From Nemertoderma westbladi (Eukaryota > Animalia > Xenacoelomorpha): a stretch of 33,762 nucleotides of DNA. The stretch is taken from NCBI GenBank assembly GCA_032718475.1, contig JAUCBJ010005269.1, positions 1 through 33,762 of the forward strand, in the 5' to 3' direction. The position numbers were made by a program, and so were the translations under genes. Positions 1 through 33,762 of this stretch are shown piece after piece. Numbering within the stretch: position 1 is the stretch's first letter; each line of letters opens with the position of its first letter. Below the pieces are notes generated by a model. It was not told the origin of the DNA. It worked only from the letters and a program-made list of their open reading frames with translations, and searched no databases.

Positions 1-185
1 CCCCACCCCTCAACCCCCCCCCCCCGCCTCCACCCCACCCCTCCACCACCCCCCCCCCCTCAACCCACCCCTCCACCCCACCCCTCCACCACCCCCCCTC
101 AACCCCCCCCCCGCCTCCACCTCAACCCCCCCCCGCCCTCCACCCCACCCCTCCACCACCCCCCCCCCTCAACCCACCCCCTCCA
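1..185. repeat. C-rich low-complexity tandem repeat (CCCCA/CCCTCCA/CCCTCAA-type units); G-rich on the minus strand
   Basis: Almost only C with interspersed A/T; blocks such as ccctccaccccacccctccaccacc recur. Confidence 0.8.
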
Positions 186-535
186 TCATTAATCATTCGA
201 ATTCCTCAAGAATTAATCATTTACAAACAACTGTGATGAGAATTATCGATATATTGAGTTATCAGTGATTTCAATATTCTAATCTTCTCTCTGAGTTGAA
301 CGACTTAATAATCTAATCATTAAAAATAACTGCCGAGTCTGTTTTGCGATTAACTATGGGAACTTGGGATAAAATCACTTTATTTCTCATTCAGAATAAT
401 TATTAGTAAGATAAAATTATATTAAAATTAATCTATTTTTTGATTCTTGATGATCCGTTTCAACACTATTCGATGTGTATAATTGTATGGAATGCTATAC
501 ATACAGTTCACTGCAGTATAATATTATACTCCTAG

Positions 536-712
536 GACTATATTCGTACAAGTACATTCCAACACGCCATGCTGCGGAACACAGCAGACTTTCAGGATAA
601 AGTGGTTCTGGACGTTGGGGCCGGTTCCGGGATTCTGTCGTTCTTCGCCATCCAGGCCGGCGCCCGTAAGGTCTACGCGATCGAGGCATCCAGCATGGTG
701 CAGCATTGTGAG
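536..712 (+). CDS. CARM1: CARM1/PRMT4 internal exon (SAM-binding motif I); earlier exons lie upstream of the window
   Basis: cctAG acceptor and GTATGT donor; translates [59 protein letters not shown], matching the CARM1 DYVRT...[15 protein letters not shown] region; phase 0/0. Confidence 0.95.
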
Positions 713-772
713 GTATGTATAGCTGGTCATGATGATGTAGTCTATTATGTTTAAGAACCACTTCAACACCAC

Positions 773-1055
773 TAGGGATGCAACGGGGCCAATATTCTGG
801 CTCCGGCTCCAATCCGGATCTGATGTTGTTGTAATTCGAATTAAAATAATAAGTTTTATTCTTAAATTGTTACTTTTTCGCTCGAATTTTCCTCAAATTC
901 GGGAGAATATGAGTACTTTTTCACTATTAGGGAAAAAAGTAATCAATAGGATTGCATAGATGTCACTTTATTTTCGGGGAACAAGGTAAAATAACATTTT
1001 TTTGGTGGAATTTCTTAAATTGTATTACATATAAAAAGAGCATCGAAGTAGAAAA
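773..1055 (+). repeat. Dispersed repeat fragment with a hAT-like TAGGGATG terminus; related to 9087-9179 and partly reduplicated at ~1250-1415
   Basis: TAGGGATGCAAC...CTCCGGCTCC...ATCCGGA...TTGTTGT...ATTCGAATTAAA shared with 9087; ttttattcttaaattgttacttttt...tcgaagtagaaaaggt repeated at ~1250-1412; no matching right end found. Confidence 0.5.
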
Positions 1056-2384
1056 GGTGTGGTCGACTGGCTTGGGTTACATTGATGGTTTCTAGAATGT
1101 CAGATTGTCTATTTACCGGTTCTACTTCGCCCTGTCGACACCCCCTGTCATTTTTTAACCATTAATTTGTTGGTGAATGTTCTAGAACATTAGTAGGTAT
1201 TTTTTCAAGGTAGGGTAGATAGTATATATATTATGAAAATACAAAATATATTTTATTCTTAAATTGTTACTTTTTTGCTCGAATATACCCCAAAATCGGG
1301 AGAAAAAGTTGCTCTTTTTTTCCGTAGGGGAAAAAAGTAAAATAAAATATTTTTGTTTGAATTTCTTAAATTTTATTACAATTTGATTGAAAGAGAATCG
1401 AAGTAGAAAAGGTTTGCAAGTAATTTTACCAAAATTCATTCAAAAACTCAAAAGTTATTGGAACTTTAGTGTCTGAAAGACGAACTCCAAAACGTAACTC
1501 AATATCCAATATTGGTTTATGTAGTTAAGCGGCTCTCTAGTAATAATATGCCTCGATAGTGAAAATGTTCCGATGTCATAAATTTTTTTTTTTTTATTTA
1601 TGAATAATGTAAATATCATAGAAGTTAACATAATCAAGGGGGGAGGGGGGGGGGGGGGACTACCGATTGGTAACAGTTTGTTGTTGTTATTAATTTTCCT
1701 TTTTCATACTGCGCGAGGCTGTTATATTCTACTTAATAAATGCTTCATGTTCTGGAACGTTTTGTGTATCCAGAAGCTGGGCAGCAATGCAGGTGATGAT
1801 CCTAAATTCGTCAACACCGGGGTCAATTATTTTTAAGAGCTAATAAATATCCGAGTTTATTTTCGTAGCAACACATTGTTATATTTTATGGATTCGGTAG
1901 TGATTAATCGAGTACCGGTTTTTAAAAATTCCACTCTAAAGATGAGAATGGCAAGATATTATCGTGACGGGACGGAATCATATTTTCTTGAACATCCCAG
2001 TCTTGAAGATAATAATTTTAATTCAATATTATTTTACCTTAGTACACTAGTAAGTTGTCCATTGTGGTGTATACTGTTTGATACAATTTCATTGTAGATG
2101 GTTGTAATTTATAAAACAAAGTGTAATTTTCCGTCCCGTCACTATTTGGTTGACTATTATTAATGCTACATTTCTATTAAAGACTTAATTTATATGAAAC
2201 TGTACAAAGTTCTGAGACAACATATGTACTTTATATTCAGCAAGTTAGAGCCTCAATGGTTAAGTAGTTTTGTACTGGACCGCTGCATAATATGTTCGTG
2301 ACGGGACGGAATTTTATATTATTTCCGTTCCGTCGTCATGGGCGACGAGTTAGTGGAATTCCTATTTTACTTTATATATTATAC

Positions 2385-2683
2385 TAGTCACCGGGGCAAC
2401 GATGTCTGTGATCCTATGAAGCTATGAAGGGCCTAGACTGTGGAATAAACTGCCGGAGTCTGTAACCACTGCTGAATCCATTGTTTCCTTTAAGCACAAA
2501 CTGAAAGAGCATTATTTGACGCAGCTAGAGAGCTCTGACCAATCAGCATTTCAATATTTTTAACTTTTTAACTTACGTACAGTACTTGAATGGACCTCCA
2601 TGGAAACGAGGCACTGGCCTCATGGAGCTATCCAATACGCCTTTATTTATTTTAATTATTAATTACTCAATAATAATAATAAA
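2385..2683 (+). mobile_element. 3' fragment of a CR1/L2-group (Crack/Daphne-like) LINE
   Basis: From 2420 translates SYEGPRLWNKLPESVTTAESIVSFKHKLKEHYL, the typical LWNxLP...SFKxxLK end of CR1/L2 ORF2; followed by the stem-loop ctccatg..gaggc/gcctc..catggag and an (AAT)n tail. Confidence 0.65.
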
Positions 2684-3280
2684 CTTACGTCTAACATGAA
2701 TAGACACAAGATAGTCAGATTATTGTTTTCAATTTTTATTTGTTTACTAGTATTTGTAAATACTTATTTTTTTCTTTTTTTTAGTTGACTTAAATTAATA
2801 ACTTTTATGACTCTGAAGATTTTAGTAATATATATGCCGAATGTGACAGTAGCCGAATAATATCTGTATAAACTTGCCAAATTTAATATGTAGGGAAATC
2901 CCCTATTTTCTGTTCTCGGTGCAATAATTTTAATGATTTCTTAAGTAAGTTTTAATATGTATTTTGCAGTCCTTGGTGCCATTAATTTTTCCAGAGAGCT
3001 CTGAGCAATCAGCACCTTAATATTTTAATATTTTAACTTTTTAACTTACTTATTTTTAACTACTAATTACTGAATACTGAAATAAACGTACGTTAAAATA
3101 TGATTAGACACAAGTCAGATTATCGCTTCAAATTTTATTTGTTTAATAGTATTTGAAATATTTTTATTCTTTACTTGACTTAAATTAATAACTGTTATGA
3201 TTTTAAAGATTTTATGACCGAATAATATCAGTATAAACTTAACAAATCTAATATGTATTTTTATGCTCTTGGTGCAATAA
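2527..3280. repeat. Diverged local tandem duplication (~2527-2980 vs ~2993-3280)
   Basis: Both copies start agagagctctga(c/g)caatcagca and share tagacacaag..tcagattat, ttgacttaaattaataact, ccgaataatatc.gtataaactt and ggtgcaataa. Confidence 0.65.
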
Positions 3281-4659
3281 GTTTTTTACAATTTTAAAGA
3301 CATGGATATGGATATTACTGTCTCTCCAATTATGTAAAGTATTACCGGTAATATGTATTCTGTTATTACGTAATTTGTATCTATACAGTACTCTATATTT
3401 ATGGCGTAAAAACAATCAATCAATCCGTAATATAAGTTAACATACAGTTTTAGAAAGGGAAATATTTACCTAGTCCGTCTGTATGTCTGTTATGTCTGTC
3501 TGTCCATATGTATGTCTGTCCATATTATGTCTGTTTGTATGTCAACATATCTCAGCTAAATCAACAGCTAGGTTGGCCAAATAAAATTAAATTTTGTAAG
3601 ACTACAATATGTTTATTTGTAATAAACATTGGATCACAGGATGTTTGTACTTTGTTGTTGTTGTTGGCGGCGGAGGTAGTGTTAATAACTGAAACATTAT
3701 CTAGTTTCAGTTCGGATTAGAGTCAGACAATTCACAAGAATATTACAACAAATTATTACTCATGTTTTGTGATTCCGTCCCGTCACATTTTTGTTTTTCA
3801 CTTTAGACAACATATCAAGCTACTTTAAAATTTTATGCCGGTCATTTATAAGCAGGCATCAATGGGTGCTAGTAATATATGACATAATAATATTATTCCA
3901 TATCACTAGACAGATACTGTGGGGGTGGGGTATAATGTTTCTGAATTACCGTCCCGTCACAAAACACGAATTTAGGATCATTACCTCCAATACCTCTTTA
4001 AACTATATCCCCATATCTCAGAATGACGTTTTTTCATGAAAAAGGCTATTTCTCCGCCAATTTTAACTGATATGAGTTGAAATTTGCTACACTTGTTAAG
4101 AATACCCTTCTCCATACTTCTTGTGAGCAAATTTGGTTGGAAATGTCCTGGAGCCTTTTTATATCAAAAAGGCCCAAAAAAAGCCCATTTTTGGGCCTTT
4201 TTGTTCTAAAAATGCTCCAGAGCATTTGAGGCAAATTTTGTTCAGAAGAAATGGATGCGGGGTTCTTCTGAACTTATATTCCAAATTTCGATAAATTTCA
4301 ACAAATATTGGTGGAGAAATAGCTCTTGTCGCAAAAAGGCACTTTTGGCCATTACGGAGCCATTTTGGGGCCAATTTTAAAAATATTTGGTTTTGTTATT
4401 CGTACACAGTCCAGACGATGTTTAGTAGCACAAAAGATAATTTTCATCCAATTTTAGGGTCCAGAGACACAAAAATGTGAGGAAAAATTTGAGGTTCAAT
4501 TTGGGGGTGCTCCCCCCCCCCCCCCTTAATATAAACATTATTTTGTTCTAGAACAAATATTTTAAAATCATTTTACTATACCAAAAAATTCAAATGATGG
4601 CACGGCAAAGTGTAAGAGTCCCGTATTGTATTTTCTACCAGATACTGGGTTTTGCAGAC

Positions 4660-4783
4660 TTCGCCAGCGAGCAATCTTCGCCGGCGAGCAATCTTCGCCG
4701 GCGAGCAATCTTCGCCCGCGAGCAATCTTCGCCGGCGAGCAATCTTTGCCAGCGAGCAATCTTCGCCCAGAGCTGCAATCTTC
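4660..4783. repeat. 17-bp minisatellite (TTCGCCGGCGAGCAATC), ~7 copies
   Basis: Unit read directly from the sequence. Confidence 0.9.
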
Positions 4784-5111
4784 TCCCTCAAAATGAGTGT
4801 TAACAACCTCGTTTATTGTTTTGGTTAGAAATATTCGTGTCCGTACTCGTACTGTAACCTATCGTATCTGTAACCTACTACTTTCCCCCAATCGGGCGAA
4901 TGTTGGACTCACAGTGTTGGCAATTTCAAACACCTGTTTTCCCTTCTTCAAATGCCAACATCACAGACAGACGCAGAGCAGTTTCCTGAGACGAATGATA
5001 TAAAACTAGATTAAAAAAAAAAATTGAGATAACTGGTTTTTGCAATGAAAGGGCCGGGCCGTCTGGTTCAATAAACTAACTTGTATAATTATTTTATATC
5101 TACCTCGTTAG

Positions 5112-5380
5112 ACTTTGGTTAGAAACAACAAACTAACTGGGCGGATAATCGTTATCCCCGGTAAAGTAGAAGATGTAACGATCCCGGAACAAGTTGATAT
5201 AATAGTCTCGGAACCGATGGGATACATGTTACTCAACGAGAGGATGTTGGAGACCTATCTGCACGCGAAGAAGTGGCTGAAACCCGGAGGACTTGTGTTC
5301 CCAACCCAGGGACACCTCCATATCGCTCCGTTTACCGACGAGGCTCTATATCTCGAACAATTCGCTAAAACCAACTTCTG
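5112..5380 (+). CDS. CARM1: CARM1 exon (double-E loop [11 protein letters not shown])
   Basis: ttAG acceptor; [58 protein letters not shown]...KTNFW; donor TG|GTAGGT, phase 2. Confidence 0.95.
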
Positions 5381-5646
5381 GTAGGTGAATCGTATTGTCT
5401 CCTTTACATCCTTGTAACCCTCTATCTATATCGGACTTATTAGACCAATATCAGTTCTAGCAACCAACCAGCGTTCCGATACGCTGAGTCAACGATATTG
5501 TCTGCAAATTTTTATGCAAATTGTGATTAAATATTAGAAGAATAATTATGGTATTTCATTTAATTAATATATATTTTACCGACTATGATCACTAAATTGT
5601 TTCCATTGTTACCGCTCCCTCTACTCCATAACTTTATCGTCCACAG

Positions 5647-5904
5647 GTACCAAGACGCCTTTCATGGGGTCGACCTCTCCAGCCTCCGCAACGCCGCCAT
5701 CGTCGAGTATTTCCGTCAACCCATCGTCGACACCTTCGATGTCCGCATACTTCTCGCCAAGAGCTTCAAGTACTCCGTGGACTTCCTAGAGGCGGTCGAG
5801 GACGATCTCTACCATATCGACATCCCGCTGGAGTTCACGGCGACGGCGTCCGGCCCGATACACGGACTCGCGTTCTGGTTCGATGTCGCATTCATCGGCA
5901 CTCA
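5647..5904 (+). CDS. CARM1: CARM1 exon (beta-barrel)
   Basis: cacAG acceptor completes TGG; [31 protein letters not shown]...[14 protein letters not shown]; donor CA|GTGAGT. Confidence 0.95.
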
Positions 5905-6148
5905 GTGAGTCACCAGAAAATAATGAAAAAAAATACCGAAAAAACAGTTTTTTTAGTGAAGGATTTTGCGGTAGACACAAACTATTACCGTTGGAAGGAG
6001 ACCAGCAGCTGGTCAACCCTGATGGCTCAGATTACTGGTTTCTAGTTGGTCAAGCTTGCCACTAATAATATTTATAAGGCAGGAGATGGTTGTGGCTAAC
6101 ATTTGTAGGTTATTGAATATTGTCTCCTCCCTTCCTGTAAGTAACGAC

Positions 6149-6421
6149 CGAGGTTCCACCTTGGTGTAGTGGTTGCATTGAATTCACATCTCCCGTAGGT
6201 CGTGTGTTCGATCCTCACATGGGCCAGGGCAGTTTTCGTTTCGGCACGAATGCTTTAAAGGGACCAGCCAGGGCGCATAGGGTAGCCAGGGTAGCTAAAT
6301 GAGTACTGGAGTTTCCTCTGGGGAGTAAAGTTCTGGGGGGTCCGCACTGTAAATAAGTTGTCAGACTTTGTGCGTAATCCCTGGCCTAGCGGCCGAAGAA
6401 AATTTACTTTTTACTTTTTTT
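6149..6421 (+). mobile_element. tRNA-derived SINE
   Basis: Pol III box A TGGTGTAGTGG (6162-6172) and box B GTTCGATCC (6206-6214); (TTTTTAC)-type tail; flanked by a possible TSD TAACGAC (6142-6148 and 6422-6428). Confidence 0.7.
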
Positions 6422-6592
6422 TAACGACACAATTATTTGGTTGTCTTGGCATAAGGCCTCCTCCCTACAGGTTCTATGTACACTATAATAGAATGTAATA
6501 ACTGGGGTTGACATAGGGCCCACCCCTACATGTCCGATGTGCACTGGTCAAGCAATATTAGCACAATACATTTACTGTTGTATGAGTATGGT

Positions 6593-7998
6593 TAGGGATG
6601 TCCCGGAATTCCGTTCCTGCCGGAATTCCGGCGGTTTTTGCCCGATTCCGGTTCCGGCCAGAATGGGGTCAATTCCGGCCGGAATTTTACCGGAATTACA
6701 AGGTTCATATCTAGTTTAATAGCTGCAATTAGTTTGTTAAATTATTATCAGCATTTATATATTTTTTAAACATTATTACCAATTAGTTTAAGATACTTAT
6801 CAACACTTGTAATGGTCCCACCATCTGTTACACCACTTAAGTAGTATTCATATACAATTCAATTCAAAATAACCCTTTTAATTTACATTAACTAATTAAA
6901 CCCTTTGTCGTTCTGAAGATATTTTATGAAATGCATCATTAGAGGCCCGTGCTACACTGTTAAGTCGTTTTCAGATTAATGATTGCCTCCTTGCTCCATT
7001 GGTAACATAAGTCATAAGTCATTTGATAAAAAAAAATAAGGTGCGTCTCACATTTACTGCATATTTATTATACCCAAAGTAACCAATCAGAGGCATCTTG
7101 CCGGATATAACACATGATTCATATGTCAAAAGATGGAACATGGGACATAATCACAGTCGTAACTTACGATTCAACATTGGAGACGCTAACATTGAAACCA
7201 ATGTGTTCCATAATTTATTCTGACTAAGACTACATAAGACTTACCAGTGGAGCACGGGCCTTAACGGGTGGTTTTTCCAATTTGCTTATAAAATGGCGTT
7301 TTTTAGATTGATTTTACATTATTTTACATCGATCTTACACTATTTTACATTGAATTTAAATTATTTTACATTGATTTTATATTATTTTACTTTGCATTGA
7401 TTATTAAATAATATGATAATTACAGGAGGCTAAATAAATTGCTAACCTTGTAAAGTTAGCAATGAAACTCGATTAACGATTAACACAATTACAATTACTA
7501 CTTTAACCTAAAACTAATATAAATATAAGACGTTATTACAATATGTACAGGTCCTGCGAGTGGTCGTTAGTTCAGTTCAGTCTGCGTCGTAGGTGCTGCA
7601 TAATATAGTAGTTTAATTTTTATTTACAGCAAATCCATTTCTTACCATAAATATATTTATTCCCAGCAATAATTAAACTGTAACATGTACTATTGGCCTC
7701 GTTTATTGTTTTGGTTCGAATAACATGTCACTGTAACATGCTCCTTTTCCTTAAAGACACCAGGATATTGCACCAAAGGACCTAATGACGCGATAGGCCG
7801 TAACAAACAGCTCAGGTCATTCTCCACTCCACCCACCTTAATTCCCCCAAGGTTCTGATTCATATCATTAACAAACTTACTGTGGAAATTAAAAAAATTC
7901 ATTTGTTTCATAAAAAATTCCGGCCGGAATATTCCGGCATGTTGAATTCCGGTTCCGGTTCCGGCCGGAATCAAAATATCGATTCCGGGACATCCCTA
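6593..7998. mobile_element. Non-autonomous hAT-type DNA transposon
   Basis: Perfect 17-bp TIR TAGGGATGTCCCGGAAT; 8-bp TSD AGTATGGT (6585-6592 and 7999-8006); subterminal CCGGAATTCCGG repeats; no transposase ORF. Confidence 0.9.
6943..7261. mobile_element. MITE nested in the hAT element, probably PIF/Harbinger-type
   Basis: 24-bp TIR AGGCCCGTGCT(A/C)CACTG(T/G)TAAGTC with 2 mismatches; flanks TAG/TAA fit a TAA-type 3-bp TSD with one change. Confidence 0.7.
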
Positions 7999-8241
7999 AG
8001 TATGGTATGATTGGTATGGTAGATTGCGCAACCATGTGACTTTATTTGGTTTGGTCGATGGGCCTTAATGTTAGTTAACCTGACCTTTCTAGGTAACAAA
8101 CATGGGGTGGTAATTAATTCCGTTAGTTATAGGGAAAAGTCAGGGAAAATTAAAACTAAAAGACAGCTACTTCGCCAGCTTTCATACAAAAACGTTAGAT
8201 GTTCTTCTACGGAAGTTGGATGTTCTATATTTGTCTTTCAG

Positions 8242-8379
8242 AAATACGGTATGGTTGTCTACAGCACCCACGGAACCGCTAACTCATTGGTACCAGGTCC
8301 GCTGTCTGCTTAAAACCCCGGTGTTTGTGAAAGCGGGTCAGTTGATTACGGGTAAAGTGGTACTCAAATGCAATAGAAG
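8242..8379 (+). CDS. CARM1: CARM1 exon (THW loop)
   Basis: tttcAG acceptor; [45 protein letters not shown]; donor AG|GTTAGT. Confidence 0.95.
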
Positions 8380-8879
8380 GTTAGTTTATGGACAGACAGG
8401 TTTACCACCTTATTAGTTGCTGTTGAGAACAAAATAATGCTACGCCGGGTTCATTGTGTCAAGTACACAATGCGCACATCTCCAACCAGACACTATAATA
8501 CATATTGGAGGTGTCCCATTGGTTACTTATTATTATTTCGGAACGGTCGTGTGGCCCGTCCAGCCTATAATTATTAATGTTATATCATATTTATATAATA
8601 TAAAACCTAATAATATGATACCGGTGAACAGAAAAATAGAAAATATATAAAGTGAACGAAGTAAAGTAAAGTAAAGTCTCTTGTTTCTGGATGGTGTACT
8701 ATCGAGACAGACAATTGAGACTTATAGATTGTCGGCAGTAGTACTGGTTGTGGAAAAAACACATTCTGATATAAAGCCTTAAAAATTGTACGGTGAAATA
8801 CTCAGCACTCGAGTAAAACAATACGCCCCACAACAGCGATAACACCAACTACCCCCTATTAGATAGTCTTGGAGTGAAA

Positions 8880-9084
8880 TTATATGATTCTTTAGATTCC
8901 TATTGTACAAATGTTTAGATCCACGAAAATGACCAGCCTCTGCACAATTTTGTACTTTGGCAGTCTCATAGAAAACATAAGCATAGTGGTCGGACAGCCC
9001 ATGGCGTTCTAGAATCGCCTCTTAAAGGAAACTGTCCTTGAGGACTTTGGCAGCCTCATGTAAGAGTGAATAAGCACAGTGGAC
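8880..9084 (-). mobile_element. Possible degenerate LINE APE-endonuclease fragment
   Basis: Minus frame reads VHCAYSLLHEAAKVLKDSFL*EAILERHGLSDHYAYVF...LYNRNLKN, resembling the DH...SDH...YRNxKN end of CR1/L2 endonucleases; one internal stop. Confidence 0.3.
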
Positions 9085-9086
9085 AG

Positions 9087-9265
9087 TAGGGATGCAACAT
9101 TACTCCGGCTCCGTGTTAATTTATCCGGAGCTATTGTTGTTGAAATTCGAATTAAAGTAATAACTTTTATTTTTAAATTCAGGGATGGTGTAACAAAACG
9201 AAACGAAACGAAAGACTATTTATCTTCAATTTCGTTTCGTTTTCAAAGATTTCGTTTCGTTTTTA
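9087..9265 (+). repeat. Second copy of the TAGGGATGCAAC repeat end, interrupted at 9180 by another element end (CAGGGATG plus an (AAACG)n/(CGTTT)n inverted microsatellite)
   Basis: Similarity to 773-868; aaacgaaacgaaacg...ttcgtttcgttt foldback. Confidence 0.5.
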
Positions 9266-9825
9266 CCAATCCGATCAAATATTTGTATTATAGTAAAATA
9301 CTAGTTCAATTTATTTTGTATCACTAATACACACTATTCTAGAACAAAAAATAAAATAAAAAAATTATCGTTCTAGAACATAGAGCTAGTATTTTTTTAA
9401 ATTTAAAATAACTGGAAATAAAAACAAAAATTTATAATTTTTTTTAATAATGATTATTTGTTCTAGAACATCATTATGTAATTCTGTATGTTGACCACAT
9501 TGTTGAGGGGCTTGAATTCCTTCTGTTCATGTAAGAAACCGAAGTTTATACTGTAAATAATCTCCTTCACAAGGTTTATCTGTCCCAGCATACTCTGCAA
9601 TAATGCTTCAAATGATTTCCTGTATAAAATACTGGAAATAGAACGTTTATATATGTATTTAAGTATATATTTATTTATTTATTTATTTTATTATATTATT
9701 CATATTATTTATACAACAATATTGATAAATTTTTTTTTAAAGAAATAGAGATTTGATCTTGACCTACTATATAGATATTATACTTTATAGTAGGTCATGG
9801 TGTGATCTCTGGTTTGACTGTTGAA

Positions 9826-10079
9826 GATACGAAAATACGATACGAAATACGAAAAATATTTTTTCGTATTTTACGATACGAAGTCAATTTTTGTGATACG
9901 ATACGAAATTCGATACGAATAAAATACTGCGATACGAAATACGAAAATCCATTTTCGTATCGTATCATATCGTACCGAATCGTATCGTATCGTATCGTAT
10001 CGTATCGTATCGTATCGTATCGTATCGTATCGTATTGTATCGTATCGTATCGTATTGTATCGTATCGTATCGTACCCTG
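9826..10079. repeat. Inverted pentanucleotide microsatellite (GATAC/AATAC)n...(CGTAT)n ending in CCCTG; probable MITE terminus
   Basis: Seen directly; explains the spurious RYDTI/SYRIV ORFs. Confidence 0.8.
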
Positions 10080-10180
10080 CATTCTGGAATACGTAATTGA
10101 AGTTGTTTACATGTCATTGATTGCTTTGCAGCGTTCCGTCCTATAATATGTAAGTTATATTAAACATTTTCAACTCATTC

Positions 10181-10384
10181 ATAACTACCGAGAGGATAAC
10201 GCGTTGGATAATGGATGGAAGGGTCCCTGGTTCGAATCTCACCAAATAAATTATTTTGTAATTTAGAATGACGCGGTGACATACTGGAAATACATAGAAT
10301 GTATGGCGTAGGGACATACTGATAAATAATGTCGCCCTTTCGATTTGTTAGTGCGAAATTAATTCCCCACAAATAAATACAAAT
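10181..10384 (+). mobile_element. Possible second tRNA-derived SINE (degenerate)
   Basis: Box A-like TACCGAGAGG, box B GTTCGAATC (10230-10238), A-rich tail aaataaatacaaa. Confidence 0.4.
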
Positions 10385-10467
10385 TGTTGTTTTATTAAGG
10401 AAGATGGTATATTATGGTATATTATCAATACATACCCTTTATTCCATTGCTTATTTTCTATTTCCAG

Positions 10468-10718
10468 ACAGAGTTATGACGTAGATATAGAGGTGTGCAT
10501 CCCCACCACTGGAGTGACGTCATTCAACTCGTTAGACTTAAAGAACCCATTCTTCCGGTACACGGGTCAGACACCCCAACCCCCGCCCGGTTCCCACTCG
10601 CAGAGTCCAACAGACACCTACTGGGCAATGCAGGAGCAGCAACAACAGGCAACAGCCAATCAGTACGCCGGGAATATAAACGGGATCCCACCGCACAACG
10701 CCAACATGATGGCGATGG
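10468..10718 (+). CDS. CARM1: CARM1 exon (end of catalytic core and start of C-terminal region)
   Basis: ttccAG acceptor; [43 protein letters not shown] matches the CARM1 [19 protein letters not shown] motif; donor G|GTTAGT, phase 1. Confidence 0.93.
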
Positions 10719-10838
10719 GTTAGTTAGGCCTACATATCGGATGGTTTGTTACGTACAATATCAGCTGAACCCATTTATTATATATCAACTGAGAGACTTT
10801 TTATGTTTTTATTTCCCTTTTTATTGTTTCATTTTCAG

Positions 10839-11185
10839 CCGGAAATCAAACGCTTATGAACGGGACTCTTAACCCGGCCTGCGTGTTACCGCTCAACCAG
10901 ATGTACCACCAACCGGTGAGTCATCAGCACCAACCGGTGAGTCACCAGCACCAAGCGGTGAGTCACCAGCACCAACCGGTGAGCCACCACCCTCAGCCGA
11001 CCCACCGCGGTGGCGGCATACAGCAGTGCGGCGTCGGTCCCTACAGCCACCAATCAGCGCAGCCCCACTCCCACAAGCAACCGGCTCAATTGGCGCCTCA
11101 CTCCCACACCGAGACCGCCATGCAGCCGCACTACATGAACCCCGGTACCAATGTGTTCCACCACAACTCCGCAGGTAGTACCTAG
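10839..11185 (+). CDS. CARM1: CARM1 terminal coding exon (His/Gln-rich tail)
   Basis: Polypyrimidine tract and tttcAG acceptor; phase 1 joins in frame to give AGNQTLMNGTLNP...HHNSAGST*; the six exons total 1440 nt = 480 codons. Confidence 0.8.
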
Positions 11186-11434
11186 TACGGTTGCCTTGGT
11201 TACACTTGCGTGTAGACGGTGTCTGCGTCTGGTCTAGTTTTCTACCCCCCAATATCTCATCAACTAAGACGTCCACAACTAATATCGATTGTAGTCGGTG
11301 CTGTACTGCATAGTGCATACCTAGGCCTATTAATTATAGACCACAAACTGCATAAAGTTTATATAGACGAGAGTGTATGAATCTCATATCATCACTGGAG
11401 CTATAAGTATGTTCTAATTCAATATTTACTGTTA

Positions 11435-11440
11435 AATAAA
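11435..11440 (+). terminator. Probable CARM1 polyadenylation signal
   Basis: First AATAAA downstream of the stop codon (250 nt away). Confidence 0.55.
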
Positions 11441-11481
11441 CGAGAGTTTATGGCCACATTCACACGAATTTTACTCCAAAA

Positions 11482-14400
11482 GTGACATCCACTTACAAGG
11501 CTCGCCCCATTGTTATCGCGTGTTTGATTCCCATGACATCCACTTACATGGCTCGCCCCATTGTTATCGCGTGTTTGATCCCCATGACATCCACTTACAT
11601 GGCTTGCCCCATTGTTATCGCGTGTTTAATCCTCATGACATCCACTTACATGGCTCGCCCCTTTGTTATCGCGTGTTTAATCCCCATGACATCCACTTAC
11701 ATGGCTCGCCCCATTGTTATCGCGTGTTTAATCCCCATGATATCCACTTACATGGCTCGCCCCATTGTTATCGCGTGTTTAATCCCCATGACATCCACTT
11801 ACATGGCTCGCCCCATTGTTATCGCGTGTTTAATCCCCATAACATCCACTTACATGGCTCGCCCCATTGTTATCGCGTGTTTAATACCCATGACATCCAC
11901 TTACATGGCTCGCCCCATTGTTATCGCGTGTTTAATCCCCATGACATCCACTTACATGGCTCGCCCCATTGTTATCGCGTGTTTAATCCCCATGATATCC
12001 ACTTACATGGCTCGCCCCATTGTTATCGCGTGTTTAATCCCCATGATATCCACTTACATGGATCGCCCCTTTGTTATCGCGTGTTTAATCCCAAGTGACG
12101 CTCCACTTACATTTCTTGCCCCATTGTTATCGCGTGTTTAATCCCCATAACATCCACTTACATGGCTCGCCCCATTGTTATCGCGTGTTTAATCCCCCTG
12201 ACATCCACTTACATGGCTCGCCCCATTGTTATCGCGTGTTTAATCCCCATGATATCCACTTACATGGATCGCCCCTTTGTTATCGCGTGTTTAATCCCAA
12301 GTGACGCTCCACTTACATTTCTTGCCCCATTGTTATCGCGTGTTTAATCCCCATGACATCCACTTACATGGCTCGCCCCAGTGTTATCGCGTGTTTAATC
12401 CCCATAACATCCACTTACATGGCTTGCCCCATTGTTATCGCGTGTTTAATCCCCATGACATCCACTTACATGGCTCGCCCCATTGTTATCGCGTGTTTAA
12501 TCCCCATGATATCCACTTACATGGATCCCCCTTTGTTATCGCGTGTTATGTCCCCATGACATCCACTTACATGGCTCGCCCCATTTTTATCGCGTGTTTA
12601 ATCCCTACGCTCCACTTACATGGCTCGCCCCATTGTTATCGCGTGTTTAATCCCTAGTGACGCTCCACTTACATGGTTCGCCCCTTATCGCGAGTTTAAT
12701 CCCTAGTGACGCTCCGCTTACATGGCTCGCCCCATTGTTATCGCGTGTTTAATCCCCATGACATACACTTACATGACTCGCCCCTTTGTTATCGCGTGTT
12801 TAATCCCCATGACATCCACTTACATGGCTTGCCCCTTTGTTATCGCGTGTTTAATCCCTAGTGACGCTCCACTTACATGGTTCGCCCCTTATCGCGAGTT
12901 TAATCCCTAGTGACGCTCCGCTTACATGGCTCGCCCCATTGTTATCGCGTGTTTAATCCCCATGACATACACTTACATGACTCGCCCCTTTGTTATCGCG
13001 TGTTTAATCCCCATGACATCCACTTACATGGCTCGCCCCATTGTTATCGCGTGTTTAATCCCCATGACATCCACTTACATGGCTCGCCCCTTTGTTATCG
13101 CGTGTTTAATCCCCATGACATCCACTTACATGGCTCGACCCATTGTTATCGCGTGTTTAATCCCCATGACATCCACTTACATGGCTCGACCCATTGTTAT
13201 CGCGTGTTTAATCCCCATGACATCCACTTACATGGCTCGCCCCTTTGTTATCGCGTGTTTAATCCCCATGACATCCACTTACATGGCTCGACCCATTGTT
13301 ATCGCGTGTTTAATCCCCATGACATCCACTTACATGGCTCGACCCATTGTTATCGCGTGTTTAATCCCCATGACATCCACTTACATGGCTCGCCCCTTTG
13401 TTATCGCGTGTTTAATCCCCATGACATCCACTTACATGGCGCGCCCCTTTGTTATCGCGTGTTTAATCCCCATGACATCCACTTACATGGCTCGCCCCTT
13501 TGTTATCGCGTGTTTAATCCATGACATCCACTTACATGGCTCGCCCCATTGTTATCGCGTGTTTAATCCCCATGACATCCACTTACATGGCTCGCCCCTT
13601 TGTTATCGCGTGTTTAATCCCCATGACATCCACTTACATGGCGCGCCCCTTTGTTATCGCGTGTTTAATCCCCATGACATCCACTTACATGGCTCGCCCC
13701 TTTGTTATCGCGTGTTTAATCCCCATGACATCCACTTACATGGCTCGCCCCATTGTTATCGCGTGTTTAATCCCCATGACATCCACTTACATGGCTTGCC
13801 CCTTTGTTATCGCGTGTTTAATCCCCATGACATACACTTACATGGCTCGCCCCTTTGTTATCGCGTGTTTAATCCATGACATCCACTTACATGGCTCGCC
13901 CCTTTGTTATCGCGTGTTTAATCCCCATGACATCCACTTACAGGGCTCGCCCCTTTGTTATCGCGTGTTTAATCCCCATGACATCCACTTACATGGCTCG
14001 CCCCATTGTTATCGCGTGTTTAATCCCCATGACATCCACTTACATGGCTCGCCCCAGTGTTATCGCGTGTTTAATCCCCATGACATCCACTTACATGGCT
14101 CGCCCCATTGTTATCGCGTGTTTAATCCCCATGACATCCACTTACATGGCTCGCCCCAGTGTTATCGCGTGTTTAATCCGCATGACATACACTTACATGG
14201 CTCGCCCCATTGTTATCGCGTGTTTAATCCCCATGATATCCACTTACATGGATCGCCCCTTTGTTATCGCGTGTTTAATCCCAAGTGACGCTCCACTTAC
14301 ATGGCTTGCCCCATTGTTATCGCGTGTTTAATCCCCATGACATCCACTTACATGGCTCGCCCCATTGTTATCGCGTGTTTAATCCCCATGACATACACTT

Positions 14401-14699
14401 ACATGGCTTGCCCCTTTGTTATCGCGTGTTTAATCCCCATGACATCCACTTACATGGCTCGCCCCATTGTTATCGCGTGTTTAATCCCCATGACATCCAC
14501 TTACATGGCTTGCCCCTTTGTTATCGCGTGTTTAATCCCCATGACATCCACTTACATGGCTAGATATCGCGTGTTTAATCCCCATGATATCCACTTACAT
14601 GGCTCGCCCCATTGTTATCGCGTGTTTAATCCCCATGACATCCACTTACATGGCTCGCCCCATTGTTATCGCATGTTTAATCCCCATGACATCCACTTA
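11482..14699. repeat. 51-bp satellite array, ~63 monomers
   Basis: Consensus ATGACATCCACTTACATGGCTCGCCCCATTGTTATCGCGTGTTTAATCCCC repeated head-to-tail with few variants. Confidence 0.97.
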
Positions 14700-15039
14700 A
14701 TTAATTAATTACTTAATTAACAGAAATCTAGTAAAATATCGCATAATATGTGATTATATGAGATGACTTGGTGGACCGTCCGTAGATGACGTCATAGTAG
14801 TGGCAATAGTGGCAGTTGAGTATAAAAAATTGAAAGTCTGAAAATTTAAAAGTTGAAGCTTCACAAACAATGTAAAAGTTACACAGTCAAATCGAAAAAT
14901 TTTACACTGATCTTCACGGGATAAAGAAAAAAACCTGGCTGGCATGGCGACGACACGAGTCTATGACAGGAGAGCCTTACTGAGGAGAACATGGGAACTC
15001 CTAACTATTTTAGGGCTACCATTGAAGTCACACCAAAAT

Positions 15040-15360
15040 TGATGAAAATTTCACCAAATATTGAAAACCATTTTAATTCAAAAAAATTATTCAATACCAA
15101 GTATAATATAGTCCCTCTAAATAAAATTATTCAAACACAAAAACAATTATAAAACGCCAAAATAACTAAATGTTCCCCAAAACCAATTATTCACACCAAA
15201 ATACATGACAAAACCCCCAAAATAAATACAAATTTTCCCAAATTGAATACATTTTCCCCAAAAATAAATCCATTATATTTTCCCCAAAATAAATACATAA
15301 TATTCCCCAAAAATAAATGCTTATTTCACAAAAATAATCAAATTTCTACCAAAATAAACA
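15040..15360. repeat. Degenerate A-rich tandem repeat (CCCAAAATAAAT-like core)
   Basis: Recurrent ccaaaataaa/cccaaaaataaa motifs about every 20-25 bp. Confidence 0.5.
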
Positions 15361-15699
15361 GACATTTAGTTTACACAGACTCTCAGTCGCAGACTATTGG
15401 TAAGAGGATCGTCGGTATAATACGATTAAACATTTTGTTTTATTTTATTATGGAAATAAAATTATGAATCAATTCGTATAATTAAATTTATGGAGGAAAA
15501 TTATTTTGGTAAAAAAAACGTGAGGTCATCTGTGATCGGAGTAAATATATTATTTCTGACGACATACAGACATATGTTTATTTATTGTCTTATTCCGATA
15601 GAGGAATACACACTCGTTCGTTATGTTATACATAAAGTAAACTTGGTATTGTAATATTCTATTATTTTATTGATTAAGTGGGACTTGTTCCAGGAAGTT

Positions 15700-16023
15700 G
15701 GCACTTCAGTCCAACTAGGTGGGGCACCTTATTCCAACTAGGTGGGGCACCTTATTCCAACTAGGTGGGGCACCTTATTCCAACTATGGTGGGGTACCTT
15801 ATTCCAACTAGGGTGGGGTACCTTATTCCAAATAGGGTGGGGTACCTCAGTCCATCTAGAATGGGGCAACTTAGTCTAACTAGGGTGGGGTACCTTATTC
15901 CAACTAGGGTGGGGCACCTTATTCCAAATAGGGTGGGGTACCTCAGTCCATCTAGAATGGGGCAACTTAGTCCAACTAGGGTGGGTCCCTTTAGTCCGAC
16001 TAGGGTGGGGTACCTCAGTCCAA
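15700..16023. repeat. 23/24-bp minisatellite (CCAACTAGGGTGGGGTACCTTATT) with a 96-bp four-monomer higher-order duplication
   Basis: Seen directly; the variant tccatctagaatggggcaacttag occurs twice, 96 bp apart. Confidence 0.9.
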
Positions 16024-16176
16024 AATCAGCGGGTTTATGGTGTATAGTGTAATGCAGTGAAAGTTTATAATCCCTGTCACTAAAGGACATTGTTGTTAGG
16101 AACGGCGCAGAGTTGAAGAGAGAGATATTGGGGAAGACAGGGCCTGTTCCATCGGGTCTTATCGAAGTGAGACGGC

Positions 16177-16940
16177 TGTTAGACACCTCCCATTAGTGTG
16201 CGATAAAGTGGACTGTATGGGGTGGGGAGTTGGGATGTTAGACACCTCCCATTAGTGTGCGATAAAGTGGACTGTATGGGGTGGGGAGTTGGGATGTTAG
16301 ACACCTCCCATTAGTGTGCGATAAAGTGGACTGTATGGGGTGGGGAGTTGGGATGTTAGACACCTCCCATTAGTGTGCGATAAAGTGGACTGTATGGGGT
16401 GGGGAGTTGGGATGTTAGACACCTCCCATTAGTGTGCGATAAAGTGGACTGTATGGGGTGGGGAGTTGGGATGTTAGACACCTCCCATTAGTGTGCGATA
16501 AAGTGGACTGTATGGGGTGGGGAGTTGGGATGTTAGACACCTCTCATTAGTGTGCGATAAAGTGGACTGTATGGGGTGGCCAGTTGGGATGTTAGACACC
16601 TCCCATTAGTGTGCGATAAAGTGGACTGTATGGGGTGGGGAGTTGGGATGTTAGACACCTCCCATTAGTGTGCGATAAAGTGGACTGTATGGGGTGGGGA
16701 GTTGGGATGTTAGACACCTCCCATTAGTGTGCGATAAAGTGGACTGTATGGGGTGGGGAGTTGGGATGTTAGACACCTCCCATTAGTGTGCGATAAAGTG
16801 GACTGTATGGGGTGGGGAGTTGGGATGTTAGACACCTCCCATTAGTCTGCGATAAAGTGGACTGTATGGGGTGGGGAGTTGGGATGTTAGACACCTCCCA
16901 TTAGTGTGCGATAAAGTGGACTGTAAGGGGTGGGGAGTTG
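16177..16940. repeat. 59-bp tandem array, ~13 near-identical copies
   Basis: Unit TGTTAGACACCTCCCATTAGTGTGCGATAAAGTGGACTGTATGGGGTGGGGAGTTGGGA; the last copy is cut by the LTR insertion. Confidence 0.97.
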
Positions 16941-18212
16941 TGTACGCGCTTTTGGAAGACCTTTAGCAGTTTAACCTGCCAAAATTTATATGTCTTTTGG
17001 TTTATAAATCGACTCTAGAAGATGACAATATTTAATACCAATAAACACAACATTAGCAGAAGCCAGCCTAGTGCGCCTCCATTCACCCGCTGGATAATCC
17101 CGGGAGACTGGATTCTGTCGGCTTAGATTATTATTGCAGTGAAGCTTACGGTATTGTATTATTCGATTGATCATTAATAATTAATTTCTGACTAATATTA
17201 TTCACTTTCGGGAAATATTAACAGTTCCTTTTAGGACGTGGCGCTCTATCTAAGTAAACAGAGATATGACTTATACTAATCACAACGGTAAGTCGGTAAG
17301 GCTTATGATTCACGTATGAGGCGCATTCTTTAGGAAATGCTTAGTTATCAGTCACAATCATGCACACTACCGGTAACACACAATACTGCTCACTAATTTG
17401 CCGACCGTCAATGAATTTTTATCATATATAAAGAGAATAGCAACGGACTCATGTAGGGCTTATCAAATAGCATTAAATTCAATACACACCACAATAATAT
17501 AAGTCGCAATCTCTATATATATAACCCGCCTCTCTAACCTGTAGTGTATCAAGAAAATTGGGAAATTTGGGTTCTTTATAAATGTTCTCCAAATAATATT
17601 CAATCCACTGATATAAGATATGACAACAGTAAAAACATTAAGACGGTAGGTTAAGATATGATATGAACAGATATGTACAGCGATATGCACTGATATGGAC
17701 CGATATGTGAGTTGTTATGAACCGATAACAGTCATACGCTCTATAATCTTAAGCCTACTAATGTTTCTTTCTAGAGCCGTTGTTTCTGGCTTAGACAGCA
17801 ATAACAACAAAGTATCAGTAAAAAACTGTAAGACTGAACAATCCCAGTATGATCGGCTCAAAGCTCCACATCGACAGAGAGAATCGCTCTGATTGGCTGA
17901 AGCCAAACAAAGAACCATGCGTCCAATGGCTGTTTCCATTTAAGCAACCAGCTGCTAGATGTCGTAATCTGAATCATCACGGCTAAGCTGTGTAAAAGTA
18001 TTTGCCGTATTGCGGGTTTTTTGCCTTACCATGTCCGCTAAAACACGTATATAGCAGAATGACTTTTATGTCCGTTAAAACACCTGTAACGGTACCTTGC
18101 GGGCGAGGGGAATATATACAGTTAGAGAACCTTTTTTAGAGTATTCCAGCGCCTGGGGGGAAACTGGATTGCGAAGCAAAGGGGCCAGTTATATCCCACA
18201 GAAGCTTTTACA
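16941..18212 (-). repeat. 3' LTR
   Basis: Direct repeat of 27454-28725; six substitutions found by eye and no indels. Confidence 0.97.
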
Positions 18213-18220
18213 CCGCTCCC
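18213..18220 (-). other. Polypurine tract (GGGAGCGG) abutting the 3' LTR
   Basis: Minus strand reads ...TTCTGGGAGCGG|TGTAAAAGC. Confidence 0.65.
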
Positions 18221-18290
18221 AGAAAATGGGATTTGAGTCTATAAAATATACAAAATCACAGTTTCTAATATACGTAAATACTCTAAACAG

Positions 18291-19739
18291 TTAGTCTTTC
18301 TTGCGCGGACGGCGTTTACGCAGTTTTTTAAAGCTAGCCAGAGTCCTTTTCTCTTTGGGGCGAGCCACTTTACAAGGAGGGCTATAACTCCTGGGTGAAG
18401 GGTGCAATATGATTGCATTAGAGGGTGTAGGATTATGGTCGGTGTATCCGTCAGTCGAAGTACCGGGTTGATTGACATCAACGTCAGGTGAGAGGGGTCT
18501 AACGGCTTTGAGAGCTCGTTTCAAGACAGCCGCTCTTACGGGTCCTTTACGAGTGGTCTGAACGAGGGCCGTGGGTGGACCATAGGCAGTTAGAAACTTC
18601 CGGGGTTTAATGGTCCTTTCCAACTCGCGTTCGCGGGCTCGGTATTCGTAAGGCCGTCGATATACTTCCTGTAACTCGGGGTGTGAGTTAACAAACAAGT
18701 CTCCATAGTCCGGATCCTAACGGATATAATTGATTAAGTTATAGGAATGAAGGTCGCTAGGATTAACACTCCTGAGAAATTTTCGTACGAACTTGGTTGA
18801 AATACATTCTCCGACGCGCTTCAGTAGTTCGTAACTCGATATGCGTGATTTCTGTTCGACAGAAGCGAATAGATAAGGATGGAACACATAAATTCCTTCG
18901 TAAGCGTGTCCAGGATAATAACGATGGCGCGAATCACAATGTAAATCAGCGTTCGCTTCCCAAGCTCTGATGTAACGTAGTGTGATCATTTCATCTACGC
19001 TTTCCAAATCGTGATTAAAAGGGCAATCGAAACTGGCGTGTCCCTTTAGTTGACAATGGTGACATTGAGTCATAAATTGAGGGCAAACCGCAAAAACGTG
19101 CAAATTATTAAATCTGCAATACACGCAATAAATTTCCATCGCCGGTTGTTCGTGGAAATAGGAACAACGGACGTTTGTGTCCATGGGCGTAACATGGTCT
19201 CTCGATACGCATAACCGACAACGTTGCCGAGAAACATAGTTGGCATGGCGATAATTATACGCAGTGAGACACTGTGGACCTTGATACCATTCTAGGATAT
19301 AATCGTTGTCGCTGTTCCGGGCGCGATAGGCTGAATCTCCTCAGATTCTAGGCATATTGGTTCGTCTTCCCAGTCTGTTACGAATAGAATTTTCGTGACC
19401 TATTCTCGGTTTATCGTTACGACTCCGCTGGGTATGATATTTAAATAGAACCATTTCCCTTTCGGTGTCTACATCGTCCGTGTCATGTAAATCGATAGGA
19501 TGGCTGGTAGTTAGGAAGTCCATATACGCACTATTACGATGCGTATAGCGAGCGGTGGATTTTCGATAGTCCAATTCACGCGCAAGTTGCTCTTGGGACA
19601 TCGGCGGTTCGATATAACGACCATCGTCCTCCGTAATGGTTGGATCGGCTTCACCGCGTATTAAGCTATCCACAAATGCTTGCAAAGGTAGAGTATATCG
19701 CTCCTTGATACCAAGATCATCTTCTATCAACTCCGTCAT
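18291..19739 (-). pseudogene. Accessory ORF of the LTR element: ~482 codons, three CCHC-type zinc motifs, basic C-terminus, two in-frame stops
   Basis: Listed ORFs 19341-19739, 18717-19184 and 18291-18698 share one frame, and the gaps are open (GDSAYRARN...CRLCVSRDHVTP; DPDYGD); only TGA 19341-19343 and TAG 18717-18719 interrupt it. Confidence 0.75.
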
Positions 19740-20494
19740 ATCTGCTATCTGAGTTTGTTAATATCGAAATGAGTTTATGTTTAGGCGAGCGGACGTCGCT
19801 GCCTACCTCTCTTTGCCCCCGGACAGTGGGATCCTCAGCGCTGATGTACCGTTGTCGCGGTGTTTACGCCAACATGTAGCAACAGTACGACAACGATAAC
19901 CGGCACAAGTCACTCCACTGTCCGTCCCAAAGGCTTGAATCCACTTTAGGTTCTTTCTGTAGGAGAGTTGGGTTACTTTCACAATTGCGACTAGCTACTG
20001 TAAACACACCTTAGCAGTAACATTCACCTACAAACGCACAAATTCCACACAACTGTCACCAATTGTACACATACAGGCCATTTGTCCGTTAGTCAGTGCC
20101 TTCCAGAATGTCACGTTATTACTGTGTATCCTTGGATACTAACAGTGTGCTATGTATTCTCTATGCTATGCAATGGGACAAGCTTTCTATTGTTCTTTTA
20201 ACTTGCTTCTAATTCTAGCGTGGGTGTTGCTATGGTGACATTATGGAATGCTAGCGGTAGAATTAGGGCAATTCTCATGCATACAGATCTGGGATGCTAT
20301 TTAATAATAATTCTTTAATTGTCAATATCCTCTTTATGCATGATTTTATTAATTTTATCGGCTATTGACTATATGTTGGAGATTCTCGCACTCTAATACA
20401 CTCAATAGGATGAATCTCCGCTCCCATGATCTATTAATTAATGGAATTTTGGGAATGTTATAAATTGTACAAAATGACAATTTATGAAATTCAT

Positions 20495-23400
20495 TTAAAA
20501 TATGAATTTAAATTTATTCCCGTGAATTTTATTATTTGATGTTAAAATTACTATGTAGCTTTTGTTAAGACCGTGAACTCTTACTTGAACTACAGGAAAT
20601 TCTCTGATTCCTACGTTGGAAGCTGGAGCTTTCCAAGATGGTTGTTTTGCGAAAGTAGTTGGGGGAAACTCATCGTTGATGTCCTTTTCGTAAGTAAGTG
20701 CTCGATACACTGCGGTATTGATTAGATAACAGGATTCGTTGGCGTCGGAGAATTCGTCAGTATAGAATCCTTCCATCTCAGATTCTTGATCAGTGTCATT
20801 TACATCACTGAATTGGACATGTAGTTCGGGCTCACTTACCTGACTCGGGTTGTTTCGTTCGAACTCACTGTGTAACAAGATGTGATGTTTCGCGCCACAC
20901 TTTGCACACTTTACGTCGGAGTAACAGGTTCGCCGTTGGTGTCCTGATCTGAGGCAATTATAGCATAACCGCTTATTCCACAGGACTGTACGTCTGTCTA
21001 CAAGGGATTTCTTTAGAAATTCAGCACACGCACTCAAACAGTGGGGCCCGTCGCACAGCGCACATTTTGGTTTGATGTTACTCACCTTAACTTGGTTAAC
21101 GTTCTGCACTCTCGTTCTTTCTTCGGGCTTTCTTCCGTGAATTCTCTTAGGAGACGTAGGAGGAGTTGTTGTTACCTGCTCTCTCCTGTCACTGGTTCGA
21201 GACTTGTATTTACTTACGTCTTTATAGGTCTTGTTGTCATAGTAAGATTTTGCTGTGTCCTTCCCGCTGTCCCCCTCTTGAGAAGCTTGGCTTTCGCCGT
21301 CGTCAGTATAACACACTGGTATTATCCTTCTCCTAGAAACGGGTTTCTCACTTACCTTATTTTCCGATGTTTTCTCTCTGGACTGCCTTATGAGTTGTAA
21401 TTTTACTTCACTATCTAGGAAAGACATGAGATCAGCCATGGTAGGACTTCGTCGTTGTTGTTCATTCATGTACAACACTTTCTTGTCCCAGCGTGTACAT
21501 ACTCCACCCTTTGGTAAAGTAGAGACTACGGCTCCAATAACCATGGAACTCTGATATTCATGCGACTTACCTAACCAGTCCAGTTGTCTACAGATCTCTT
21601 GAATTTCATCGGAAAACTCTATAATCCCGCTACTAAGGAAGTGTCGGGGGGCTACTAATTTTGCATACAAATACTTAGCTATGTTATCCTTGTTACCATA
21701 CCTGATGTTTAATGTATCCCAAACTTGTCTTAATCCATCTGGATGTCCAATAAACTTTAACGCCATTAACTTGGGAGGTCCTTCCAAGCACTTGATGAGG
21801 AATCTAAGTTTCTCTCCGTTAGATAGTACGGAGTTCTGTATGCTATCTTTGTAATATTCGTTGAAAGGTAACCATTTCATCTCATCTCCATTGAATTTGA
21901 CGATCTCTCCCACTTTGACCGCTTGGCGGGCTTCTGTTCTAGCCATCTGACGCGTAAAGCTTTCTTGGGCCATCGTGTTATTTAATATCGAATTATCGGT
22001 ATATGAATTTCTCGGATCATTATCAGGTCTATAGGGAATATCATTAATAACAGGTCTATAATCACCCTTAATAGGGTTTGCTATAGGAGTTTCTACTTCA
22101 CTAGCAGTATAGATGCGTGTAGGCTCCACACCTTGCGCATGTAGTACTTCAGACCTAACAGGTTGACACAATGTTACAGGGGGTATTGGTATGCCCTTTT
22201 GGATATTGACTAATTTGTCGCGTTCTAGTGCGATACTTTGCTGCACTTCTCGCAACTCTGCTCTATCTTCCCTCACTGTTCCCTTAAGTTGGTGGACAGT
22301 CTCCTGCATCTGTCCTAGCAGGAGATTCATCCCCCGCCGTCCCTCCTCTACCCACTCAACCGCCGAAGCGGGAGTCGCCAACATTGTAGCGGGCTGACGC
22401 GGGACGACGGGAGACAAATCTTTGATTCCTCTCTCAATGCTCAGGACGGGGATATTCGCATGGACTGTTCCACCGGGTACAGGCAGTGTAGTACTGTGTA
22501 AAGGGAATTTAGAGTTAAGCTCTGGAAGTGCAGGGGTCTCTAGCACAGAAGTGACTTGGGGAACGACAGGCCTAATTATTTCAGGCTCATCAACTATTGT
22601 AGGTAGTCTTTTGACCTAAATGGTTTGGTCTGTAGGTTCTGTACTACCTAAGTCTGTGCTAGCTAGTTGTCTTCTGACAGCTGGGGGCAAATCAGGCAAT
22701 TTGTGACGGTAAGATGTTTTTCTACGCCTGCTTAGACGAGATCTATTTCCTCCGCCTTCAGGATCGGTGGTTTCGCTTTCCTCCGATGAAGTATAGCCCT
22801 GGCGTTTGGGAGTAGATTTTCTCATCATCTGCATGTGACTAGCAGTTAACTGTTTATTTATGTTGTCTTGCGTCTCTTGCAGCTTCTCCAACTCCAGTTG
22901 GGTAGTCTGCTCAGACGCTCTTCGTTCTGCTTCTGCTACTGCCCTTTTCGCCCTTGCTTCTGCTTCTGCCATGGCCTCCTTTCTTTGTATTTCTGCTTCG
23001 GCTATTGCCGCTGCCTCCTTTCTTTCTGCTTCGGCTTCTGCGATTGCCGCCGCCCTTTGTTCCTCTATCCGTCTTTTCTTTACTTGTTCTTCTTGGACTC
23101 TAACGAGGCGGAGTTTTTCATCAAATTTAGCTTGGTTTGCAGCTAACATTTCCGCATCGATTGCGTCCAACACAAGCTTGGTTCCTTCACTATTAGGGCG
23201 AAGTCCAGACAGTCGTCTCCTCAACTCTTCGTCTCCTATGAATCGCTGATAGTCTGACAGATAGATGTCAATGGCGTCTCTAGTTCGCGGCTTCTCTGCT
23301 GATGTTAATTCGCTTTCCACTTCGCTTTCCACCTCGCTTTCCACTTGAGAAGAAGTGGCGCCGGTTGATTCTTCATAGGTTGGCCGCTCATCATAAACCG

Positions 23401-23758
23401 TATCCACCATCTTCGCTCCGTGTTCGGGTGTCCGCTCAGCAGTATCCGAACTACTGGAGCTATCGGGCCACTGAGAACTAGGTTCTAGGCTAGGATGTTG
23501 CTGCTGTTTGACAGCGGCTTCTTGATCCCGCTTGACTTGGGCCCGAGTACCGATGATAGACCTACGTTGTTCTACTAGCCTAGGGTCTGACACTACTACT
23601 GTAGGGATGGCCTTTTTTACAATAGTAGGTGACTTAGACTTGGATCTAGGATGTTCTATACTTGGATCTGGGTCACTGATCTTTTTAAGGCACTGTCTAA
23701 CAGTCATTCTAACACTTTCTAAGAGACTATCCGACAGTGATTGGGTTGTGTCTGACAT
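20495..23758 (-). pseudogene. gag: BEL/Pao gag (1087 codons with one in-frame TAG at 22616-22618) fused to a truncated protease start
   Basis: The 380-aa and 683-aa ORFs are in one frame and the linker VKRLPTIVDEPEIIRPVVPQVTS is open; DUF1759-like KFNGDEMKWLPF...EKLRFLIKCLEG...LNIRYGN; Pao triple knuckle CALCDGPHCLSAC / CYNCLRSGHQRRTC / CAKCGAKHHILLH; PVVQVRVHG resembles the protease start, but no D(S/T)G motif follows. Confidence 0.88.
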
Positions 23759-23919
23759 GTTTGTTTACACAGTTGAATGCCTACGGCTATAAATACAGTT
23801 AAAGCAAGTCTAGCAATTCAGTATCACTGTTAGCCTAGTAATTAATTACCGATACTGCTACTCAGTGTAGCGTGATATATATATAATATATTAGAATACC
23901 AGTATGCTTATAGTATATA

Positions 23920-25349
23920 CAGTGCTGCTCAAAAGTTTGGTCACACCTATATTTATAGATGGAAAATATGTTTTTCATCTATTGTGATCAGAAACCTTTA
24001 GCATGTACACTTTATTGTATATCATTTGAAAGCTTATTTAATTGCGGTTAATAATTCATACAAAAATGGTGGGAAATTCAAATTTGATAAAAATTCGTTT
24101 AGTTTTTGCTTCATTACCGGTACCAGGAATATATCGTGCTTTTACGCTGCCGACATGTTATTTAACAGAGCTTTGATACATGTAATTATTTTTTTGTAAT
24201 ATTTTGGAGACCCAATGGGGAAAGTATGTGAATTAACGCCTAAAAAACGGTCAGCCATTGTTGCTCTTCATGAGGCAGGCATAAAAACCCAAGAAATCGC
24301 TGAAAAATACAATACGACACGACGAACTGTTTTACGGACTGTTAAACGCTTCAAGGAAGAAGGCTCATATTCTTCTAAGAAACGTTCTGGGAGACCAAGA
24401 ATTACAACTCGCAAGGAGGATTTATCGATTAGAAACATTTGTGAAACTAAACCGTTTGCAACATCAAAGGAAATATCGACAATTCTGGAAGATCGCCGAC
24501 ATGTTCGAGTAAGTCCACAAACTGTACGACGGAGACTTTCTAAAGAGTTTAAGTTGCAAGCTCGAAAGGCAGCTCAAAAACCTCAACTATCTGAGAAGAA
24601 TCTGAGGGATAGGAAATTATTTTGCCAAAAATACAAAGATTGGACAGAGAACGATTGGGACAAGGTTCTCTTTTCCGATGAGTCACAGTTTTCACAGTTT
24701 GGTTCGACTGGTCGTTGGGTCCGACGCCCTATTGGCCAGCGGTATAATCCAAAGTATACCCTAAAGACTGTGAAGAATCCACCAAAGGTTATGGTTTGGT
24801 CGTGCTTCTCTGCAACAGGGCGGGGTAGATTGTGGTTTATGCCCAAGGGCACAACACTGAATGGACCCCGCTATAAAGAGGTCCTGGCCGAACGTCTTAT
24901 TCCAGCAATGGAGTCACTTGGAGCAACCACATTCCAGCAAGATGGTGCTCCTTGCCACACATCCAAGCTGGTCAAGGACTACCTCAACAACAACAATGTA
25001 AATGTAATGTTTTGGCCAGGCAATTCACCTGACTTAAACCCTATTGAGAACCTTTGGAGAATTTTAAAACTCAAAGTTTGGCGGCATAAAGCGAGTAATA
25101 TTGATTGCTTGAAGAAAGCGCTAGTTTCTGAATGGGTCAAACTACCACGTGAACTTTGCAAAAATCTTGCAAGTAGTATGCCAAGACGTATTAAATTGTG
25201 TATCGCGGCCAAATACTATAGCACTAAGTATTAATTGTGAATTTGCATTGATTTAAAATTAGGAATTATAGTTAACTATATTACTTTACATTACTAAAAT
25301 CTCAATTTCCTAAAAACACCTGGTGTGACCAAACTTTTGAGCAGCACTG
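23920..25349 (+). mobile_element. Full-length Tc1-family DNA transposon nested in the retrotransposon leader
   Basis: Perfect 28-bp TIR CAGTGCTGCTCAAAAGTTTGGTCACACC; TA on both sides; 1430 bp. Confidence 0.97.
24215..25234 (+). CDS. Tc1 transposase, DD34E, intact 339 aa
   Basis: Paired-like HTH, GRPR linker, FSDES, FQQDGAPCH and SPDLNPIENLW with 34 residues between D and E. Confidence 0.97.
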   Translation: MGKVCELTPKKRSAIVALHEAGIKTQEIAEKYNTTRRTVLRTVKRFKEEGSYSSKKRSGRPRITTRKEDLSIRNICETKPFATSKEISTILEDRRHVRVSPQTVRRRLSKEFKLQARKAAQKPQLSEKNLRDRKLFCQKYKDWTENDWDKVLFSDESQFSQFGSTGRWVRRPIGQRYNPKYTLKTVKNPPKVMVWSCFSATGRGRLWFMPKGTTLNGPRYKEVLAERLIPAMESLGATTFQQDGAPCHTSKLVKDYLNNNNVNVMFWPGNSPDLNPIENLWRILKLKVWRHKASNIDCLKKALVSEWVKLPRELCKNLASSMPRRIKLCIAAKYYSTKY

Positions 25350-26544
25350 TATATAAGTATTATTACAGACTAGATTTGTCACAGAGTACCGGTATATAAT
25401 TTTAGCGCAAATATATATAAATATATAATAGGCCTATCGTGAATACCAGTATGCAGCTTACACTTATAGTATATATAAGTATAATTATGAACTAGAATTA
25501 ATTACAGAATACCGGTATGATTTCAGCACAAATTTATAGAAATAAATATAATAAGCCTATGGTAAATACCGGTATGTCAATTATTTTAGAATAATTGAAT
25601 TTCTGAATATTTTAGGGTTACTTGGTTACTTTAACTTACTTTGTTACCGTTATTTAAGCAGTAGTCCAACTGATTTTGAGACCTAAGTGTTGTATAACAG
25701 GCTTACTATTTTATTAATAGATTTAGTGGATTTATATGTAGCCTACCCGTATGAGGGGTTTTGTTACAATATTGAAATAGATGTTACTATTTCTGGGAAG
25801 TAATCACTACACAAAAGCTGTACGCTCTCAGTGAAGTGCTACTTATTAGACACTAAAACAGATAATTCTACTGGCCTAAGTTACTTATCTACGAATTACG
25901 TACAATACGGGTGAGATTAAATCTCTAACTAAACACAACAAAAATATTACGTACGGAATTTTAGGGTAATTTTACAGGGAAACTATAAACCAGTCTAACA
26001 AAGGGTTAGAATTCTGGTTATTACAATGGACAGGGTACTACGGTATTTGAAAATAATAAGTAGTAGTAAATACACTGCGTTGTCCAGATAGGAAAATACC
26101 ACCGCCTGACGACCTATAACCGTATCGCTATAGGTACTACGTTATGTATCACGGATTGTTCCTACCTAGAAGTTAATTACCGCGGACTACCAGATCCAGC
26201 GTGCCTATTAACCACTTTACAACACAAATATACTGCCTACACACTAATTACTTCGGAAAGCACTGTACACTAAACCCTAAATTAGGTACAAGTACTGGTA
26301 TAACAAATAATCAGCAGTTAAATATACTTGAACAGTTAAAAGAACCACGGCATCTGCTGGAGTGACCGAAGCACAAAGTCACTAGTCTTTACCTACGCCA
26401 AGCAGCCCGTGTAGTACCGGGGTTAATTTAACTATAACGGTATGTGTAACAAACACAATTACTGTAGGAATAAACTTGGGGACATGAATGTTGCGAATAA
26501 TCGCATAAACTCTGAATAATAAATATTACGCTACCCGTACAGAA

Positions 26545-27090
26545 TACTCAAACAAATACAAACCAAAACGCTGGCAGACTACCACCAAGCCTAAATAAAC
26601 TACCGTACGTGTAGATTCTGAAATAGTTAGTTAGTATGCGTTCTAACACGGTAGTACGACTTATTCTTTAAGAGGGGATTGACCTTACCGCTATGGCTGC
26701 CCCAACTTACTAACGGAGCTTTATCAGACAAACTCTACACACGCAGCAATCTCTTCAGACCTAATAATAGCTAGACAACAATCCAGCCTACAAAATATCT
26801 GAGTAATAACTATTACGGTACCTGAACAGACCACACAAACAAACACAGGCCAAAACGCTGGCAGACTACGATCAAGCCTAAATAAACTACAGTATATGCA
26901 GATTCTGAAATAGTTAGTTAGTATGCGTTCTAACACGGTAGTACGACTTATTCTTTAAGAGGGGATTGACCTTGCAGCATATGGCTGCCCCAACTTACTA
27001 ACGGCACTCTATCAGACAAACTCTACACACGCCGTAATCTCTCCAAACTCAACAACAATCCGACAACAGTCTGGCCTACAATTATCTGAA
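26545..27090. repeat. ~287-bp-period tandem duplication in the retrotransposon 5' leader
   Basis: caaaacgctggcagactac...gattctgaaatagttagttagtatgcgttctaacacggtag...atcagacaaactctacacacgc occurs at 26564 and 26851. Confidence 0.85.
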
Positions 27091-27261
27091 CAATCTGAGC
27101 AGACTTACACGTCTTCAGCTCAATATTAACTTACTAGGAAATAAAACTGACAGAAATAAGTAAACTATACAAAAGAATGAGGGGTGATCAATCCCTATTC
27201 CTCTGGTAGCCTACAATATACTATAGATCACAATCGAAATAATACTAATGTACTTATACTG

Positions 27262-27388
27262 GAAGTACCGGTTAGGACAGTTGGGCCTACAGACCTACAG
27301 AAGTACCGGTTCTGGCAGTTGGACCTACGGACCTACAGCAGTACCGGTTCTGGCAGTTGGGCCTACTGACCTACAGAAGTACCGGTTC
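27262..27388. repeat. 38-bp tandem repeat (~3.3 copies) just downstream of the PBS position
   Basis: GAAGTACCGGTTCTGGCAGTTGGGCCTACAGACCTACA-type units start at 27262, 27300, 27338 and 27376. Confidence 0.85.
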
Positions 27389-27442
27389 AGGTTTACCGGT
27401 CGACCGGTACTTTCAACTTTATTGCTTACTGCAATAAAGTCA

Positions 27443-27453
27443 ATGACTGTTAT
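27443..27453 (-). other. Putative self-priming primer binding site (ATAACAGTCAT)
   Basis: Directly follows the 5' LTR; lacks TGG; complementary to element-sense ATGACTGTTAT at 28238-28248 (17725-17735 in the other LTR). Confidence 0.6.
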
Positions 27454-28725
27454 TGTACGCGCTTTTGGAAGACCTTTAGCAGTTTAACCTGCCAAAATTT
27501 ATATGTCTTTTGGTTTATAAATCGACTCTAGAAGATGACAATATTTAATACCAATAAACACAACATTAGCAGAAGCCAGCCTAGTGCGCGTCCATTCACC
27601 CGCTGGATAATCCCGGGAGACTGGATTCTGTCGGCTTAGATTATTATTGCAGTGAAGCTTACGGTATTGTATTATTCGATTGATCATTAATAATTAATTT
27701 CTGACTAATATTATTCACTTTCGGGAAATATTAACAGTTCCTTTTAGGACGTGGCGCTCTATCTAAGTAAACAGAGATATGACTTATACTAATCACAACG
27801 GTAAGTTGGTAAGGCTTATGATTCACGTATGAGGCGCATTCTTTAGGAAATGCTTAGTTATCAGCCACAATCATGCACACTACCGGTAACACACAATACT
27901 GCTCACTAATTTGCCGACCGTCAATGAATTTTTATCATATATAAAGAGAATAGCAACGGACTCATGTAGGGCTTATCAAATAGCATTAAATTCAATACAC
28001 ACCACAATAATATAAGTCGCAATCTCTATATATATAACCCACCTCTCTAACCTGTAGTGTATCAAGAAAATTGGGAAATTTGGGTTCTTTATAAATGTTC
28101 TCCAAATAATATTCAATCCACTGATATAAGATATGACAACAGTAAAAACATTAAGACGGTAGGTTAAGATATGATATGAACAGATATGTACAGCGATATG
28201 CACTGATATGGACCGATATGTGAGTTGTTATGAACCGATAACAGTCATACGCTCTATAATCTTAAGCCTACTAATGTTTCTTTCTAGAGCCGTTGTTTCT
28301 AGCTTAGACAGCAATAACAACAAAGTATCAGTAAAAAACTGTAAGACTGAATAATCCCAGTATGATCGGCTCAAAGCTCCACATCGACAGAGAGAATCGC
28401 TCTGATTGGCTGAAGCCAAACAAAGAACCATGCGTCCAATGGCTGTTTCCATTTAAGCAACCAGCTGCTAGATGTCGTAATCTGAATCATCACGGCTAAG
28501 CTGTGTAAAAGTATTTGCCGTATTGCGGGTTTTTTGCCTTACCATGTCCGCTAAAACACGTATATAGCAGAATGACTTTTATGTCCGTTAAAACACCTGT
28601 AACGGTACCTTGCGGGCGAGGGGAATATATACAGTTAGAGAACCTTTTTTAGAGTATTCCAGCGCCTGGGGGGAAACTGGATTGCGAAGCAAAGGGGCCA
28701 GTTATATCCCACAGAAGCTTTTACA
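27454..28725 (-). repeat. 5' LTR
   Basis: Direct repeat of 16941-18212; lies upstream of gag on the minus strand. Confidence 0.97.
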
Positions 28726-28934
28726 AGTTGAGAAGTTAATAACAAAGTTTTAAATCGATGAGAACTGCCAGAACTACTGTATATATTATATCATTATAAT
28801 CAGTTAGAAGATAAAAGATATTACAATTGCAGAAATAGTATATATTTACAGTAAAAAATGACGCTAAAAAAATAAAAAAATTTACTGTTGTATAGGTCAG
28901 GGGCTTCCGCAAGCAGAGGGTGAAGATGCGAGAA

Positions 28935-29055
28935 GGTAAGGAAAGTGAGAAAACAGGCCGTTATATACCCAGACTTAATGCAAATCGGGATCGGGACGTA
29001 CTGAATGCTGATTGGTCATAGCTCGTTCCTGGTTGGTCGGAGCTACTGATTGGGC
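28935..29055 (-). promoter_or_regulatory. Candidate Pol II promoter: CCAAT x2, octamer, TATA
   Basis: Minus strand: CCAAT (29049-29053, 29011-29015), ATTTGCAT (28978-28985), TATATAA (28961-28967), then a pyrimidine-rich Inr-like tract. Confidence 0.45.
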
Positions 29056-30078
29056 AATCGATCCTATTGCACCTATCAATGGGCTGGCGAGGGCAGGAGG
29101 TCGATGACATGGGTCATGTGAATTACAAACCTATTGGCGTTGGGCAAACCAAACGTGACACCCCCAGGACAACCTATACGTTTCGATCCTAATTACAAAC
29201 AAATGTGCGTGTGAGACGAAAACGAGATCCCACTGAACAAACATAACTGGAGATTATTCACAACATGACCGCTGTGATCTCTCTTGGCATTATGTTGTAA
29301 TTGCAGTCAGAAATAGACCTGTTTGATATCTGAAGCACAACACCCCGAACGCGAACGGAACTGTTAGTACATTCCCTGTAAACCCGTATTAGTGTCAGGA
29401 ATTATATTGTGAGAATCAATCGACTGATAACGCTGGATTCATGGGGGACTGCATATATTTATCAGACTCGCTTTGGCTCATACGCCGCGGACCATTACTG
29501 GCTAAATTGGAGTGAGAATTCTGTGATTATAAACTAATTAAATAGTTAGTAAAATTACGCCGTGGAAGTTTGATTTATATGTTGATGTTACTGGCCAAAT
29601 TTGAGTGAAGAATACTGAAGTTGCACAAATTGTTTGTTAGTAAAAGTTATTGGAGTTAAAAGTGCGAATACAATGTATTAGTCATATTGCCTTCTATTAT
29701 GCAGCTATACAGCATGACTACATCAAATAGGAATTCTAACTATTTCTTCATATAAATTAGTTGCTCTTTGGCTTTGCTAGTTCACCAAAACCAATATCGG
29801 TAAATGTAACGGCTGGTATCCAAGGCACCTTTTAGTAGGAGAGTTTGTGTTGGTCTATCAGTCTGTTACTTTATTTCATAAAACACACCAATTATTTATT
29901 CATATAAACTGCCCCATTTACTAACATTGCCCTACTTTGCTTCCACTAAGCAGCAGTAGGTATTTAATGTTTATTAGGTTGCGTTTTATATTGTTTAAAT
30001 GGCGTGTTAGTGTCGTTATATTCATTCGCAGAATATTCTATTTTAGTTCGTATTCAATTTCGATTTCAGTTACCTAAA

Positions 30079-30183
30079 ATGTACAAGGAATCTCTTCTAC
30101 TTTTAACTCTGACAGCTCTTTTAGCTGTGGAGTGTTTGGGAGAGAGCCATGGGAACTTAACCGAATTGGTTGAAAGAGACAAT
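30079..30183 (+). CDS. FReD protein, first coding exon (signal peptide)
   Basis: aaaATG context; MYKESLLLLTLTALLAVECLG hydrophobic leader; perfect GTAAGT donor, phase 0; a tttcAG acceptor ending at 30069 implies an upstream non-coding exon or spliced leader. Confidence 0.75.
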
Positions 30184-30977
30184 GTAAGTTTGTTATTTAA
30201 TGTAGAATCAATGTGTTTGTAGGGCCACTGAAGTTCTAATAAGTACAGGTACACTTACAACTAACTTTTGCTCTTTTGCCAAAACCTGCTTATTGCGTTC
30301 CACTGTAAGTACGATTGGTGCAAATCAAGATTCCGTTTGGCTGTTTGCACATTTGACTTCTATAACCTCTCTGTGTCTCAAATCCTCTCTGACATCCGTA
30401 TCCTATCTATAAAGTTAAACTGTTCAAACTACAAAGTTCATCAAATTACACGATAATAATAATAATATAAAAGTCACTTTTTTGAAATAATTTAGTTTCC
30501 GCCGCCGAAGCCATTCCACTTAATCCACCAAAGATAAATATGTTGTGAATGTAGTAGACCTTGCGGTTTTTTATCATAATAGCTCTATGCTACGGAACAA
30601 CCTGCCAACTAGAGAATAGACATTGCTATTGCATTAAGATAAACCCTAAGTAAATGTAATATTTAAATAGGATTATATATCCTTGTAGCGGTAACAGTTT
30701 TGTTCTCATATTATCTATTGCGTATTGTTGATTGATGAGAATAGTAAAGCACTGTCCTATTTCTCTATAATTAACTTTTTTAATTTTTTGTAATTCATCG
30801 GTATCTTTGAGTCAGGTTTATTGTAAACCCCGAGATTTTGTGACTTTTCCTAAAATTTAATGGGCTATCCAATAGAACAAACGCCATTTACATTGCTATG
30901 TTAGTTTCCGTGCTTTGGTCCCTTTATGAATATGAATATATGAATAATCTAAAGTTACGCAATGATTATTGTTTTAG

Positions 30978-31098
30978 GATAAAGGCCAAGAAGATTTAGA
31001 TCTGGTTACCAACCAAACCGGCCAAAACATGTTAAACAAAAGGTACGGCCATCTGATAGAACCGGTACAGGGGTTGACGATTCAACGAAGAGTAACAG
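30978..31098 (+). CDS. FReD protein, probable second coding exon
   Basis: ttttAG acceptor, phase 0; DKGQEDLDLVTNQTGQNMLNKRYGHLIEPVQGLTIQRRVT; donor CAG|GTAGAT, phase 1, fits the acceptor at 32234. Confidence 0.55.
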
Positions 31099-31227
31099 GT
31101 AGATTAACATATAACAAAGTAAAACATGCATCCCTCCTACTGTCCTATGGGATATTATTTATTAAACCATATTTTCCCATTTAAAGTTTATTACAAAACG
31201 GCATCCAGCTTTCAGGGGGTTCATGTC

Positions 31228-32138
31228 AAATAACAACAGTTTCAACTACTCTCCCATCTCCAAACTTCGGGTCGATTCCCCCAACATATAAAATTGATAT
31301 TTTTAAAAAACTACCAACGTTTCATTGCCACTAGGGCCATCATCAGGGTACTACTTATAACGCACGACATAATACAATAGTAGAAACTATAACTATAAAT
31401 TATAATTTAATTCATATATTCACTATAGTAAGCACAGTACAAAAGTGTACGCCTACCTACGGTACAGTAAGCAGCCTAAATCATGCCGGGTAATGCAATA
31501 TTAATCTCCAATTAATACCCAGTTGTTTGCGAGGTATGCAGAATGTACAGTACAGTCAGGGATATAATACGAGCTGATGTCCCAGCTGTAGGCTAGTAAT
31601 AGCTGGCATCTCTTTGGACTAACCGGCCCCCAAAATAATAAACGTATTGCATACAGTACAAATAAACATAGTGAAATTACTACATTGTGAAAATTTTTCT
31701 AGAATTAATCCACTATCACACATTTTAAACATAAAACATCAAAATTAATACAATGATATAGATTTCTAAATTTAAGTATCACGTTGAATATTGTAAATAC
31801 TAAACATATAAATGCGCAAAATTATAAAACATATTACAAAAAAAAGAAGAAAACCAAAAAAAAGAAACCGTAAAGGTGATATCAAGGCTAACAAATAAGT
31901 AACTTCGATCTTACCCCCCCCCCCCCCCCCCCCCCCCCCCCTTACGTTCAATAATCCCATTCATTTTCTAAGTAGTGGGTCTGATTCCATTCAAGGTCGG
32001 TTTGAAATCAGCAATATAGTTAGCTTCCGCGTGGATCCTGCAAACTACGTTGGTAGTTTTTTAAAAATATCAATTTTATATGTTGGGGGAATCGACCCGA
32101 AGTTGGAGATGGGAGAGTAGTTGAAACTGTTGATATTT
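31228..32138. repeat. ~90-bp near-perfect inverted repeat pair (31228-31320 / 32047-32138) in the FReD intron; possibly Penelope pseudo-LTR derived
   Basis: caacagtttcaactactctcccatctccaa...aaaaactaccaacgt and its reverse complement; a hammerhead-like motif abuts the left arm. Confidence 0.75.
31312..31350 (-). ncRNA. Candidate minimal (Penelope-type) hammerhead ribozyme, degenerate
   Basis: Minus strand TACC-CTGATGA-TGGCCCTAGTGGCAAT-GAAACGTT-GGTA: core boxes, 4-bp stem I TACC/GGTA, palindromic AACGTT in place of stem III; stem II imperfect. Confidence 0.45.
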
Positions 32139-32233
32139 TCCCATCGCAGTCACACAAATTCGTAAGACAGTACAGTAGTTACCCGGTTCTTAAATATATT
32201 TTAGATATTCTCTGTTTGTATAATTTTTTTAAG

Positions 32234-32991
32234 AATTAGATACAGAGTGGAAAGAACTGATACACACCGCAGTAATACATACAATCAATACTAAATACCA
32301 GCGCGTCAATATCAATCTATCAATGGAACATATAACAAAACAAGTTGAGGCTGAGTTGAAAGAACAGGTTACAGAGTTAGTGCATTCATCCATGACACTC
32401 TATCAGCTATTGGCTCCTCGGTTAATAAAGCATAAAGATGGGCTGAAGATTCAACAAAGAGTTGATGGATCTGTCGACTTCTATCGCAACTGGGATGAAT
32501 ATGTTGAAGGATTTGGCGACCCGAATACCAATTTTTGGTTGGGATTGGAGACGATCCACAAGCTGAGTGAAGGTGGGGTGAAGTTGAGAGTCGATTTGTG
32601 GTTCACTGGAGAGGGATATAAAGGTGGAGATGGTGTTAATAGATGGGAGAGGGTGAATTACAACAACGAACACAAATACGCGGAATACAAATACTTCTCT
32701 ATCGATTCAGCTGCAACTAATTATCGCCTACATGTATCTGGTTACCATGGTACTGCTGGTAACGCATTTAACAATCACAACGGTTTCCCATTCACCACCA
32801 AGGACCGCGATAATGACGGGAGGGACTCCGGCAACTGCGCCGTAGATCGTACTGGGTCGTGGTGGTACAACAGCTGCGCAAACAGTAACTTGAACGGAGA
32901 ATATGGTGCGGGGGATTGGAAAGGACCTCATTGGTGGTATTTTACTAGAGTGAATCCGGCTTCTCGAGTTGAAATGATGATTTCGATTTAG
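32234..32991 (+). CDS. Fibrinogen-related domain (FReD; ficolin/angiopoietin/tenascin-like) protein, terminal exon
   Basis: IQQRVDGSVDFYRNWDEYVEGFGD, FWLGLETIHKL, YRLHVSGYHGTAG, FTTKDRDND, NCA...WWYNSCANSNLNG; the three-exon model gives 327 aa; the 5' boundary is less certain than the domain call. Confidence 0.9.
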
Positions 32992-33462
32992 TAAAACTGT
33001 AAGTTTTATATAAACTTACTAAATAATTACAATAGAGTTGCGTTGGAAACTATCTTTTACATTTAATTATAAAATTAATTTTTACTCTACTGAGTAAAAC
33101 CATTGCCGCGGGTAGGAAACGCAATGTGTAAAAAATTTAATATGAAACATTTAATTTTATTTCACTTAAATTCCTAATGACCTCCATCACCATCTCCATG
33201 AAATAAAAAATACGATATATTATAATATTAGGGTGAAAAGTTCCTGAATAAATATGTTTTATTTACAATAAGAATTAAGTTTTATTTACTGTTTTAATAT
33301 AATAAAATAAATATATTTCAAGGGCTAAGGGCCCACATTGTCAATAATCAACTAGAATGTAAACAGAATAAATGAATTATTACAGCTACCTATTTATGAA
33401 ATGTTTTTAACAGTACAAAAGGTACCTAACTGCCTAACTACTAAATTACTATACGCACAAAA

Positions 33463-33762
33463 TTATTTAATTTTCAGGAACCCCCCGCTTTCCAACACTG
33501 CTATACTTAAATGATCTACGTCTGTGGATAATCTCTTGTTAACTGCCCGGGGTCCCAATGATTGAATATACATACTCTCTAATATTAGCCTACCGTGCAA
33601 GTCTGACACTCTCCCTATCACTGTTGCCTTATCCCATAATGGAATGTGTCCAGTAGCTACATGATGGCCCGACAACTCGGATGCTTTGGGCCTACGGTGT
33701 TCAACATCGCCCTGATGCTGGGTCAGACGGACATCAAGACTGTATAAGGTTTGGCCTACATA
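33463..33762 (-). mobile_element. Penelope-like retroelement, C-terminal GIY-YIG endonuclease (continues beyond the window)
   Basis: Frame is open from the window end: YVGQTLYSLDVRLTQH...SELSGHHVATGHIPLWDKATVI...RLILESMYI...VN, matching the Y(I/V)GQT..R..H / H...H..W / RLxLES.YI / N pattern. Confidence 0.85.

Follow-up and report, generated by a model that had tools for sequence, protein, structure and literature searches.

An LTR-complementary primer-binding site in a gag-only BEL/Pao-derived element of Nemertoderma westbladi

A young LTR element in the genome of Nemertoderma westbladi carries, at the position of its primer-binding site (PBS), an 11-nt motif that is the exact complement of a segment of its own LTR. 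From this match, and from comparison with BEL/Pao loci recovered from metagenomes, we propose that the element probably primes minus-strand DNA with its own RNA rather than with a host tRNA.

The element and its primer site

The element occupies positions 28725-16941 of the minus strand (11.8 kb) in the window, by which we mean the whole 33,762-nt stretch of DNA analysed here (contig JAUCBJ010005269.1). It is a young, gag-only, BEL/Pao-derived LTR element (Table 1). An in-frame stop at 22618-22616 interrupts its gag frame, the second part of which encodes a DUF1759 domain (PF03564; E 2.5e-12, better than the curated cut-off), and this bears out the BEL/Pao origin given in the preliminary description; those best relatives of the window Gag that bear pol also carry Peptidase_A17, the Pao peptidase family. 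A tblastn search of the window with three BEL polyproteins found no pol (the gag region alone matched), and no close protein relative or autonomous partner was found, the best identities being mostly 24-38%. The extra frame at the 3’ side has a weak, sub-threshold resemblance to zinc knuckles (Pfam, E 0.009; Atlas, 0.86). With only 6 mismatches in 1272 LTR positions and an intact target-site duplication, the element is recent and thus transposed with its present PBS or nearly so.

According to the ICTV description of Belpaoviridae, members have an 18-nt PBS for tRNA-Arg or tRNA-Gly and are primed by host tRNA, with LTRs of 0.2-1.2 kb (PMC8742986). The window element shares with the family the type of Gag, TG..CA LTRs, a 5-bp target-site duplication and a purine tract, and its LTR of 1272 nt lies at the upper edge of the range; it differs in lacking the 18-nt tRNA-Arg or tRNA-Gly PBS and in that no pol was found in the window. 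Since there is no 18-nt tRNA PBS, we file the element by its Gag as BEL/Pao-derived and non-autonomous, not as a typical member of the family.

Several other features adjoin or interrupt the element. The Tc1/mariner transposon nested in its leader has an open DDE_3 transposase frame (24200-25234, 343 aa), and the leader also holds two 287-bp repeats (26511-27094) and 3.3 copies of a 38-bp repeat (27262-27388). Adjoining tandem arrays lie at 11483-14699 (51-bp unit, 63 copies), 15710-16024 (24-bp, 13 copies) and 16177-16940 (59-bp, 13 copies), the element being inserted at the edge of the last. On the other side are a MITE-like element of ~910 bp with long terminal inverted repeats (58 + 36 bp) at 31228-32138 and a frame with a fibrinogen C-terminal domain, 32233-32991 (+), a host gene exon (PF00147, E 4e-38).

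Table 1 Features of the element and their coordinates in the window
Feature	Coordinates	Strand	Remarks
Target-site duplication CAACT, upstream copy	28726..28730	-	
5’ LTR, 1272 nt, TGTA...TACA	27454..28725	-	
Near-copy of PBS, 10/11, in upstream LTR part (U3)	28572..28582	-	
Consensus-like splice donor GTAAGG	28537..28542	-	LTR position 184; within the donor range of splice-type loci
Two CCAAT boxes (28440, 28409)	28405..28440	-	Opposite orientation, 31 bp apart; candidate TATA-less promoter (putative role)
Inr-like TCAGTC	28345..28350	-	~100 nt upstream of LTR 11-mer; putative role
Second, weaker PBS partner	28312..28321	-	8 Watson-Crick + 2 G-U pairs; overlaps terminal CA
LTR 11-mer, candidate primer 3’ end	28238..28248	-	Exact complement of PBS
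TATAWAWR matches (28036, 28034)	28027..28036	-	Downstream of LTR 11-mer
ATTAAA, sole AWTAAA poly(A)-type hexamer in LTR	27544..27549	-	95 nt before LTR end
PBS position, 11 nt, ATAACAGTCAT	27443..27453	-	No TGG; begins at first base past LTR
13-bp hairpin directly behind PBS	27413..27443	-	z -3.2; 0/200 shuffles for 27460-27405
Tc1/mariner transposon within leader	23914..25355	+	Perfect 34-bp terminal inverted repeats
gag frame	20495..23764	-	Coiled-coil N-part, DUF1759, three zinc knuckles; stops soon after knuckles
Extra 3’ reading frame	18291..19757	-	Cysteine/histidine clusters; two in-frame stops
Purine-rich tract before 3’ LTR (PPT position)	18213..18222	-	
3’ LTR, 1272 nt, TGTA...TACA	16941..18212	-	6 mismatches to 5’ LTR, 99.5% identical
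Target-site duplication CAACT, downstream copy	16936..16940	-	Edge of 59-bp tandem array

The two central observations of the preliminary description, an exact 11-nt complement at offset 0 and the absence of a PBS for a tRNA 3’ end, hold up on re-examination: pairing ends at 11 nt, and TGG is missing from the first 55 bases of the leader. The 3’ LTR has its copy of the LTR 11-mer at 17735-17725, and 784 nt separate the candidate primer end from the LTR end. This PBS is picked out by a published in-silico rule for self-primers, namely at least 10 bp within 0-5 bp of the LTR (available part of PMC6317226).

Among 20,000 dinucleotide-shuffled LTRs, 10 gave 11 nt at offset 0 (5e-4) and 39 gave 11 nt at offsets 0-5 (2e-3); when the LTR end was left free, the window match was weaker and was equalled in 2 of 30 shuffles. 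The self-complementary PBS is real and exceeds what simple chance would give, with the reservation that this feature was the reason for choosing the window. It is unlikely, in our estimate, that the match is nevertheless accidental or a side effect, with the 11-mer a protein-binding or structural motif repeated in both orientations, or the site a decayed PBS in a non-autonomous family that moves by some other route. Such a reading gains from the choice of this window among very many and from the finding that, of 31,176 positions on the minus strand beyond the LTRs, 24 (the PBS and 23 others) are matched by a complementary 11-mer inside the LTR. Two copies matching at 10/11, one in U3 (of the PBS) and one inside gag (of the LTR 11-mer; 23707-23697, minus strand), make the 11-mer less unique, and one-mismatch copies of the motif number four independent ones against 1.1 expected for all matches. 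An accident would, however, have had to begin exactly at the first base past the LTR, the young element offers no alternative site for a primer, and eight of ten BEL/Pao loci without TGG are self-complementary at the same position (see below). As a separate matter, where an RNA begins further upstream, or at the 3’ LTR, the near-copy in U3 could sequester the 11-mer.

Very unlikely, too, is priming by a host RNA of the kind used by copia and Ty5, either half of a tRNA or a piece from its interior. The motif resembles the anticodon loop of tRNA-Asn(GUU) in its seven 3’ letters, but tRNA-Asn almost invariably has A at position 38, where the window motif would have U. A fragment of this kind would leave the exact copy in the LTR unexplained, and that copy is no tRNA gene (ARAGORN found 0 genes and Rfam no tRNA match) and has no anticodon stem. 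In its favour, half-tRNA and internal-tRNA PBSs are reported for Ty1/copia in the available parts of PMC6317226 and PMC5445492.

Other copies of the family were seen in assembled contigs from four public runs, which gave 10,625, 2,620, 80 and 147 records on the LTR and the leader that follows it. Contigs from all four runs cover the leader, and one diverged contig spans the LTR end (27393-27495). Since other copies, too, continue from the LTR into this leader, it is a family trait and not a deletion of the window copy; judging from the contig records listed, an autonomous partner may still have a different PBS. No variant falls inside either 11-mer among those listed (40 of 215 substitutions, 12 of 92 indels and 24 of 438 loose ends). 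Among the contig joints listed, three pick up again at 28237 and one at 27442, in each case a single base beyond a motif, and two more pass over the 11-mer region and may have other letters there; joints near the 11-mers are weak hints in both directions. A loose end at 27453 leads into a start that is not TGG and may be flank. Five or six CATATC units stand directly behind the LTR 11-mer (28170-28225, minus strand), a stretch that contigs of other copies substitute before rejoining at 28237. Run X4, which we guess to be RNA, has no cover at 28212-28270 and is uninformative on expression. Family DNA was absent from the metagenome contigs and viral contigs searched, and BEL profiles confirmed nothing in viral contigs or prokaryote genomes.

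Promoter signals and RNA folding

The preliminary description placed the RNA start at 28248, and promoter motifs do not back this position. Its own reservations proved sound: TCAGTC is found at 28350, there is no TATA 30 nt upstream of the 11-mer, and R and U5 together, counted from where the 11-mer begins up to the end of the LTR, would span 795 nt. By a rule of thumb for the distance from such elements to the start, the CCAAT boxes and the Inr-like site point to a start lying 60-100 nt before the 11-mer. The promoter clues disagree, since against these upstream signals every TATAWAWR match on the element strand of the LTR, including a further one at 27943-27936, lies downstream of the 11-mer and none upstream.

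Were the downstream matches the promoter, with a start near 28005, the 11-mer would belong to U3 and be present only at the 3’ end of the RNA, where it might circularise the RNA for strand transfer or prime from the 3’ end of a partner RNA. The arrangement of TATAWAWR (28036, 28034 and 27943, with none upstream) and the shorter R and U5 would agree with this, and pairing between the 5’ and 3’ parts of the RNA is known for Ty1. We nevertheless think it highly improbable: the length of the TA run differs among copies in the contigs, TATAWAWR is common in the whole window (51 found vs 36 expected), the two CCAAT boxes and the Inr-like site are upstream of the 11-mer, and the primer itself would be left unexplained.

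In local folds the PBS is predicted to be unpaired, with a predicted 4-bp pairing between the LTR end and the leader. Folds of the R-U5-leader region, which at 850-1050 nt are rough, gave the core of the 11-mer/PBS duplex a probability of ~1 for 5’ ends at 28262, 28255, 28250, 28248 and 28246; the duplex is thus favoured in 5 of 10 5’ starts tried, that is, where the RNA starts no more than 14 nt upstream of the 11-mer. The probability is 0-0.11 for 5’ ends at 28275, 28290, 28305, 28325 and 28350, and 0 for 28450. For starts at 28325-28350 the PBS is predicted to pair with the second LTR site instead of the 11-mer. The fold of 28250-27405 beats 20 of 20 shuffles.

Predicted splice-built primers in other BEL/Pao loci

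A BEL profile scan yielded 79 metagenome loci (from the best 80 of 554 confirmed stretches, in 10 of 64 parts of the collection); 21 loci had LTR and leader sufficient for a fixed junction test, and 57 of the 79 were left out. The rule called for an LTR end CA, an offset of 0-3, a GTRAG donor, a YAG acceptor and an intron of 50-900 nt. In eight of the ten loci without TGG, hereafter splice-type loci, the PBS is complementary over 10-15 nt to a GTRAG..YAG junction of the locus’s own LTR (15 nt in L001, 13 in L002, 12 in L042 and L061, 11 in L004, L036 and L049, 10 in L026). For each of the eight this length was reached by 0 of 100 shuffles, a lenient null since shuffling destroys real splice sites, and 0 of 10 TGG controls reached 10 nt under the fixed rule. 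The match is at offset 0 in seven of the eight. Every one of the eight primers has AC or AT as its last letters, and 101-155 nt separate the primer end from the LTR end. The predicted LTR introns measure 76-426 nt and begin with GTAAGT, GTGAGT or GTAAGC, at LTR position 127-345 where the LTR start is fixed. The letters differ on both sides from element to element, which amounts to covariation across families. Splice-built self-primers are therefore predicted for these BEL/Pao loci.

The LTR end is fixed by an LTR pair in L001 alone among the eight, and no LTR pair was found in eleven further loci checked. Several locus regions were trimmed after the matches were known; an untrimmed run gave the same match in 6 of 8. 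Two loci, L020 and L047, fail the fixed rule yet fit by eye (33-nt intron; no CA at the LTR end), and L045 likewise fits a junction by eye under looser rules. The junction search can give doubtful matches when the LTR end is free, as we conclude from L014, which has a TGG-like site and yet a junction match of 10 nt (0 of 30 shuffles) and, elsewhere, one of 14 nt.

Kinship was judged from integrase identities only. Identities to L001 are 44-55% for splice-type and 34-50% for TGG loci, and those to L049 are 45-63% and 31-44%, so that the splice-type loci appear to group loosely, two TGG loci being as close as some of them.

A few of these loci deserve mention in their own right. L001 (55-73 and 6341-6759) is, like the other seven splice-type loci and, judged by eye, L020, L045 and L047, an intact-looking metagenome element in which the PBS matches a predicted exon-exon joint of its own LTR, and L020 (1-13230) has two near-identical BEL/Pao units in tandem with one shared LTR and ~1.5 kb between the pol end and the LTR. 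L069 (59-70) and L077 (144-155) are BEL/Pao loci whose PBS, TGGTAGCAGAGC, is of the tRNA-Met type, not the Arg/Gly type of the ICTV; the same TGGTAGCAGAGC site is given for metazoan GalEa copia elements in the available part of PMC5445492. ARAGORN found one tRNA-Arg and no tRNA-Asn in 20 loci.

The window element shares several traits with the splice-type loci: there is no TGG, the PBS is self-complementary (11 nt in the window, 10-15 nt in the loci) and stands at offset 0, and the primer ends in AT. The complement is contiguous in the window, however, whereas in the splice-type loci it exists only across the predicted LTR intron, and the loop is 784 nt as against 101-155 nt. A contiguous self-primer was found in none of 11 non-TGG metagenome loci. 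The window Gag scores no better against a splice-type profile (seven sequences, E 6e-23) than against a TGG-type profile (seven sequences, E 5e-26), and Gag therefore does not support descent from the splice-type lineage.

Could the window primer be splice-built as well? With the GT inside the 11-mer as donor, an acceptor followed by GTTA (at 28051 or 27488) would restore 10/11 at offset 1 and give a shorter loop. A relaxed search does return 10 nt at offset 1 for acceptor 28051, the acceptor at 27488 (TTTTGGCAG) was spotted by eye, and a splice-built primer is predicted for most of the non-TGG loci. Even so, we give this reading scant probability, for its donor, CT/GTTATC, is far from consensus in comparison with GTAAGT, GTGAGT or GTAAGC in the eight loci, the first PBS base fits the unspliced form only, and, with so many AG sites to choose from, chance alone should provide one that is followed by the 4 matching nt. 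Window junctions with a GTRAG donor match the PBS over 6-7 nt at best, no better than shuffles, and none of the junctions from the GTAAGG donor matches it in the window copy.

We favour the unspliced 11-mer. The window element would then carry, free of an intron, the type of BEL/Pao self-primer that is elsewhere predicted at an LTR splice junction, and intron loss, in which a spliced 3’ LTR is copied into DNA, would be a natural route to a contiguous primer. The proposal of self-priming made in the preliminary description has thus fared unevenly: self-priming as such gains support from the eight of ten non-TGG loci, and the exact Tf1-style start at 28248 does not. That the 11-mer forms the first 11 nt of the RNA is doubtful, because the promoter motifs point upstream and because the self-primers of the other BEL/Pao loci are predicted to arise at splice junctions; such a junction has a first exon in front of it and so cannot supply the opening 11 nt of a transcript. 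An internal 11-mer, terminating a longer capped fragment, is the more likely primer.

Known self-primers and a possible mechanism

Tf1 is the only element for which self-priming is proven; for its Ty3/gypsy relatives and for a single lineage of plant copia elements it is a prediction. For Cer7 of C. elegans it has reportedly been proposed that the element encodes its own tRNA-like primer. The available parts of PMC7175516, PMC5341516 and PMC4600332 describe self-priming in Tf1, Tf2, Tj1 and Tcn1 and place the RNase H cut of Tf1 between bases 11 and 12. As far as these sources go, Tf1 and Tf2 (S. pombe), Tj1 (S. japonicus) and the Tf1/sushi and Tcn1 chromoviruses resemble the window element in having no tRNA PBS and an 11-nt PBS at the LTR edge that is complementary to an LTR 11-mer. 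They differ in their proteins, which in Tf1/sushi are those of Ty3/gypsy chromoviruses whereas the window has a DUF1759 BEL/Pao Gag, and in that Tf1 uses the first 11 nt of its mRNA whereas the window 11-mer is probably internal, with its 784-nt loop, and is known from sequence alone. We considered membership of the window element in Tf1/sushi and rejected it, its Gag being DUF1759.

For the plant Ty1/copia TAR lineage (Houba, Osr-1), self-priming is predicted from sequence, by the same rule as that applied to the window but in another superfamily and kingdom (available part of PMC6317226). Fungal GalEa elements, with their Conserved Hairpin Site, and biv-TRIM likewise lack a tRNA PBS and carry a hairpin immediately after the 5’ LTR (PMC5445492 and PMC6934838, in the parts available). 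The hairpin position is common to the window element, in which the hairpin follows an 11-mer with an LTR complement; for GalEa no LTR complement was found, according to the available part of PMC5445492. In the open literature searched (outside subscription journals, Repbase Reports and the original descriptions of Suzu, Saci-1 and Cer), we found neither self-priming nor splice-built primers for BEL/Pao. A word search of the available parts of PMC554778, PMC2774666, PMC3118150 and PMC13524379 gave no statement of self-priming, and neither ‘PBS’ nor ‘tRNA’ occurs in PMC3118150 and PMC554778.

Position and precedent make up the case for probable self-priming in the window copy. The steps that we envisage are as follows. 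Transcription would begin no further downstream than 28248, and most probably 60-100 nt upstream of it, and the LTR 11-mer would pair in vivo with the PBS, which is predicted to be open beside the hairpin. RNase H of a helper element’s reverse transcriptase would then cut just 3’ of the 11-mer, by analogy with Tf1. The freed 3’ end of the primer would abut the LTR edge, and copying would proceed through U5 and R back to the cut.

More tentatively, and with less than even confidence, we suggest that a broad BEL/Pao branch has dropped tRNA priming and mostly uses LTR primers built by the spliceosome, and that the high-copy family of the window has lost the intron, fixed the exon joint and self-primes unspliced from a capped primer of ~100 nt. 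If this is true, both states of a switch would be at hand, priming gated by splicing on the one side and constitutive priming on the other. The predicted splice-junction primers would tie reverse transcription to RNA processing, and the contiguous form in the window would be the simplest substrate for testing self-priming. Self-priming of these BEL/Pao elements, if true, would explain why annotation pipelines miss PBS calls for many animal members of the superfamily, and it may make them independent of the host’s tRNA supply and let them escape silencing by tRNA fragments. Should the window element indeed prime itself, the mechanism would reach a third superfamily of LTR elements.
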